This document shows positions 1 to 64,000 of a stretch of 64,000 nt of DNA, piece by piece (the first letter of the stretch is position 1; the number at the start of each line of letters is the position of its first letter). The translations under genes and the position numbers were made by a program. Source of the DNA: an uncultured delta proteobacterium. GTDB lineage: Bacteria > Desulfobacterota > Binatia > UBA9968. The stretch is taken from positions 96,001-160,000 of the forward strand of contig CAVWLW010000024.1 of assembly GCA_963755715.1 (NCBI GenBank), read 5' to 3'. The notes under the pieces are model-generated. The model was not told the DNA's origin and ran no database searches. It worked only from the letters and a program-made list of their open reading frames with translations.

Positions 1-1268
1 GTCTTCGCCTTTGATCGCTTCCCACACTTCGAGCGCCAGGCGCGGCACGGTCATCGGTTTTTGATCCCAGTGCTCTTGCGCTTGCTTGCTCCATTTGGCG
101 CGGTTTTCTCTGTGGCGTTTGCCGATCTCTTCGGTGCGTTTGGCAATCTTTTCGCGAGCCCGGAAGTTTTTGCGATGCGTTCTTTCAAGAGTTTCGTCAA
201 TTGCGGCGCGGTGGTGACCGGATCGGCGGTCATGCGTTGCTGCGCGTAGTAGGGGCGGGCGTAGTCCATCGACCACTTGCTGATCTCGATGTCGGTGAAG
301 CCGATATCGATCCAGGTCGCATTCGCTTGCACTTTGCTGACGACGGTCCGAGTAGAAATGTCGCGCACATGGGTCGGTTTCTCGAAGTCGGCGATGTCGA
401 GCGTGAGCACGACGTCGACGCCTTCGTAACAGCCGTCAAAATCCGAGGTGAGGTTGAGCGGATGGTCGCTCGGAAAATTGAGCCGCGAGCCAACGTCCCA
501 CACCGACGCGCCTAAAGTTTCGGCGAGCTCGACGACGTGGTTCCAGCCGTGCGGCGGGCGGGCAGCGAAGTCGGCGATGATCGCCACCCGATTGGCGGCG
601 GCGAGAGTGTCGGCGGCTTTTATTAACGCTACCGGATCGGCGGCGGGTGCCGTCGGCACGGTGACCGCGTCTGGCGGCGGCATCTCGACGTCGTGATCTA
701 ACTGCGCTTCCTGCAGGCCCGCGTCATAAACCATATAGATCGGACCTTGGCGCGCGCTCATCATCACCGAATAAGCCCGCGCGAATGCGCCGGGCACGCC
801 GTCGACGGTTGATGGTTGATAATCCCACTTGACGAAATTGCGGATCGCTTCCCCTTGGCCGTTGGCGGTGTGAATCCAGTCAATGAACGGACGGCGCTTG
901 GGCTCGGCCATCGGCCCGGTGGCACCGATGAGAAAGACCGGCGCGCGATCGAGATAGGCGTAGTAGACGCCCATCGGCGCATGCAGCAACCCGACAAGGT
1001 TATGCACGATGGCGATCATCGGCTTGCCTTTGGCGCGGGCGTAGCCGTGGGCGATCTGCACGGCGATCTTTTCATGCTGGCAGAGCAGCATCGGCGGATC
1101 GTTCTCGCCGTGATTGACCAGCGAGTCGTGCAAGCCGCGATAACTCGCGCCCGGATTGAGCGCAATGTATTCGAAGTCGTAACGTTTGATCATGTCGACG
1201 ATGATGTCGGACTGCCAGCGTTTGTCTGATTTTTTGATGGTCTCGGCTTTTGGTGCAGGCTTTGCCAT
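1..1268 (-). CDS. Thiamine pyrophosphate-binding enzyme (acetolactate synthase/benzoylformate decarboxylase-like), 3' end beyond window; one frameshift near 150
   Basis: N-terminal TPP domain (NPGASYRGLHDSLVN, HEKIAVQIAHGYA); ATG at 1268 with GGAGG RBS; second frame continues KIAKRTEEIGKRH...PRLALEVWEAIKGED to the window edge, matching the paralog. Confidence 0.85.
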
Positions 1269-1303
1269 GTAATATTCCTCCTTTGCGATCAACTAAGTTT
1301 TTT

Positions 1304-1383
1304 CACCACGAAGAACACGAAGGTCACGAAGGTTTTGGATAAGTTCGTTTTGTGAATTTCGTGCTCTTCGTGCCTTCGTGGTT
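1304..1383. repeat. REP-like palindrome, 'cacgaag' family (three cacgaag units, AT-rich spacer, three ttcgtg units)
   Basis: caccacgaagaacacgaaggtcacgaagg...ttcgtgctcttcgtgccttcgtggtt; related copies at 36478, 41855, 46184. Confidence 0.9.
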
Positions 1384-1394
1384 AGATATTTTTC

Positions 1395-3167
1395 CTACGC
1401 GTTTTCGCCACGGCGCCAGACGATGGCGTCGACCAGCGCCGGTTTGCCGGCTTTGACCTGGGCGATGGCGCGCTTTACGGCCGGGCCGACTTCGGCGGGA
1501 TCTTCGATCGGTCCCTCGGCGTACCAGCCGATGCCTTTGGCGATGTGCGCGAAGTCGGGCGGCGGGCCTTCGAGGTCCATGCCGATATAGGCGCGCGCCG
1601 GATCGGTGCCACGCTGATGCGCCATATGAATTTGGTGCGCCCAGTCGTTGTAGTAGGCGCGGTTGTTGTACATCACAATCAGCATCGGGAATGCCATACT
1701 TGACCGGCATCCAAAGCGCGCCGAGATCGAACATCAGATCGCCGTCCGGCTGCAGATCGATGACGAGCTTGCCCGAGCCTTTGTGAGCTAGAGCGACGCC
1801 GATGGACATGCCGATCTGCGTGCCGGTGCCGAGCTCGCGGCCGACGTGGCGGTAGGGCTTGTCGAAATCCCATACTTTGTGGACCCATTCTTTCAGCGTG
1901 TTGGCGGTTAGCACCCAATCGTCGTCCTTGATGACTTGCCAAACCTCATGCGCCAGACGCGACTCGGTCATCGGCCGCTCGTTCCATTCCTCTTTCACTT
2001 GGTCTTGCCACTTTTGCCACTGGCGCGCGTGTCTTTCGCCGATGGCTTTTTTGCGTTCGGCGATTCTTGTCGTGAGCGATTTGTTGCCGTCGATGCGTTT
2101 ACGGCAAGCGGCGGTCAACGCCGGCAGTGACAGCGCGCTGTCGCCGAGCACGCGTAGGTCCCAGTTGTGGTGCTTGTTGTAATCGGTGGCCCATTTGCTG
2201 ATCTCGATATCGGCGAAGCCGACGTCGATCCACTTGCAGTCGGGTGCGGTGACGACACTGACTTCGCGCGTTTGCGTGTTCAGCTTGTGCGAGCCGCGCG
2301 TCCAGTCGACGACGTCTAATGCCGCCACGACGTCGACGCCTTTGAAAGCGTCGCCATGAAAACTCAGCACTCTAGCGGATGGCGATTGGGAAATCCGAGA
2401 CGTTTATTGATGTCGTAAACCGAAGCGCCGAGGGTCTCGGCCAGTTCGACCGTCGAGTTAAAGCCGATGGGCATGCGCGCCGCATATTCAGTCAGCAACA
2501 GCGGATTCTCCGCAGCCATCAGCATATCGGCGGCTTCTTCGACGACTGCCGGCTCGGGTGCAATGCGCGATGGAACTTTGACCGAATATTTCGGCAACGC
2601 CATCTCTTCCTTCATCGGACTTTCCTGCATCGCCGAGTCGTAGACCATGTAGACGGGGCCCTGCGGCTCGCTCATCATAATCGAGTAGGCGCGCGCGAAC
2701 GAATCCGGCACACCGTGAATGCTGCCGGGTTGGTAATCCCACTTGGTAAAGCCGCGCACCACGTCGCCTTGGGCGAAGGCGGTATGGATCCAATCAATGA
2801 ACGGCCGGCGGAGTTTTTCATCCATCGGTCCGGTGGCGCCGACGATAAAGACCGGCGAGCGATCGATGTAGGCATAGTAAATTCCCATCGGCGCGTGCAG
2901 CAGGCCGACGACGTTATGAACGATCGCCATCATCGGCTTGCCGCTGGCCTTGGCGTAGCCGTGGGCGATCTGCACGGCGATCTTTTCATGATTGCAGAGC
3001 AGCATCGGCGGCTGGTTCTCACCGTAATTCACTAGCGAGTCGTGCAGGCCGCGATAACTCGCGCCGGGGTTGAGCGCGATATAAGGAAACTCGTATTGCT
3101 TGATCAGATCGACGATGACGTCGGATTGCCAGCGTTGGGAAGATTTTTTTATGTTTGTGTCGCTCAT
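1395..3167 (-). CDS. Second TPP-binding enzyme, tandem paralog; split by two frameshifts
   Basis: ORFs 2364-3167, 1324-2370 and 1395-1697 join into PYR, middle and PP domains; GDG motif (PDGDLMF) followed by NN (MYNNRAY). Confidence 0.88.
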
Positions 3168-3411
3168 ATCAATTTTTCCTTCTCAATCTCAATGACAAAG
3201 TTTGTCGATAAAAATATCGGTTGCCCAGGAGATATTCGTATCACAGAAGCCGAATTCCGCTAAGGCATGCGCTACTTGATGTGATATCCGGGTTTGGCTA
3301 AATTCGTCAAGTCCATGGTGTGTCCGCCAGATTCTCCGATTACCGAAATCACCGTCACTGACAAAATTTCCTGGTGTTCCGTCACCCATCCATGGTAAAA
3401 ACGTCTCGATC

Positions 3412-5030
3412 TTGTTCGGCCCCAATTATTTCCTAAATTCCAAGGAAACAACGACCGAAAGAGGAGGGAGTGCGTCGCGCCGCAGTTCGGGTTCGGTGTT
3501 CATCGGGGCATGCATTTTCTTGATTAGCACGCCATGGGGGCTCGCTCTCTATCTAGATTCTTTAGTCTATATTGGTGTCGCTCGCAGTATCCTTAACGGC
3601 GATGGGATTTACTTCCTGAACGATGTGGGTGCGTTCACCCCGGTGACTGTGTATCCGCCCCTCTACTCAGTGATGATTGCAGCCTTTAGCCTGTTTGGAT
3701 TGGATCCTCTCGATGGAGTGCGAGCGACCAGCACGTTGTTTTTTGCGGCCAATGCGGCTCTTGTGGCGTTCATCATCTATCGAGCTACTTCGTCGAAGGT
3801 CGCTGCTCTGCTTGCCAGTTATCTCGCACTCAGCGCATTTCCTATGGTTCACATTCATCTACAAGCGCTTTCCGAACCGATGTTTATTTTCCTCTCCTTC
3901 TCGGGGTTCTGCTTTTTGGTGGTCTATTTAAGCGGCGGCCAACCCAGGTTGCTGTATTGGGCTTCGTTGACTATCGCTCTGGGCAGTCTTACGAGATACG
4001 TTGGGATTGCCACTATTCTCACGGGTACCGCCGCGATTCTTTGGTTCGGCAAGCAATATTGGAAGAAAAAGTTGATCGATGCAGTCCTGTTTTTGGGTCT
4101 CAGTTCTTTACCTTTGTTTGCTTGGGTTTTAAGAAATTACTTCTGGCGGGAAATCCCGTCAGTCGAACATTCGGGTTCCATCCACCTGGACTGATGGACC
4201 TAGTGCCGGCGACCGATACGATTTGTCAGTGGTTATTACCGGTTGGCGGGGGCAATTCCACGCCATGGGAGAATCGAGTCATTGTGGGAGCAGTATTTCT
4301 TTCACTCGCCTGGATGTGTATCAAAATAGGTTTTCCGAGATCACGCCATGCCCAGGTCGCGGCATTGAGCGTCCTAATCTATTGTGGATTTTTGCTGATC
4401 TGCTGGTCGATCATTGACCAGGCGACCTATTTCGATACTCGGACTTTGGCCTTTCCCTACGTCGGGGTTATGATCGTGGCGGTCTCGATCGTCACCCATT
4501 GGCTTAGGGCAGTCAGACCACAGACAAAATCTTGGCGCTGGTTTGGCTTCGATTGTTTGATCATTACGATCTTAATGGCGCAATCGGTGATGGGCGTGAG
4601 CTGGTTGCACGAAAGCTATTCTAATGGTCTTGGTTTTTCTCTAGAACGGTGGCGAAGATCCGAGTTGATGCAGTTCGTAAAAACCGTGCCTTTCTCTCTC
4701 GCGATTTTTAGCAATGCTCCGGACTATATTTATACCATCACAGGTACGCGAGCGGCCATGATCCCGCGGAAGATCGACTCCAATAATCGTCTTCCTAACA
4801 AGCGTTATGCGGATGAAATCACCGACATGAAAGAGCGACTATCAAAGGGTAACGGGTTTATCCTGTATTTTGATACAGAAAGCCGTCTATGGTTTCTACC
4901 GTCCAAAGATGAACTAGAAAAGAAATTGCCACTGCAAGCGATAAAAACTGCGCTGGATGGCACAATCTACACCCTACGAAATCCCACGGCGGTTGGCGAC
5001 CAAGAAAAGACCGTTGGAGAGTTGCGCTAA
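3412..5030 (+). CDS. Polytopic membrane glycosyltransferase, GT-C fold (ArnT/PMT-like); frameshift near 4150, start uncertain
   Basis: DSLVYIGVARSI, YPPLYS, LSEPMF and LTRYVG motifs, many TM segments; ORFs 3412-4194 and 3957-5030. Confidence 0.7.
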
Positions 5031-5163
5031 ATACGCAAGCGCTGTCTGCACGGCGCTAGGTTTTTTGACCGACTGATGCCAGTGGTGCAATTTCCTGGGG
5101 TGAAAAAGGCCAACTCGCTGAACACAATGAGATCCGCGCAATCCATCCGGTTGCTTGATCCTA

Positions 5164-5877
5164 TCAAAGTCCCAAATAGGCCCGGCGCACGCGCTGGTCA
5201 TTCAGCAGTTCGTGGCCAGAGCCGGCGACAACGATGCGGCCATTTTCCAGCACGTAAGCGTGTTGCGAAAGCTTCAGTGACACGGCGACATTTTGTTCGA
5301 CGAGCAAAACGGTCAAGCCCTTTTGATTGAGCGTGTGAATCGTCTGCAGCAATTGCTGAACGACGTTTGGTGCAAGGCCGAGCGAGGGCTCGTCGAACAT
5401 GATCAGCTCGGGGCGGCCCATGAGGCAGCGGCCGATGGCGAGCATCTGCTGCTCACCGCCGGAAAGCGTGCCGGCGAGTTGTTTTTTGCGCTCGCCAAGA
5501 CGCGGGAAGAGCGCAAATACGCTCTCCATCGTTTGCTTCATTTTTTTTTGCGCGCGCGGCAGCATGGCGCCCATGGCCAGATTCTCGGTGGTGGTTAGGC
5601 TCGGAAAGAGCTGGCGGCCCTCGGCGACTTGACCGATGCCGAGATTGCAGATCTCATGCGAATCCAGGCCGGTGATATCGCGCCCGGCAAAAACAATCCG
5701 GCCGCCACGCGGCCGCTCGATACCGGCGATGGCGCGGATCAGCGACGACTTGCCGGCGCCGTTGGCGCCGACGATGGCCACGATCTCGTTCTTGGGTATT
5801 TCAAGCGAGACGGCCGCAAGGGCTGGCGCGTCGCCATAGAACAAATCGAGGTCTTTCACTTCGAGCAATGCGGTCAT
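5164..5877 (-). CDS. livF: Branched-chain amino acid-type ABC ATPase
   Basis: MTALLEVKDL start; GANGAGKS, LSGGEQQMLAIGR, DEPSLGLAP, VEQN. Confidence 0.9.
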   Translation of the reverse strand: MTALLEVKDLDLFYGDAPALAAVSLEIPKNEIVAIVGANGAGKSSLIRAIAGIERPRGGRIVFAGRDITGLDSHEICNLGIGQVAEGRQLFPSLTTTENLAMGAMLPRAQKKMKQTMESVFALFPRLGERKKQLAGTLSGGEQQMLAIGRCLMGRPELIMFDEPSLGLAPNVVQQLLQTIHTLNQKGLTVLLVEQNVAVSLKLSQHAYVLENGRIVVAGSGHELLNDQRVRRAYLGL

Positions 5878-6605
5878 AGCTCCAAGTCCTCGCCGAGATA
5901 GCATTCCAGCACTGCGGCGTCGAGTACCACTTGCGCCGGTGAACCCTGCGCGATCATCTCGCCATGATGGAGCACGATAACTTTGTGCGCCAGCGCCATC
6001 ACGGCGCGCATGACATGTTCGATCAAAAGAATCGTCACTCCGTCGCGTTGATTGATCTCTTGCAAGAAGGCAATCAATTGGTCGCATTCTAAGGGACGTA
6101 ACCCGGCCATCACTTCGTCGAGGAGCAGGAGTTTCGGCCGGGTGGCGAGAGCGCGCGCGATTTCGAGTTTTTTTCTGTCCGGCAAAGTGAGTGAAGAAGC
6201 GGGAAAGTCGCGTTTCGATCCGAGGCCGAGTTTGTCGATAATCGTCGAAGCGAATGCTCGCGCTTCGTCGACTCTCGCGCAGCATCTGAGCGCGCCGACA
6301 ATCACGTTATCGAGCACCGAGAGGCCGGCGAAAGGTCTTTACGATCTGAAAAGTGCGGCCGATGCCGAGCGACGCAAATCTGATCGGGCCGCAGCCCATC
6401 GATCGGTTTGCCGGCGAAGAGAATCGCTCCGTCGTCGGGCCGGAGCGCGCCGGCGACCATGTTGAAAATCGTCGTTTTGCCGGCGCCGTTGGGACCGATG
6501 AGAGCGACGATCGCGCCGTTCTTCGACTTCGAAGGAGACGTTTGTGACCGCGCGCAGGCCGCGAAAGGATTTGCTGAGCCTTTGCACATTCAACAGAAAA
6601 CTCAT
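5874..6605 (-). CDS. livG: Branched-chain amino acid-type ABC ATPase (frameshifted)
   Basis: Pieces give MSFLLNVQRLSKSFRGLRAV, GPNGAGKTT, GIGRTFQIV, LLLDEVMAGL, IEHVMRAVM. Confidence 0.85.
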
Positions 6606-7574
6606 TCACGCACCTTGAGCTTGCGCGCCAGCGCGGGCCAGATGCCGTGGGGCAGAAAGACGATGACGGCAAATAACACGATGCCGTAGATCAATTGCTT
6701 GATGCCCGGCACTTCCCAACCGAAGGCAACGACGATTTCGCTCGTGCCTTCGGCGAGCAGGGCGAGTAGCGCTGCGCCCACGATAGGACCGAAGATCGTG
6801 CCGAATGCCACCGATGATCGGTCCCAAAATAATTTCGACCGAGCGGTTGATGCTGAATAGCTGCTCGGGGAAGAGACTGCCGTAGTAAAACGCCGAGAAT
6901 ACGCCGGCAAGCGCTGTCATCGCGGCGCTGATGACGACAGCGAGCATTTTCCAGCGAAAGGTATTGATGCCGAGTGCTTGGGCGGCGTCTTCATTTTCGC
7001 GAATCGCCTGCCAGTAATAGCCGGCGCGGCTGTGCAAAAGCCAAGCGCTCAAAGCCAAGGCCGCCGCGGTGAGCGCAAGAATCACATAATAAAACATCGC
7101 CGGCGTGCCGCGCAGATTGAGCAGCTCGATGCGGTCGCGCTCGGCAACCTTGAGAAACATTCCGCCCGAACCGCCGAGCCAAGCGAAATGATCCAAGCCG
7201 ATGCGGGCGAATTCGGCAAATGCGATCGTCAGCAAGGTAAAGTAAACGCCGGCGACGCCGTAGCGAAAGGCGAGGGCGCCGATCGCCGCGCCCAACAGAG
7301 CGCACAGCGCGATCGAAAGCCACAGTCCGGCCCAGGGACCGATGCCGAAATGGAAATAGAGCGCGGCCGCAGCGTAAGCGCCGACGCCGAGATAAAGCGA
7401 ATGGCCGAGGGAGAGCTGGCCGGCGAAACCCATCATGATATTCCACGCCTGGCCGGCGTAAGCGAAGAACAGGAAGAGCGTCATCACAGACAAGAGGTAC
7501 TGACCGGCGACGGCGGGCAGAAGAACCAGAACCGAACCCAGGGTCGCGAGCCATAGAGCAGCGCGCCGCTTCAC
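6602..7574 (-). CDS. livM: Branched-chain amino acid ABC permease (frameshifted)
   Basis: WNIMMGFAGQLSLGH, AIRENEDAAQALGIN; C-terminus in ORF 6602-6910. Confidence 0.85.
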
Positions 7575-8448
7575 AGTTTGCTGCCCAGGAGGCCGCGCGG
7601 GCGAAACAGCAAAACGAGAATGAGCAGCGCGAAACTAAACATGCCCTTGGCCGACGGCGTGACGTAGAATCCAGCGAGCGCTTCGGACACACCGATCAGT
7701 ACGCCGCCGACCAGCGCGCCGGTCATGGAGCCGAGGCCGCCGACGATCACAATCACGAAAGCGAGAAGCGTGTAGGCGGGGCCGAGGCCGGGCGTCAAGT
7801 CGACGAGCATGATCATCATACAGCCGGCGATCCCGCCGCACGCCGAGCCGAGGCCGAAAGCGAGCGCGTAAAGCCTCTTCACGTCGAGGCCGACGACTTT
7901 GGCACCGAGCCAGTTGTCGGCGCAGGCGCGGATCGCCGTGCCGGTATGGGTAAAACCGAAGAGCGCAAATAACCCCGCTGCTGCGCCGAAAGCGATCAGG
8001 CCGGCGTAAAGCTTGCCACGGTCGATGAGCAGAGGACCGAGCTCGATGGGTTCGAGCAAATAGTCGAGACTGACGGCGCGCGCGTCCGGGCCGAAGAGGA
8101 TGAGCAGGCTATTCGTTATGATGATCGCCGAGCGGCCAAGAGCAAGATGAACTGCGAATGTTCGGGACGAGTGACGAACGGATGAATCACGGCCCCGTAC
8201 AGCACGTAACCGAAAATAAAAAAGATTACCGCGACGGGCGCCACAGACAAAAAGGGCTCGAGATGTAACGTGGAAAACAAAAGCACGGATAGATACATGG
8301 CGAGCGCCATCATTTCGCCGTGGGCGAAGTTGACGACCCGCGCCACGCCGAAGATCACCGAGAGGCCGAGCGCCATGAGACCGTAGACGATGCCGGTCAA
8401 GAGGCCGGAGATGACGACATTGGCAAGGTTGACGAAGTCCAGAGACAT
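7571..8448 (-). CDS. livH: Branched-chain amino acid ABC permease (frameshifted)
   Basis: ALGLSVIFGVARVVNFAHGE; VIVGGLGS...LLFRPRGLLG. Confidence 0.85.
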
Positions 8449-8568
8449 GAGAGGTGAATTAACGACTGCCTGAGTGGTTCAGCGAATGAAGGTTAGTCAA
8501 TGTTTAGCGCGGCATTTTCGCTGCTGCTCGCCATGAAAGACAGCGCTCGGCGTTTCACGATCGGCGAT

Positions 8569-9789
8569 TTACACTTTCTTATATTCCCGCCAAGGAAATT
8601 CCGGCTTAGCCTCGGCGGCGGCTTCGGGCAATACCACAACCGGTTTCTGTCGCTGATTTTGAATGCATGCCGAAAGGTTGCCTTCGACTTGTCCCTTGGC
8701 GTTGAACTTGATCGGGCCGCCGATCATCATGCGATTATTAATCTCGGTTTGACGAATGGCTTCCGCGAGTGCTTGTGGATTCGTCGCTTTCGCGCGCTTG
8801 TAAGCGTCGGCAGCGATCAAGATCGCTTCGAAAGTGTAGCCGACGTTGAGCGCGTGAAAGCGAAGTTGATCTTTCGGATTTTGTTTTCGGAACGCCGTAT
8901 CCACCATCTTGGCTAACCGCGACTTCGGATCGTACCATGGCACGTTGGAGAGACAACCTTCGGAAAGTTTGCCCAACGTCTGGAAAAATTGGTTTTCATA
9001 CATTCCCGGCGAGCCCGGGCTGATGATGCCCATGAGGTTCCAGCGCTGCTTGACGATCTCGCGGCGCAGAACGATGGCGTCGTTTAAACGCGAGACCAGG
9101 AGCAGGAAGTCGGCCTTGCTCGCTTTCGCTTTAGCGATCTCGACCGACAAATCTTTGGCGGCCGGATCGTAGGAGATCGTATCGACGAGCTTAAACGGTA
9201 AATCGAGCCGCGGCAGGATTGCGCCGATCGCTTTGGCGTTGGCCTGCCCGAACGTGTCGTTGACGTGCATGAACACCGCCGTGCGCGGCGTCGCGCCGGT
9301 GGCCTGGAAGAGATCGTTGATGAGGTTCAGACCGTTGGTCACCAACTCCGCGGCGACGGGAAAATTGCGAAAGACATACTTGTAGCCCTGTTCGGTGATC
9401 TGCGGCGCCGCGGCGATATTGATGACGAACGGCACACCGCGCTGCTCGGCGACCTGAGCGATGGCCGCCGCGGCGCCCGAGTCGAACGGGCCGACTAGGC
9501 AGTGCACGCCCTCCTGAACCAATCTCTCGGCGCGCGTGCGCGCAGTATCGACGTTGGTTTCGGTGTCGGCATTCATCAGCTCGATGTCGACGCCGAGCAA
9601 GTCGCGAATTACCGCGGGCGCGAGATCGGCGCCTTTTTGACAGGACTGGCCGATCAAGCCTTGCAGTCCCGACTTCGGCAAGAGCACGCCGATCTTGAGC
9701 TTCATCGGTTGAGCGTGGACGATATTAAACGGCGCGAGCGCGGCCGCGCTCGTCGTCAAAAGATATTTGTGGAATTGCCTACGATTCAT
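8569..9789 (-). CDS. LivJ/K-type ABC substrate-binding protein with Tat-like signal
   Basis: MNRRQFH...VHAQ signal; LKIGVLLPKSG, GPIKFNAKGQ; upstream of livHMGF. Confidence 0.85.
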   Translation of the reverse strand: MNRRQFHKYLLTTSAAALAPFNIVHAQPMKLKIGVLLPKSGLQGLIGQSCQKGADLAPAVIRDLLGVDIELMNADTETNVDTARTRAERLVQEGVHCLVGPFDSGAAAAIAQVAEQRGVPFVINIAAAPQITEQGYKYVFRNFPVAAELVTNGLNLINDLFQATGATPRTAVFMHVNDTFGQANAKAIGAILPRLDLPFKLVDTISYDPAAKDLSVEIAKAKASKADFLLLVSRLNDAIVLRREIVKQRWNLMGIISPGSPGMYENQFFQTLGKLSEGCLSNVPWYDPKSRLAKMVDTAFRKQNPKDQLRFHALNVGYTFEAILIAADAYKRAKATNPQALAEAIRQTEINNRMMIGGPIKFNAKGQVEGNLSACIQNQRQKPVVVLPEAAAEAKPEFPWREYKKV

Positions 9790-10047
9790 TTCGTCTTCGG
9801 TTGAAACTTTACTATGCGCCGACGAAGATTGTCGCAATTGATTTGGCGAGAATTTCAAGCCGACGGCGACTAAAGTAGCGATGGCGCCGGCTGATGTCAA
9901 TTGAATGCAGCCACGAGCGAGGGGGGATGCGGCACCGTATTTCCCGGGCTTCGTAAGGGCGCGTCGTAAAAGAGAAAGGCGGTCCGACGTAAACCGCTCA
10001 CCGGTTTCACCGTCTAATCGAACTAAGATTGATACAGGAGGTTAGCT

Positions 10048-10335
10048 ATGAAAAATTCGAAGAATATTCTATTGGGGGCTGTGCTTCTGACCGGCGTCTT
10101 CGCCATGGCTGCACCAGCTTCTGCGGACTATTATCGGCGCGCTGATTTTCGCAATGATCGACGGGAACTTTATCAGGACCGGCGTGAGCTGTCTCGGGAT
10201 CGAGCGGAGTTATACCGCGATCGACGCAACGGCGCGAGTCGGGCTGAAATCGCAAACGACCGGCGTGAGATTTGGCAGGACCGGCGCGAATTACGCAATG
10301 ACCGATTGGATCATCGTTCCTGGTGGCATTGGTAA
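10048..10335 (+). CDS. Small secreted protein with DRRE(L/I)xx heptad repeats
   Basis: AGGAGG RBS; Sec signal ending APASA; repeats DRRELYQ DRRELSR DRAELYR ... DRREIWQ DRRELRN. Confidence 0.8.
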   Translation: MKNSKNILLGAVLLTGVFAMAAPASADYYRRADFRNDRRELYQDRRELSRDRAELYRDRRNGASRAEIANDRREIWQDRRELRNDRLDHRSWWHW

Positions 10336-10485
10336 TAAAATGCAGTTTACGATTTGAATGACGTTGACTGCTTAACGCGCGCGAAGATGACCTTCCTAAA
10401 TCCGGCCGGGATGTGTGTTCATGAATGCATGCCCTGGCCGGAAATTTGTTCGGCGATAAGGTCAATGTTTTTGTCTTGGTGAACT

Positions 10486-10510
10486 AAAAACGCCTTCTTA
10501 GGAAAGGGCG
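10486..10510 (-). terminator. Probable intrinsic terminator downstream of the MmgE/PrpD gene
   Basis: Minus strand cgccctttcctaagaaggcg followed by TTTTT. Confidence 0.5.
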
Positions 10511-10644
10511 CGGGGCCGCGTTTGTAGTAATAGTTCGACACTTTAGCGTTCGATGCACTTTGCTCCGTCATACAGCGCTATCAAAGTTGTTCTGTTTTTG
10601 TGAGCACCGCTTCGGCGCGGCGATTGTTGCCATCCGTCGCCGGC

Positions 10645-12087
10645 TTATGCGTCGACGCCGTTCATGATTTGCATCAACTTGCTGGCGTCGGTCAGTTGCG
10701 TAATCGACCGTGCTGCATCGATTAATTTTGATTGAACTTTTTCATGTAAAATCCCATCGCAGCAGGAGCGCACTTTTGCTTCCAGGTCTGCGTCGCTCAG
10801 CGGATTTTCCGGGCCGCCGCGGTAGCGCTCATCGGCCCAGCCTTCGACTCGGCGTCCATCTTTGAGTCGAATCGTGATGCGCGAGCGCATTTTGTCGAAG
10901 CCCATTTTTTCGATTTCCGGATCGAGCTCGGTCGTGATTCGCTTCTGCATCGCTTGCATCGATGCGGAAGCCGACGAACTCGTCCGAGAATTCCCGTTTG
11001 CCGGCTTTGCGTGCGAGGGCGATCATGGCCAGTGCGGCGGGAAGTGAAAACTTCGCCTGGAGATGGTTCGCCGCGATCGGATAGCGGATCGGATTCAAGA
11101 TATTTGTACCCGCATAAACTTTGACGCGTATCGATGTCGTCCGGTTTTACGTCATGTTCGGCTGACGAGTTTGAGCATCAAGTCGATCGTTGGATGCGTG
11201 AGCACGCCGCAAGGATAGGGTTTGATCGATACGCCGGGGTCGACGATCGTCCAGGCTTTGCCGAAGCCCTGCGAGGTCTTTCCCAGGCTGACACCGCCGC
11301 CTTGCACGGCATAAAAGCCCCACGGGCCGTCCAGCGCATCGGGATCGGCGGTGAAACCGCGCGCAGCCAGCAGCGCTGCGGTAACGCCGTTTTCCGCGGC
11401 ACGACCGACGTGGAGAGGTTTGGTCATGGTGCCGAAGTTGCAGCGGATGCCCGCCGCGAAACTTGCGGCAATGCCGAAGCCGCTGCGGAGTTTATCGCGA
11501 TTCAACCCGAGCAGTTTCGCCGCTGCGGCGTAGGCGCCGAAGGTGCCGACCGTGCCACTCGAATGCATGCCTTTGACATAATGCTGCGGCAGCATCCATT
11601 CGGAGATTTTGCATTCGACTTCAAAGCCGGTGAGAAACGCCAGCATGAAAGTCTTGCCGTCGATGCCGCCGAGCTTTTGCGCCAGCACCAGCGCGCTCGA
11701 TAGCGGCGGAATCGTGGGATGAGTTAAGAGCCCGTACACATGCGCCGGGTCGATGCTTACCTGGCTGTCGTCCCAGTCGTGAGCATGGCCGGCGGTGCCG
11801 AGCACTCGGGCTGCCATCGGTGCCGGCACTTTGGTATTTCTCCTGCCTAATAACAGCGCGTCGGGCCGGCCGCCGGTTTGTTCCGCGTCGTCGACAAGAA
11901 GCTGGACGGTATGCTCCTCGGAACCGGCGACAAAAAGGCCGAGACCATCGAGCAAACAGCGCGTGCCGATACGGACGGCTTCGGCGGGAATTTCTTCGAA
12001 CGTGATCTTGTCGACGAACTCGGCGGCGGCAGCCGTCGTTTTCAATCCAGCGGGAATTTTTGCGTAAATATTTTCTTCAGCAGCCAT
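10645..12087 (-). CDS. MmgE/PrpD family protein (two frameshifts)
   Basis: GTAGHAHDWDD, THPT, GMHSSGT, TKPLHVG, KPYPCGVLTHP, QAKFSLP, RGGPENPLS across three ORFs. Confidence 0.88.
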
Positions 12088-12280
12088 GGGTAACCTCGCG
12101 GCGCGACTTCGCTCACTAGAATCACGCGAGGCCCGACTTTACCGACGGATCTGGGCGCATGCAAGTTATTCCCGCACAAAGCTCGACTTGCAAACTATCT
12201 GACGGCGCCGAGTCTCGCGGCTAGATCGAAACTCTTTGGCTAGGGCGCGAGACTCGGTCGTGTTGAAATCAAGCAATGCC

Positions 12281-12565
12281 TCAAAGGCGCTGCACCTTGA
12301 TAGAATAGTTGCCCTTGCCACTGGCGCGATTGTAATGGCGCACCTGAACGAAGTACTGGCCGGCAACGAGATCTCTGCTGATCAGCGCATTGGTATCGAC
12401 GCCGGAATCGTCATCCTCGGCAATGAGCGCAGTTTCACTGTTCGGGCCGAAGAGTTTCATGACGACGTCCGTGGAACCGCGCGTATCTATCTGATACCGG
12501 CCGTCGCTCGCCGCGGTAAAGCAGCAATGAAATTTACCGAATTCGTCACGGGTGAATTTCTCCAC
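12281..12565 (-). pseudogene. Orphan PPC/DVUA0089-like beta domain (probable C-terminal remnant of a peptidase)
   Basis: DVVMKLFGP...LIAEDDDSG...NALISRDLVAGQYFVQVRHY...GNYSIKV; no signal peptide or catalytic domain upstream. Confidence 0.6.
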
Positions 12566-12791
12566 GGCAACGGTGTCGCTGTTCCCTTTGGTTTACACCG
12601 AGTGTAAACGAGGTTGCCTCCGATTCGCCCGTCGCCGATGCGCGAGTTCAAGCCTAAGCAGTTTGTCGGCAAGTAGGTAGGCTACGAAGTCTCTGCGGAA
12701 CAATAGGACGGGCCGCAGCGGCCACACTTTTCCATAAGCGATTTAAATTGCGATGAGGTTTCCTGTTCGTGCGTAAGGTCCGGCCGGGGAA

Positions 12792-13472
12792 TCAGTCGAC
12801 AACTTCTGAGATATAATAATCGATGTAGCGCCGGTTGGCGTTGGGGAGCCCGTGCCCTTTGACCATCTGCTGGCATTCTTCCTGACTGTGTGTTTTCACC
12901 GGGCCGAGAGGGGCACACAGGATCTGGATTCGCGCCGAGCGAACCAAATCGAGCCCGAGGCGCAGCAGTGTGTCGAGGTCGTTCGACACAACCGTGCCGC
13001 CGTGGCCGCGCAGGAGCACCGCGTTGCGATCGCCGAGAGTGGCGGCGACTTTGTCGCCCAGCTGGGGATTGCGGATCAAAATCGGAGAATCGTAGATCGG
13101 CGTGCCGCGGTAAAAGTGCACGCCACAGTTGGCGATAACCTTTATCCCTTGGCCGGACGCGGCCACGGCGATCAACTCGTCGGGATGGTAGTGCAGGATG
13201 CACTGGACGTCGGCGCGCGCTTTGTAGATCGACGTATGCATCGCCGTCTCGCCGTTGGGCTCGCCGTGGCCTTCGAGCTTGTTTCCGTCGGCGTCGATGA
13301 TGATCAGGTCGCGCAATGCGACCTTGCCCGGCGGCATGTGCGGCGTGCTCAAGATTCGGCCGTCGGCCAGGCGCGCGGTAAGATGGCCGTAGCCGTCGAG
13401 CACCCGTTGTTTTTGCAGTACCTTGCACGCCAAAACCATTTTTTCTTTCACGGCCTCAATCGCGTCCAACAT
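12792..13472 (-). CDS. Class II aldolase/adducin family protein
   Basis: GHLTARL, GETAMHTSIYKARADV..LHYHP, LLRGHG; GGAGG RBS. Confidence 0.9.
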   Translation of the reverse strand: MLDAIEAVKEKMVLACKVLQKQRVLDGYGHLTARLADGRILSTPHMPPGKVALRDLIIIDADGNKLEGHGEPNGETAMHTSIYKARADVQCILHYHPDELIAVAASGQGIKVIANCGVHFYRGTPIYDSPILIRNPQLGDKVAATLGDRNAVLLRGHGGTVVSNDLDTLLRLGLDLVRSARIQILCAPLGPVKTHSQEECQQMVKGHGLPNANRRYIDYYISEVVD

Positions 13473-13555
13473 TTTTCCTCCCTCGATCTGTGACTGCTAA
13501 GCCATTTCGCTCAAGCCGATTCCATACCGCAAAACATGAATATAGGCGAGCGCGC

Positions 13556-14735
13556 TTAATGGACGCGCCGCAACAGCGCCACGGCGTCGATTTCCACTAA
13601 GCAGCGCGGCGAAAGTTCGCGAACCTCCACGGTCAATCCCGCGGGCATTGTAGAATTGCGCTTGTTGGCGGCGAAAAACTCCCGATAGGCGGTCGTGAAT
13701 GTGGACCGGTCCTGGCCGACGATGAGATAGACGGTGGTTTTCACGATATCGTCCAAAGTTCCGCCGGCTTCTTCGACGATGTCTTTGACATGCTGCAGGG
13801 TGATTTTAGTCTGACCGGCGAGATCTCCTTCACCTTCCACGATACGATTGAATCCGACGGCATCTTGACCGGCTTGCAACAACCAATCGCCGACGCGAAC
13901 GGATTGTGAAAAAGAGCCGGGTGCTTTGCGCACTTTCGGGCTGGCGACGATGGTTTGTTTTCCATCGTAGGCGATGGCCACGGAACGCAGGAGAATGTCC
14001 TTCCCCAAGTCTTGAATGTAGATGCCGGAATTCGGCGGGAACTGATCTTCCTCAAAAATGTTTTTGTAGACCGCTTTGCGCGCCTCGCCATAGCCTGGGC
14101 GCAAGTCGGTGCTCGGCATGAACATGAAAGTGCGGCAAAGGTCGGCTAGCGACAGTTTCTGATCGTGCAGAATCTTGCCAATGCGGTTTAGAACCGTCGC
14201 GGTTTGGAATTGAATTGTCGCCGGCGGTGTAACTTTGCCGTTGCTATCGCCAGCATCCACACCCGATAAGAAAATAAAATCGTGCGCGCGGACGCCGTGA
14301 CAGCGCGCTCCGGCTGCCAACGGCAAATCGTCAAGCAAGATCGGTTTAATCTGTGAGCGATCTCGTGTTGCCATCGCGTCGATTCGCAACCGGCAGTTTC
14401 CTTCGAGGCCGCTCACGCCGACGAAGGTGATGGCCGGTGTCGCTCTCCGATCCAACTGCGAGTGCAGCGCGCCGATTATTTCGGGGGCATCGGCGTAATC
14501 GGCAAGAAATACCGTGAGACTCACCAGGTTCTGCTAGATCCTGGCCGCAGGAATCGAGCGCAAGGCGCAGAGCTTCGCAGCTTCGAATGCATTGAGCTTT
14601 CGCGCTTCGGTCCTCGACGGAGCCATCGGGCCGGCGAGTGTCTACAGCCACGAATGTGAACTCATCGGCGACGATGCCCTGGGAGAAAATTGTGGTTTCC
14701 GAATAGAGTTGGTTGGAATGGATCGCTTGTATCAT
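13556..14735 (-). CDS. Triple-domain RidA/YjgF family protein (one frameshift near 14530)
   Basis: Three YjgF repeats: FSQGIV...RLRIDAMA; CHGVRAHDFIFLSG...LRSVAIA; FSQSVRVGDW...LVEIDAVA. Confidence 0.8.
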
Positions 14736-14752
14736 GTCGTTCCTCCGTAACT

Positions 14753-16463
14753 TTACCGCCTGACACCCGTCAGCATATCCGCCGCGCGATTACCGATGCT
14801 CCAATAACCGATCATCACGGGCAGCATTAATAGGATCATGACCAGACTCATGGCTGCCGACGGACCGTGTTGGCCGGAATTCCACAGGCTCCAAATGACG
14901 ACGGACAATGTGATGTTGCTCGGGCTAAATAAAATGGTCGCCAATGTCAGTTCTCTCAGCGTCAGCAAGGCGATCCAGAAAAACGCATTGATCAGTGTCG
15001 GTGAGATGAGCGGCAGCAATATTCGAAATACGACGTCGCGCCGTTTGGAGCCGCACACCTCGGCGGCCTCTTCGAGCTCTTCGCTGACGGCAATGATGGC
15101 GGAATTGGTGACCCTGGTGCCAAAGCTCAGGCGCTGGATGATATGCACGATGACGAGAAGCGTCAGTGTGCCGTACAGCGGGACGATATTCCGGAGCACA
15201 AACAGGGAAAGCAGCAAGCCGCTCACGGCGAAGACGATCGACGGCACGGCATGGGGCAGAAACGCGAGGGCGTCGAGAAAATATCGCACTTTGGTCTTGG
15301 ACCTCAGCACGACCCACGAATAAACGAAGCACACGATCAGCGACGCCAGCGGAACCCCCGCAGTCAACAGCAAACTATTTTTCAGCGCTCGGAAAAAAAG
15401 ATCCCAAGGGCGCTTGGACGAAATTCGCAACGCTCAATTGTGTAAGCGCTTCGACGGACGGCGGTTGTACGAAGGGTTGAAAGGCGACCCAGAGCAAAAG
15501 ACCGACAGGGACGAACATCTGTACGGTGAAATACAAAATCACGAATAGACCGGCCCAACGATTCCATTTGCCCAACGGGTAGCGTAGCGGCCGGTAGTCT
15601 TTGCCTTTGACCAATTGATAGCGGCTCGCCTGGGCGATCTCGCGCAGATACCACACGGACAGCAAGCTGCCGATCAAAATGAGCAAGGTGCTCACGGCGG
15701 CAGGCCGGCCATATTGCGGAAATCCCTGGTGCGGCACCAAGTCCTCGTAGATGAATGTGCCGAGGGTGTACACGCGATTGGACAGGCCGATGATCGCGGG
15801 CACGTCGAAGGAAGCGACGGCGATGGCGGCGACGTAAAACGCCGCCGCCAAAGTGGCCGGCGTCGAGAGCGGCAGAATTATACTTTTAAACAACTGCCAG
15901 CCGTTGGCGCCGGCGGCTTTGGCCGCTTCTTCGAGAGTCGTGTCCGCCATGCGCAGATTGGCCGCGACCATGATGAAAACGACCGGCGCTAATGTGATGC
16001 CCTCGACCCAGCCCATCCCGACGGGAGTGGCAATATTGATTTTCAAGTCCTCGGCCACGAACTGTTTTAGATAGATATTGAGAAAGCCAATGCGCGGATG
16101 AAGCAAAAACAACCAGCCCATGGACGGGAAAAAAGTAGGAATCAGCAAACCGAGCGTCATGCCGGTGTAAATAAGATTTCGTCCGCGAATATCCGTGCGT
16201 TCCACGAGCCAGGCGATCAGCACACCAAACAGCAGCGAAATGAATACCGCGATTCCAGTATAGATCAGCGTATTGATCAGGACCCGGTAGGCGAGCCGGT
16301 CTTTGAGCAACTCCGTGTAGTGAGCGGTCGTCAGAAACCCGCCCGGGATGCCGGGCAGGCCTTCATAGAAACTCAGATAGAAGACGACCATGAGCATCAG
16401 CCCGACGATCGTTCCTACCATTGCCGCGAAGCAGAGCGCAGGGCTGGAAACGCGGCTATCCAT
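14753..16463 (-). CDS. FbpB/ThiP-type double ABC permease (frameshifted)
   Basis: AWLVERTDI; two EAA loops (LEEAAKAAGA, LEEAAEVCGS). Confidence 0.88.
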
Positions 16464-16507
16464 CGCAGCGATCGTGAACAGCGTCGGGAGATGCGCGCAC
16501 GCGGAGC

Positions 16508-17627
16508 CTATTTCTCGACGACCTTGATGATGTTTTCGAGTTCCTTGGCGTATTTCAAAACCGGAAAGCTCATCACATAGTCGACCGATACGTCGAGGGG
16601 CTTGACGCCGGCGGCACGAAGATTCTGCAAAATTTTATAGTAGCGGGTGCCGGGAACCTTCTCGCTGTCTTGACGGTCGACGTTCCACTGAAACTCTTGG
16701 CCGGACTTCGTCATCAGAAATGCGCAGAATAGTTTAGCGGCGGCTTTGCTCCGCCCGTTCTTTGGCACCGCGCAATAGCGATGCGTCACCATCGCGGCGT
16801 CGCTCGGTATCACGTATTTAAGCGGCGCGCCTTTTTCGGTGAACGGCAGGACGCCGCCCTCGCCGCAGGCCAATACATGAATCGGAAATTCGCCGCTCAC
16901 GACGCGCTCGTATTCGCCGCAGCGCATCAAGCCGGAGATCTGACCGGAGAGTTTCCGGACATAATCGGCGGTGGGCTCCGGGCCCCATTGCTTCGGGCCC
17001 GAGAGGATATCGAAGTACGAAATGTACGGCTGGGTGGACACTTTGCCTTTCAACTTGGGATTCAAAAGATCCTTGAGACTCTTGGGCGCGTCGGTGGGCG
17101 AAATCAATTTCGTATTGTAAACGATCCCCGGAAAGCGCCCGCTGATTTCGAGGGCCGCGCCTTTGAGCGAAGCCGCGGCGGGATCGATGTGCGAAAAATA
17201 TGAGGACCAGTCCACTTGATCGAGCACCATGAGCGGTGTGGCCAAGGTCGCGATATAGGTTTCCGAGCCGCCGATGTAAACGTCTGAAGTGGCCGGCACG
17301 CCGGCGGCGAACTCCTGCGCGATTCGAGCGGCCATCTGCGGCTGGCTCGGCCCCGGCGTCCAATTGGCTATGATGCTCGTGCCGAACTGCTTGTTCATGC
17401 CCGACACGAGTTCGCGCACACCGGGCAGGCCTCTGAAGGTGTTTTCTCCCCAGACGAGATTCAGCATGCCTTCGGCCTGCGCCGCTTTGATCAGCGCGGC
17501 GAGCTTGTCGTTGGTTTGCGCTCTTGACGGCTGGCGCAGGCGCTCCAGCCGCATGAGATGGATGCAAAAAGAGCGCGTTGGTCAGCGCCGCGACAAACAA
17601 CACGCTGACGAGATTCACAACGGACAT
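16508..17627 (-). CDS. Fe3+/thiamine-cluster ABC substrate-binding protein (frameshift just after the signal peptide)
   Basis: Signal MSVVNLVSVLFVAALTNALF; IVYNTKLI, APKSLKDLLNPKLKGK, AAAKLFCAFLMTKSGQ. Confidence 0.82.
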
Positions 17628-17714
17628 GCTAAGCTCCTTGAGTTTCGCCGGTGCTCGTGGGGGACGAATTTCGAATTCGCCGTCAGCGTACAACCTGCAA
17701 TACTCGGCCGTACG

Positions 17715-18560
17715 CTATTCCGAACCTTCGACCTGTAATTGCAGCGGATTGCCGTCGTAGTCGGTAAAATATAAACCGTGCGCCGTCGCGCTGCGCACTT
17801 GGGTTTGCTCCAAAGCGTCGATTTTTCCGCCAGCCCGGGCGATCGACTCGCGCAAGGCCGAAAGCGCTTCTTCTGTCGGCGTCATGAACGCATAATGTTG
17901 CCCCTCGAAACGATAGAAGGCGCTGCTGCGCGGGTGCAGCGCATCAACCTTGTGAAGCATGAGCCATTGGCCGCCGACCAATTGCAGGCACGCGGTCGCT
18001 CTTCCCAGCGCGTCGTTCTCCTGGCCGAGCACTTTTAGACCGAACACGTTCATATAGAAATCCACGGATCGATCGAGGTCGGTCACTTCCAGCTCGAGGT
18101 GGCTGATCCCCACATAAGCGGAAGCGCCATTCGACCCGGCGCGATCCTTTTGCAGCAATTCAAGATGATTGCCGAAGGGATCTTGGAGCGTGAGTGAAAT
18201 GTTTTTGGGGCCCAATCCAACGCGCGGCCGCGGCTCGTCGAAGGTCTGGTAGTTCGATTCTTGAAGGCGGCGAACTATGCGCGTCATGCCATCGGCGGTG
18301 ATCTCCAAGCCGACCAACGGGCAGCCGTGGCGTTGTTCATGTTCCGGCAACGATTCGCGGCCGAGAAAAATACCCACCCGGCTGCCGGCGACGTTCAAAA
18401 AAGTTCGCGGCAGCGTGCCGGCTTGGACGTCACGGACGCGCAGACCGCGCCGCTCATAGATCGGGATTTCCAAGACGCGCGTGTAGAAGTCTTCAGCTTT
18501 GACAAGATCGTCGACGGGATAGGCGAAGTGATCGAATCTAAGAGATGGTTCGAGCCTCAT
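17715..18560 (-). CDS. Two-domain VOC (glyoxalase/extradiol dioxygenase) family protein
   Basis: DHFAYPVDDLVKAEDFY...DPFGNHLEL; SHLELEVTDLDRSVDFY...YFTDYDGNPLQL. Confidence 0.85.
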   Translation of the reverse strand: MRLEPSLRFDHFAYPVDDLVKAEDFYTRVLEIPIYERRGLRVRDVQAGTLPRTFLNVAGSRVGIFLGRESLPEHEQRHGCPLVGLEITADGMTRIVRRLQESNYQTFDEPRPRVGLGPKNISLTLQDPFGNHLELLQKDRAGSNGASAYVGISHLELEVTDLDRSVDFYMNVFGLKVLGQENDALGRATACLQLVGGQWLMLHKVDALHPRSSAFYRFEGQHYAFMTPTEEALSALRESIARAGGKIDALEQTQVRSATAHGLYFTDYDGNPLQLQVEGSE

Positions 18561-18731
18561 GAGATTCCCTCCTAGCGCATGAGAACGGCTTCACTGCTTC
18601 TGGCCTTAGTACACGCTCTTGCAGCTGTCAACGCGGTTGGAGAAGCTCAAGCGGCGTGTGGGTTGCGACGTGCCGAGAACAGGCGACGGTTGAAAAAAGC
18701 AGTTGCTTCGCGCGCGCCTCGCGCGGAGTTT

Positions 18732-19571
18732 CTATGCCGCGCAGCGCTTGATGAAATCGCCGAACAGCGCGGCCATCTCGCCGGCTTTTTCGTCCCACTC
18801 TTCCCGCGGGCTGAGCGGCTCGTCGTAGTGCTTCGGAAACAAAATATGCACCTCGCTCTTTTGCAGCAGGTGCCCGAGGTTCTCGCCGGTTTGGCGGCCG
18901 TGGGTGTTGTCATTGCCGGGCACGATGCACGCCGGCACTTGAATGGATTTAAGCTCTTGCTCGGTGGCGCCGATCACCGGAAGATCCGCGCCTTTGAGGA
19001 AATACTCGCGCCAATGCGACATGACCTCGATGAAGCGCTCCGGCTTGAGCTTCATCAGAGCATCGCGATTTTCCGGGCGCGCGGCGATGCGCTCTTGCCA
19101 ATGCTCCATCGCACACACCGCAGCCATGCCGCCCGCCTTCGCCGCCGTAATATATTGGCCGTAATATTCCTCCGCCAAGCGCTCGCAGGCGAAGCGCCCT
19201 CCGGTCACGCGCCACAAGAGCAAACCGCGCACGGCCTCGGGATGGCGCAGGGCGAATAAGAGCGAAGTCCGGCATCCCGATGAGCTGCCGCCGACAAAAG
19301 CGGGCAGGGCGCCGAGCTGTGAGAGCAGCTCATGAATATCGTCTGCCCAGATTTCGTATTCGGATTCCTTGCCGTCGATGACGACATCGGAGGCGCCGCA
19401 GTTGCGCCGATCGAAGATAACAACCCGGTAGCCAAGAGCGGCCAGCTCTTTTGCTTGTGTCTCGATGCCGCTGATGTCGCGTCTGCCGCCGGGCGACAGC
19501 GCCACCCAAGGACCGCGATCGCCGAGTATTTTGTAGTTGATGTTGACACCGCGTACTTTTGCGAGGGGCAT
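18732..19571 (-). CDS. Alpha/beta hydrolase
   Basis: FDRRNCGASD, nucleophile elbow GSSSG; GGAGG RBS before MPLAKVRG. Confidence 0.88.
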   Translation of the reverse strand: MPLAKVRGVNINYKILGDRGPWVALSPGGRRDISGIETQAKELAALGYRVVIFDRRNCGASDVVIDGKESEYEIWADDIHELLSQLGALPAFVGGSSSGCRTSLLFALRHPEAVRGLLLWRVTGGRFACERLAEEYYGQYITAAKAGGMAAVCAMEHWQERIAARPENRDALMKLKPERFIEVMSHWREYFLKGADLPVIGATEQELKSIQVPACIVPGNDNTHGRQTGENLGHLLQKSEVHILFPKHYDEPLSPREEWDEKAGEMAALFGDFIKRCAA

Positions 19572-19822
19572 GGGTTCCTCCACTGCAGGCTGCGCCGGAT
19601 CTAGTTTTGAAACTGCTCTACCACACTATGGTCGCGCACCACAATCTTAGTTGTGGCAATTTGTCGCGCGATGGCTTGTTCAGATTGTAGCGATTTACCA
19701 TCGTGACGCAGGAGGCGTTCGCGCGTTCGAGCTGTATTGAAATCCCAGACAAATATTATTGGTTGTGGGTTTTTCTTGTAAGTAAAAAAATTACTGACGA
19801 CAAAAAAATCAGTTTTTTCGTG

Positions 19823-19838
19823 TGGCATATTGCTTGCT
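19823..19838 (+). promoter_or_regulatory. Sigma-54 (-24/-12) promoter
   Basis: TGGCAT-ATTGC-TTGCT with GG-N10-GC spacing; A/T tracts immediately upstream. Confidence 0.7.
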
Positions 19839-20159
19839 GATAAAGCGAGTTGACACGGATGCTGTTGAGATTACGCTCAAGACCGCGAGAAAATGATGCT
19901 CCATGTTTTGTCCTGCGGTCATGTGGCGAGCGGATGTGCGAGTTTTCGAGGGAGCGTCACGGACGAGAGCGACAGGTGCCGCCATTCAACCCGAAGCGAA
20001 TCTGCCCCGCGGTTCCGGATTGATTTTGTTCCGGTCGGCCAGCCCTATTTGAGTTTTCGCTAGCGTATCCGTTTCTCTATCACTGCGTGGAAGGGACCCA
20101 AAACGCAGGAATGCGCAGCTTTGCGTGTTTTCGGGAAAAAATTAGAAACGGAGAGTTCC

Positions 20160-21311
20160 ATGAGAATTGCCCAGGTTGCGCCACTTTACGAACGCGTACC
20201 GCCGCTTTATTACGGCGGCACGGAGCGGGTCGTATCCTATTTAACCGAAGAATTGGTCGATCAAGGCCACGAGGTCACGCTCTTCGCCAGCGGCGATTCG
20301 TTGACCAAAGCGAAATTGGTTTCGCCCTGTGCCCAATCGCTTCGCCTCAATTCAAATTGCGCCGATTACCTCGCTTATCATGTGTTGCAGCTGGAGCAAA
20401 TTTTTCAACAGGCGCATTTGTTCGATATCGTCCATTTTCACATCGATTATTTTCACTACCCGTTTTTGCGCCGCCAGGACATAGCCCACGTAACCACCTT
20501 GCATGGCCGGCTGGACATGCCCGACCTAGTGCCGCTTTATAGCGAATTCGACGATATGCCGGTGGTATCGATCTCCGATGCGCAGAGAACGCCGTTGGCA
20601 TGGATCGACTGGCATGGGACCGTGTATCACGGCTTGCCGTTCAATCTTTACAGATTCAGCAAACAGCAAGGCAAGTACTTGGCATTTTTGGGGAGAATCT
20701 CTCCGGAAAAACGGGTAGACCGGGCCATCGAGATCGCCAAACGCGCCAATATGCCGCTGAAGATCGCGGCTAAAATCGATGCCGTGGACCGCTGTTACAT
20801 GGAGAAAGAAATACGCCCGCTTTTGGATCATCCACTGGTGGAATTTATCGGCGAGATCGACGATGCCGGCAAAGGCGAGTTTTTGAGAAATGCCTACGCA
20901 TTGCTTTTTCCGATCGATTGGCCGGAACCGTTTGGATTGGTCATGACCGAAGCCATGGCTTGCGGCACGCCGACCGTGGCTTTTCGACACGGTTCGGTGC
21001 CCGAAGTCCTCGACGATCAGATCAGCGGCTATGTTGTCGACGATGTCGAGCAAGCGGTCGAGGCGTTGAAGGCAATCCGCCATTTCGATCGCGCGCGTTG
21101 CCGACGCGTGTTCGAGGAGCGTTTTTCGGTGCGCCGCATGGCGCAGGACTACGTAAAAATTTATCAGCGCGTGATCGACGGCAGAGTCCGAGCGCATTCG
21201 ACGCCGGCATGGCAAAATGGCGCGATCATGCCGCGCCGCGATGAGATAGCGGCGAAGGGCAACGGAGCGCCGCTCGCAGCAGCCGGTTCCGCCGCCAATC
21301 TTTCGCATTAG
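20160..21311 (+). CDS. Glycosyltransferase family 4
   Basis: MRIAQVAPLYERVPPLYYGGTERVV; WPEPFGLVMTEAMACGTP. Confidence 0.92.
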   Translation: MRIAQVAPLYERVPPLYYGGTERVVSYLTEELVDQGHEVTLFASGDSLTKAKLVSPCAQSLRLNSNCADYLAYHVLQLEQIFQQAHLFDIVHFHIDYFHYPFLRRQDIAHVTTLHGRLDMPDLVPLYSEFDDMPVVSISDAQRTPLAWIDWHGTVYHGLPFNLYRFSKQQGKYLAFLGRISPEKRVDRAIEIAKRANMPLKIAAKIDAVDRCYMEKEIRPLLDHPLVEFIGEIDDAGKGEFLRNAYALLFPIDWPEPFGLVMTEAMACGTPTVAFRHGSVPEVLDDQISGYVVDDVEQAVEALKAIRHFDRARCRRVFEERFSVRRMAQDYVKIYQRVIDGRVRAHSTPAWQNGAIMPRRDEIAAKGNGAPLAAAGSAANLSH

Positions 21312-23458
21312 CTTTCGGTGATCACTTCGACGTCGCCGCTGCGCCCGAGGATTTCTATAGTTGCCGACTGCGCCCGGCGATGAATCAATAGATCGACCGT
21401 GCCGGCGCCGACTTTTAAGTTATTGATTTCGATCTCGTCGAGGAAATCCGGTAAAATTGGGCGAACGAATGACAGTCGCGACGCTGCGCCGTCGATCTTC
21501 AGCCCAAGGGCCGCGCTCAGCAGCGAGAAGACGGCGGCGGCTGACCATGCTTGCGGCGCGCATGCGACCGGGTATGGCACGGGTCCACCGCCGTTTTGTT
21601 TTTCGAAACCGCAAAAAAGCTCCGGCAAGCGATATTCGACGAACAGACTGGCTTGAAACAACCCTGAGAAGATCCTGTTGGCGTCATCTTTAAGGCCGTA
21701 TCGGGCCAGACCCGCGGCAATTAAAGCATTGTCGTGGGGCCAGACCGATCCATTATGATAAGCCATCGGATTGAAACGAGCTTCCGACGACGCCAGAGTG
21801 CGCACGCCCCAGCCCGAAAATGAATCCGGGGTCATCAGTGTGTGCGCCACGGTGCGGGCGTATCTTTTGTCGACGATGCCGGTATACAAGCAGTGACCGG
21901 CGTTCGATGCTTTAATCCGGCATTGCCGTTTCTGACCGTCGAGAGCTAAGACATAGGTCGAAAGCTCTTCACTCCAGAATCGCTTGTGAAAATTGTTCTT
22001 GAGCTTTTCCGCTTGGATCAAAAGAGCTTGGGATTTCTCCACTTGTCCCAACGCCAAAGCGATTCGCCGCGCCGGCGCATTTGGCGGCATAGGCGTAGCC
22101 TTGAACTTCGCAAAGAGCGATAGGCGCGGCGGCGAGAGTGCCGTCTTCGTGCGAGACCGAGTCCCAGGAATCTTTCCAGCCTTGTTGAATCAGCCCTTTC
22201 GCCGAGAGGCGGGCGTACTCGATAAAACCGTCACCGTCTTTGTCGCCATATCGATCCATCCAGTCGAGGGCCAAGTCGATGTTGGGCCAAATCGATCGGA
22301 TAAAATCCAGATCATGGTGTTTGCGAAATAGGCGCCCGCGAGCATGACAAACAGCGGCGTCGCATCAATCGTCCCATAGTAGAGCGTGAAGGGTATTTCT
22401 CCGAGGGCGGCCATCTCACCCCGACGCGTTTCATGCATGATTTTGCCCGGCTCGGCGTCGAGCTCGGCATCGGTTTGCCGAGATTGCAGCGCGGCGAGAA
22501 AATTCAACACGCCGCGCGCGATCGCCGGGTTGATCCACAGATATTCGAGAGCCGTAATGATCCCGTCCCGGCCGAACGCAGTGCTAAACCAGGGCACCCC
22601 GGCGTAAGGATAAACGCCGAACGGGGTGGCCGTAAACATCATGTGCAGATCCGACGACGAACGCGCCAACCATTCGTTGAATTGTTCGTTGGATGTGGAG
22701 ATGCGGCACTCGGGCGTTTCCTGCTCGGTAAGCGCTGTCTGCGCCGCCGCGCGCGCGCGGCTATAATCCACCTGTACGACGGCAGCGTCGCTGATCTGAC
22801 ACGAGTAGGTCAGATGAAATTCTCTTTCTTCCTTCGGCTCGAGGCGGTAACGAAACATGAGTCCGTAACCGGACAAACTATCGGGTGGGGGCGAGCACTC
22901 GATTTGGGTGCGGCGCACGACGTTGTCCAATCCCGTGTAATCGAACCGAACCCGTGATCGTTCCAATGTCGCTTCCTGCAGCACGCCCCTGCGCTCGCGT
23001 GTCATGCCACGCACTTCGAACAGGTCGGCGAAATCGGCGCTGTATTCGACGGAGAACTGAACGTCGATCGATGACAACCCATAGTTGCCGAAGCTCAGCG
23101 TTTCGTAACAGACGCCTTGCCAGAGCATCTTAGTGCGCGTGATATGCAGCGTGCCGCGCGGCAGAATAATCCGCCCGGCCTGGTAAATATCGGGATTGGT
23201 TAGATTGGCGACGAAAACCAAATTATCTTTTTGGACGGTCGAATTCAGCAGAAACGGCCGCGTGTGGCCGAGTTTGAACAGCAGGTGGGAAAGAAATCTC
23301 GTCCCTTCATGATACAGACCCTCCTGACATGGACCATTCGGCTGGATATCGCCGTGGAGGTCGAACACCGCGAACGTCTCGCCGTCTTTTAAGACTCGTT
23401 TCGGCTCCTCGGCTGAAGAGTCGGTTGCCAGAATATAAAACTCATCTTCCATATACAT
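21308..23458 (-). CDS. Amylo-alpha-1,6-glucosidase (glycogen debranching family); two frameshifts
   Basis: AGVPWFSTAFGRD, AEPGKIMHETR, YYGTIDATPLF, QGWKDSWD, YHNGSVWPHD, LPELFCG, ACAPQAWS. Confidence 0.9.
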
Positions 23459-23705
23459 AAAACGTTCGCCGCGCGACAAAATAGCCGGCGCAGGCTGTCT
23501 CGCGAATTGGAGTTATCTCCTAATAGTCTAAAGGTTCTTTGACAATCATCAATATACTAGACAGCGGACGCTTGATCTGTTTCCGCGTTTCCGGCTACTG
23601 GAAAAGATCGACGTTCAATATTTGCTTTGAATGAAGATAGCTTGCCGATACGGTTGGCGCCGCGTTAGGCTGGCGTGCACGCCAGATGGCTAAACAGATT
23701 AGACC

Positions 23706-24466
23706 TTAGGACGAAAGCCGTTCGAGCGACTGGCGCACGGTCGGCTGCTTTCCCGCTTCGATATCTTCACGCCGGCGCGTGTGAAAGAGCGTGAGGGTTT
23801 TATTAGCGCGCGCGAGGGTGTCGATCGCCGCACAATATTCCTCGAGCTTATTTCCGGGAAACGCCCACATGGCGATGTCGTCGGACAACGCATCGAGATA
23901 GGCGCGCGCGCCGCAGCAGCCAAGACTCATGCGCTGCGTTGCCATGATTGAACACCTGCGGAATCACCGCGCAGGCGGGCCGTCCCATCGCCGGCGGCAC
24001 GCCCTTATCGACCCGCGCCACCGCCTCGCTGATGATCAGTCCTTGCTGAGCGTGAGCGAACAGCAGAACCACTTCCGGATCGAGCGGAAACTGAGCGAGC
24101 GGTCCGTAGACTACGTACTTGACTTCATCGCGTTATCACCGGGAGAGCCGGCGACTTCCTCGGCGCGCACGTAATCGAGGCCGCTCATCGCCTGCAGCGC
24201 CTCGCCGAACTCGCTCTGATGAGATGGTGCAGGATCTGCCATATGATGCGTATGCACGCCGATCGAACAAAGCGCATGATCCTTTGCCGACGTAACGAAA
24301 GTGCGGGTCGCGGCTTGCTGCCAGAAGAACATCCCGCGGGCACAACGCCATCGAAGTGCGGCATATTGTGCCGGCGCAGCATCCGGAGAATGAAACCGCA
24401 ACAGGCGGTAGGGACAATTGCAAAGAAGAAGACAGAGTTAGCGGCCAGCTTTGCATTGTTGCTCAT
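23706..24466 (-). CDS. DUF169 family protein (several frameshifts; possibly a pseudogene)
   Basis: Pieces LSLPPVAVSF, PAGC.FWQQA, DHALCSIG, GRPACA, SLGCCGARAY. Confidence 0.7.
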
Positions 24467-24741
24467 CGATTCACCTTTCTCATTCATGCCAGTTTGTGTT
24501 TCTCACTATTAACTGCCTCGGGTTGATCGAGCAACTATGCGAAGTTTATAATCGGCTGTGTCGCGTGGCAAGGTGCTTCGGGTTGCGTTTTGAGGTTATT
24601 GAGATACTTTACCTAGCGCGATGCGAGGCGGTAGTATACATGAAAATAACCTCGATGATGCACGAGGTTGAGCTGAAGAGTGGGAGGGCGCTATGGATTG
24701 TTGCGAAAAGATAACGCCTGATTTTACTGGCGAACCCGAAA

Positions 24742-25758
24742 TTGCGAGCGACAAAAAATCATAGGTAGACGAACTGCTTTAAAACGGCTGGCCGGTCTGG
24801 CGAGCGGCATCCTGTTCGTCTCCAAGAAAAATGCCTACGGCCAGGGCCGCCAAGTGCTGCTCGCGTTCTGCGGCCAACTGCTTTGCGTCATTCCTTACGA
24901 AGTCACTCGCGCGCGCGGCCATTTCGCCGACGAAGGTCTCGACGTCCGCCTGGTTTACACGCGCGGCGGCAACGTCGCCATGCAGGCTCTGGTCGGCGGT
25001 TCTGTGGACTACGCGGGGACGTCCTTCGACGTGGCGCTTCAAGCCTTCGCCCACGGCGCGAAGATCGCCCGCTTTGCGTCCACCGGAAGATTGCCGTTGT
25101 TCGCTCTCGCCAGCGCGCCGAAGATGGCGAAAGAGATTCGCACTCTGAAGGATCTGGAAAACCGCACCGTCGGTGTCTCCGCGCTGGGCAATGCCGACCA
25201 TATACTGGTGCTCCTATCTAATGACGCGCGCGGGAGCGGATCCCAAGCGAGTGCGCTTCGCTACCATCGGCACCAATTTGTTGGACGCGCTGCGCCTTGG
25301 TCAGGTCGACGCCGGCATGGTGCAAGAGCCGGCGCTGACGCTGATTACCGACGCGGGCGGCGGCGTGATCGCCAACGCGATGGACATCGAACAGGCAAAC
25401 CGCTACCTCGGCGGGGCCTACGAATTTATGGGCGTGGCGGTGCGCGTCGAAGAGCGCGAGCGGCGCCGGGACGAGATGGCTCGGCTCGCGCGCGCGCTCG
25501 CCAAGAGGCTTGCGCGATACGCGCACGATTCCCGTCAAAGATGCGGTTGCGGCTTTGCCCAAGGAATTGATCACCGGCGGCAACCGCGAACGCCTGGCGA
25601 CGATCCTGGAACGTTACCGTCGCTCGCTCTACCCCGACAATGTGAAAATTGATCTGGCCGCGACGAGCCGTGTCGCAGACGCGCACAAAGCGGCGGGTCT
25701 ATTGGCGCCATCGATCGACTACAAGCCCTTACTCGATCTTTCAATCGTTGGAAGTTAA
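24742..25758 (+). CDS. NitT/TauT (SsuA-like) ABC substrate-binding protein with Tat-like signal (frameshifted)
   Basis: IGRRTALKRLAGLASG signal is in frame with ORF 24854; TTG at 24742 comes into frame if one A is removed from the A6 run; QVDAGMVQEP. Confidence 0.78.
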
Positions 25759-26517
25759 GTGCTGCGCGTCCGCGATCTCGCAGTGGGTTATGGCGCAGAA
25801 CCCGTCATCGAAGGAGTCAACCTCGAAGTCGCCCCTGGCAAGTTCGTGAGTCTCGTCGGGCCCTCGGGCTCCGGCAAAACTAGCATCCTGCGCGCGGTCA
25901 GCGGATTACTTACGCCCAGATCGGGCGGCATCGAATTGAACGGCAGCAGCGATTCACTCGGATTCCTGTTTCAGGACGATGCGCTTTTACCGTGGCGCAC
26001 CGCGCGCGAAAATGTCGCGCTCGGGCTGCGCATTCGTAAGCTGCCAACAAAGGCGGCGGAGTCCGAGGCCGACGCTTGGTTGGCGCGCCTCGGGCTTGAA
26101 GGTTTTGGCGCGCGTTTTCCGCATGAACTTTCCGGTGGGCAAAGAAAGCGCGTTGCGATCGCGCAGATTCTTGCCTTGAAACCGAAACTCTTGCTCATGG
26201 ATGAACCCTTCGCGTCGCTCGATGCGATCGTGCGCACGCGCATCACCCAGGAACTGTTGAATTGGGTGGAACGAGAGCACCTGAGCGTGCTCCTGGTCAC
26301 GCACGACTTGGAAGAAGCATTGACCGTTTCCGATACCGTTTATTTGCTGTCGCAGGGGCCGAAGGCGCGCGTGGTGAATTCTTACAATGTGTCGATTCCC
26401 CGTCCGCGGGATATTTTTGCCAGTCGCAAACACCCAAATTTTGCGCCGCTGCTCGAACGGCTATGGAACGATATGTCGAGCGCGATGAATGGCGCCGAGT
26501 TTGAGGCACAGCGATGA
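25759..26517 (+). CDS. NitT/TauT ABC ATPase
   Basis: GPSGSGKT, FQDDALLPW, LSGGQRKR, MDEPFASLD. Confidence 0.92.
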   Translation: MLRVRDLAVGYGAEPVIEGVNLEVAPGKFVSLVGPSGSGKTSILRAVSGLLTPRSGGIELNGSSDSLGFLFQDDALLPWRTARENVALGLRIRKLPTKAAESEADAWLARLGLEGFGARFPHELSGGQRKRVAIAQILALKPKLLLMDEPFASLDAIVRTRITQELLNWVEREHLSVLLVTHDLEEALTVSDTVYLLSQGPKARVVNSYNVSIPRPRDIFASRKHPNFAPLLERLWNDMSSAMNGAEFEAQR

Positions 26518-27296
26518 ACCGCTATTTGGAAAATGTTGCCGTGCGCCGCGTGGTCGCGATGGTTTTGCTGGCGTCCGCGTGGGAGGTGTTGTCGCGTATC
26601 GGCGTCATCAATCCGTTTTATGCGCCCGCGCCGAGCGAGATTTTGCGGGTTGTCTTTTCACTGTTCATCGAGGGGACGATCTACAACCATTTGGAAGCCA
26701 CTTTCGTTGCTGCACTCGCCGGGCTCGTGATTGGGCTCGCGCTCGGGATTTTCCTCGGCTTTGCCGCCGCGCTGGTCCCGTTGGTCGCCGACGTGCTCGA
26801 GCCGATCATGATGCTGCTGAACGCGATTCCTCGGGTGATCCTGGCGCCGCTCTTCGTCATCTGGCTCGGCATCGAAATATCTTCGAAGATCGCGCTTGCG
26901 GTCGTGCTGGTGGCAGTGCTGATTTTTTTTGCCGTGTACAACGGCATCAAGGACGTGAACCAGCTTTTTGTCGATCGCGTGCGCACCCTCGGCGGCGGTC
27001 GCCTGGTTCTGTTACGTGAAGTCTATGTTCCGTCCGTGACGGCGTGGGTGCTCGGCAGCCTCAAGGTTGCGGTGGGTTTCGCTTTTACGGGCGCTTGCGT
27101 CGGCGAGTTTGTTGCCGCGACCAGGGGACTGGGCTATCTGCTTCAGTTCGCGCAGAGCACCTACAATGCGGCGCTGACCATGGGGCTCATCTTTTTGATC
27201 ATGGCGTTTGTTCTGATTCTTTTTTTCTGCGCGGAAGCGATAGAGCGACGGCTGCTGCGCTGGCGTTACCGGGGCAACAGGGAAAAACCCGCCTGA
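26514..27296 (+). CDS. NitT/TauT ABC permease
   Basis: NAIPRVILAPLFVIWLG, GEFVAATRGLG. Confidence 0.92.
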   Translation: MNRYLENVAVRRVVAMVLLASAWEVLSRIGVINPFYAPAPSEILRVVFSLFIEGTIYNHLEATFVAALAGLVIGLALGIFLGFAAALVPLVADVLEPIMMLLNAIPRVILAPLFVIWLGIEISSKIALAVVLVAVLIFFAVYNGIKDVNQLFVDRVRTLGGGRLVLLREVYVPSVTAWVLGSLKVAVGFAFTGACVGEFVAATRGLGYLLQFAQSTYNAALTMGLIFLIMAFVLILFFCAEAIERRLLRWRYRGNREKPA

Positions 27297-27498
27297 CTAG
27301 TGTGCTGTCCTGGAAGTTCACTGCATTAGTCCACGTCATTCCCTCGAAAAATCTCCCCTTCCCCTCTTTGTTAAAGAGGGGTGAGAACCGCATGGAGACA
27401 ATTCCCCCTTTGAAAAAGGGGGATACAGGGGGATTTGCGTTCGACTTCATCTGCCGCGAACGATAAAATTTTTTGAACGAACTTCAGAGACGCCACAG
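27297..27498. mobile_element. Possible MITE with degenerate terminal inverted repeats around a double-hairpin repeat (27349-27436)
   Basis: gtgtgctgtcctggaagttc versus reverse complement of gaacttcagagacgccacag, 14/20 match, with ctag at the left end; internal cccctcttt-aaagagggg and cccccttt-aaaggggg hairpins. Confidence 0.5.
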
Positions 27499-27711
27499 AA
27501 AAGGCGTTTCCCTTGTTTCCTACCGCTATCGCTTGCAGCGACCTGTTGCTTCACCGGGCCTAAAGAAATCCGGGCTTATTCCCCTAGACTGTCGGCGGCA
27601 AATTCCAGGTCATTGTCGAGAGCAGAGCGTATCTCGTTGGCACCGGACGAAAAAAAACCAAATCGCCTGCGCATTATGCTGCGACTGGTCGACTTCTCCG
27701 TTACGCCCTGC

Positions 27712-28930
27712 TCACACATCCAAGGTTCTCAGACTGCGGGCAAATTTCGCTACCATTAGCACCGCCGCCGAGCCGACGCAGCCGCCGAGGATTAGCGCGC
27801 CGGGCACGCCGATAAAGCTTGCCGCGGCTCCCATCTGCGCATGTCCCATGTACGTGCCCGCCGACATGAAAACTTGATCGAAGCTTTTTACCCGGCCGCG
27901 CATCTGATCGGGGGTCGTCAGCTGTACCAACGTATCGCGCAAGGTCTCGCCGATGGCATCGACAAGTCCGAGGCAAAAAACGATGAGGAGCGACAGCGTC
28001 AGAGAACGTGACAGCGCAAAGCAAATCAAACCGATCGTATAGAGCAGGGTTACGCCGATAATAAGTTGGCCCTTGCGTCTTGGGTTGCCGGCGGCGAGAA
28101 CAATTCCGGAACCCGCCAGGGCGCCAAGGGCGGGCACACCTAAAAGCGCGCCGAGACCAGCGGGTCCAGTGCCGAGAATGTCGCGCGCAAAAGCAGGCAT
28201 CATGGAGCGATACGCACCGAAAAATTGCACGCAGGTATCCATGCTCATCAAACCCAAGATCACCGAGTTTTCGCGAATGAAATTAAAACCAGCGCGCACG
28301 CTTTCCAGCGGCGATTCTTTTTTCTCTCGGCTCGGCTTTACTTGCCGGCGCATGAACGCGAGACAAATAATCACGGCGAAAAAACTCACGGCGTCGATGT
28401 AATAAGCCGGACTGATGCCCAACGCGCTGATCACGAGCCCGCCGATGAATGGGCCGCCGAGCGTGGCGATTTGCCGCCAAGTAATATTGAGCGCATAAGC
28501 CGAGGCGAGTTGTTCAGCCGACACCAACGCCGGGATCATCGCGGTGCGCGCCGGCGCGTCGAAGATTCCCGACCGCGCCGGACAGAAATGTGACGGTGTA
28601 TATATGCCACACGCGGATCTGGCCCGCCGAACTCAATAGCCCGAGCGTGAGCGACAAGAGCGCGGCTAAACTTTGCGTGATGATCAGCAGCTTGCGCCGA
28701 TCCATGCGGTCGGCGAGCACTCCGCCGGGCAATGACAGAATCATTACCGGCAGCGCGCGAAACAGGCCGGTGAGACCCAATTGAAAAGGCGAGTTGGTGA
28801 TTTCATAGACCTGCCAGGCGATGGCAACGGTGGATATCTGGGTGCCGACGGCGGAGAACAAAAGACTCAACCAGAACAGACCGAAGTCTCTTTGCTTGAG
28901 AACTTGCCAAGGAGTAACAGGTGGTTTCAT
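27712..28930 (-). CDS. MFS transporter (EntS/MFS_3-like), frameshifted
   Basis: GVLADRMDRRKLL motif A; QLTTPDQMRGRV. Confidence 0.88.
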
Positions 28931-29031
28931 GGGATTTATAAAGTTTTAAATGAGTGGATGGTGTGTTGCCTATTGTCCATCCGTTAGCTAGTGCAGGGAT
29001 AAAACTTTAAGGCTCGAGTGTGCGGCTCCGA

Positions 29032-30036
29032 TCATTGCCCGGCGCGCTCGATCCAACCTTCTTTGACGAGTTTTTCCAACGGACCATGATCGCGAAAGAG
29101 CTCCGGCCTGCCGAAGAATTCTTTGGGCACGGGACGCCGGGCGGAAAGCTCTTTCAGGACGATCTCCAATCCCTGATCGGAAACGTAAGGGATGGGCTTG
29201 AAAATTTTCGCGTAGACTTCGACAGTTTTTTTGATGAAAGCGGAGTCAGTCTCGCGATGCCATTTCTTGATCACCTGCTCGACGAAAGCGCTGTCTTTTT
29301 TGATCAGGCGAGCGGCTTCGATGTAAGCCTTGAGAAAGCGCTCGACCGCTGAGGGATTGCTCTTGATAAACGCCCGGCTGGTAGCGACGCAGGACGAGGG
29401 ATAAATAAAATTCGGCGTCGACAGATCGACCAAGAGCGGCCAACCCATCTGGATCAGGCTGAAAGTATTGCGATAGGGGAGTGCGGCTGCCGCCACTCTG
29501 CCGCTGCGCATCGCCGTTACAATCTCACCGCCGCCTCCCAGTTGAAGAATCGTCATATCTTTTTCCGGATCCAATCCGAGAGATCGCAAGGCGGCGCGCA
29601 AATAAAAATGCGTCGTCGAGCCGAGCCTGGTAACGGCGCTGCTTTTGCCTTTGAGGCTTGCCGGGTTTTTGAACTCAGGCCGGGCGACGAAATAAACTAC
29701 GTCGGTGTCGGCGGGACAGGCGATCAGCGCGACGTCGCCGCCCTCGATGCGCGCCGAGACCACCGATTCCGCTCCGGCGCCGGAGAATTGCACCGTGCCG
29801 CTCATGATCATCGTCGTGATCAGCGCGCCGCCGCGGATGTGAACAGGTTCGACGTTGAGGCCGTATTTCGCGAATAGACCACTGTCCTTGCCGACCAGGA
29901 TGGGCAGGTGCTGAAGCGAAGTCGTCACGCCATATGGAACGCGCAAAAGTTCCTGAGCAAAAGATCGGGTTGGTGACAGCGCCACGATCACCCATAGGAA
30001 GAATGAAAGCGCCCGGCGAGCCAGCTTCAAATTCAT
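29032..30036 (-). CDS. Orphan NMT1/SsuA-type ABC substrate-binding protein
   Basis: Signal peptide; GLFAKYGLNVE, LKGKSSAVTRLGSTT, GLDPEKDM. Confidence 0.88.
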   Translation of the reverse strand: MNLKLARRALSFFLWVIVALSPTRSFAQELLRVPYGVTTSLQHLPILVGKDSGLFAKYGLNVEPVHIRGGALITTMIMSGTVQFSGAGAESVVSARIEGGDVALIACPADTDVVYFVARPEFKNPASLKGKSSAVTRLGSTTHFYLRAALRSLGLDPEKDMTILQLGGGGEIVTAMRSGRVAAAALPYRNTFSLIQMGWPLLVDLSTPNFIYPSSCVATSRAFIKSNPSAVERFLKAYIEAARLIKKDSAFVEQVIKKWHRETDSAFIKKTVEVYAKIFKPIPYVSDQGLEIVLKELSARRPVPKEFFGRPELFRDHGPLEKLVKEGWIERAGQ

Positions 30037-30040
30037 CGGA

Positions 30041-30514
30041 TCAGGATTTCCGGAAATATTTGCTCTCAACCGCTGCGGCATCGAAGGAAACGAATTCATT
30101 GATTCCGGGCTTGCGGATTTGCGGCGTTTCGCTGGTGTCGAACAAAGCCACGGCGCCATTGGCGGCCTTCAAACCGACCAGGCCTGGGGCGTGGGCTTCG
30201 ATGACGACGGCATCCTTGTCGGATCGGTTCCAGGCCCAGTGCACTTTGTTTCCCGGGATTCTTTGGAAGTCGCCCTTCTTGCAGTGAAAACCTTGTTCCT
30301 CGACAAAGAACCAAATTTCGCCTTCCTGAATGTAGTTGAGCTGCTCGGATTCATGAATGTGCGGCGTCGTGTGATATCCCGGCGCCCGCGACGCGATCAT
30401 CAGACTGCATTCGTTGCCATAACCTTTAACCGACACCATCGAACCTTCGCCTTCAGCGCCGGTGCGGACGCCTTTTCGCTCTGGAACATCTTCGCGTTTT
30501 ACGTGAAGCGGCAT
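30041..30514 (-). CDS. Cupin domain protein
   Basis: PHIHESEQLNYIQEG...GDFQRIPGNKVHW. Confidence 0.88.
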   Translation of the reverse strand: MPLHVKREDVPERKGVRTGAEGEGSMVSVKGYGNECSLMIASRAPGYHTTPHIHESEQLNYIQEGEIWFFVEEQGFHCKKGDFQRIPGNKVHWAWNRSDKDAVVIEAHAPGLVGLKAANGAVALFDTSETPQIRKPGINEFVSFDAAAVESKYFRKS

Positions 30515-30620
30515 GTATTTTTCCTTTCGTCGCGTTTGGATATCTGGATGCGGAATCGGATTTATTTTCTGTAGCCGATAGCACAAAAACCGCAAAGTGA
30601 GTAGCTCCGATGCCGTCGGC

Positions 30621-30650
30621 TTGACAGTTTCGCCGGATTGCCGCTACAAC
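30621..30650 (+). promoter_or_regulatory. Possible sigma-70 promoter
   Basis: TTGACA-18 bp-TACAAC upstream of GGAGG RBS and ATG 30673. Confidence 0.45.
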
Positions 30651-30672
30651 CGCGCAAGACAGGGGAGGCTCA

Positions 30673-31680
30673 ATGATTGGTTTAATGATGGTTTGCATGT
30701 TCGTCGCCATCTTGTCGTCGGGGGCAGCGTGGGCGCAAAAGAGTCTGCCGACGGTGCGCATCGGCATCGAAGCGCCGGCGGGAACCAACAGCCATTACTA
30801 CGTGACGAAGCAGTTGGGACTATTTCAAAAACACGGCATTAATATCGAGTTGATTTCCTTCCCGGGAGGAACTGTGGGGCTCCAGGCGTTGCTCGCCGGC
30901 GATATTCAATTCGCCAGCGCCGACGGCACGGCGGGATTGCAGGCCAATCTGCGCGGCGCGAATATTTATTTCGTCGCCGGCATGATCAACACTTTCCCGT
31001 TCAGTATCTTATCCAAGCCGGAGATTCGCGTGCCCGCCGATCTGCGCGGCAAGAAAATCGTGATCAGCCGATATGGTTCCTCATCGGACACGGCCGTGCG
31101 GGTGGCGGTGGAGAAATACGATCTCAAACCGGACAAGGATGTGATCATTCTTCAAGGCGGCGGCCAGAGCGAGCGCTTTGCCGCGCTGCGCGCCGGCGCG
31201 GTCGATGCCGCCATCGTCAGTCCGCCGCTCAATCTGGCCGGGCGTAAAATGGGCTACAACGAAGTGATCGATCTTTCCCAGTCCGGCGTCGCATACTCGC
31301 ATCAGCAGATCGTCGCAATCAAAGATTATCTCGATCGCAATCCGGACGCGGTTTTGCGGACGCTGCGCGCGCTTATCGAGGGCCTCGCGGCATGGAAAGA
31401 TCCCGCGAAAAAATCGGCGGTGACGACCTACGTGGCGAAATATCTGCGCTTGGATCCCGAGAAAAACAAGGACCAGATCGAAGAGACTTATCGCTACTAC
31501 GGCAATACTTTTTCAACAAAGCCTTACGCCACGGCTGAAGGCTTGGAATTTACCGCGCAGATCTTGAAGCGGAACAGGCCGGAAGCGAAAGATATGCAAG
31601 CCAAGGATTATCTCGTCAATCGCTTCGTCGCCGAGCTGGAAAAAGAAGGTTTCCTAGCCAAGGTATTCGGCGGCAAATAA
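30673..31680 (+). CDS. Orphan NMT1/SsuA-type ABC substrate-binding protein
   Basis: Signal ending AWA; GLFQKHGINIE, DLRGKKIVISRYGSSSD. Confidence 0.9.
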   Translation: MIGLMMVCMFVAILSSGAAWAQKSLPTVRIGIEAPAGTNSHYYVTKQLGLFQKHGINIELISFPGGTVGLQALLAGDIQFASADGTAGLQANLRGANIYFVAGMINTFPFSILSKPEIRVPADLRGKKIVISRYGSSSDTAVRVAVEKYDLKPDKDVIILQGGGQSERFAALRAGAVDAAIVSPPLNLAGRKMGYNEVIDLSQSGVAYSHQQIVAIKDYLDRNPDAVLRTLRALIEGLAAWKDPAKKSAVTTYVAKYLRLDPEKNKDQIEETYRYYGNTFSTKPYATAEGLEFTAQILKRNRPEAKDMQAKDYLVNRFVAELEKEGFLAKVFGGK

Positions 31681-31721
31681 CTACATGGACTGGCGCTGCA
31701 ATTCGGTCGGATCCTCGACAA

Positions 31722-32691
31722 CTATTGTGTCTTCCAGCCGAGATCTTCGGGCGTGAAGCGGGAATATTTGTCGATTTCTTCTTTAATCAATTTGTTTAGA
31801 TCTGCGGCGGAAGTGCGCAGATCGACATTGTAGCCGCGGGACTTTCAAGTTTTCCTTGAGCTTTGGTTCTTCCACGGTTTTTCTGATTGCGTCCGTCAGC
31901 GTTTTTGCAGCCGCTTCAGGCAATCCTTTCGGCGCTAAAAAGGCGACGCTGGCGAGCAGATTCACTTGGGGATATCCCTGCTTGGCGAAGGTCGGCACGT
32001 CGGGTAGCACCGCCGATTCCACGTCGACGGCGAGGCCGATGAGCTTGCCGGCTTTGATATGCGGCTGCGCGGCGACATCCGATGCCATGGCGAAATTCAC
32101 ATGCCCTCCCAACAGATTCGTCATCGCCTGCGCCGAGCCGGCGAAGGGAAGCGAGGTGATATCGATCTTCGCCGCGCGCTTCAACAGCTCCACTTCCAAC
32201 GTCAGGCTTGTCCCCACCGGACCCACGGCGACGATCAGATCGCCGGGTTTTTTCTGCGCTTGAGAAACGACGTCTTTCAAGTTTTTGAACTCGGCGTCGG
32301 CGCGACCGAGCATGATCACGGCTGCATAGCCGTGCAAAATCGCGATTGGCTGAAAATCACGGACCAAATTCGCCGGGGCCTTCGGATTGGCCACGCTCAT
32401 CGTCGCCACTTGGCCGAGCAATGAGCCTAACAGCGTGTAGCCGTCCTTGCGCGCGCCCGCGACCTTTTCGGCGGCGATCGCGCCGGCGCCGGCGGGTTGA
32501 TTGACCACATTCACCTGCACCTTTAAAGTCTTCGCCAACTCCTCGGCGAGGAGGCGAAATATGAGATCGATGCCGCCGCCCGGGCTCGACGACACGACGA
32601 GCTCGATCGGCTTAGTGGGAAAATTCTGGCCGTAGAGGGCCGGACTCAATCCTAACACGGCCAAAGCGACGATCATGAACTTCAGTTTCAT
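31722..32691 (-). CDS. tctC: Tripartite tricarboxylate transporter substrate-binding protein (Bug/TctC); frameshift near C-terminus
   Basis: FPTKPIELVV...PGGGID, DGYTLL, LLGGHV, PDVPT; alternate frame ends ...EDLGWKTQ* at 31722. Confidence 0.88.
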
Positions 32692-32772
32692 GAAACCTCC
32701 GGAGCACTTGTGGAATTAATGTCCCTTTCGGGGATGGTTGAAATCCCTAGTCCTCAGCCGAACTGAAAATTC

Positions 32773-32853
32773 GTCATGCCGGTGAAAACCGGCATCCAGG
32801 CCGTTTTCAGTTTAAGCTAAATCCGCCTGGATTCCGGCTTCAGCCGGAATGAC
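32773..32853. repeat. REP-like inverted pair of the GTCAT(T/G)CC...ATCCAG type
   Basis: gtcatgccggtgaaaaccggcatccagg ... cctggattccggcttcagccggaatgac. Confidence 0.8.
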
Positions 32854-32937
32854 AGGAACAAGAGTCGACTTCCAGTCGACTAATTCAGAACCCTCAGATT
32901 AGAGCCGAGTGTTCTTCAGTTTCTAAATCATTTGCAG

Positions 32938-34443
32938 TCACTGCTCTTCCAATTTCTCGATGATTTCATGGCCGATGCGTCGCCGCGTCAGCAGCGGGCT
33001 TAACAACATGAGCAACGCCGCGCCCATGAAGAACGCCGCGATCGGTCTTTGGAAAAAAATCGCAACGTGTCCCTTGGACATGATCAACGAGCGCCGAATC
33101 GCCGTCTCCAACAGCGGACCGATGACCAATCCCAGTACCATCGGCGCGGGCTCATAGGCAAATTTTTTCATCAGGTAGCCGACGACGCCGAAGATAATCA
33201 CGATCACGACGTCGCCGGTGTTGCCGGCGGCGGTGTAGGCGCCGATGATGCTGAACAGAATAATCAATGGGAAAAGGAAATAGTAGGGGACTTGCAGCAC
33301 TCTGATCCACAGGCCGATCAACGGCAGGTTGAGGATCAAAAGCATGGCATTGCCGATCGCCATGCTGCCGAGCAGGCCCCAGAAAATATCCGGCGAATTT
33401 TTGATAAACAACGGTCCGGGCGCCAAGCCGTGGATCATCAGCGCGCCAAAGATCAGCGATGTCACCGAGCCGGTTGGCAAGCCCAGGCTCAGCAGCGGGA
33501 TCCAGCCGCTGCAGCTCGCCGCATTATTTGCCGTCTCGGGCGCGGCCACGCCTTCGATGGCGCCGCGGCCGAATTTTTCCGGATGCTTGGAAATCTTTTT
33601 TTCGACCGCATAGGCGGCAAACGTGGCGATGACGACGTTCAAACCGGGAATCGCGCCGACCAAAAAACCCAGAACGGTTCCGCGAGTGATGGGCATCGCG
33701 GAATCCTTCCAGTCTTGCAGCGTCGGCAGTAGCCCCTTGATCTTTTTTTGAAAGATTTCTCCCGCGTGCGCCTGCAGATTGACCAAGACCTCGGAAACTC
33801 CAAAGAGACCGATCACGACCGGAGTCAAGCCAACGCCGTCGCGCAGCACCAAAATATCGAAGGTGAAGCGCGGTTGGCCGGTGACGGGATCGAGGCCGAC
33901 GCTGGCGAGAAGACTGCCGAAGAGCGCCATCAGCAGCGCTTTGTCCATCGGGCCGTGCGCCAGATAAACGAGGGCGGTCAAACCGAACAGGAGCAGGGCG
34001 GCATATTCCGGCGGGCCAAAGCGAAGCCCCAATTCCGCCAACGCCGGCGCCAAGAATGCCACGCCAAGGAGCGCAACCATGCCGCCGATAAAGGAGCCGA
34101 AGGCGGCGATGCCCAGCGCCGGACCCGCGCGACCCTGGCGCGCCATCGCGTAGCCGTCGAGACAGGTGATGACCGAAGAAGCTTCGCCCGGAATATTGAC
34201 TAGAATCGACGTCGTCGAGCCACCGTACTGGGCGCCATAGGTAATGCCGAACAACATAATCAAATAGGCCAGAGGCGGCGCGTGCAAAGCCAGCGGCAAG
34301 AGTAACGCGATGGCGCCCGCCGGGCCGAGACCGGGAAGCACACCGACCAAAGTGCCCAACAGGACGCCGGCAAAACCGTATAATAGGTTGAGCGGCGAAG
34401 CAGCGGTGAGAATACCCTGAGCTAACGAATGCAGCGTGTCCAT
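32938..34443 (-). CDS. tctA: Tripartite tricarboxylate transporter large permease
   Basis: YGGSTTSILVNIPGEASS, DGYAMARQG, APETANNAA. Confidence 0.95.
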   Translation of the reverse strand: MDTLHSLAQGILTAASPLNLLYGFAGVLLGTLVGVLPGLGPAGAIALLLPLALHAPPLAYLIMLFGITYGAQYGGSTTSILVNIPGEASSVITCLDGYAMARQGRAGPALGIAAFGSFIGGMVALLGVAFLAPALAELGLRFGPPEYAALLLFGLTALVYLAHGPMDKALLMALFGSLLASVGLDPVTGQPRFTFDILVLRDGVGLTPVVIGLFGVSEVLVNLQAHAGEIFQKKIKGLLPTLQDWKDSAMPITRGTVLGFLVGAIPGLNVVIATFAAYAVEKKISKHPEKFGRGAIEGVAAPETANNAASCSGWIPLLSLGLPTGSVTSLIFGALMIHGLAPGPLFIKNSPDIFWGLLGSMAIGNAMLLILNLPLIGLWIRVLQVPYYFLFPLIILFSIIGAYTAAGNTGDVVIVIIFGVVGYLMKKFAYEPAPMVLGLVIGPLLETAIRRSLIMSKGHVAIFFQRPIAAFFMGAALLMLLSPLLTRRRIGHEIIEKLEEQ

Positions 34444-34455
34444 CGGTCGCGCGTG

Positions 34456-34914
34456 TCAAATGAGCCAGCTCAGCAAGCCTCTCGGCATTTCAGCCTTTAG
34501 CAGCACGTCAAAAAAGAAATGGGACGCTAGCGCTACCGCCGCTGCGAAACTCAGAGTCGCGGGCCAGCGGCGCGCAGCGATGACTTTTAAATAGAAAGCG
34601 ACAAGCAGGAACGTGCAGAAAAGAAATCCGAGAAGGTCGAGCAAAAACGCGTACGCCATCATGCCGGCAATGACGTAAAGGACGAGTTTCGCTTCGCCGG
34701 CGATGGCTAGCTCAGAATTATCATCCGGCGAATTCTTTCGAATACTATTTACCAAGCGAAAAGCGGCGATCAGCCCTATGGCGATGGCGGCGATGAAAGG
34801 GAAAAACCCCGGCCCGGGCCGATTGGCCGTGCTTAGACCGAGCCGATAGGATTCGACGGATAAGTAGCACGAGAGCAGCAGCCAAAAGCTGCAGATGATG
34901 ATTTCTCTTTTCAC
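34456..34914 (-). CDS. tctB: Tripartite tricarboxylate transporter small subunit
   Basis: PGPGFFP motif, 4 TM segments, ends MPRG; adjacent to tctA. Confidence 0.9.
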   Translation of the reverse strand: MKREIIICSFWLLLSCYLSVESYRLGLSTANRPGPGFFPFIAAIAIGLIAAFRLVNSIRKNSPDDNSELAIAGEAKLVLYVIAGMMAYAFLLDLLGFLFCTFLLVAFYLKVIAARRWPATLSFAAAVALASHFFFDVLLKAEMPRGLLSWLI

Positions 34915-34926
34915 GAGCGCGCTTGA

Positions 34927-36444
34927 TTAGGAATATTCTTTGATGAAGTCGGCGGCGCGCTCGCCGATCATCATGCTGGTGAGATTGGTATTAGCGTGGG
35001 CGACCGTCGGCATGATCGAGGCGTCGCCGATCCAGAGATTCTCCATGCCGTGTACGCGGAGGTGTTGATCGACAACGGCCATGGGGTCGGACGCGGGTCC
35101 CATCTTGCAGGTGCCGACGCCGTGAAAATAGCTGGTGTAAGCGGAGCGGGCGAACTTGGTCCAGTCTTCATCCGGACTCGGCGAAAATAACTCGCCGCAG
35201 AATCTATCCATCGGTTCGGTGGCGGCGAGCCGCTGGACGAATTTCATCGCCGAAACCATCGCTTGAATGTCTTTGGGGTGCTCCAACATGCGCGGATCGA
35301 TAATCGGCAAATCCGTCGGATCGGAACTTTGCAGCGTCAAGCGGCCGCGATTGGTCTGCTCCAGCAAGTGACAGGAGAAACCGATCATGTCGCCGATCCC
35401 GGAAACCGTGGTGATGTCGCGCAGGATGATGTGAAAATCGATATACTCGCGCGCCGGATCGCTCTTGAAGTAGAGCTTCAACGTTGAGCGGCCGCGAGCT
35501 TGCGACTCGAGGCCGTTGGTTTTCGCTTTCAGCGTCATCGTCACCACGGGATGGTCTTGGTAATTTTCGCCGACGCCGTCAAGTCGATGGACGACCGAAA
35601 TGCCATGACGTTCCAACTCATCGCGCGGACCGATGCCCGAGAGCATGAGAATTTGCGGCGAGTGATACACGCCCGCGCTGAGTACGACTTTGTCCGCAGT
35701 GGCTGTGTGCTCATTGCCAGCAATTCGATAACGCACGCCGGAGACGGTTTTACCGCTGAGAATCAGCGAAGTGACCTGCGCGTCGCCGATGATCGCTAGA
35801 TTTCGTCGCGCTCGCGCCGGACCGAGATAGGCAATAGCCGAAGATTGCCGTTTGCCGTCTTTGATATTGCGCGCCGTCGGCGCGATGCCGTAGGGATTCG
35901 GCTCGTTTTGATCGTCGAAGCGCGGCAATCCCAATAGGGTTACGGCTTTTAACAACGCCTGTTCCGGTGCGCTGAGCTGTGCATCGAAGACATGTTTGCG
36001 CTTCACATAGATCGGGCCGTGATCGCCGTGAATTGGACTGTGGGGAAAATCCTGATCGGCTTCGATGCGCTTCAACACCGGCAGGATTTTTTCCCATGAC
36101 CAATCGGGATTGCCTTGAGCCGACCAAGTGTCCATGTCGGCTTTTATCGGCCGCGGAATCGACATCATATTGACCGACGAGCCGCCGCCCATGATACGCC
36201 CGGCGAGGGAGTAAAATTCGCTGGAGTCGTAATTGCGCTTGGTCGGATACATGACGATATAGGGACTCTCCAGCAACACGTTGGTGGCTTTCTCGGCATC
36301 GGCGACCGTTTCGGGAATCGGCTGCGGATCGGGACCCGCTTCGAGCAGCAAGACTTTCCGCTTCGGGTCTTCGGCAAGGCGTGATGCGATTACGCAACCC
36401 GCCGAACCGCCGCCGGCGACAATAACGTCGTAATGTTCAGGCAT
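34927..36444 (-). CDS. GMC family FAD oxidoreductase (choline dehydrogenase-like)
   Basis: GGGSAG, GGGSSVN, SPQILMLSGIG, HGVGTCKMG, NTNLTSMMIGER. Confidence 0.93.
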   Translation of the reverse strand: MPEHYDVIVAGGGSAGCVIASRLAEDPKRKVLLLEAGPDPQPIPETVADAEKATNVLLESPYIVMYPTKRNYDSSEFYSLAGRIMGGGSSVNMMSIPRPIKADMDTWSAQGNPDWSWEKILPVLKRIEADQDFPHSPIHGDHGPIYVKRKHVFDAQLSAPEQALLKAVTLLGLPRFDDQNEPNPYGIAPTARNIKDGKRQSSAIAYLGPARARRNLAIIGDAQVTSLILSGKTVSGVRYRIAGNEHTATADKVVLSAGVYHSPQILMLSGIGPRDELERHGISVVHRLDGVGENYQDHPVVTMTLKAKTNGLESQARGRSTLKLYFKSDPAREYIDFHIILRDITTVSGIGDMIGFSCHLLEQTNRGRLTLQSSDPTDLPIIDPRMLEHPKDIQAMVSAMKFVQRLAATEPMDRFCGELFSPSPDEDWTKFARSAYTSYFHGVGTCKMGPASDPMAVVDQHLRVHGMENLWIGDASIMPTVAHANTNLTSMMIGERAADFIKEYS

Positions 36445-36477
36445 GAGCTTCTCCGCGGCGTTGAAGAAATTTGACCT

Positions 36478-36547
36478 CACCACGAAGGTCACGAAGGAAT
36501 TCAGGCATAATAATTTTTACCTTCGTGTCCTTCGTACCTTCGTGGTG
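36478..36547. repeat. REP-like palindrome, 'cacgaag' family
   Basis: caccacgaaggtcacgaagg...ccttcgtgtccttcgtaccttcgtggtg. Confidence 0.88.
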
Positions 36548-36586
36548 AATCCTGTTGTTTTTTAGTTGCGGCAGTGCCGCGCTGGG

Positions 36587-37540
36587 TCACCATTCCACAC
36601 CAAGCTGTTTGAGCCGCCGGCGATACTCCAGAGCGGGAGTATCCGGGCCGCGCAAGTGCAGCTCCTCGGCGAGATCGAGCGGCAGCTCTTCCGGGCGCTG
36701 CGATTCGACGATTCTTTTATCTTGCTCGAAGATGCGCCGATGCTGCGCGTTCAGTTGTTCGTCGGTTTTCACGTCGCGATAGTTGCGCCCGGCGAGGCGA
36801 TAAAATTTGGTCTCGTGATTCGACACCGGGGTGCAAAGATAAATATTGGTATGGCGCTCGACGCTGTCGGGTTGGCGGCGTTGGATCGTCACCATGAACG
36901 GCAGGATGACCGTGTACAACTGTTTAGCGGCGCTATTCGGGCGGAATTTGTTGACCGGCGTATCGATCTCATACTGGAAACCGCCCTTGGTCTCGATGAG
37001 TGCGATCACCGGCGACTCGGCTCGATCGGGATCGCCGAGGATGCCGGCGTGAACCCACGGAAAGTGGGAAAAGTCGGCGAGGTTTTCGATCATGCGCGCG
37101 GCGTTGGCACGCCACTGGCCTTCCGACGTGTAGGGTTCCCAGTTAAAGCTCGGATCGCCGAACTCAGGCGGAAATTCCGGAATCTCCTGGCGCGGCTCGT
37201 CGAGACAGACCCAAACCAAACCGTAGCGCTCTTGCACGCGATACGCTTTTGCGCGCGCCTTGGCGGGTATCTCGCGATCCGGCGGCAGCGACGGTATGCG
37301 CGTGCAACGGCCGTCTGCGGCGTAGTTCCAACCATGATATCCGCACACCAATTGATCGCCGTTCACCCAACCGAGTGAAAGCGCCGCGCCGCGGTGAATG
37401 CAGAGATCGTAGAAGGCCGACAAACTGCCATTAGCGCGCCAGATCACCAAGGGCTGATCGAGCAGCTTGACCGCGACGGGTTTATCGGTGACTTCTCTAG
37501 ACCATAAAATGGGATGCCAGTATTGGCCAAGCGCATTCAT
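36587..37540 (-). CDS. Rieske non-heme iron oxygenase (VanA/NdmA-like O- or N-demethylase type)
   Basis: CIH...CGYH Rieske site; ENLADFSHFPWVH and IFEQD mononuclear Fe ligands. Confidence 0.9.
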   Translation of the reverse strand: MNALGQYWHPILWSREVTDKPVAVKLLDQPLVIWRANGSLSAFYDLCIHRGAALSLGWVNGDQLVCGYHGWNYAADGRCTRIPSLPPDREIPAKARAKAYRVQERYGLVWVCLDEPRQEIPEFPPEFGDPSFNWEPYTSEGQWRANAARMIENLADFSHFPWVHAGILGDPDRAESPVIALIETKGGFQYEIDTPVNKFRPNSAAKQLYTVILPFMVTIQRRQPDSVERHTNIYLCTPVSNHETKFYRLAGRNYRDVKTDEQLNAQHRRIFEQDKRIVESQRPEELPLDLAEELHLRGPDTPALEYRRRLKQLGVEW

Positions 37541-37631
37541 AGAAGCACTCCTGAAACGATACTTCTCGGATCGACATGCAATGACGTAACCATGTCGAAA
37601 GTCAATTTCGCTTCATAACTCATGCTTCGAT

Positions 37632-39113
37632 TTATTGCGAACCCGATGCCGGTGCCAAAAGAGGCCCGCCGGCGCGTTTGCTCGCGGCAACAAATGATTC
37701 GGTGGCTTTGGTTATGACTTCTTCGGCGTCGAGCGCGGTGAGTTCGCCTTTGTGCTTGAGGATTCGGCCGTCGATGATCACCGTATCGACGTTGTACGGT
37801 TGCGCTTGCTGGACGAGGAGCAGCGCAGGATTGAAAAACGGCGCGACGTTAAGGTCATTGGTTCGGACTAGGATCAAATCGGCGCGTTTGCCGGGCGTGA
37901 GTGAGCCGACGCGGTCGGCAATGCCCAAGTCTCTGGCCCCGTCGATGGTGGCCAATTCCAAAATTCGCCGCGGCTGTACTTCCATCACGTCCATGGAGCG
38001 CAAATGATTGAGCTGGAGCATGAGGCGCATGATGCTGAACATGTCGGCGTTGCCGCCGACCGTGGTCGTGTCGACGGACAAGCTGCATTGCACGCCACGC
38101 TTGAGAAGGTCGCCGAGATAGGGGAGACCCGAGGCCAGGCGCGAAGCGGTGAACGGCGCTATGCTGTTGTGAGTTTGAGTTTCGGCCATCATGCCACGTT
38201 CTTCCGGCGAGGCATTGTAGGTGTGAATGAGCTGCACATCCGGACCGAGCAGCTTGTCTTTATATAAGATTTCGATGCGGTGGAATTTTTTGATCTCGGC
38301 GATGGAACGACCGGCGTGTTGGGTGATCGGCAATCCCAAAGCTCGCGCACTCTCCCACTCTTTGCGATAGGTCGACGGCGGCGTGTCGCCGGGACCGCGC
38401 GACGCGAAGCCCATGGTGAGCAGACCATCATTCGATGCGCCGAACCATTCGCGCTTCACGCGCGCGATGTCATCGAAATCAGTGGTTTGCTCGGGCTTTT
38501 GCTGCAGATTGCGGCTGAAACCGTAGGAAAATCGCGCGCGAATGCCGCAATCGCGCAGCGCGCGCAGGTCGGCGTCGGCGTAAGCGCCGGAAATGATGTT
38601 GTGCGACCAGTCATGAATCGTCGTCAGGCCGGAGTTGATCGCCTCGGTGATGCCTAACTTGGCGCTGTTGTATGCGTCTTCCGGCGTCATGACAGGGCCG
38701 AGCCGGCTCATCACCGGGAAATAATCGAAATCACCGTCGGCGACGATGCCGCGAGCGAAACTACCCCAAAGATGAAAGTGGGTGTCGACGAAACCCGGTA
38801 AAGCAAGCCGATTGCGGCCGTCGATTTCTTCGGCGCCGGGCGCATTGAGCTTTGGGCCGACGGCGACTAAGGCGCCGTTACGGACGTGAACGTCGCCGTT
38901 GGGAATATCGCCCAACTTGTTGTCCATCGTCACCACGTAGGCGTTGCGCACGACGAACTCGCCGCGTGACGGCAGCTTTCCTGAACCACGCTCCGATGTC
39001 GATAGTCGTGCGCTTTGCGGTGAATTTGCCGCACAGGCGGAAAGTCCCACGGCGCCGAGGGCGGCGACCGCCTCGATAAAATTACGCCGGCTTATTTTGT
39101 TCGCTTTAGCCAC
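37632..39113 (-). CDS. Amidohydrolase/deaminase family protein with Tat lipoprotein signal
   Basis: SRRNFI...GLSAC; PGFVDTHFH, SVDT, GSLTPGKRADL. Confidence 0.88.
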   Translation of the reverse strand: MAKANKISRRNFIEAVAALGAVGLSACAANSPQSARLSTSERGSGKLPSRGEFVVRNAYVVTMDNKLGDIPNGDVHVRNGALVAVGPKLNAPGAEEIDGRNRLALPGFVDTHFHLWGSFARGIVADGDFDYFPVMSRLGPVMTPEDAYNSAKLGITEAINSGLTTIHDWSHNIISGAYADADLRALRDCGIRARFSYGFSRNLQQKPEQTTDFDDIARVKREWFGASNDGLLTMGFASRGPGDTPPSTYRKEWESARALGLPITQHAGRSIAEIKKFHRIEILYKDKLLGPDVQLIHTYNASPEERGMMAETQTHNSIAPFTASRLASGLPYLGDLLKRGVQCSLSVDTTTVGGNADMFSIMRLMLQLNHLRSMDVMEVQPRRILELATIDGARDLGIADRVGSLTPGKRADLILVRTNDLNVAPFFNPALLLVQQAQPYNVDTVIIDGRILKHKGELTALDAEEVITKATESFVAASKRAGGPLLAPASGSQ

Positions 39114-39269
39114 GATCACTCTCCTTGTTCGGCGCTAGCGGCAGCAAGCCGGAACTATTTTGTTCCGGAAAATTTATAAAGAGCTGGTCGGAGAGTAGTA
39201 AATCCGCTTGCGAGTCGTCAAGAAAATAGTAAGGGAAAACTTTTCAACGGGCTCCCGTCGCAGGGTTTG

Positions 39270-39860
39270 CTACTGATCTCTTTCGCGCCACATGTACCAG
39301 ATCGGCGTGCCGATGAGTTCTTCTTCACGCCGAACCGCGAAGCCGAATTTTTCATAGAACTTGACGTTCTCCGCTTTGTCGGTTTCGAGGTAGCCCGGGA
39401 GTTTTTCTTGCTGAAGATATTCGACGTAGCGATGCATCAGCGCCGTGCCCACGCCCTGGCCTTGGCTTTCGGGCGCGACGCCGATGGGACCCAGATGGAC
39501 ATGCGGCTCATCGGGATCGAGACGGCACCAGCGGGCAAACCAGGCGATCACTTTTGGGTTCGCCGCGCCGAGCGGTTTCAGCAAAGTTGCCATGGTGTTT
39601 GGGATCTCTTCCGGCGCGGGCAGGCAATAGGGCGATTCGTTGAAATGGACGTAGCCGCGAATCGCACCGTTCACCGAAGCGACGTGAGCATGGCCGTTGA
39701 ACATGTGGCGCAGACCGATGCGAAAGAACAATCGGTTCTGATCCATGCGCTCGGCCCCGAAAGCGGCGATGTGCAGCGGACTGGCAACGAAGGCGTCGGC
39801 CAGGACCGATTGCACCGTTTCCAAGTCTCTTTCTCGATAATTTTCAACGAGGATCGTCAT
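39270..39860 (-). CDS. GNAT N-acetyltransferase
   Basis: IGVAPESQGQGVGTALM, YLET...NVKFYEKFGF. Confidence 0.9.
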   Translation of the reverse strand: MTILVENYRERDLETVQSVLADAFVASPLHIAAFGAERMDQNRLFFRIGLRHMFNGHAHVASVNGAIRGYVHFNESPYCLPAPEEIPNTMATLLKPLGAANPKVIAWFARWCRLDPDEPHVHLGPIGVAPESQGQGVGTALMHRYVEYLQQEKLPGYLETDKAENVKFYEKFGFAVRREEELIGTPIWYMWRERDQ

Positions 39861-39882
39861 CGCCGGAGTCGCTGCGCAAAAT

Positions 39883-40624
39883 TCACAAGCTCTCGACGCC
39901 CTTGCCGATGGTTGCTTTGAGCAGGGCGGCTAGGTCGGCGATTTCTTTCTGACCGTCGCCTGTGAAAGAGGAGCCGTGCATGGCGGCAAGAGTTTGCGGG
40001 TGCAAAAGAGCGAGTCTTTGCAAGGCGGCGTCCGTCTGCGCCGTGTAAGGCATATCGTGGGCCAGCGGACCGGAAAGATTTTCAAGGATTGCGTCTCTTG
40101 TGCGGCCGAGCGTGCTCGAGTCCGTTAAAGGTTCGGGATCTCCCGGTTGAAAAAATAGATCGGAACAGAACAGGGTGCGCTGGACGCTTTCGAAAAATAA
40201 GCCCGCGTCCCAGCAGTGCGGCACATGCGGCGTGGCGAGAAATTGCAGGCGATAACGTCCGGTTTGGAGGATCTCGTTATCCGCCAGCGCGCGCGCGGGC
40301 CGATCGGCGAAGTCGTTGACCATGACGACGGCGCCGACGAAACTGCAGACCGCCTGCGCCCGGGGCGCGACATTCAGCCATTCATTCAACGCGCCGCACT
40401 CGTCGGATTCGAAGTGGCTGAAGCCAATCCAGCGCAACTTGCGCGGGATCGAGGATGGACGACACGCCTTCGAGGGTCGTTGGAAACATTTTTTTCATGC
40501 CCGTATGCATGATAAACGGCTCTTCGTCGGCGACGAGAAATTGATTGAATTGAATGCCGAACTCCGGATGAAAGGTGGAAATACGAAAAACGTTGGGGGC
40601 GATTTCTGTAACATTGGCCTGCAT
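39883..40624 (-). CDS. MBL-fold metallo-protein (FprA/ODP-like), frameshifted
   Basis: [40 protein letters not shown]. Confidence 0.85.
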
Positions 40625-40814
40625 GACTTTTCTCCTTACCCGGCAAGAGCGAAGAGCTAGGGTTCTCACAATTGAATAGCGCAACGTGCGAATGTTTCAA
40701 GGCGGAGCCGCCAAGCAACGCGGCGGACTGGACATTTTTAGCGCAGGCAGGCTACGTTGCGTCGAGATTGAAACCGATTTGTCGCGGCTGCATTTTCGAA
40801 TGAGGTGATCCTCG

Positions 40815-41813
40815 ATGGCGAAAAATATTTTTGTGAGCCTGATCTGTCTTATCGGGTTTGGTTGCGTCAACCGCGCCGACGGGCAAACGACCAAGCTCGT
40901 GGTCGCCTACGCCTCTCCCGCCGCGACGTTTTGTCCCGGCGTAATCGCCAAGCGCGAAGGACTGTTTGCGCGCTACGGTCTAGACGTCGAGATGGTGCTG
41001 ATGCAGGGCGCGTCGACCTATATGCCGGCGCTGGCGAACGGCAATATCCAGGTTCTCTACGGCGGCGGCACGGCGGTGTCGCGGGCGATCGCGACGGGCG
41101 GCTTCGATTTCGTCGTGATTGCCACAGAGACCCGCTACGTGCCTTTGCGCATGATGGTCAATGCCTCGATTCAGACGCCGGCTCAGCTCAAGGGAAAACG
41201 ACTCGGCGCGGGACAGGCCGGCCTAGATGAGTACGCGACGATCTTGTATCTGGAAAAGATTGGCATGACGCCGAACAAGGATGTGCAAATCGTCTATCTC
41301 GCCGGCGGCGTGCCGAGCCGCGCAGCGGCGATGAAACAAGGCCTGATCGACGGTGTCGCGGTGAATCCGCCCAATGAATATGAGCTCGAAAAGGCCGGCT
41401 ATCGCGAGCTTGCCAACTTTCTCGACTTCAAGATGCCCTACGCCGGCGTGCCGCATACCGTGAGCCGCGCATTTCGGGATAAGAACCGCAAAGTGGTCGA
41501 GGATTATATGACCGCAATCGTGGAAGGGATTCAAATCTTTCGCACGAACAGGCAGGCGGCCTATCGTGCGATCTTCGAGCTAACCCGGCAGAAAGATCCG
41601 GTGCTGCTCGAACGCACTTATGATTCGTATGCGAAACAATACGATGCGATCGGCGGCATACCGATCCCTTGGGAAGCCGGTATCGAGAGCATGATCACCG
41701 GCTTTCACGAGCGCTTCAATCCCCAGGGAATAAAAAATCGCGACGCCAAGCCCTATCTCGATCCAACCTTCGTGCAGAAGGCGGTGGAGCGATTGAAGCT
41801 GGGCAAGAAATAA
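40815..41813 (+). CDS. Orphan NMT1/SsuA-type ABC substrate-binding protein
   Basis: GLFARYGLDVE, QLKGKRLG, GMTPNKDV. Confidence 0.9.
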   Translation: MAKNIFVSLICLIGFGCVNRADGQTTKLVVAYASPAATFCPGVIAKREGLFARYGLDVEMVLMQGASTYMPALANGNIQVLYGGGTAVSRAIATGGFDFVVIATETRYVPLRMMVNASIQTPAQLKGKRLGAGQAGLDEYATILYLEKIGMTPNKDVQIVYLAGGVPSRAAAMKQGLIDGVAVNPPNEYELEKAGYRELANFLDFKMPYAGVPHTVSRAFRDKNRKVVEDYMTAIVEGIQIFRTNRQAAYRAIFELTRQKDPVLLERTYDSYAKQYDAIGGIPIPWEAGIESMITGFHERFNPQGIKNRDAKPYLDPTFVQKAVERLKLGKK

Positions 41814-42224
41814 GCTGCGCGCCAGAGCCGCAACCAAAAGAAAACAACACGATTCACCACGAAGGCACGAAGGTTTTGATAGTTTTAACTGCTAACTTCG
41901 TGCTCATTACTATAGTTAAAAATTTGCGCGGCCTGCGCAAATAATCTGGCATCGAAAGTACTCGGAGTCGGGAATTCCTCCCGCCAAGGCGCAAAGGCGC
42001 CAAAGGTTATGGGGAAAGGACAAAAACTCTTATAAATGATTTTCACCCTCAATCTCCGAACTTTGCGCCCTTTGCGTCTTTGCGGGAGATACTCCGAGTT
42101 TCGGTTGCGGCTCAGCCGCGCTGGGACCTTCGTGGTTAGATCGAAATCTCCTGTAGAATTGCCAGCGTACCTTTGGAGCCCTGGAAAATTTGCGCACGCC
42201 GTGAAAACTTTCAACCATAGCAAT
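41814..42224 (+). mobile_element. Older outer copy of the hairpin-ended non-autonomous element, with a cacgaag palindrome as cargo
   Basis: Left end gctgcgcgccagagccgcaaccaaaa (21/26 to the inner element's end); right end atttgcgcacgccgtgaaaactttcaaccatagcaat (30/37). Confidence 0.7.
41906..42124 (-). mobile_element. 219-bp non-autonomous element inserted in a cacgaag palindrome
   Basis: Reverse complement nearly identical to 46197-46411 (1 substitution, 4 nt of indels). Confidence 0.88.
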
Positions 42225-42242
42225 GCAAAGTGCGCAAAAGGT

Positions 42243-42266
42243 GTAGGGGCGACCGGCTGGTCGCCC
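42243..42266 (+). repeat. GTAG-type REP hairpin
   Basis: GTAG running into the stem-loop gggcgacc-ggct-ggtcgccc, the layout of RAYT-associated REPs. Confidence 0.75.
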
Positions 42267-42327
42267 TTCGGTTCGGATGCCGTGCGAATGTTGTAGGGAC
42301 CGTCGTGACCGCGGCTCAACAATTCAA

Positions 42328-43323
42328 TCAGCGCTTCTTGTAGAGCCCGTCGACGTAGCCGCTTTGATCCAACTCTCTGATAAAGCTCGAATCGACGAAG
42401 TCTTCCGGCTTGCCGGGCTTGCCTTTTAACTCCGTGTTCAGAATCGTCTTGATGCCTTCGAGAGAGGGATACTGTTTTTTTGGCAAGACTTGCTCGTTGA
42501 GAAGATTTTCCCAGGTTTTCTCGAGCACGTCGCGGTCGACGTTGCGGCCGATAAAACGCCCCAACGCTTTTATCGCGCCTTCTTTGTCCGTGTAAATCCG
42601 ATGCACGGCTTCCACTTGTGATTTAACGTAGCGGCGCACGATGTCGGGATGTTCGCGAATATATTTCCGCGTCGCCGCCACGGCGGTGTGTTGGTAAACC
42701 AGACCGAGCTTGGGAAGATCGGCGAGAACCGTCATGCCTCGCTTCTGGGCGATAATGCTCGCCGGCGGATTGACTACGGTCGCTTGCACGCGCCCTGCCA
42801 GTGTGGCGTCGACGCGCGCCGTGGTGCTGCCGATCTGGACGATCGTCACGTCTTTGCCCGGTGTCAAGCCGACTTTTTGCAAGGCATAGCGGGCGATGAA
42901 ATCAGACGACGAGCCGAAGCGGCTGATCGCCACCGAGCCGCCTTTGAGTTGCTCTGGGCTTTTGATTTCCGGGCGGCCGAGCAAATAATAATTGAGCGAG
43001 GTCACGCCACCGGCAATCAGCGCGGCATCGGAGCCAGCCATGACGGAGTTGATCACGGCTGCGCCGGCCAGTTGCGCGATCGGCGTGTCGGCGGAAACCA
43101 GCGCCATGACCGCGGTGGTGCCGCCGGTGAAAAAAACCAACTGAACATCGAGGCCGTTCTTTTCAAATATCCCGGTGTCCTTGGCGAGCCAGGCCGGCAG
43201 GGCGTCGCCGCTGATGGCGCTGTAGCCGACGCTGATTCGGGTCATTTGGGCGTAGCTTAAACCGGTCGAAAAGACGGCGGCTAACAAAAAACAAATCGTC
43301 AACGGCGTTTTTCCCTTGAGCAT
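42328..43323 (-). CDS. Orphan NMT1/SsuA-type ABC substrate-binding protein
   Basis: GIFEKNGLDVQ, LKGGSVAISRFGSSSD, GLTPGKDV. Confidence 0.9.
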   Translation of the reverse strand: MLKGKTPLTICFLLAAVFSTGLSYAQMTRISVGYSAISGDALPAWLAKDTGIFEKNGLDVQLVFFTGGTTAVMALVSADTPIAQLAGAAVINSVMAGSDAALIAGGVTSLNYYLLGRPEIKSPEQLKGGSVAISRFGSSSDFIARYALQKVGLTPGKDVTIVQIGSTTARVDATLAGRVQATVVNPPASIIAQKRGMTVLADLPKLGLVYQHTAVAATRKYIREHPDIVRRYVKSQVEAVHRIYTDKEGAIKALGRFIGRNVDRDVLEKTWENLLNEQVLPKKQYPSLEGIKTILNTELKGKPGKPEDFVDSSFIRELDQSGYVDGLYKKR

Positions 43324-43478
43324 CGAACGATCCTTTCCTCTGTCTGACGATAGGATTTGGTGATACGATTTCAACATCGATGGGGTGACGGAGAAGCGAT
43401 CCGGCTGTTTGCTTTATCCGGTGACCCTAGCTACAAAATAAGGCTACCTACCTATACCTGATAATAAGGAGCGGTCCA

Positions 43479-46172
<2,694 letters not shown>

Positions 46173-46183
46173 ATTACAGAAGT

Positions 46184-46476
46184 CACCACGAAGGACCCAG
46201 AGCGGCTGAGCCGCAACCGAAACTCGGAGTATCTCCCGCAAAGACGCAAAGGGCGCAAAGTTCGGAGATTGAGGGTGAAAATCATTTATAAGAGTTTTTG
46301 TCCTTTCCCCATAACCTTGGCGCCTTTCCTTGGCGGGAGGAATTCCCGACTCCGAGTACTTTCGATGCCAGATTATTTGCGCAGGCCGCGCAAATTTTTA
46401 ACTATAGTAATACGAAGAGCACGAAGGTTTAAGATATCAAACTCTTAAACTTCGTGACCTTCGTGCCTTCGTGGTG
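46184..46476. repeat. cacgaag REP-like palindrome interrupted by a 215-bp element
   Basis: Removing 46197-46411 restores caccacgaag-gacacgaag-agcacgaagg...ttcgtgaccttcgtgccttcgtggtg. Confidence 0.88.
46197..46411 (+). mobile_element. 215-bp non-autonomous element (hairpin ends, cgcaaag palindrome cargo)
   Basis: Second copy of 41906-42124; no terminal inverted repeats, no target duplication. Confidence 0.88.
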
Positions 46477-46505
46477 AAAAAATCTTTCGCAATCGCACAA
46501 ATTTC

Positions 46506-47423
46506 GTGATTACACGACGCGAAGCGCTGGCGGCATTGGGTAAAACCTCGCTGGCGCTTTTTTTTGTCGATTCAATTTTTCGCGGCGCCGGGACGGCCGC
46601 TGAAGGGACTGCTATGGCGACACCGGATTTCATCGGAAAGTTCACGGCTAACAACCCAGGCATCATGACTTTGCAGGGAACCAACCAGTATATCGTCGGC
46701 AAAGAGACCGGCCTGGTTATCGACGTCGCGCTGAGCGAAGATTCGAACATGGACGGCATCATCGAACAGGCCGAGGCGATGGGCGTCAAAAAGATCGACC
46801 AGATATTGCTCACCCACATTCACAGCGACCATTGCAGCGGCGCGCTGGCGCTGCGCAAACGGTGCGGCGCCAAGCTCGGCATTCATCGCTCGCGTAAGGG
46901 CTATCTCGGCGGTGAAGACTTTCAGTACGACGACAATGACCGGATTTCTTTTGGCGACGGCGAGCTCCACGTGCTGCACACGCCGGGCCATGAGTCCGGT
47001 CACTGCTGTTTCTACGAAGGCGGCGATAAGGTGCTGTTCAGCGGCGACAATATCCTCGGCTACGGCACTGCGGTGATTCATCCGCCCGACGGCAACATGA
47101 CCGATTATATGAAAACGCTCGAGCGGCTGCTCGGATTCGACATCAGCCTGATCCTGCCGGGCCACGGCCCGCTCATCGGCAAACCCGAAGCGAAGATTCG
47201 CGAGTACATCAAACACCGCATCGAGCGCGAGCAGCAGGTGTTGGCCGCGCTGCGCAGCGGGAAAAACACGACCGGCGATATCACGCAAATGATTTATGTC
47301 GACGTATCGGCCGCGCTCCAACGGGTGGCCGAGTTCTCCGTGCTGGCGCATCTGGAAAAACTGGTGCGCGAAGGCCGGGTCAAGAAAGAAGGCAGCCGTT
47401 ACCTGCTCATCAGCGAAAATTGA
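46506..47423 (+). CDS. MBL-fold hydrolase (LACTB2-like) with C-terminal winged helix; start at 46506 or 46614
   Basis: NPGIMTLQGTN, THIHSDH, HTPGH, SGDNILG, PGHGP, AHLEKLVREGRV. Confidence 0.88.
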   Translation: MITRREALAALGKTSLALFFVDSIFRGAGTAAEGTAMATPDFIGKFTANNPGIMTLQGTNQYIVGKETGLVIDVALSEDSNMDGIIEQAEAMGVKKIDQILLTHIHSDHCSGALALRKRCGAKLGIHRSRKGYLGGEDFQYDDNDRISFGDGELHVLHTPGHESGHCCFYEGGDKVLFSGDNILGYGTAVIHPPDGNMTDYMKTLERLLGFDISLILPGHGPLIGKPEAKIREYIKHRIEREQQVLAALRSGKNTTGDITQMIYVDVSAALQRVAEFSVLAHLEKLVREGRVKKEGSRYLLISEN

Positions 47424-48792
47424 CCGGCCGCCATGCCGATTCGAAGCGAACGGCCGCCGGTTCCGCTTCGATCTCTAAATCCCTCCAAGCCTCTTCGGCA
47501 AGCTCGGTGGCGCGGTTTGCCGTTGCGCTCTGTACAACCAGTACGACGGGCCCGCGCGCCTGCAGCAACCAGGCGCGCCCGTCTCGCGCCATGCCGATAA
47601 GCGCGAGGTCTTTGGCTTGCGCCACCCGATCGAAACGTAGTCGTTGCCGGCTCTCGATGACTTTTTGGTACGCTCGGACAAATTCTTCAGCAGCCGTTTC
47701 TCCGCCCCAGGCACTGAACCAAAAAGTATTGAGATCGGCGTCGTTCTGAAACGAGAAAAGTTGGTCACCGCGCCATTTCGCCGCCGTGTCGGCCGCATAT
47801 TTTTGCGCATGCTCGCCCTCGAGCAGGGTGCGAATCGACAATTCGCCGATGCTGTCTTCGACCAGCGAATTCGTCCTTAGCCGGCGTAGCAACGCTGCCG
47901 GAAAAAAATGCGTTAGAGGGTTGCGCTCGATAAAATATTTTTCTGGGTGAAGCACTTGCGCCGTTGTGTGCGGCGGATCGGCGTAGAGCGCGTCGACGCC
48001 TTGCCAGCCCTTGGCTGCCAACGCCCAGTAAACGAATTGTCCACCTTCGCGGTAGGGAAAGCTGGCCTGTTGGCGTAGGAAGTCCGGTAGATGCGACGCC
48101 AACTGATCGACTGCGGCGGCGATTTGCTGCAGGGCGGCTAAGTTTGCCGGCGCGAGCTTTTCTCCCGCGCCGCGGCTCACCGCCGTAAGCAACGCATCTC
48201 CCGTCGCCACCGCGCGCAGAGCCGTACGGCGATCATCGAAGGCGCTGGAGTTCATTCTTTCGCGCCAATTGAAGTGACGTTCTTGCAAGGCGCGCATGAC
48301 GCCGATGACGGCGGGCAGTTCATGAGCGGCGGAAGGGTTGCTCGTCTCCAACGGTGCGGCGAGACGCGCGGCGTTGGCCGATAGGATGACTAGGTCTTTT
48401 GGTCCGTCGTAACTGATTAGTTCGACAATTTTTAGGTATTCCGCTAAAGCAGTGCTGAAATCGACGTGATTCGGCAATAAGCCGATCGCTTTGTAGGCGT
48501 GTTCGAGTTGCGCCGGATACGGCACGTTTATGGGAGATGGAAAAACAGTTTGCCCTGTCTCCATTCCGCCAGGTTGGATTTGCAGGCGAATGGGCCGAGC
48601 GAGCGGTAATTGGCGCCACTCAGCCACGCTCCTGGTCAATTCCCTGAATGCATCGGGCGACGGGGCAGGGAACGGTTTTGGCTCCGGTGATAAGCAACCG
48701 GTTAGCGTGATGAAAAGAAACAGCAATCGGCACGGAGAGATGAGCAGACGAGGCAACGTTGCCGGAAGTTTTAACCGAATCGCTTCATCCAC
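47410..48792 (-). CDS. Lipoprotein of a zinc-metallopeptidase-like family with degenerate metal site
   Basis: Lipobox LTGC; FPYREGGQFV, PPHTTAQVLHPEKY, GELSIR, AAKWRGD. Confidence 0.65.
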   Translation of the reverse strand: MDEAIRLKLPATLPRLLISPCRLLFLFITLTGCLSPEPKPFPAPSPDAFRELTRSVAEWRQLPLARPIRLQIQPGGMETGQTVFPSPINVPYPAQLEHAYKAIGLLPNHVDFSTALAEYLKIVELISYDGPKDLVILSANAARLAAPLETSNPSAAHELPAVIGVMRALQERHFNWRERMNSSAFDDRRTALRAVATGDALLTAVSRGAGEKLAPANLAALQQIAAAVDQLASHLPDFLRQQASFPYREGGQFVYWALAAKGWQGVDALYADPPHTTAQVLHPEKYFIERNPLTHFFPAALLRRLRTNSLVEDSIGELSIRTLLEGEHAQKYAADTAAKWRGDQLFSFQNDADLNTFWFSAWGGETAAEEFVRAYQKVIESRQRLRFDRVAQAKDLALIGMARDGRAWLLQARGPVVLVVQSATANRATELAEEAWRDLEIEAEPAAVRFESAWRPVNFR

Positions 48793-49494
48793 CTATTTCT
48801 CCATGACGATGACCGAGTAACCGGCTTGGACGACCTGGCGCGCACGCGCTTCCGCGTCGGCGCGATTTGTAAAGGTGCCGAGTTGCACTCGGTAGTAGGT
48901 GGTGTCTTTCGACTGCAGTGGCGCGATGCCCACGTCGGTGAAGGAATTGGCGACACGATCGCGCAACTGTTGGGCGTTTTCCAGTTGGGAAAAAGAGCCG
49001 AGTTGCAGCGTGTAATCGAGCGAAGCACGAATCGCTTGCAGTGGCGTCGGGCTGTCGATGATGTCGACGCGAACTAGCGCCGTTCCGGGTCCAATCATAT
49101 GGATGGCCTCGGCGGCGCTGTAGGAAAGATCGATGATGCGGTTCTTGGCAAAAGGTCCGCGATCGTTGATCGTCACTTCGGTGGCGCTGCCGGTTTCCAG
49201 GTTGGTGACCATGACCCGCGTGCCGAGGGGAAGCGTTTGGTGCGCCCCAGTGAGATCGTACTGATTATAGATGGCGCCGCTCGTGGTTGCTTTGCCGTGA
49301 AAGCCGGGACCGTACCAGGAAGCGATACCGACTTGGCTAAGGCGCGCCTCGGGCGGCGGTGTTACGCGGACTTTGGCCGGCGGCACGGCGCAGCCGAACA
49401 TGACTACGAGAAAAAACAGACAGGGGATAGTCGCGTGGTAGAGCATTGAGCCAGCGCCGATCACGTCGGATTTTTCCAAGTCTGCATGCGTCAT
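48793..49494 (-). CDS. rlpA: Septal ring lytic transglycosylase with SPOR domain (start uncertain)
   Basis: GIASWYGPGFHG, AHQTLPLG, INDRGPF, IIDLS; SPOR LQLGSF...YRVQLG. Confidence 0.93.
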   Translation of the reverse strand: MTHADLEKSDVIGAGSMLYHATIPCLFFLVVMFGCAVPPAKVRVTPPPEARLSQVGIASWYGPGFHGKATTSGAIYNQYDLTGAHQTLPLGTRVMVTNLETGSATEVTINDRGPFAKNRIIDLSYSAAEAIHMIGPGTALVRVDIIDSPTPLQAIRASLDYTLQLGSFSQLENAQQLRDRVANSFTDVGIAPLQSKDTTYYRVQLGTFTNRADAEARARQVVQAGYSVIVMEK

Positions 49495-49735
49495 TGTTTT
49501 GGAATATAACCGAAAGCGTCGCGAGAAAAAAGTATTTTTCGCTCAAGAGCATTCGCGAACGAAAGGGGTGGATGCTATTGGCGATTCGACGCCGTGGCGC
49601 GCCGCCGAAGATGGGCCATCCCTTATGGTCGGCGTGCCCGATGATCCGCTTGCGCCATGTTCTGCGTTGGCGCGCGGTTTACCCGCCGTGGCGATTATGC
49701 TAGTTTAACTGCGATTTTGAAGGGAAGGTTTATTT

Positions 49736-50482
49736 ATGTCGGGTCATTCGAAGTGGAGCACGATTAAGCATAAAAAGGCCGCGAAGGACGCCAAGAAGGG
49801 CAAGATCTTCACCAAGCTTATCAAGGAAATCACGGTGGCAGCGCGCATGGGCGGTGGCGACATCAATGCCAATCCGCGGCTGCGCACGGCGGTTTTAACC
49901 GCGCGCAGCAACAGCATGCCGAGTGACAACATCGATCGCGCCATTAAGAAGGGTACAGGTGAGCTCGAAGGCGTGACCTACGAAGAAATTCAATACGAGG
50001 GCTACGGCCCCGGCGGCGCGGCGATTATCGCGCAGGTTTTGACCGACAACAAAAATCGCACCGTTTCCGAGATTCGCCGGCTCTTTGCCAAACATGGCGG
50101 TAATTTAGGCGAGACCGGCTGCGTCTCTTGGATGTTCGATAAGAAGGGCTTGATCGCCATCGAGAAAGCCCAAGTCGACGAAGACCGCTTGATGAGTATC
50201 GTGCTTGACGCCGGCGCGGAAGATGTGCGCGATGAGGACGAAATATTCGAAGTGGTGACGACCCCGGAAGATTTCGCCGCGGTCAAAGACCGTTTGGATC
50301 AGGAAAAAATCGCCGCGGCGAGCGCACAGGTGACCCTGGTGCCGAAAAACAGCGTCGATGTTGACGCCAAGCATGTCGAGCAGATCCTGAAACTCACCGA
50401 AGAACTGGAAGATCATGATGACGTTCAGAGCGTCTCTGCGAATTTCAATATTCCCACCGAGCTGATGGAGAAGGCGAGCTAA
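49736..50482 (+). CDS. yebC: YebC/PmpR family protein
   Basis: [29 protein letters not shown]. Confidence 0.97.
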
Positions 50483-50486
50483 GCTC

Positions 50487-51077
50487 GTGGCGCCCCTGTC
50501 AAAGAGCGGCGCCGGCCGGCCCCATCGTGAAATCATTCTTGGCATCGATCCAGGATCCATCCATACGGGCTGGGGACTGATCGAGACCGCCGGTAACGCG
50601 CTCCGCCACGTTGCGCATGGCACCGTCAGCCCCGCCAATTCGATCGCTCTGGGGGCGCGTTTGAGCGAGATCTATCGCGGCCTGCAAGAGATCATGGACC
50701 GGTATCAGCCCGCCACGGTAAGCATCGAAAAGGTTTTTTTTTCGCGTAACGTGCAAAGCGCTCTCAAGCTCGGTCAGGCGCGCGGCGTGGCTTTGCTGGC
50801 GGCGGCGCAAAATCAAGTAAGCCTGGCCGAGTACTCGGCCGCGGAAATAAAGGTCGCCGTGGTTGGCTATGGCCAGGCGACCAAAGAACAGGTGCAAAAA
50901 ATGGTCAACGTGCTGCTCGGTTTACGCGGTCCGATGCGGGCCGACGCGGCTGATGCGCTGGCGGTGGCGATTTGCCACATTCATCGGCGGACATTTCAGA
51001 ACTTGGTGGTTCAGTCGTTAAACGGGCGGGCCAAAGCAGCCAGTTGGCGCAACTATCTCGACACGCCGCGCCGCTGA
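50487..51077 (+). CDS. ruvC: Holliday junction resolvase
   Basis: ILGIDPG, IEKVFF, LGQARGV, DAADALAVAICH. Confidence 0.96.
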   Translation: MAPLSKSGAGRPHREIILGIDPGSIHTGWGLIETAGNALRHVAHGTVSPANSIALGARLSEIYRGLQEIMDRYQPATVSIEKVFFSRNVQSALKLGQARGVALLAAAQNQVSLAEYSAAEIKVAVVGYGQATKEQVQKMVNVLLGLRGPMRADAADALAVAICHIHRRTFQNLVVQSLNGRAKAASWRNYLDTPRR

Positions 51078-51122
51078 GGGTTGCGATGAAAGACGTTCGG
51101 TTGGCGCATTCGAAATCCCGAC

Positions 51123-51716
51123 GTGATCGCGCAAATTAGCGGCACTTTAGCCCAGAAGATTCCCGGCGAAGTCATCGTCGACGTCGGCGGCGTGGGCTAT
51201 CAGGTATTGATTCCGCTAAACGTTTTTTATCAGTTACCGGAAATCGGCGCACCGCTCAGCTTACAGATTCACACCCATGTGCGCGAAGACGCGTTGCAGC
51301 TTTTCGGTTTTCAAGACTTCGCCGAAAAGCAGATGTTTTTGCTGTTGATCAATGTGTCCGGTATTGGGCCGAAATTAGCCATCAATATTTTATCCGGCAT
51401 CGCGGCGACGGAATTGAAACGCGCCTTGAGAGAGGGCGATCAGAGTCGTCTAGTCGCGATTCCAGGGGTCGGCCGCAAACTGGCGGAGCGTCTGATCGTC
51501 GAGCTAAAGGATCGGATTGCTGCTCTGGCGCCAAGCGCCACTGAGAGCGCGAGGCTCGAAGGGGGCTCGCAAATTTTACTCGATGCGGTATCGGCGCTGG
51601 TCAATCTGGGATATAAAAGACCCGACGCCGAAAAAATGGTCCGCGAGGTTCTCAAGCGCGGCGAGCAATCCTTGGAAACCGTATTGAAGGAAAGCCTGCG
51701 GCATTTGAGTCCGTGA
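51123..51716 (+). CDS. ruvA: Holliday junction branch migration protein
   Basis: [30 protein letters not shown]. Confidence 0.96.
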
Positions 51717-51750
51717 TGGGTTCGATGATCGACGATGCCATTTTACTACC

Positions 51751-52776
<1,026 letters not shown>

Positions 52777-52821
52777 TGGTCTTGAGGCCGTGGCTCGCAA
52801 ACTGATGCAAGTGGTAGGCTC

Positions 52822-53034
52822 ATGGATGGATTTGGCAAGACGCTGATCTATCTCGGATTGCTGTTGGTGATCGTCGGAGTGATCTTTACACTAGCCGGCA
52901 AGGTGCCCTGGTTCGGACATCTGCCGGGCGACATTTCCATTCAAAAAGAACGCTTTACGTTCTATTTTCCGATCACCACTTGTATCGTGATCAGCATCAT
53001 CATTTCGCTTGTCCTTTATTTTTTTCGCAGGTAG
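52822..53034 (+). CDS. DUF2905 small membrane protein
   Basis: GHLPGDI...FYFPITTCI; usual position after ruvB. Confidence 0.88.
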   Translation: MDGFGKTLIYLGLLLVIVGVIFTLAGKVPWFGHLPGDISIQKERFTFYFPITTCIVISIIISLVLYFFRR

Positions 53035-53078
53035 AATTTTTTCAATCCGCTACGCCTCGAATCAGGGACCGAATCCGA

Positions 53079-55308
53079 ATGGAAGCAGCGAATCCGACAA
53101 AATTCGTCGAAGAAAGCCTCAAAGTCGAGGAGGCCAAACGGCGGCGCCGCGAAGGAATCGTCATTCTCATCACGGCTTTGATGGTCGCCGCGCTGATTTT
53201 TTTCGAAGTTCAACTGCCCGACGTCACACCGGAATATTCATTAGGAAGCAACATCGTTTTTTTTCTGCTGATCAACGTCAATATTATTTTGCTCGGCTTG
53301 CTGGTTTTTTTAGTCGTGCGCAACCTCGTCAAGCTGGTCGTCGAGCGCAGACGCCACATGCTGGGGGCCCGTCTGCAAGCGCGGCTGGTTTTGGCTTTTG
53401 TCGGACTTTCGCTCGTTCCCAGCGTATTACTTTTCATCATTGCCGGTGGTTTGCTGCGGCGCTCAGTGGATCGCTGGTTCGATTCTAAAGTCGAGAGCGC
53501 GCTGCAAGGTTCGTTGGAAATCGGTCAGACCTATTACCAAAATTCCGCCAACAATGCGCTTTTTTATGCGCGCCAGCTTAGCGATCAGGATCACCGCGGA
53601 AGGGCTCGTCGATCCGTCGCGACTTGCCGAGCTGAAAAAGTTCGTCGAAGCCAAGCAGCGCGAATACAACCTCGGCACGGTCGAGCTTTTTTCACCCGAC
53701 GGCCAGCCGTTCGTCGTCGCCTTCAATCAGCAAGTGCCGACGGGCGTCACGATTAAACCGGAAAGCGAGTTTCTGAACCGGGCGCTGCGCGGCCTCGAGG
53801 TGACGCGCACGCAAGCTTTCGGCGAGGGCGACGTGATTCGCGGCGGCGTACCGATTTACGCGCGCGACAAGCGTATTCTCGGCGTGGTCGTCGTCGATTA
53901 TTATGTGCCGAAAAGCATTTCGAAACGGGCGATTCAAATATCCCAGTCCTATGAACAATACAAATATTTGACGTTTCTAAAAGCGCCGGTCAAAAATAGC
54001 TACCTCCTGACCATGCTTTTGATCACGCTTGTGATCATTTTCGCGGCTACTTGGTGCGGCATCTATCTATCCAAAGGAATCACGGTGCCGATTCAAAAAC
54101 TCGCCGAGGGGACGCATCAGGTCGCCCTGGGAAACTGGGATTATAAAATCGAGGCGGGCGGCGACGACGAAATCGGCGTGTTGATGAATTCTTTCAATCA
54201 AATGACCGGAGATCTGAAGCAAATCAAGCTCGAGCTCGAACGGCGCGGCAAAGTGGTGCAAACCCTCATGGCGAATATCGCGGCCGGAGTGGTATCGATC
54301 GACCCGTCCGGCAAGGTTACGACCTGGAACAAAGCCGCCGAGCAGTTGCTCGGAGTGGCGGCGGAGCGTGCCTTGGGAAAATCCTACGCCGAGGTTTTTC
54401 GCGCCGAGCCCTTGCGCGGCATTCGCGAGATCGTCGACAGCGTCAAGGGCGGCGAGAGCATCGAGCGGGAAATCAAGCTTTCCCTACAAGAGCAATTGCG
54501 CAGCGTGGTGCTGAGCGCCGCGACGCTGCACGATGACGACGGCTCGATTCTCGGCATCATGCTTTTTCTCGAGGACATCACGCAGATTCAAAGAGTTCAG
54601 AGGATGGAGGCTTGGCGCGAGGTCGCTCGCCGTATCGCCCACGAAATTAAAAATCCCTTGACGCCGATCCAGTTGTCGGCGCAGCGCTTGCGCAAGCGCT
54701 ACGCGAATATCCTGGAAGAGGACGGCGGGATCTTGGACAAGTGCACGACGACGATCATCCAGCAGGTCGACGAGCTCAAGAACTTGGTCAACGAATTTTC
54801 CCAGTTCGCGCGCCTGCCGTCGGCGCGACCGATGCCCAATGACTTAAATCAGATCGTCAACGAAGCGCTGGTGCTTTTCAAGGAAGGACATCACGGCATC
54901 CAGTTTCAATTCGGCGCTGGAGATCTGCCGCCTGTGGAGCTCGACCGCGACCAGATGAAACGGGTGCTGATGAATCTGCTCGACAACGCGGTCGCCGCGG
55001 TCGAGGGGCGGGGGGAGATCAAGCTCGCGACCAGTTACGAGCGCGCCCGCGGCATGGTAACGCTGGAAGTGGCGGACAACGGCTGCGGCCTTGCGCCTGA
55101 ACTCAGAACAAAGATTTTCGAGCCCTATTTTTCTACCAAAGAAAACGGCACGGGTTTGGGATTGACGATTGTCAGCCAGATCGTTGAAGATCATCGCGGC
55201 TATATTCGCGCCTGGCCCAACGATCCGCAGGGAACTCGCATCACCATCGAGTTGCCGGCGCACCGCGACGCAGGGGTTCAGATTTTGGCGAAAAGTGCGG
55301 TACACTAG
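53079..55308 (+). CDS. ntrY: NtrY-like HAMP/PAS sensor histidine kinase (frameshift near 53590)
   Basis: SVDRWF, HAMP DEIGVLMNSFNQMT, AWREVARRIAHEIKNPLTPIQLSAQRL, GTGLGL. Confidence 0.88.
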
Positions 55309-55342
55309 GAAAAGTCGAGAGGACGGGGTGGAAGAACTGGCG

Positions 55343-55786
55343 ATGCCCAAAACAATTTTAGTGGTCGACGATGAGGACGGCGTGCGCGATTCGGTGCGCG
55401 AAGTCTTGAACGACGAAGGTTACCGGGTGGTCGACACGGCGGACGGCACCCGGGTCCTCGACATCATCAAAAGCGAACGGCCCGACCTCGTTCTGCTCGA
55501 CATCTGGATGCCGCAGATAGACGGTATCGGCTTGCTTAAAGAGATCAAGATCCAAGAGCCCGACATCAACGTCGTAATGGTTTCCGGTCACGGCAATATT
55601 CATACCGCCGTTACCGCGACCAAATTCGGCGCCTTCGATTTCATCGAGAAGCCGGTGTCCTTGGACGGGCTCTTGCTGACGGTGCAGCGCGCGCTGGGCG
55701 AACTGCCTCGCGCCACCGGGCCGGAGCAAAACGGCGGTCGAAGCCGGAAAGCGCGCTCGGCAAGGGCAACGGCTGCGCGCCGTTGA
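55343..55786 (+). CDS. NtrX-like receiver domain without output domain; probably the N-terminus of a REC-LpxC fusion
   Basis: ILVVDDE, LLDIWMP, SGHGNIHTAV, GAFDFIEKP; stop overlaps the lpxC frame (TTGA). Confidence 0.85.
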   Translation: MPKTILVVDDEDGVRDSVREVLNDEGYRVVDTADGTRVLDIIKSERPDLVLLDIWMPQIDGIGLLKEIKIQEPDINVVMVSGHGNIHTAVTATKFGAFDFIEKPVSLDGLLLTVQRALGELPRATGPEQNGGRSRKARSARATAARR

Positions 55787-56631
55787 GCGCCGCCGGTGCG
55801 CAAACGATCAAACAGCGAACTTTGAAAAAGAGCGTGGTGCTTTCCGGCCAGGGGCTTCATTCCGGGGTAAAAACCGGCTTGATTCTCCATCCGCTGCCGG
55901 CTAACAGCGGCATATTATTTACCGGGATTTCCGGCGACGTGACCGTTCCGGCCCATCTCGATTACGTCGGCTCGACGGGCTACGCGACTTCGTTGCGCTC
56001 GAAAGGATTTGCCGTCGGCACCGTTGAACACTTTCTCGCCGTCCTGCACAGCTACGGTGTCACCAATTTGCTCGCCAAGGTACAAAGTGAGGTGCCGATC
56101 ATGGATGGGTCGGCGGAAGAGTTTTGCCAGGCCCTCGAAGAGGCCGGCATCGAAGAGCAAGCCGGAGAGTGTTTGGAAATCGTCATTGATCGGCCTTACG
56201 AGGTCCGCGCTAAGGGTGAAGAGGCAATTCGCATCGAGCCCGCCGATACATTTTCCGTGCACTATGTTTTGCGCTATCCCGAACCGGTGGGCGAGCAGGA
56301 ACACCGCTACACCTATCTCGGTCCGGAGACGTTCAAGGCGGAGATCGCGCCAGCGCGGACCTTTGGTTTCTTGCGCGACATCGAAAAACTCCAGACCATG
56401 GGACTGGTCGGCGGCGGCAAGCTCAACAATTGCATCATCATCGGCGACGATAAGATCCTCAATACCGAGTTGCGCTTCGCCGACGAGTTCGCTCGCCACA
56501 AGATCCTCGATATCCTCGGCGATCTTTACCTGCTCGGGAGACCGATGCGAGGGGCGGTATCCGCCGTTATGACCGGGCATTCGGACAATATCGCTTTGTT
56601 GCGACAGATCCGCGAAGGCATGAACCTCTAA
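55783..56631 (+). CDS. lpxC: UDP-3-O-acyl-N-acetylglucosamine deacetylase
   Basis: KQRTLKK..GQGLHSG, TVEH, EVPIMDGS, APARTFGF, RHKILD.LGDLYLLG, GH. Confidence 0.95.
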   Translation: MSAAGAQTIKQRTLKKSVVLSGQGLHSGVKTGLILHPLPANSGILFTGISGDVTVPAHLDYVGSTGYATSLRSKGFAVGTVEHFLAVLHSYGVTNLLAKVQSEVPIMDGSAEEFCQALEEAGIEEQAGECLEIVIDRPYEVRAKGEEAIRIEPADTFSVHYVLRYPEPVGEQEHRYTYLGPETFKAEIAPARTFGFLRDIEKLQTMGLVGGGKLNNCIIIGDDKILNTELRFADEFARHKILDILGDLYLLGRPMRGAVSAVMTGHSDNIALLRQIREGMNL

Positions 56632-56700
56632 GCGCAAGCCGGAGGTTACAAAAGAATCGCCGTTACTTTTCTCGGATCCGCGTCGACACAAGGTTTACTA

Positions 56701-57150
56701 ATGGAATCCCAGGCCAATTTTCCACGACTTTTCACCGTCATCGAGGCGAACGACCTGCTGCCGAAGCTTCGACCGTTGGTCGAGCAGGTTCTCGAAAATA
56801 TTCGCCGTTTAAAGGGCGCCAGCGAATCGGTGATTCGCCGAGAGGGACTCGATCCGGAAGCGCCGAACCTGATGAATCGGCTGCGCGACGACGGCGAGAT
56901 CGCAAAGTTGATTGGCCAGGTAAAAGGCTGCGTCGATGAGATCAATGGCTATGGATGCATTTGTAAAGGCGTGGAGCAGGGATTGATCGACTTTCCTTGT
57001 CTGCTCGGCGCGGAAGTGGTCTTCCTCTGTTGGCAAATCGGCGAGCCCAGCATCGGTTATTGGCACCGAATCGAAGACGGCTTTGCCGGCCGCAAGCCTC
57101 TGCTGGACGACGAAACCTCAGATCCCAACGATAAAATGTCCTATCACTGA
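56701..57150 (+). CDS. DUF2203 family protein
   Basis: FTVIEANDLLP, GLIDFP, LCWQIGE, YWH..DGFAGRKPL. Confidence 0.88.
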   Translation: MESQANFPRLFTVIEANDLLPKLRPLVEQVLENIRRLKGASESVIRREGLDPEAPNLMNRLRDDGEIAKLIGQVKGCVDEINGYGCICKGVEQGLIDFPCLLGAEVVFLCWQIGEPSIGYWHRIEDGFAGRKPLLDDETSDPNDKMSYH

Positions 57151-57225
57151 GCGTGTCGAAAATACCGTCAAGTTCGTCCGACTGGTTGATACTATTTTGC
57201 TCTATTCGAATAAATCGAGGCGATC

Positions 57226-58398
57226 ATGACCCCTGGGCTGCGCCGGGTCGAGACCGCGCTGTCAGCGCAAATCAAAGAGGCCGCTCAACGATTGGGCTTC
57301 GAACTGGTCGGCATTTCGCCGATGCGTCCTGCGCCGCATGAACAATCCTTTGCCCAGTGGCTGCGCGAGGGGTTGGCCGGCAATCTAGATTACATGCAAC
57401 GCACCGAGTCGTTGCGGCGCGATCCGCGCGAGCTCGTGCCGTGGGCGGTCTCGATTATTTCAGTAGGGATGAACTATTACAGCGGTTATTCCCGTCCGGT
57501 CGATTCTTCGGAGCCACGCGGATGGATCTCGCGCTACGCCTGGGGCGACGACTATCACAACCTCATGAAGGGCAAGCTGGAGGCGCTGCTTGAGAGTATC
57601 GGCCAATTCCATGACGGCAACATTCAAGGAAAAGCTTTCGTCGATTCGGGTCCGGTTTTGGAGCGAGACTTCGCCGGTATCGCCGGGCTCGGCTGGATCG
57701 GTAAAAATACCCACCTTATTTCGCCGAAGAAAGGCTCGTGGTTTTTCTTGGGCGAATTGTTCGTCGATTTGCCACTCGCTTACGATCGGCCGATTCGCGA
57801 TCGTTGCGGTCGCTGCGATTTGTGTTTGAAAGCCTGCCCGACCGGCGCCTTTGTCGGGCCCTACGTGCTGGATGCGCGGCGCTGCATCTCGTATTTGACG
57901 ATCGAGCTCAAGGATTGGATGCCGCGTTCGCTGCGACCGCTTGTTGGCAATCACATCTTCGGCTGCGATATCTGCCAGGAAGTCTGTCCATATAATGTGA
58001 AAGCGCTCCCGACTGCGGAAATCGCGTTTCAGCCGCGTTCGGGCCTGCACGCGCCGGAGCTGATCGCGTTTTTATCGCTCAGTGAAGCCGAGTTCCGCCA
58101 ACGCTTTCGCGCCAGTCCGATTTTACGCGCCAAGCGGCGCGGCTTTTTACGCAATGTCGCGGTGGCGCTCGGTAATCTAAAAGCGCTCGATGCGGTGCCG
58201 GCCTTGATTCGATCTCTCGACGACGAGGAATCTGTGGTGCGCGGGCACGTGGCGTGGGCTTTAGGCCAAATCGGCGCACAGACGGCGCTCGACCCTTTGC
58301 GCCGCCGGTTACGCGCAGAGAACGATGCCGATGTGCAAGAGGAACTACGGGAGGCGATTGGTATTTTGTCCGGCGACAGCGCGGATTTGCCGGTTTAG
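57226..58398 (+). CDS. queG: Epoxyqueuosine reductase with C-terminal HEAT repeats
   Basis: SRYAWGDDYH, DSGPVLER, CGRCDLCLKACPT, CISYLTIE, GCDICQEVCPYN. Confidence 0.95.
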   Translation: MTPGLRRVETALSAQIKEAAQRLGFELVGISPMRPAPHEQSFAQWLREGLAGNLDYMQRTESLRRDPRELVPWAVSIISVGMNYYSGYSRPVDSSEPRGWISRYAWGDDYHNLMKGKLEALLESIGQFHDGNIQGKAFVDSGPVLERDFAGIAGLGWIGKNTHLISPKKGSWFFLGELFVDLPLAYDRPIRDRCGRCDLCLKACPTGAFVGPYVLDARRCISYLTIELKDWMPRSLRPLVGNHIFGCDICQEVCPYNVKALPTAEIAFQPRSGLHAPELIAFLSLSEAEFRQRFRASPILRAKRRGFLRNVAVALGNLKALDAVPALIRSLDDEESVVRGHVAWALGQIGAQTALDPLRRRLRAENDADVQEELREAIGILSGDSADLPV

Positions 58399-58501
58399 TC
58401 GAAGCTAGAATCAAAGCTTTGTTAGGTGGTGAATTTGAAGCGGCCGGCAGGCCGAGGTAAATTAGCGGCAATATTTTGGCTCCCATCGACCGGCGATCAC
58501 G

Positions 58502-59393
58502 ATGACAGCACAAGCGACAAGTAGTTTTGATTTAGACGAGTATTTACAAAGACAATGCGCCGTTGTCGACCATGCACTCGAACATTATCTGAGTCACTAT
58601 CCGGATGCGTCGCAGACTCTCTATCAGGCGATGCGCTATGGTATTTTGCCTGGCGGCAAGCGGATTCGTCCGATCCTGACCCTGGCCGCGGGTGAATGGT
58701 TGGGCGCGGCACAGGCGCATTTGTTGTCTTTTGCCTGCGCGGTCGAAATGACTCCTGTTGATTCGCTGATCCATGATGATTTGCCGGCCCTCGATGACGA
58801 TGACTTGCGCCGCGGTGCGCCGGCCGCCCACAAGGTTTTCGGTGAGGGGATGGCTTTGTTGGCAGGCGATGGTTTGTTAACCGAAGCTTTCCATCTTTTG
58901 TCGAGCGCCGAGGCGACGCGCGGCGCGACGCCGGAACTGGTCGTGCAAGCAATCACGAATTGGCGCGGGTGGGCGCTTAGGTTTGGTCGGCGGGTGGCGC
59001 TGACTTGGAAGCGAAAGAGAAAACCATCGATCTGGCCACGGTAGAGATGATCCAATTGCGGAAACCGGCGCGTTGATTCTCGCTGCGCTCAGGATCGGTG
59101 CCCAAGTGGCCAAAGCGACAAGCGCCGATTTGGCGTGGCTCTCGCGCTATCGCGAATATCTTGGCTTGGCATTTCAGATCGCCGACGATATCCTAGATAG
59201 CCACGGCGGGGAGTTGAGCACGGCAGCCGAGTGGAGCCACAAGGAGCCGAAGCAGGCGATCCATCGGTTGTTGGAATCGTCGTAGCTCGGGAGCGGCTCA
59301 GGGAGCTTTTGAGTTTACCGCTGGTTGAGCTTGAAAACATTTGGCGGCGGTCGGGCGATTCACATTGGCGGCGCATCTTAGAAAAGGAGAGTC
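58502..59393 (+). CDS. ispA: Polyprenyl (farnesyl) diphosphate synthase, heavily frameshifted; end approximate
   Basis: GGKRIRP, SLIHDDLPALDDDDLRRG, AFQIADDILD; directly upstream of dxs. Confidence 0.8.
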
Positions 59394-61320
59394 ATGGACA
59401 ATATGTCGCGGCTGTTGGACGGAGTTGAATATCCGAAAGACATTAGACGTTTTTCCATCGAAGAATTAAACCAACTCGCCGCTGAGATCCGCGAAGAAGT
59501 GATTTCGGTTGTCTCGGAGGTCGGCGGTCACTTTGCTTCGACTCTCGGCGCGGTCGAATTGACCCTCGCGCTTCATTACGTCTTCAACACGCCCGAAGAC
59601 CGGATCGTCTGGGACACCGGGCATCAGGCTTACGCGCATAAATTGATCTGCGGGCGGCGCAATCGGTTGGCGACGATTCGCCAACTAAACGGCCTAAGCG
59701 GTTTTTTGAGCCGGGAAGAAAGCGAATATGATGTCTTCGGCGCGGGCCACGCCGGCACATCGATCTCGGCAGCTCTGGGGATGGTGGAGGCAAAGGACCT
59801 CGAAGGCGCGAGCCGCAAAGTGGTCGCGGTGATCAGCGATGGCGGGCTAAGCGCCGGTTTGACTTACGAAGGGTTAAATTCCGCCGGTCACCTCGACCGC
59901 GATCTGATCGTGGTGCTTGAACGACAACGAGCATTTCATCGATCCCCGAGTGGGTGCGGTGTCTTCGTTTTTGAGCAAGCAGTTCACCAGCGATCTCGGC
60001 GTGCGCTTGCAAAAAAATCTCTCGAACCTGCTGCGCAGTCTACCGAGCGGCGAGAATCTCAAACACGCGGCGCGCAAGATGCGCGACTCTTTCTTGAGCT
60101 TGGTCACGCCCGGGTTTCTCTTCGAAAGCTTGGGCTTTCAATACGTCGGGCCCATCGATGGCCACAACATAAGCGAAATGATCACGACGCTGGAAAGCGT
60201 TAAGAAGCTCGACGGCCCGACGCTCGTTCACGTGCTCACCAAGAAAGGCAAAGGCTATGCTCCAGCGGAACAGGATCCGATCAAGTTTCACGCTGTGACG
60301 CCTTTTCACGTGCTCACGGGTAAGCCTAAAAAAGAAAAGGGACCGGTCCCGACTTACACCGATGTGTTCGGCCAGTCGCTCGTGCGCCTCGCCAAAGGGA
60401 ATCCCAAAATCGTCGGCATTACCGCGGCGATGGGCAGCGGCACCGGCATCGACAAGCTTGCCCGCGAAATGCCGCGCCGCACCTACGACGTAGGCATTGC
60501 CGAGCAGCACGCGGTGACGTTCGCCGGCGGCATGGCGACCGAAGGATTTATTCCGGTGGTCGCCATCTATTCGACATTTCTGCAGCGCGGTTACGATGAA
60601 ATCTTGCATGACGTCTGTTTGCAAAACTTGCACGTGGTCTTTGCCCTCGACCGCGCCGGTCTGGTCGGCGCGGACGGCCCGACCCACCACGGTGTTTTCG
60701 ACTTTGCCTACATGCGCGCGATGCCGAACATGGTCATCATGGCGCCGAAGGATGAAAACGAGCTGCAGCACATGCTGAAGACCGCCATCGATCACCCCGG
60801 GCCGATTTCACTGCGCTATCCGCGCGGCGAAGGTTGGGGCGTGGCGCTCGATAAAGATATGAAGACTCTCGAGATCGGTAAGGCAGAAATTTTGCGCCAA
60901 GGCGGCGACGTCGTGATCGCGGCCATCGGCCACACGGTACTCCCCGCGCTCAAGGCCGCCGAAGAGCTGGCGCCGCTTGGTATCGATGCCAGCGTGGTCA
61001 ACGCGCGTTTCGTCAAGCCGCTGGATAAAAACCTATTTCGCGACCTGCTGACTCGAGTGCCGCGCCTGATCACCGTCGAAGATCACGTGGTCACCGGCGG
61101 TTTCGGCAGCGGCTTGATCGAATTTCTCGCCGACGAGGGTTTTACCGGCATCGAAGTGAAACGGCTCGGCGTGCCGGACCGGTTTATTCCTCACGGCACC
61201 CAAGACGAGCTTCGGAAAATGTGCGGTTTCGATAAGGATGCGATCGCTCAGGCGACCTTGCAACTGGTTCGGCGCGGCAAGAAACGAAGCAGGGAGGGAT
61301 GGGAAAGAGGGAGCGCCTAG
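59394..61320 (+). CDS. dxs: 1-deoxy-D-xylulose-5-phosphate synthase (frameshift near 59918)
   Basis: GGHFASTLG, WDTGHQAY, GHAGTSIS, GIAEQHAV, DRAGLVGADGPTHHG. Confidence 0.95.
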
Positions 61321-62036
61321 ATTTGCTGCTGGTCGGTCGCGGTCTGGTCGGTAGCCGGGAAGACGGCCGGCGCAAGATCATGGCCGGCGACGTCCTGGTC
61401 AATGATCAAGCCGTGACCAAGGCCGGCGCCTTGATCGATGCTAGCGCACGCATCGGCCTCAAAGCCACGCCTCGCTATGTCAGCCGAGGCGGGCTGAAGC
61501 TCGAAAAAGCTTTAAGTGACTTCTCGATCGAATTGACCGGCAAGACCGTTCTCGACGTCGGCGCTTCCACTGGCGGCTTTACCGATTGTTTGCTCGCCCA
61601 CGGCGCGGCCAAAGTTTGCGCGATCGACGTCGGCTACGGCCAGTTTGACTGGCAACTGCGTAACAATCCGCGCGTCTGGCTGCTCGAAAAAACCAATATT
61701 CGTTTTCTCGAGGCCGAGTCCCTGCCTCAGGTGCCGCATATCGCAACGATCGACGTGTCGTTCATATCGCTGAAGATCGTTTTGCCCCGAGTAAAAATGC
61801 TGCTCCAGCCGAGCCATGAAATTATTGCTCTAATCAAGCCGCAGTTCGAAGTCGGCAAGGGCAAAGTCGGCAAGGGTGGCGTAGTGCGGTCGGCAGCGGA
61901 GCATGCGCGGGTCATCGACGAGATCCAAGCCGCCGCGACAGAATTGGGTTATGATGTGCGCGGGACGATCGAGTCGCCGCTTTTGGGACCCAAAGGGAAT
62001 AAAGAATTCTTGATCTATCTCCGCATCGACCAATAA
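61299..62036 (+). CDS. tlyA: TlyA family rRNA methyltransferase
   Basis: YVSRGGLKL, DVGASTGGFTD, DVSFISL, LIKPQFE, GNKEFL. Confidence 0.95.
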   Translation: MGKRERLDLLLVGRGLVGSREDGRRKIMAGDVLVNDQAVTKAGALIDASARIGLKATPRYVSRGGLKLEKALSDFSIELTGKTVLDVGASTGGFTDCLLAHGAAKVCAIDVGYGQFDWQLRNNPRVWLLEKTNIRFLEAESLPQVPHIATIDVSFISLKIVLPRVKMLLQPSHEIIALIKPQFEVGKGKVGKGGVVRSAAEHARVIDEIQAAATELGYDVRGTIESPLLGPKGNKEFLIYLRIDQ

Positions 62037-62100
62037 GATCGCGGCGCTTGTCGAGAGGCGCCGCGGAAACCATTTTTCGCTCAGCTCCAGGGTTCAAGCC

Positions 62101-62831
62101 ATGCCCGGTTTTAAAAAAATCGCTCATCGCGGCGCCTCCGGCCAATATCCGGAAAACACCCGCTTGGCTTTCGTAAAAGCCATCGAAGCCGGCGTCGATA
62201 TGATCGAGCTCGATTGCCAGATGACTCAAGACGGACACGTGGTCGTTTTTCATGATGAGCGTCTGACGCGCACCGCAAGCGCCAGAGGAACGGTCACGAG
62301 CAAGACCCTGGAGCACTTGAAAAAACTGGACATCGGCCGGTGGCGCAAAAAAGCCTTCAAAGGCGAGCGTATTCTGACGTTGGAAGAAGCACTGGAATGC
62401 CTGGCCGGCAACGCCGATCTTTGCTGTGGAAATAAAATCCTACCCTGACTCGTTCGCCCGGCATCGAGCTCAAGATTCTTTTTATCATCAGCCACTACGA
62501 TTATTTGGATCGGACGATCATTTCTTCGTTCAATGATAACGTTCTCGCGCGTGTGCGCGAGTTGGCGCCGGAAGCCACGCTCGGCGTCATCTTCGGCGCC
62601 AAAAGCGCCAATGACCCGTTCGAAAGCGCAAGACGGTTGGGCGCCAAATCGATCCACGTTCAAAAAGAAATTGTTTCCCGGCAGTTTTTGAGTTTGGCGT
62701 GGGAAGACGGTTTGGACGTTCACGTTTGGACCGTCAACGAGTTCCGTGAAATGGAAGCGTTCATGGCGCTGGGCGTGCAAGGCTTGATCTCAGATTTTCC
62801 CGACAAATTTGCCAAGCTCCGGTGCCGATAA
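62101..62831 (+). CDS. Glycerophosphodiester phosphodiesterase (frameshifted)
   Basis: AHRGASGQYPENT, ELD, HDERLTRT; ISSFN, VWTVN, GLISDFP. Confidence 0.88.
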
Positions 62832-62973
62832 GCGTCGGAGGCCTCAAGTCGCATCGACGTCAAGACGAACCCTCGCGATGCGGTTTCGTCATAAGCGTTT
62901 TCAAACATTTGCCGAAGGATTGTTCATTGGTGCATCAATTGCCTGCAAACTGTTCATTTTTAAAGTGAATTGC

Positions 62974-63001
62974 TTGACTTGGAAGGCAAATGCGCTAGAA
63001 T
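62974..63001 (+). promoter_or_regulatory. Probable sigma-70 promoter of rpsU
   Basis: TTGACT-16 bp-TAGAAT, 50 nt upstream of the ATG. Confidence 0.6.
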
Positions 63002-63051
63002 CACCGGCGGGCATGTTATGGTCCCTTGCTGATCGGGGGTGATGTAATTTT

Positions 63052-63246
63052 ATGACTGGTGTCCGAGTTAGAGAAAACGAGTCGATTGAAAGCGCTATCC
63101 GACGTTTTAAGAAATTATGTGAAAAAGCGGGTATTCTCGCCGAGCTACGTAAGCGAGAACACTACGAAAAGCCCAGTGTCAAAAGGAAAAAAAAGGCGAT
63201 AGCCGCAAAAAAAAGAGCGCTCCGGCGCGTGCGCCATTCTTTTTAG
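63052..63246 (+). CDS. rpsU: 30S ribosomal protein S21
   Basis: [18 protein letters not shown]...[12 protein letters not shown]. Confidence 0.97.
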
Positions 63247-63280
63247 AAATCTGTCTCAATGATTGTTGCCAATACGCGAC

Positions 63281-63727
63281 GTGGATCTTAAGACCGATAT
63301 AAAAGAAGCCGTCAAAGTGGCGATGAAAAGCGGCGATGCCGTGACGCTCTCCACGCTGCGGCTTCTTTTGGCCGCGCTTCAGAACGAAGAAATCAGACTC
63401 CGAAGAGAACTTGTTCCTGAAGAAATTCAACGCACTATTGCAACCCTCTGTAAACAACGCACCGAGGCGATCGACTTGTACCGCAAGGGCAAGCGAGACG
63501 ATCTCGCTCAGAAAGAGGAAGCCGAGTTAGGGGTTCTGAAGCGCTTCTTGCCGCAGCCTCTCTCCGAAGATGAAGTCAAGAGTTTGATTCGAGCGAGTAT
63601 TGCCGAGGCGAGCGCCCAAGGAATCCAAGATCTCGGCAAGGTCATGAAGCTGGTGATGCCGAAAGTCTCGGGCAGAAGCGACGGCAAACGTGTCAATGAG
63701 CTGGCGAAAGCGCTCTTGAGCGATTAG
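63281..63727 (+). CDS. yqeY: GatB/YqeY domain protein
   Basis: AMKSGD, FLPQPLS, DLGKVMK, GRSDGK; follows rpsU. Confidence 0.93.
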   Translation: MDLKTDIKEAVKVAMKSGDAVTLSTLRLLLAALQNEEIRLRRELVPEEIQRTIATLCKQRTEAIDLYRKGKRDDLAQKEEAELGVLKRFLPQPLSEDEVKSLIRASIAEASAQGIQDLGKVMKLVMPKVSGRSDGKRVNELAKALLSD

Positions 63728-63908
63728 GGGAAAAGATCGCCTGTGGCGCGCGCCGCTCGGGCTCGACACAGGCGACGGATTAAAACGCAAATTAGATTTT
63801 GTTTTTCGGGTCGTGTACGGGATGGAGTGAATTCCGTGAAGTTTTCCGAGGCGGCGCGCGCGCGGAGACGGGGATTGCCGGATCGCGCGTCTTGGGTGGT
63901 TTTCGCTC

Positions 63909-64000
63909 GTGAATTGGATCGACCTGATTATCATCTGCATGCTGGCTCTCTTTGGCTTGCGAGGATTTTTCCGGGGCCTATTTCGCGAAGTTTTTTCGCT
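63909..64000 (+). CDS. cvpA: CvpA family protein, 5' part only
   Basis: GTG start; MNWIDLIIICMLALFGLRGFFRGLFREVFS (not in the ORF track). Confidence 0.8.
   Translation, partial: MNWIDLIIICMLALFGLRGFFRGLFREVFS

Follow-up and report, generated by a model that had tools for sequence, protein, structure and literature searches.

An intergenic region of a soil bacterium holds two small gene-less elements, one inside the other (Table 1). The whole stretch of DNA that was analysed, 64,000 nucleotides long, is termed the window, and the genome holding it (G000) is a MAG with a completeness of 93.6%. The inner element starts with ATTACTATAG... and finishes with ...GCGCTGG. The outer element is read in the opposite direction, its left end (LE) being at the 42224 side and its right end (RE) at the 41814 side. 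The outer RE lies directly against the stop codon (41811-41813) that ends the upstream ORF, and this side is devoid of a matching palindrome arm. Beyond the half arm at the outer LE, GTAG-type REPs were found at 42241-42318, and the order of a cut cgcaaag-type arm followed by a GTAG REP, given in a preliminary description of this DNA, was thus found again at 42225-42240 and after it.

Table 1. Positions of the two nested elements, their parts and related copies in the window
Feature	Position	Strand	Basis
Inner element, 219 bp, non-autonomous, young cgcaaag-cargo subfamily	41906..42124	+	8 near-identical copies in G000; empty-allele contigs
Inner LE: conserved tip, then small hairpin TTTGCGC / GCGCAAA	41906..41945	+	LE profile, E=1.9e-17; copy alignment
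Inner cargo hairpin: tandem cgcaaag-type words as arms, 55-nt loop	41971..42095	+	arms 41971-42005 / 42061-42095 (repeat search)
Inner RE: GC hairpin GCGGC-TCA-GCCGC, 5 nt from tip	42099..42124	+	RE profile, E=3.2e-12
Outer element of the same family, older and diverged; 411 bp with insert, 192 bp without	41814..42224	-	repeats, end profiles, empty allele
First part of the outer cargo hairpin: one cacgaag arm (41853-41875), the loop and those units of the other arm that precede the insertion point	41853..41905	+	repeat search, copy comparison
Outer cargo hairpin, last arm unit (GACCTTCGTGG...), split off by the inner element	42125..42139	+	directly follows 41905 (+TTCGT) where the insert is absent
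Half arm, from a palindrome of cgcaaag/ctttgc words, directly next to the outer LE; remnant of the outer element's target	42225..42240	+	5' flank (element orientation) ...ctttgc fits the rule of insertion after YTNNG(T/C)
Second young-subfamily copy, 215 bp, in a solitary cacgaag palindrome (46183-46478)	46197..46411	-	family search
Family member devoid of LE: cacgaag hairpin, spacer, RE	36477..36585	+	family search

The repeat search gave two pairs of arms, 41817-41839 / 42099-42121 (23 nt, 87% complementary) and 41905-41942 / 42188-42225 (38 nt, 82% complementary), which bears out the earlier claim that diverged copies of both ends enclose the host palindrome in the opposite orientation. The end order A..B..A'..B' fits nesting and not a single large inverted repeat. 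When the outer copy was searched with LE and RE profiles built without it, its LE was matched genome-wide at E=0.0014 and its RE at E=7.4 only, the two matches being on the same strand and 406 nt apart. Deprived of the 219-bp insert, the outer element measures 192 bp, a length within the 183-231 bp of the 19 other paired copies in the genome. The two copies carry different palindromes, cacgaag in the outer and cgcaaag in the inner one, as had been proposed. When 41500-42700 was searched against Rfam, the sole match was to a miRNA and at chance level (E=0.18).

Gene-less and autonomous copies of the family

The elements compared were 52 out of several hundred matches listed, 20 paired copies coming from G000 and 32 from other genomes. 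The two ends do not occur independently of each other in G000: 20 of the 25 LE matches (E<0.01) have an RE partner on the same strand 100-500 nt downstream, and 21 of the 25 RE matches have an LE partner; the two ends are therefore taken as parts of one element. The 20 copies of G000 share a common plan, consisting of the LE, an internal hairpin with a variable repeated word and the RE with its small GC hairpin, 5 nt from the tip, and the family is devoid of terminal inverted repeats. The gene-less copies retain the LE for about 45 nt and the RE for about 40 nt, with the hairpin between them. The cargo is built of cacgaag, cgcaaag or cgcggag/cacagag words, is a non-repeat hairpin in L065, L088 and L107, and is almost absent from L078 (111 bp) and L095 (138 bp). 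The notion of constant ends with an exchangeable palindromic cassette is thus seen in the 20 copies of G000 and in the 32 from elsewhere. The cargo is palindromic, as had been described, but its designation as REP has to be corrected, the hairpins being heptamer-array ('stutter') palindromes and not GTAG-type REPs. The 219-bp element was matched in 23 of the 24 genomes of the genus, and the 20-nt RE core is also present in at least 119 stretches of other genomes.

The elements insert at the T/G step of a CTTCGT^G-like unit (YTNNGT^G, the caret marking the insertion point), located in the arm of a heptamer-array palindrome, and do so in a single orientation. Since the elements both carry such hairpins and insert into them, nesting recurs; besides the window, it was found at C33:363363-363571, L069, L082 and L109. 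This agrees with the earlier proposal that the elements spread and target these repeats, each insertion creating a new target. The copies are short, non-coding and numerous, show polymorphism with exact borders and have ends and target in common with an autonomous element, all of which are the features of MITEs. Read-through capture, insertion of the palindrome itself and recombination between nested copies were considered as routes by which the hairpin could have entered the gene-less copies.

The new finding is that there are autonomous copies, 1.7 kb long, which have the same ends and target and encode a protein of about 527 aa belonging to no annotated family. In L143, L090 and L083 the LE lies 1679-1688 nt upstream of the RE and a single ORF of 525-529 aa is present on the opposite strand, the gene being read from the RE towards the LE. 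Three identical autonomous copies occur at three loci of genome G019, each after CTTCGT, and G017 holds a diverged one with ends still recognisable. The gene-less copies have the same LE tip, RE core and target (CTTCGT^G) as L143, L090, L083 and the G019 copies. Between G019 and L143 the elements hardly differ, although the two records carry the labels of different phyla; horizontal transfer may be the reason, but a mis-binned 2.2-kb contig could also be. A check for a co-occurring protein family had been suggested in the preliminary description. The ORF lies between the ends in the autonomous copies; no match to the protein was obtained in G000 or in any of 5 family f2 genomes in which the 219-bp element is still matched.

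The protein family is large. Among 8,000 scored candidates 6,722 had E<=1e-3, most of them 525-528 aa long and many on contigs of 1.7-2.2 kb, and at the same threshold the family comprises 6,423 clusters at 50% identity. It corresponds to no Pfam or NCBIfam family; no Pfam domain was found in the 6,722 candidates, and neither Rep_trans (PF02486) nor any other Pfam family matched the N-domain in any of 44 members at E<=5. The PDB sequence search with the family profile gave no matches, ESM Atlas returned only clusters of 'hypothetical protein', and in PHROGs the winged helix alone was matched. One distant homologue has been labelled 'ArsR family transcriptional regulator' by the RefSeq annotators.

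Predicted fold of the protein and its possible activity

The predicted structure (pLDDT 89.4 for the full model) comprises a TBP-like double lobe of about 390 aa and a C-terminal winged helix. The N-domain was folded alone because the VIA search with the whole model was dominated by winged-helix proteins, and the domain model reached a pLDDT of 94.4 and a pTM of 0.90. With this model, Foldseek placed chains of the rolling-circle initiator 4cij at ranks 1, 2, 4 and 5 (E 1.1e-3 to 2.3e-3). In the VIA-align search of 48,161 chains, matches that spanned both lobes with some 175 aligned residues or more and Z>6.5 were solely TBPs (Z 8.1, 7.9 and 7.2) and RepDE 4cwc_A and 4cij_A (Z 6.9 each). These scores are middling by the standard given with the tool, according to which models that have no true relatives often reach a best Z of 7-8. 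The best TBP match had 181 aligned residues with an rmsd of 4.1, and the corresponding values were 178 and 4.9 for 4cwc_A and 187 and 4.5 for 4cij_A; TBP, a non-enzyme, thus scores above the Rep proteins. The BFVD matches include inovirus Rep proteins and A0A345MNV4, the latter described in part of PMC13107129 as a Rep_trans initiator; Rep-Arvir is likewise unrecognisable by sequence (same source). The modelling therefore points to a TBP-like two-lobed domain of catalytic type, joined to a winged helix.

In an alignment of 44 sequences, down to 28% identity, 14 beta-strand residues, including 3 tyrosines and 4 acidic residues, are invariant or nearly so, and all the conserved residues scored are on predicted strands. 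Y334, R341, E343, D34, E126, E261, Y155 and Y157 are invariant (44/44), K332 (43/44) and K336 (39/44) nearly so, and an invariant His pair (His-hydrophobic-His) is absent from the alignment. The Rep_trans proteins have the catalytic Tyr within a beta sheet, a motif III YxK.., a motif IV [W/L]xRxE and a D,D,E metal site (PMC5714925, in part). The present Y334-x-K336 and R341-x-E343, predicted on adjacent strands, are candidate counterparts of motifs III and IV, and the invariant D34, E126 and E261 may correspond to the metal site.

The best explanation, with a probability of about 0.6, is that the window contains a nested MITE-like pair of an undescribed IS family, in which the ORF of about 527 aa is the transposase and works like the Rep_trans initiators. 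The protein would then be a candidate tyrosine-nuclease transposase, a class not described for transposons, and the transposition would follow a single-strand or rolling-circle route. It would act in the manner of the Rep_trans rolling-circle initiators and, by analogy, of the HUH transposases of IS200/IS605 and IS91. The candidate catalytic tyrosine, on a beta strand, is most likely Y334 in the stretch N-S-x-K-x-Y-D-K ... L-R-x-E, with a metal presumably held by the invariant D34, E126, E261 and E343. Tyrosine and metal would nick one strand at both junctions, the nicked strand would be transferred to a new CTTCGT^G site, and the gene-less copies would be moved in trans. As these copies carry the target-type hairpin, each insertion would offer a new target, which leads to the nesting at 41814-42224.

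It is unlikely that the ORF is a mobility enzyme of different chemistry, that is, a metal-dependent nuclease or strand transferase devoid of a covalent tyrosine, or a new type of site-specific recombinase of double-stranded DNA, with the TBP-like saddle only gripping the DNA. The higher score of TBP, the invariant D/E residues, which could make a nuclease site unaided, and the lack of a sequence-level link to Rep_trans would all suit such an enzyme. The three tyrosines invariant in 44/44 sequences, one of them in Y-x-K followed by R-x-E as in motifs III and IV of Rep_trans, speak against it, as does the orientation-specific, duplication-free insertion beside an end hairpin, which is the pattern of tyrosine-nicking single-strand systems.

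Distinctly unlikely is a movement by a host Y1 transposase, the ends being substrates of the IS200/IS605 type (HUH Y1) or of RAYT/TIRYT and the ORF a passenger or a winged-helix regulator. No Y1 gene lies between the ends in L143, L090, L083, the three G019 copies and the G017 copy, in all of which one ORF fills the element, and the 14 conserved strand residues are more than a DNA-binding regulator needs. The anatomy is indeed similar to that of IS200/IS605, with end hairpins, no inverted repeats and a duplication-free insertion on the 3' side of a short specific sequence; moreover, G000 has 9 Y1_Tnp matches, gene-less copies are still present in genomes that gave no match to the ORF, and the RefSeq label of the distant homologue reads as a regulator. 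The best IS200-type gene of G000 (L001) was considered as the source of mobility and rejected, since it is devoid of such ends. TnpB (PF07282) was not found in G000.

Reading of the target and insertion junctions

The preliminary description had speculated that the cargo acts as a guide. This is not supported by the comparison of words, since cargo type and target type are unrelated: cargo and host have the same word in 11 of 37 elements, and the similarity of cargo and host is 8.74 for the own pairs vs 8.89 for permutations within groups, 423 of 500 permutations being at least as high. The cargo was therefore rejected as an identity guide. For the final base of the target paired with base 4 of the LE, the counts were T/A in 28 elements, C/G in 3, T/G in 1, C/A in 2 and A/A in 1 (n=35), and the two change together (Fisher p=0.016, identical pairs collapsed), a covariation that depends on three elements. 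IS200/IS605 elements read their target through pairing with LE DNA. The reading of the target here may involve pairing of the LE tip, with LE base 4 facing the last target base; nevertheless, with the cargo unrelated to the host and the covariation confined to so few elements, a targeting guided by the nucleic acid of the element itself, through cargo hairpin or LE tip, appears quite improbable.

The same locus without the 219 bp was found in soil-metagenome contigs, which identifies the inner copy as a recent insertion. In this empty allele, in runs X1 (contig of 1296 nt, 1 other letter) and X2 (672 nt), position 41905 is joined to 42125, exactly 219 nt being skipped and TTCGT standing instead, and the outer copy is intact without the insert; a contig of X4 makes the same junction, with a side of 21 nt only. 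TTCGT at the left junction is kept in 7 other copies and missing in the inner copy of G000. None of the contigs listed bridges the filled junctions 41905/41906 and 42124/42125, all of them stopping at the repeat, and the junction without TTCGT is therefore read from the MAG alone. A large number of short contigs cover the 219-bp part, the depth being summed over all contigs and not a measure of copy number. A second empty allele corresponds to the autonomous copy L189, where G019 reads ...CACGAAGGAC^element^ACGAAGG... and the orthologous site of G000 (C8, about 37758-37768) reads ...CACGAAGGAC directly followed by ATGAAG..., with no duplication and no loss; target duplication was thus found at neither of the two sites with an empty allele. 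In G001 the orthologue of the intergenic region, with flanks 96% identical, is rearranged and gives no clean empty site. The host loops differ while the 219-bp copies are 92-100% alike, which shows that the insertions were independent. An artefact of metagenome assembly, or recombination between repeats without insertion, is extremely improbable, for although the genome is a MAG with unbridged filled junctions and no TTCGT at the left one, what the empty allele lacks coincides exactly with the 219-bp unit as delimited at 7 other loci, like nesting occurs at C33:363363-363571 and, in other assemblies, in L069, L082 and L109, and a mis-join through common words would retain TTCGT.

More tentatively, at somewhat less than even odds, the family may be the first of transposons driven by a TBP-fold, Rep_trans-like tyrosine endonuclease, a new class beside DDE, DEDD, HUH, serine, tyrosine-recombinase and Cas1, highly abundant among soil bacteria from several phyla and specialised on heptamer-array palindromes, which it targets and, by way of its MITEs, carries. 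If the ORF is the transposase, the enzymes of rolling-circle replication were recruited for transposition twice, once with the known HUH fold (IS91, IS200/IS605, Helitrons) and once with the unrelated Rep_trans/TBP fold, and a function would be given to thousands of soil-metagenome clusters labelled 'hypothetical' or 'ArsR-type regulator'. Because the family targets heptamer-array palindromes and its MITEs carry them, it may be one engine of their unexplained spread and word turnover. An element with exact borders, a natural empty allele, a candidate enzyme and a single cut position provide a handle on these palindromes. A compact enzyme inserting DNA without duplication at a 7-nt site could, if real, also be of interest to tool builders.

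Comparison with known systems

The elements resemble IS200/IS605 and their PATEs and MITEs in the lack of terminal inverted repeats, the hairpins near the ends and the orientation-specific, duplication-free insertion 3' of a specific sequence of 4-5 nt, as well as in the short non-autonomous copies around palindromes (in part PMC6006769). They differ in that the autonomous copies lack an HUH Y1 gene (PF01797), the sole ORF being predicted as TBP-like and devoid of an invariant His pair. With IS91, ISCR and Helitrons they share the absence of inverted repeats and duplication and a hairpin that lies a few nt from one tip; the enzymes of that group are related to the initiators of rolling-circle replication, a relation which is predicted for the present protein (PMC5714925, in part). 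The HUH enzymes of that group have their tyrosine on a helix, whereas the candidate tyrosine of the present protein is on a strand of a TBP-like sheet (same source). The ORF had no match to any HUH family in Pfam, and its predicted fold is TBP-like and not that of an HUH Y2 Rep-type transposase.

The Rep_trans (PF02486) initiators and relaxases and the archaeal Rep-Arvir family have in common with the predicted protein the TBP-like domain with a winged helix, and their site of action is likewise beside a hairpin (PMC13107129, PMC5714925, both in part); the Y-x-K and R-x-E strand motifs and the invariant acidic residues are candidate counterparts of those in Rep_trans (PMC5714925). In contrast, a match at the sequence level is lacking, the present domain is larger and its winged helix is C-terminal. 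The setting is also different, Rep_trans belonging to plasmids, phages and conjugative elements and the present protein to a 1.7-kb chromosomal insertion sequence with MITEs. No transposase of the TBP-like Rep_trans fold is named in the available parts of PMC13107129 and PMC5714925.

A strong selectivity for abundant intergenic palindromes is known from the REP-targeting insertion sequences ISPpu9, ISPpu10, ISPa11, ISPsy8, ISRm19 and ISRm22 (Tobes and Pareja 2006, PMC1525189, in part), but the targets here are heptamer-array palindromes and not GTAG-type REPs. ISPpu9 is an element of the IS110 family (10.1101/2025.01.17.633520, in part). A link to IS110/IS1111 was rejected, with no DEDD match in Pfam (PF01548/PF02371) and an hhalign probability of 0.2% against the IS110 transposase of G000 (L011:913-1950). 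In contrast to the REP/RAYT system (REPINs), the cargo and host hairpins are word arrays devoid of a GTAG tag, the true GTAG REPs only adjoining the outer element. The hairpins have the form of the 'stutter' palindromes, inverted heptamer-repeat arrays, since their arms are 2-3 tandem words of 7-9 nt, in inverted order, around a loop, and several such word families coexist in one genome. In the available part of the literature these palindromes are described alone (Rehm et al. 2015, PMC4692102), whereas here a bounded element both carries and targets them.

Nested elements in one intergenic gap

The nested pair is located in a 514-bp gap between two convergent ORFs, where an inverted-repeat search recovered both repeat pairs claimed in the preliminary description: positions 41817-41839 pair with 42099-42121 (23 nt, 87% complementary) and 41905-41942 with 42188-42225 (38 nt, 82%). 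The repeat order A, B, A', B' is impossible for a single large inverted repeat and indicates an element within an element of the opposite orientation. With the outer copy left out of the end profiles, its left end (LE) was found at E=0.0014 and its right end (RE), weakly, at E=7.4, both genome-wide; the two matches were on the same strand with 406 nt between them. Minus the 219-bp insert the outer copy measures 192 bp; lengths of 183-231 bp were found for the remaining 19 two-ended copies of the genome. The re-found ends, the repeat order and this length confirmed the nesting of copies of one element family. Two GTAG-type REP hairpins (GTAGGGGCGACC.. and GTAGGGACCG..) directly adjoin the pair, so that the gap is common to three repeat systems.

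Contigs of two soil-metagenome runs, X1 (1296 nt, one letter different) and X2 (672 nt), join position 41905 to 42125, as does a contig of a third run, X4, in which one side is 21 nt only. Exactly 219 nt are skipped in all three and TTCGT is present in between; they therefore represent the empty allele, with the three-unit arm intact and the outer element whole. The outer copy is the earlier one and the inner copy is a later insertion. At the left junction of the inner copy (41900-41906) the genome of the window, G000, is without the TTCGT that is found in the empty allele and in seven other copies. The presumed cleavage site has lost 5 bp, as seen in the G000 MAG assembly alone, perhaps through a small deletion that immobilised the inner copy. 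A second empty site was found on contig C8 of G000, where the site of an autonomous copy of genome G019 (L189) is unoccupied: the filled site reads CACGAAGGAC before the element and ACGAAGG after it, the empty site CACGAAGGAC followed directly by ATGAAG, and the comparison showed neither duplication nor loss.

Coordinates of the features in the window and on other contigs (C) of the same genome
Feature	Position	Strand or orientation
LE-less copy	window 36477-36585	
Upstream flanking ORF	window 40815-41813	plus
Nested pair	window 41814-42224	opposite orientations
Inner element	window 41906-42124	plus
Outer element	window 41814-42224	minus
GTAG-type REP hairpins	window 42241-42318	
Downstream flanking ORF	window 42328-43377	minus
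Third family member	window 46197-46411	minus
Remnant (RE and first ORF codons)	C33:182780-182852	
Two members back to back	C50:26759-27119	
23S_rRNA_IVP gene cassette	C34:108440-109454	
23S_rRNA_IVP gene cassette	C29:15062-16076	
23S_rRNA_IVP gene cassette	C14:35505-36521	

Anatomy, target and spread of the family

Searches with BLAST and nhmmer in G000, a 7.4-Mb MAG of 76 contigs, gave 20 paired elements; four family members, one of them the LE-less copy, are in the window. The two ends mostly occur as a pair: an RE partner was present for 20 of 25 LE matches, and 21 of 25 RE matches had an LE partner. Every G000 element has the same four-part layout of LE, linker, long hairpin, and spacer with RE. 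In the LE the conserved tip A-C/T-T-A-C-T-A-T is followed by a short hairpin that ends in GCGCAAAT; the arms of the long hairpin consist of about three tandem 7-9-nt words; and after a 15-20-nt spacer comes the RE, in which five nt separate the hairpin GCGGC-N3-GCCGC from the tip. The word depends on the subfamily: the 8 copies of the young 219-bp subfamily, which are 92-100% alike, have cgcaaag, and the older subfamilies have cacgaag or cgcggag/cacagag. The proposal of constant ends with a variable palindromic cassette was thus borne out, the ends being common to the 20 copies while the word varies. On contig C50 two members lie back to back, sharing one palindromic LE hairpin, and both outer flanks carry gctctctg(c/t)ggt.aa arms in inverted order.

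Target flanks were compiled from 52 two-ended elements, 20 from G000 and 32 from other genomes. Insertion follows an orientation rule: the 5' flank terminates in YTNNGT, most commonly CTTCGT, and the 3' flank begins with G, followed by the remaining word arm up to GGTGAA or GGTTAA. The same word stands on either side of the insert, which identifies the host as a single arm of a heptamer-array ("stutter") palindrome. Copies of the young subfamily are independent insertions, since the loops of their host palindromes differ, and the three G019 copies stand after the first or second arm unit, so that the site is defined by the unit, not by a set position in the palindrome. Tandem-array words counted genome-wide in G000 were CACGAAG (141), CGTTCAA (51), CGCAAAG (38) and CACTCCA and TACTCCA (18 each), and the element hosts track this order of abundance. 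Base 4 of the LE is G instead of A at three of five targets ending in C (ctttgc, ccttgc) versus one of 29 ending in T, a weak covariation which suggests that the LE tip may pair with the target.

Stutter palindromes also form the arms of small gene cassettes: each of the three strongest 23S_rRNA_IVP (four-helix-bundle) matches in G000, two full-length and one shortened to 94 aa, lies between arms of its own heptamer- or octamer-array palindrome (words of gggtaagg, agtcctgag and ggcaatag types).

Outside G000, the 219-bp query matched genomes of the same genus (23 of 24) and, weakly (E about 1e-8), all five of a sister family, and none of 11 of a third family; the tallies include the unpublished genome G005, on which by itself no claim depends. 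At least 119 stretches from GTDB species genomes contain the 20-nt RE core. Among the matches listed, the MAG labels are Binatia, Acidobacteriota, Verrucomicrobiota, Planctomycetota, Hydrogenedentota, Kiritimatiellia, Lentisphaerota and Desulfobacterota-type; several are on contigs of 0.27-3.6 Mb, and short contigs may have been binned wrongly. The context in these matches is almost always word arm, spacer, RE, then G and a word; the few in coding-like DNA (e.g. loci L113, L145, L163 and L179) look like chance, and by a rough estimate this pattern would match about four times by chance in 596 Gb. At one locus, L181, a unit of about 34 nt, made up of an RE core and the word gatttcgtgc, is present in at least three tandem copies, a possible trace of repeated termination or re-initiation at the RE.

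Autonomous elements and their protein

In three loci of other genomes (L143, L090 and L083) the RE is found 1679-1688 nt downstream of the LE, and the interval contains a single opposite-strand ORF (525-529 aa), whose start is about 45 nt inward of the RE end and whose stop comes immediately before the LE hairpin. As for the MITE-like copies, the hosts are cacgaag arms, after CTTCGT. A protein profile was positive in six of 24 genus genomes (three identical intact copies in G019, one copy in G017, a distant one in G012, fragments in G003, G004 and G009), in none of the five and none of the 11 genomes of the two other families, and gave no match in the G000 MAG, where a remnant was found on contig C33. 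About 60 nt of the L143 LE are letter-identical to the three G019 copies (L183, L189, L192); L143 is on a 2.2-kb contig assigned to an Acidobacteriota MAG and G019 belongs to Binatia, so that either a recent cross-phylum transfer or mis-binning is implied.

The protein had no sequence match in Pfam, NCBIfam or PDB beyond weak winged-helix matches at the C-terminus. Homologues made up 6,722 of 8,000 scored candidates (6,423 clusters at 50% identity), most of 525-528 aa, all named hypothetical and many on element-sized contigs. Distant homologues (25-29% identity) labelled ArsR-type regulator or hypothetical occur on plasmids of Paraburkholderia, Burkholderia and Rhodococcus. In one Paraburkholderia plasmid (L195, 2211-6006) a 29%-identical 'ArsR family transcriptional regulator' has an ORF annotated as c-type cytochrome on either side, and its insertion may have split or separated the two.

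AlphaFold2 models were confident (whole protein 89.4; residues 15-402 94.4, pTM 0.90) and predicted a two-lobed saddle of sheets and helices for residues 15-402 and a MarR-like winged helix (Z about 9) for residues 402-527. For the saddle, Foldseek ranked chains of the rolling-circle initiator 4cij first (E 1.1e-3 to 2.3e-3). In a VIA-align comparison with 48,161 chains, only TBPs (Z 8.1, 7.9, 7.2) and the Rep_trans chains 4cwc_A and 4cij_A (both Z 6.9; 178 and 187 residues) exceeded Z 6.5 with some 175 or more residues aligned over both lobes; at Z 6.3 and below nearly all alignments were shorter, mostly inside one lobe. Matches in BFVD were giant-virus TBPs and inovirus Rep proteins, including A0A345MNV4. 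According to the available part of PMC13107129, A0A345MNV4 is a Rep_trans initiator, the TBP fold is that of the Rep_trans enzymes, and an archaeal family combines a TBP-like domain with a winged helix, unrecognisable by sequence. The models and the structural matches place the present protein in the TBP-like fold class.

In the text available from PMC5714925, Rep_trans enzymes have a catalytic tyrosine within a beta sheet, a D,D,E metal site, and motifs III (YxK..) and IV ([W/L]xRxE). In 44 diverse members of the present family D34, R35, E126, Y155, Y157, N183, N204, E261, Y334, R341 and E343 are invariant, D265 and K332 (43/44 each) and K336 (39/44) nearly so, all on predicted strands; no invariant histidine pair was found among them.

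Proposed mechanism and relation to known elements

The analysis established the ends, the target and its orientation rule, insertion without duplication, the insertion polymorphism, the single ORF and the fold class of its product. We infer that the ORF encodes the transposase. The enzyme would use a tyrosine, preferably Y334, and a bound metal to nick one strand at both junctions (LE side, after CTTCGT; RE side, after ...GCTGG) and would then rejoin the strand at a new site between CTTCGT and G; recognition would come from the RE hairpin and the winged helix. The route could be excision as a single-strand circle, as in IS200/IS605, or rolling-circle copy-out, as in IS91. The LE-less copies (in the window and on contigs C64 and C7) and the tandem RE array of L181 would fit end skipping, which is only a lead.

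The cargo hairpin is exchangeable, and autonomous copies do without it; its role in gene-less copies may simply be to draw the ends together or to stabilise a single strand. The speculation that it acts as a guide was not supported, no identity-guide role being found. It is a target-type palindrome, so nesting follows, in agreement with the suggestion that each insertion brings a new target. Overall, the preliminary observation was confirmed and its main inference supported.

The transposases listed in the available part of PMC5714925 are HUH enzymes only, and the literature searched (main texts, few subscription journals) contained no Rep_trans or TBP-fold transposase. The behaviour of the family is like that of IS200/IS605 and IS91-type elements and, as far as the available part of Tobes and Pareja describes them, of REP-seeking insertion sequences, but the defining enzymes of these are absent here; it is a large, hitherto unannotated insertion-sequence family with an enzyme class that is probably new for transposons.

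Follow-up and report, generated by a model that had tools for sequence, protein, structure and literature searches.

The only LpxC of an uncultured soil bacterium of the Binatia is encoded by a gene that also carries a receiver domain and that lies behind the gene of an NtrY kinase, which points to an undescribed direct switch on outer-membrane synthesis. LpxC commits the cell to lipid A; lipopolysaccharide synthesis is controlled at this enzyme, which is also an important target for antibiotics. It is known to be controlled itself by proteolysis via FtsH/LapB, by other protein partners and at the level of transcription. The reading that we favor, with a probability of roughly 60%, is that one gene encodes a hybrid response regulator, composed of an NtrX receiver, a disordered linker and LpxC, behind its cognate ntrY, and that the deacetylase is under phospho-control. 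A description of such a REC-LpxC fusion was not found in literature searches or in a review from 2025 on how lipid A is regulated. All positions refer to the window, which is the whole stretch of 64,000 nucleotides that was analyzed, and the relevant features are the following.

53079-55308, plus strand: ntrY, membrane sensor histidine kinase with NtrY_N, HAMP, PAS, HisKA and HATPase_c (Pfam)
55309-55342, plus strand: spacer of 34 nt from the ntrY stop to the receiver ATG, with a GAGGA/GGTGG-type ribosome-binding stretch inside
55343-55786, plus strand: receiver ORF as assembled (PF00072, E 6.9e-32, residues 5-114, profile 1-110 of 111)
55343-55702, plus strand: REC domain, residues 1-120, assigned to the NtrX type (PF00072)
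55499-55501, plus strand: codon of D53, the phospho-acceptor, in LLDIWMP
55583-55585, plus strand: codon of S81, receiver pocket
55649-55651, plus strand: codon of K103, in IEKP
55703-55800, plus strand: low-complexity, basic linker of about 35 residues joining REC to LpxC, predicted to be disordered
55776..55777, plus strand: site of the missing G, a one-base assembly deletion that splits the gene into two frames
55783-56631, plus strand: lpxC ORF as assembled (PF03331, E 7.8e-84, profile 1-266 of 268)
55784-55786, plus strand: TGA ending the receiver ORF, in the shifted frame only; overlaps the TTG at 55783 as TTGA
55801-56631, plus strand: LpxC domain (UDP-3-O-acyl-GlcNAc deacetylase), from T-IKQRTLK to the stop, without a C-terminal tail
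56026-56031, plus strand: E-H of the LpxC zinc/catalytic site (TVEH)
56359-56361, plus strand: T of the LpxC zinc/catalytic site
56497-56502 and 56509-56511, plus strand: H-K and D of HKILD in LpxC
56521-56523, plus strand: D of GD in LpxC
56578-56580, plus strand: H of TGH in LpxC
56701-57150, plus strand: DUF2203 gene, directly 3' of lpxC (PF09969, E 6.9e-32)

As assembled, receiver and LpxC occupy two ORFs, and the preliminary description had supposed that one indel would fuse them. This supposition was exact: positions 55343-56631 are a single REC-linker-LpxC gene, and the frame break is a one-base assembly error. In a DNA alignment with a 98%-identical relative, one G is absent from the window in GCTGC-GCGCC, between 55776 and 55777. 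All four public runs (three DNA runs from three studies and one RNA library) provided one contig each that bridges this site, and each of these contigs has a G put in behind 55776 and gives one ORF; the best DNA run carries the G at 99.8% identity to the window over 656 bases. The TGA at 55784-55786 is an artefact of the deletion and no real stop. We dropped the idea that programmed frameshifting accounts for the split, because the extra base is simply present in the reads. An unbroken REC-linker-LpxC frame behind an NtrY kinase was found in every one of the 27 relatives inspected within the order, namely in 19 of 19 relatives' loci and in eight of eight further members of the order, and a full-length ntrX between ntrY and lpxC is absent from every one of them. 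In one related genus, open frames of 575-633 residues around lpxC turned out to be GC-rich upstream read-through and not longer fusions, the true REC-LpxC proteins there having 445-465 residues.

It could be argued that the deletion is real in this strain, in which case a receiver ending in a junk tail would be made on its own, and LpxC would start at the TTG, translationally coupled to it through the TTGA overlap. The assembled sequence itself shows two ORFs, the overlap of TTG 55783 with the TGA is a classic coupling arrangement, and four rows of stand-alone LpxC length (283-292 residues) fall on the same side of an LpxC tree as the fused forms; these four may have been split secondarily or may reflect truncated gene calls. 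Set against the G in all four runs and the fusion in all inspected relatives, a real deletion appears very improbable. The TTG is also not preceded at the usual distance by an AG-rich Shine-Dalgarno motif, in agreement with the preliminary description, which had rightly pointed out as well that the open frame of lpxC (363 residues) begins far ahead of the TTG and that ACG (Thr) precedes IKQRTLK, where LpxC normally starts. Moreover, ntrY, 2 kb upstream, is frame-broken too, which points to an error-prone assembly. It lies in two frames with a break at about 53560-53582; of the 749-residue NtrY of a relative, residues 4-174 match one of these frames and residues 167-748 the other, with 87-88% identity. 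The statement that some 20 other genes carry such indels was followed up locally: of the seven genes that are covered by the relatives' loci, two, ntrY and REC-lpxC, map to two frames in the window.

The single gene is embedded in the order RuvA-RuvB-DUF2905-NtrY-[REC-LpxC]-DUF2203-QueG, which is conserved in the Binatia loci with enough flank. A search for a terminator-like site in the 34-nt spacer between ntrY and the receiver found none, and NtrY_N has a single match in the whole genome. Adjacent and syntenic as it is, NtrY would be the cognate kinase of REC-LpxC. The DUF2203 gene keeps its place in Binatia loci and may be no part of the NtrY/REC-LpxC system.

Judged from sequence comparison, the receiver derives from NtrX. 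Among solved structures it is closest to 4d6x (2e-29) and 5m7n (1.2e-28), NtrX receivers from Brucella, and these rank ahead of NtrC-family receivers. Its closest relatives without a fusion have the architecture REC-Sigma54_activat-HTH_8 and are likewise encoded after NtrY kinases, and the identity to NtrX receivers of other lineages, which have the REC-AAA-HTH architecture and likewise follow NtrY, is 55-58%, whereas the next-best receiver of the genome reaches only 46%, so that the genome has no closer NtrX-like receiver. The receiver ORF contains neither an AAA+ nor an HTH domain, PF00158 and PF02954 being unmatched in Pfam, and it runs through the low-complexity linker into lpxC, both as initially described. 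The receiver model has a (beta-alpha)5 pattern, and the pocket residues D9/D10, D53, S81 and K103 are all kept in the window. Across 58 fused proteins with 31-98% identity, D10, S81 and K103 are invariant, and D9 and D53 are found in at least 90%.

The LpxC domain matches solved LpxC with E 2.8e-53, and the motifs TVEH, HKILD, GD and TGH that had been described as intact are indeed so; ARTFGF is also present in the window. The zinc and catalytic roles of the Glu, His, Thr, Lys and Asp residues are presumably those assigned from work on E. coli and P. aeruginosa. In the same 58 proteins, the columns E, H, H, K, D, D and H are invariant. A second lpxC was sought, but PF03331 matches only once in the genome, which is 93.6% complete. 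As REC-LpxC is the sole LpxC and its catalytic residues are invariant, these data argue that it has to be the working deacetylase of the cell.

This bears on a possible reversed flow of information, in which the LpxC domain would sense the lipid A precursor pool and tune the phosphorylation or dephosphorylation of the receiver, the protein acting in NtrY signaling to another regulator, either as a phosphate sink or as a feedback element. Single-domain and hybrid receivers can serve as phosphate sinks, so such a role has precedent, and the genome has 92 receiver and 36 sigma-54 AAA+ matches. We regard the reversed flow as highly unlikely, since no other NtrX-like receiver is found in the genome and the invariant catalytic residues of the sole LpxC speak for a working enzyme.

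Instead, we favor signaling from NtrY to the enzyme. NtrY would sense an envelope or redox cue and phosphorylate Asp53 of a receiver that, when unphosphorylated, would be packed against the LpxC domain; phosphorylation would shift the packing or the oligomeric state and thereby change the deacetylase activity, so that the flux into lipid A would be set directly by the two-component signal in a CheB-like manner. The conserved residues, the gene order and the family history suggest the phosphotransfer from NtrY to Asp53 and its effect on LpxC. Concerning the direction of this effect, we lean toward activation of LpxC by phosphorylation, which is a guess guided by the unfused ancestors, as these would be sigma-54 activators encoded beside lpxC.

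Structure predictions are consistent with such packing. AlphaFold2 gave compact two-domain models with a pTM of 0.85 for a form of 429 residues and 0.87 for a 40%-identical form of 419 residues. By our own arithmetic, the LpxC domain makes up about 0.65 of each modelled chain, so these values exceed what one domain alone could give and the receiver seems to be placed with confidence; going by the pTM alone, it would pack on the LpxC domain. When receiver (1-122) and LpxC (151-429) were given as separate chains, without controls, the score was 0.02 at a mark of 0.32, which speaks neither for nor against packing. The linker has a pLDDT below 50 at residues 123-150 of the 98%-identical protein, and the linkers of other short forms comprise 23-68 residues.

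The receiver could also be real without being a catalytic switch, in that it docks LpxC on the membrane-bound NtrY, serves as an oligomerization handle, or is phosphorylated to set the rate of proteolysis only. As LpxC works on the surface of the membrane in which NtrY resides, docking would suit both. A C-terminal tail of at least 20 residues occurs in none of 49 LpxCs of the fused clade compared with 30 of 48 other LpxCs, and the fused protein ends 1-4 residues past the LpxC domain. As the E. coli FtsH degron sits in this tail, stability control may have moved elsewhere in the fused clade. The LapB equivalog stays below its cut-off genome-wide (best 46.9 bits versus 363), but this says little, since of 14 control genomes E. 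coli is the only one in which the LapB models pass. The zinc ribbon of LapB, PF18073, was discarded as a LapB marker; it matches only RadA here, and it matches in 10 of the 14 control genomes. On the other hand, strict conservation of the phospho-acceptor pocket across 31-98% identity argues for genuine phosphorylation chemistry, and the high pTM of two distant forms suggests intramolecular packing rather than a free tether. We therefore consider docking or proteolysis control unlikely, if clearly less so than a reversed flow, and prefer the phosphorylation-dependent enzyme.

The fusion is not confined to this genome. Among 7905 database matches, the best 120 all combine PF03331 with PF00072 in 415-449 residues, and database proteins with this pair of domains number in the thousands. 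Together with the reads and the relatives, they show that receiver and LpxC form one fused protein behind NtrY, as in the preliminary description. Carriers occur in the Binatia, in other members of their phylum and, going by one label in an atlas, in Nitrospinota; the taxa of the database fusions rest on record titles and this label. Two forms exist, a short one (REC-LpxC) and a long one with a decayed sigma-54 AAA+ module between REC and LpxC, in which the Walker B DE, the GAFTGA and the Arg finger are each found in none of 15 long forms. When 102 LpxC domains were placed in a tree, a branch with an SH-aLRT support of 100% set the 45 fused or N-extended forms, together with the four rows of stand-alone length, apart from the others, which shows a common origin of the short and the long fusions. 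The adjacent NtrY is not universal in the family, as four loci (L055, L090, L091 and L093) have a fused gene without a neighboring kinase, and one genome (G062) has a fused and an ordinary LpxC together, so the housekeeping role does not necessarily fall to the fused LpxC in every lineage.

The unfused neighborhood suggests how this protein could have arisen. In at least 27 of 114 fusion-free genomes of the phylum, a number obtained by hand cross-reference of two sampled-genome surveys, lpxC and an NtrX-type receiver share a strand, with lpxC 2.2-3.5 kb upstream, and all five such loci that were checked by Pfam have the order lpxC-(DUF4390)-NtrY-NtrX. The starting point may have been an lpxC-ntrY-ntrX cluster with lpxC regulated by NtrX, followed by fusion of LpxC in place of the NtrX DNA-binding domain; the AAA+ module would then have decayed and later been lost repeatedly, and its loss would have led to the short form of the Binatia. 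We give even odds to the broader proposal that the whole clade, comprising Binatia, their relatives in the phylum and Nitrospinota by the atlas label, swapped proteolytic or transcriptional lipid A control for a phospho-switch in LpxC, which would have been born when NtrX captured its own target enzyme and would let NtrY set the committed step within seconds.

If the proposed switch is true, a receiver within LpxC would be a new mode of direct control and a new class of two-component output. The fusion can further be read as a "Rosetta stone" that, together with the conserved lpxC-ntrY-ntrX cluster, argues that the long-puzzling NtrYX system serves, at its core, to regulate lipid A and the homeostasis of the outer membrane. 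The REC-LpxC protein is small and soluble-looking, and amenable to in vitro work.

Among the known systems, FtsH/LapB (YciM) of E. coli is similar in that it acts on LpxC, at the committed step and post-translationally, as proposed for REC-LpxC. There, regulated degradation proceeds via a C-terminal degron, which a review passage places in the LpxC tail for FtsH, while the fused clade is tailless. NtrY/NtrX of the Alphaproteobacteria has the same kinase architecture, NtrY_N-HAMP-PAS-HisKA-HATPase, and its receivers are the closest ones. NtrX is a DNA-binding REC-AAA+-HTH protein, whereas REC-LpxC has lost AAA+ and HTH and has LpxC where HTH_8 stood; as its output is an enzyme, control would be post-translational and specific instead of transcriptional and pleiotropic. 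Two reports tie NtrYX to the envelope as well as to the expression of lpxC (PMC7240162, PMC12444477), and for R. sphaeroides the former gives an 8.8-fold increase of lpxC mRNA and raised LPS upon loss of NtrYX (PMC7240162). In D. vulgaris, the sigma-54 regulator DVU2934 with its kinase DVU2931 has lpxC as its single target, and in S. fumaroxidans lpxC lies directly upstream of the orthologous operon, according to the corresponding study (PMC3333781); this is the same order as in the 27 or more fusion-free genomes described above. Like NtrY/REC-LpxC, this is an lpxC-dedicated two-component system in a related group, a likeness that does not imply orthology with DVU2934; it is transcriptional with separate regulator and enzyme, whereas REC-LpxC unites both in one protein. 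Hints on the direction of control conflict between these systems, as the alphaproteobacterial data indicate lpxC repression by NtrYX and those from D. vulgaris activation.

LpxC-FabZ is the known LpxC fusion, but it is C-terminal and metabolic, with a FabA-like dehydratase, while the receiver is fused N-terminally. Its five examples among the database matches have LpxC domains that fall among the ordinary LpxCs in the tree and not in the clade with fused receivers, and the dehydratase domain PF07977 has no match in the window protein. Further parallels are response regulators with enzyme outputs, such as CheB, PleD/WspR (REC-GGDEF) and RpfG (REC-HD-GYP). In CheB-type regulators, as in REC-LpxC, the receiver is N-terminal and a flexible linker connects it to a catalytic domain at the C-terminus, and the CheB model, in which the receiver is packed on the enzyme and phosphorylation alters its activity, is the mechanism that we propose here. 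The difference lies in the output, which is a signaling enzyme in the CheB type, whereas in REC-LpxC it is a zinc deacetylase that belongs to an essential pathway of biosynthesis.

In the window, ntrY is followed on the same strand by a receiver ORF and an lpxC ORF. The ORFs, Pfam domains and motifs were rechecked, and everything that the preliminary description had stated about the sequence of this locus proved correct. The features are as follows.

53079-55308, + strand: ntrY, with Pfam matches to NtrY_N (first piece) and to HAMP, PAS, HisKA and HATPase_c (second piece)
34 nt up to the ATG at 55343, + strand: spacer between ntrY and the receiver ORF
55343 (ATG) to 55784-55786 (TGA), + strand: receiver ORF, 147 aa, PF00072 at residues 5-114 (E 6.9e-32)
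From 55783 (TTG), + strand, one frame over from the receiver ORF: lpxC ORF, 282 aa, PF03331 (E 7.8e-84, profile 1-266 of 268)

The receiver ORF ends in about 30 low-complexity residues and retains its pocket, namely D9/D10, the phospho-acceptor D53 (in LLDIWMP), S81 and K103 (in IEKP). The translated LpxC part contains TVEH, ARTFGF, HKILD, GD and TGH, so that the zinc and catalytic motifs are intact as claimed, and its reading frame is open for 363 aa in total, well upstream of the TTG that starts the 282-aa ORF. A weak sigma-70-like promoter match (9/12) lies directly upstream of the ntrY start at 53009-53037; the region has three matches of this kind, 2.0 being expected by chance. The fused gene is followed by a DUF2203 gene (56701-57150), which may belong to the same operon. 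In most Binatia loci whose flank is long enough, the gap between these two genes is about 50-310 nt.

It had been suggested that one indel would fuse both ORFs, and a single G is indeed missing between 55776 and 55777 (GCTGC-GCGCC) relative to the nearest relative with 98% identical DNA; once this G is restored, the receiver frame continues straight into LpxC. Contigs from three DNA runs of three studies and from one RNA library were compared over 55300-56300. The only contig of each run that covers the site has the G put in behind 55776 (4/4) and none of the four runs backs the G-less reading, where the evidence consists of assembled contigs and not raw reads, and the best-matching DNA run may be the source sample itself. 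The frame of ntrY is also broken, at 53560-53582, where the 749-aa NtrY of a relative aligns with residues 4-174 and 167-748 in two frames at 87-88% identity, which is probably a second assembly indel. The preliminary description had counted about 20 further genes with indels; in a local check, two of the seven genes in this region covered by loci of relatives are broken. This marks the assembly as error-prone. The receiver ORF and lpxC are one gene, and their split is best read as an artefact. A polyprenyl-synthase-like ORF at 58502-59044, so labeled from its translation, runs for 180 aa into an odd basic tail, apparently truncated by a further frame break.

An LpxC match is present in each of the 30 relatives sampled from this genus and order, and single proteins with PF00072 and PF03331, which the preliminary description proposed to search for, are present: the 27 relatives inspected (all but G017, G025 and G030) without exception possess an uninterrupted receiver-linker-LpxC frame. 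The complete proteins have 428-465 aa, and contig ends truncate three others. The 27 include the unpublished genome G005, and no conclusion depends on it by itself. One genus shows open frames of 575-633 aa, which were considered as longer fusions and rejected as GC-rich read-through. In 8/8 relatives whose upstream DNA was examined, the fused gene lies behind an ORF of kinase size (about 750 aa), and public MAGs, mostly titled Candidatus Binatia, retain the order RuvA-RuvB-DUF2905-NtrY-[REC-LpxC]-DUF2203-QueG wherever their contigs extend far enough. A database search with the intact relative scored 8000 proteins, 7905 of them at E up to 1e-10; the 120 top hits all have 415-449 aa and both domains, and they are annotated merely as LpxC. 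Searches of open-access full texts yielded no description of a REC-LpxC fusion, and in a 2025 review of lipid A regulation (PMC12444477) the words "fused", "fusion", "receiver" and "response regulator" are all absent.

A single LpxC and a single NtrY_N match, both in the window, are present in the genome (7.4 Mb, 93.6% complete). Of its 92 receiver matches, the best apart from that of the fused gene is 46% identical, and its 36 sigma-54 AAA+ matches all lie outside this locus. The question raised earlier of a second lpxC or a full ntrX is thereby answered for the genome as assembled: there is no second LpxC and no closer NtrX-like receiver. Judged by these matches, the fused protein is the sole LpxC of the cell and the sole NtrX-like partner of its sole NtrY. 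The nearest unfused relatives of the receiver (55-58% identity) have the architecture REC-Sigma54_activat-AAA_lid-HTH_8, and their genes directly follow those of NtrY kinases. Its best solved matches are 4d6x (2e-29) and 5m7n (1.2e-28), which we take to be Brucella NtrX, followed by NtrC-family receivers from 7e-23.

Of 150 genomes sampled evenly across the phylum, 36 contain an LpxC of the fused clade (best E up to 2.7e-88), including 4/4 of the same class, and 114 contain an ordinary LpxC alone (33-43% identity). Among the 36, 20 match the query over its whole length, another 11 show open frames of 690-837 aa, and the remaining five are short forms in which the receiver gave a match of its own; three of these five, opened with Pfam, have 453-461 aa and no kinase alongside. 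LpxC and NtrX-type receiver coordinates of the same 150 genomes were cross-referenced by hand, which placed lpxC 2.2-3.5 kb upstream of an NtrX-type receiver on the same strand and contig in at least 27 of the 114 genomes that lack the fusion. These 27 come from 16 families, and their number is a lower bound, as the best 150 matches per search were used and many contigs are short. All five loci opened (L099, L100, L101, L102, L073) read lpxC-(DUF4390)-NtrY-full NtrX on one strand with a strong Sigma54_activat match, DUF4390 being present in three. The published data agree with this genomic link. According to PMC3333781, lpxC is the single target of the sigma-54 regulator DVU2934 in D. vulgaris and lies directly upstream of the orthologous operon in S. 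fumaroxidans. In R. sphaeroides, loss of NtrYX raises lpxC mRNA 8.8-fold and increases LPS (PMC7240162), and NtrYX inhibits lpxC transcription in two alphaproteobacteria according to the 2025 review (PMC12444477).

Beyond the phylum sample, fused genes are present in MAGs titled Deltaproteobacteria, where NtrY precedes the gene, and Bdellovibrionota, where the 450-aa form lacks a neighboring kinase. One genome of the phylum sample (G062) carries an ordinary LpxC (contig C33) in addition to a receiver-LpxC fusion (L093, 438 aa) that has no kinase next to it. In an Acidobacteriota MAG of very low coverage (L058:1012-2696), the ORFs of a receiver and of an N-extended LpxC occupy separate frames and may represent the same fusion broken by sequencing error. 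Tandem receivers occur in the database proteins P0192 (six, 1121 aa), P0228 (four, 582 aa) and P0194 (three, 428 aa).

Many of the best 150 hits of a profile-free search against 1.84 billion representatives are fused forms; the hits were classified by Pfam on 32 and by domain mapping of all 150. The fused forms comprise 22 complete short forms including the query (367-483 aa, one cut at the N-terminus), 15 long forms of 650-736 aa with REC, Sigma54_activat, AAA_lid and LpxC, two intermediates, one with a weak HTH_8 remnant, and four N-truncated AAA-LpxC forms plus fragments. An atlas cluster of 381 long-form members is labeled as belonging most often to Nitrospinota. Walker A is kept in 13/15 long forms; none of the 15 has Walker B DE, GAFTGA or the Arg finger, which marks their AAA+ module as decayed. 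A quick IQ-TREE search was run on 102 LpxC domains, after 49 of 151 rows without a single near-full-length LpxC domain had been dropped; the sample consists of the sequences that scored highest against a fused query and is thus biased towards the fused clade. A branch with 100% SH-aLRT support separates 49 rows (all 22 short, 15 long, two intermediate and four AAA-LpxC forms, together with two N-extended rows and four of stand-alone LpxC length, 283-292 aa) from 53 others (47 ordinary LpxCs, five LpxC-FabZ fusions and one N-extended row). The short forms are scattered within the fused group, where the starred branches force at least five changes, and each intermediate adjoins a long form (support 100 and 91). 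This pattern is consistent with one fusion event and recurrent later loss of the AAA+ module, with the direction of change taken from parsimony on an unrooted tree.

In 58 fused proteins of 31-98% identity, D10, W55, D60-G61, S81 and E102-K103-P104 of the receiver and E229-H230, H386-K387, D390, D394 and H413 of LpxC are invariant, and D9, D53 and T340 are conserved at 90% or more; a second alignment of 39 sequences gave the same set. By this conservation, neither domain is a relic. AlphaFold2 models of the 98% identical intact protein (mean pLDDT 87.4, pTM 0.85; only the linker, 123-150, below 50) and of a 40% identical short form (pLDDT 92.6, pTM 0.87) have LpxC domains that make up about 0.65 of each chain, and by our arithmetic such pTM values imply a confident placement of the receiver against LpxC; this packing is predicted from pTM.

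The main rival explanation is that the receiver governs the stability or location of LpxC and not its catalysis. A tail of at least 20 residues after the LpxC domain occurs in 0/49 members of the fused clade (median 4) and in 30/48 other LpxCs (median 26.5; FabZ fusions left out), and the E. coli FtsH degron lies in this C-terminal tail, as a reference title in PMC3333781 and a passage of PMC12444477 indicate. No LapB equivalog scored over the cut-off in the genome (best 46.9 bits vs 363), but the model passes in E. coli only among 14 control genomes, so that this negative result is weak evidence.

We think it most likely that catalysis is the target: NtrY would phosphorylate D53, and this would shift how the receiver sits on LpxC and hence alter LpxC activity. 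We tentatively favor an activating effect of phosphorylation, given that the unfused ancestors encoded beside lpxC were activators of the sigma-54 type, although the alphaproteobacterial NtrYX data would suggest the opposite. CheB is the model for an enzyme whose activity is governed by the position of its receiver, and the switch proposed here, with a receiver sitting on LpxC, would follow that model.
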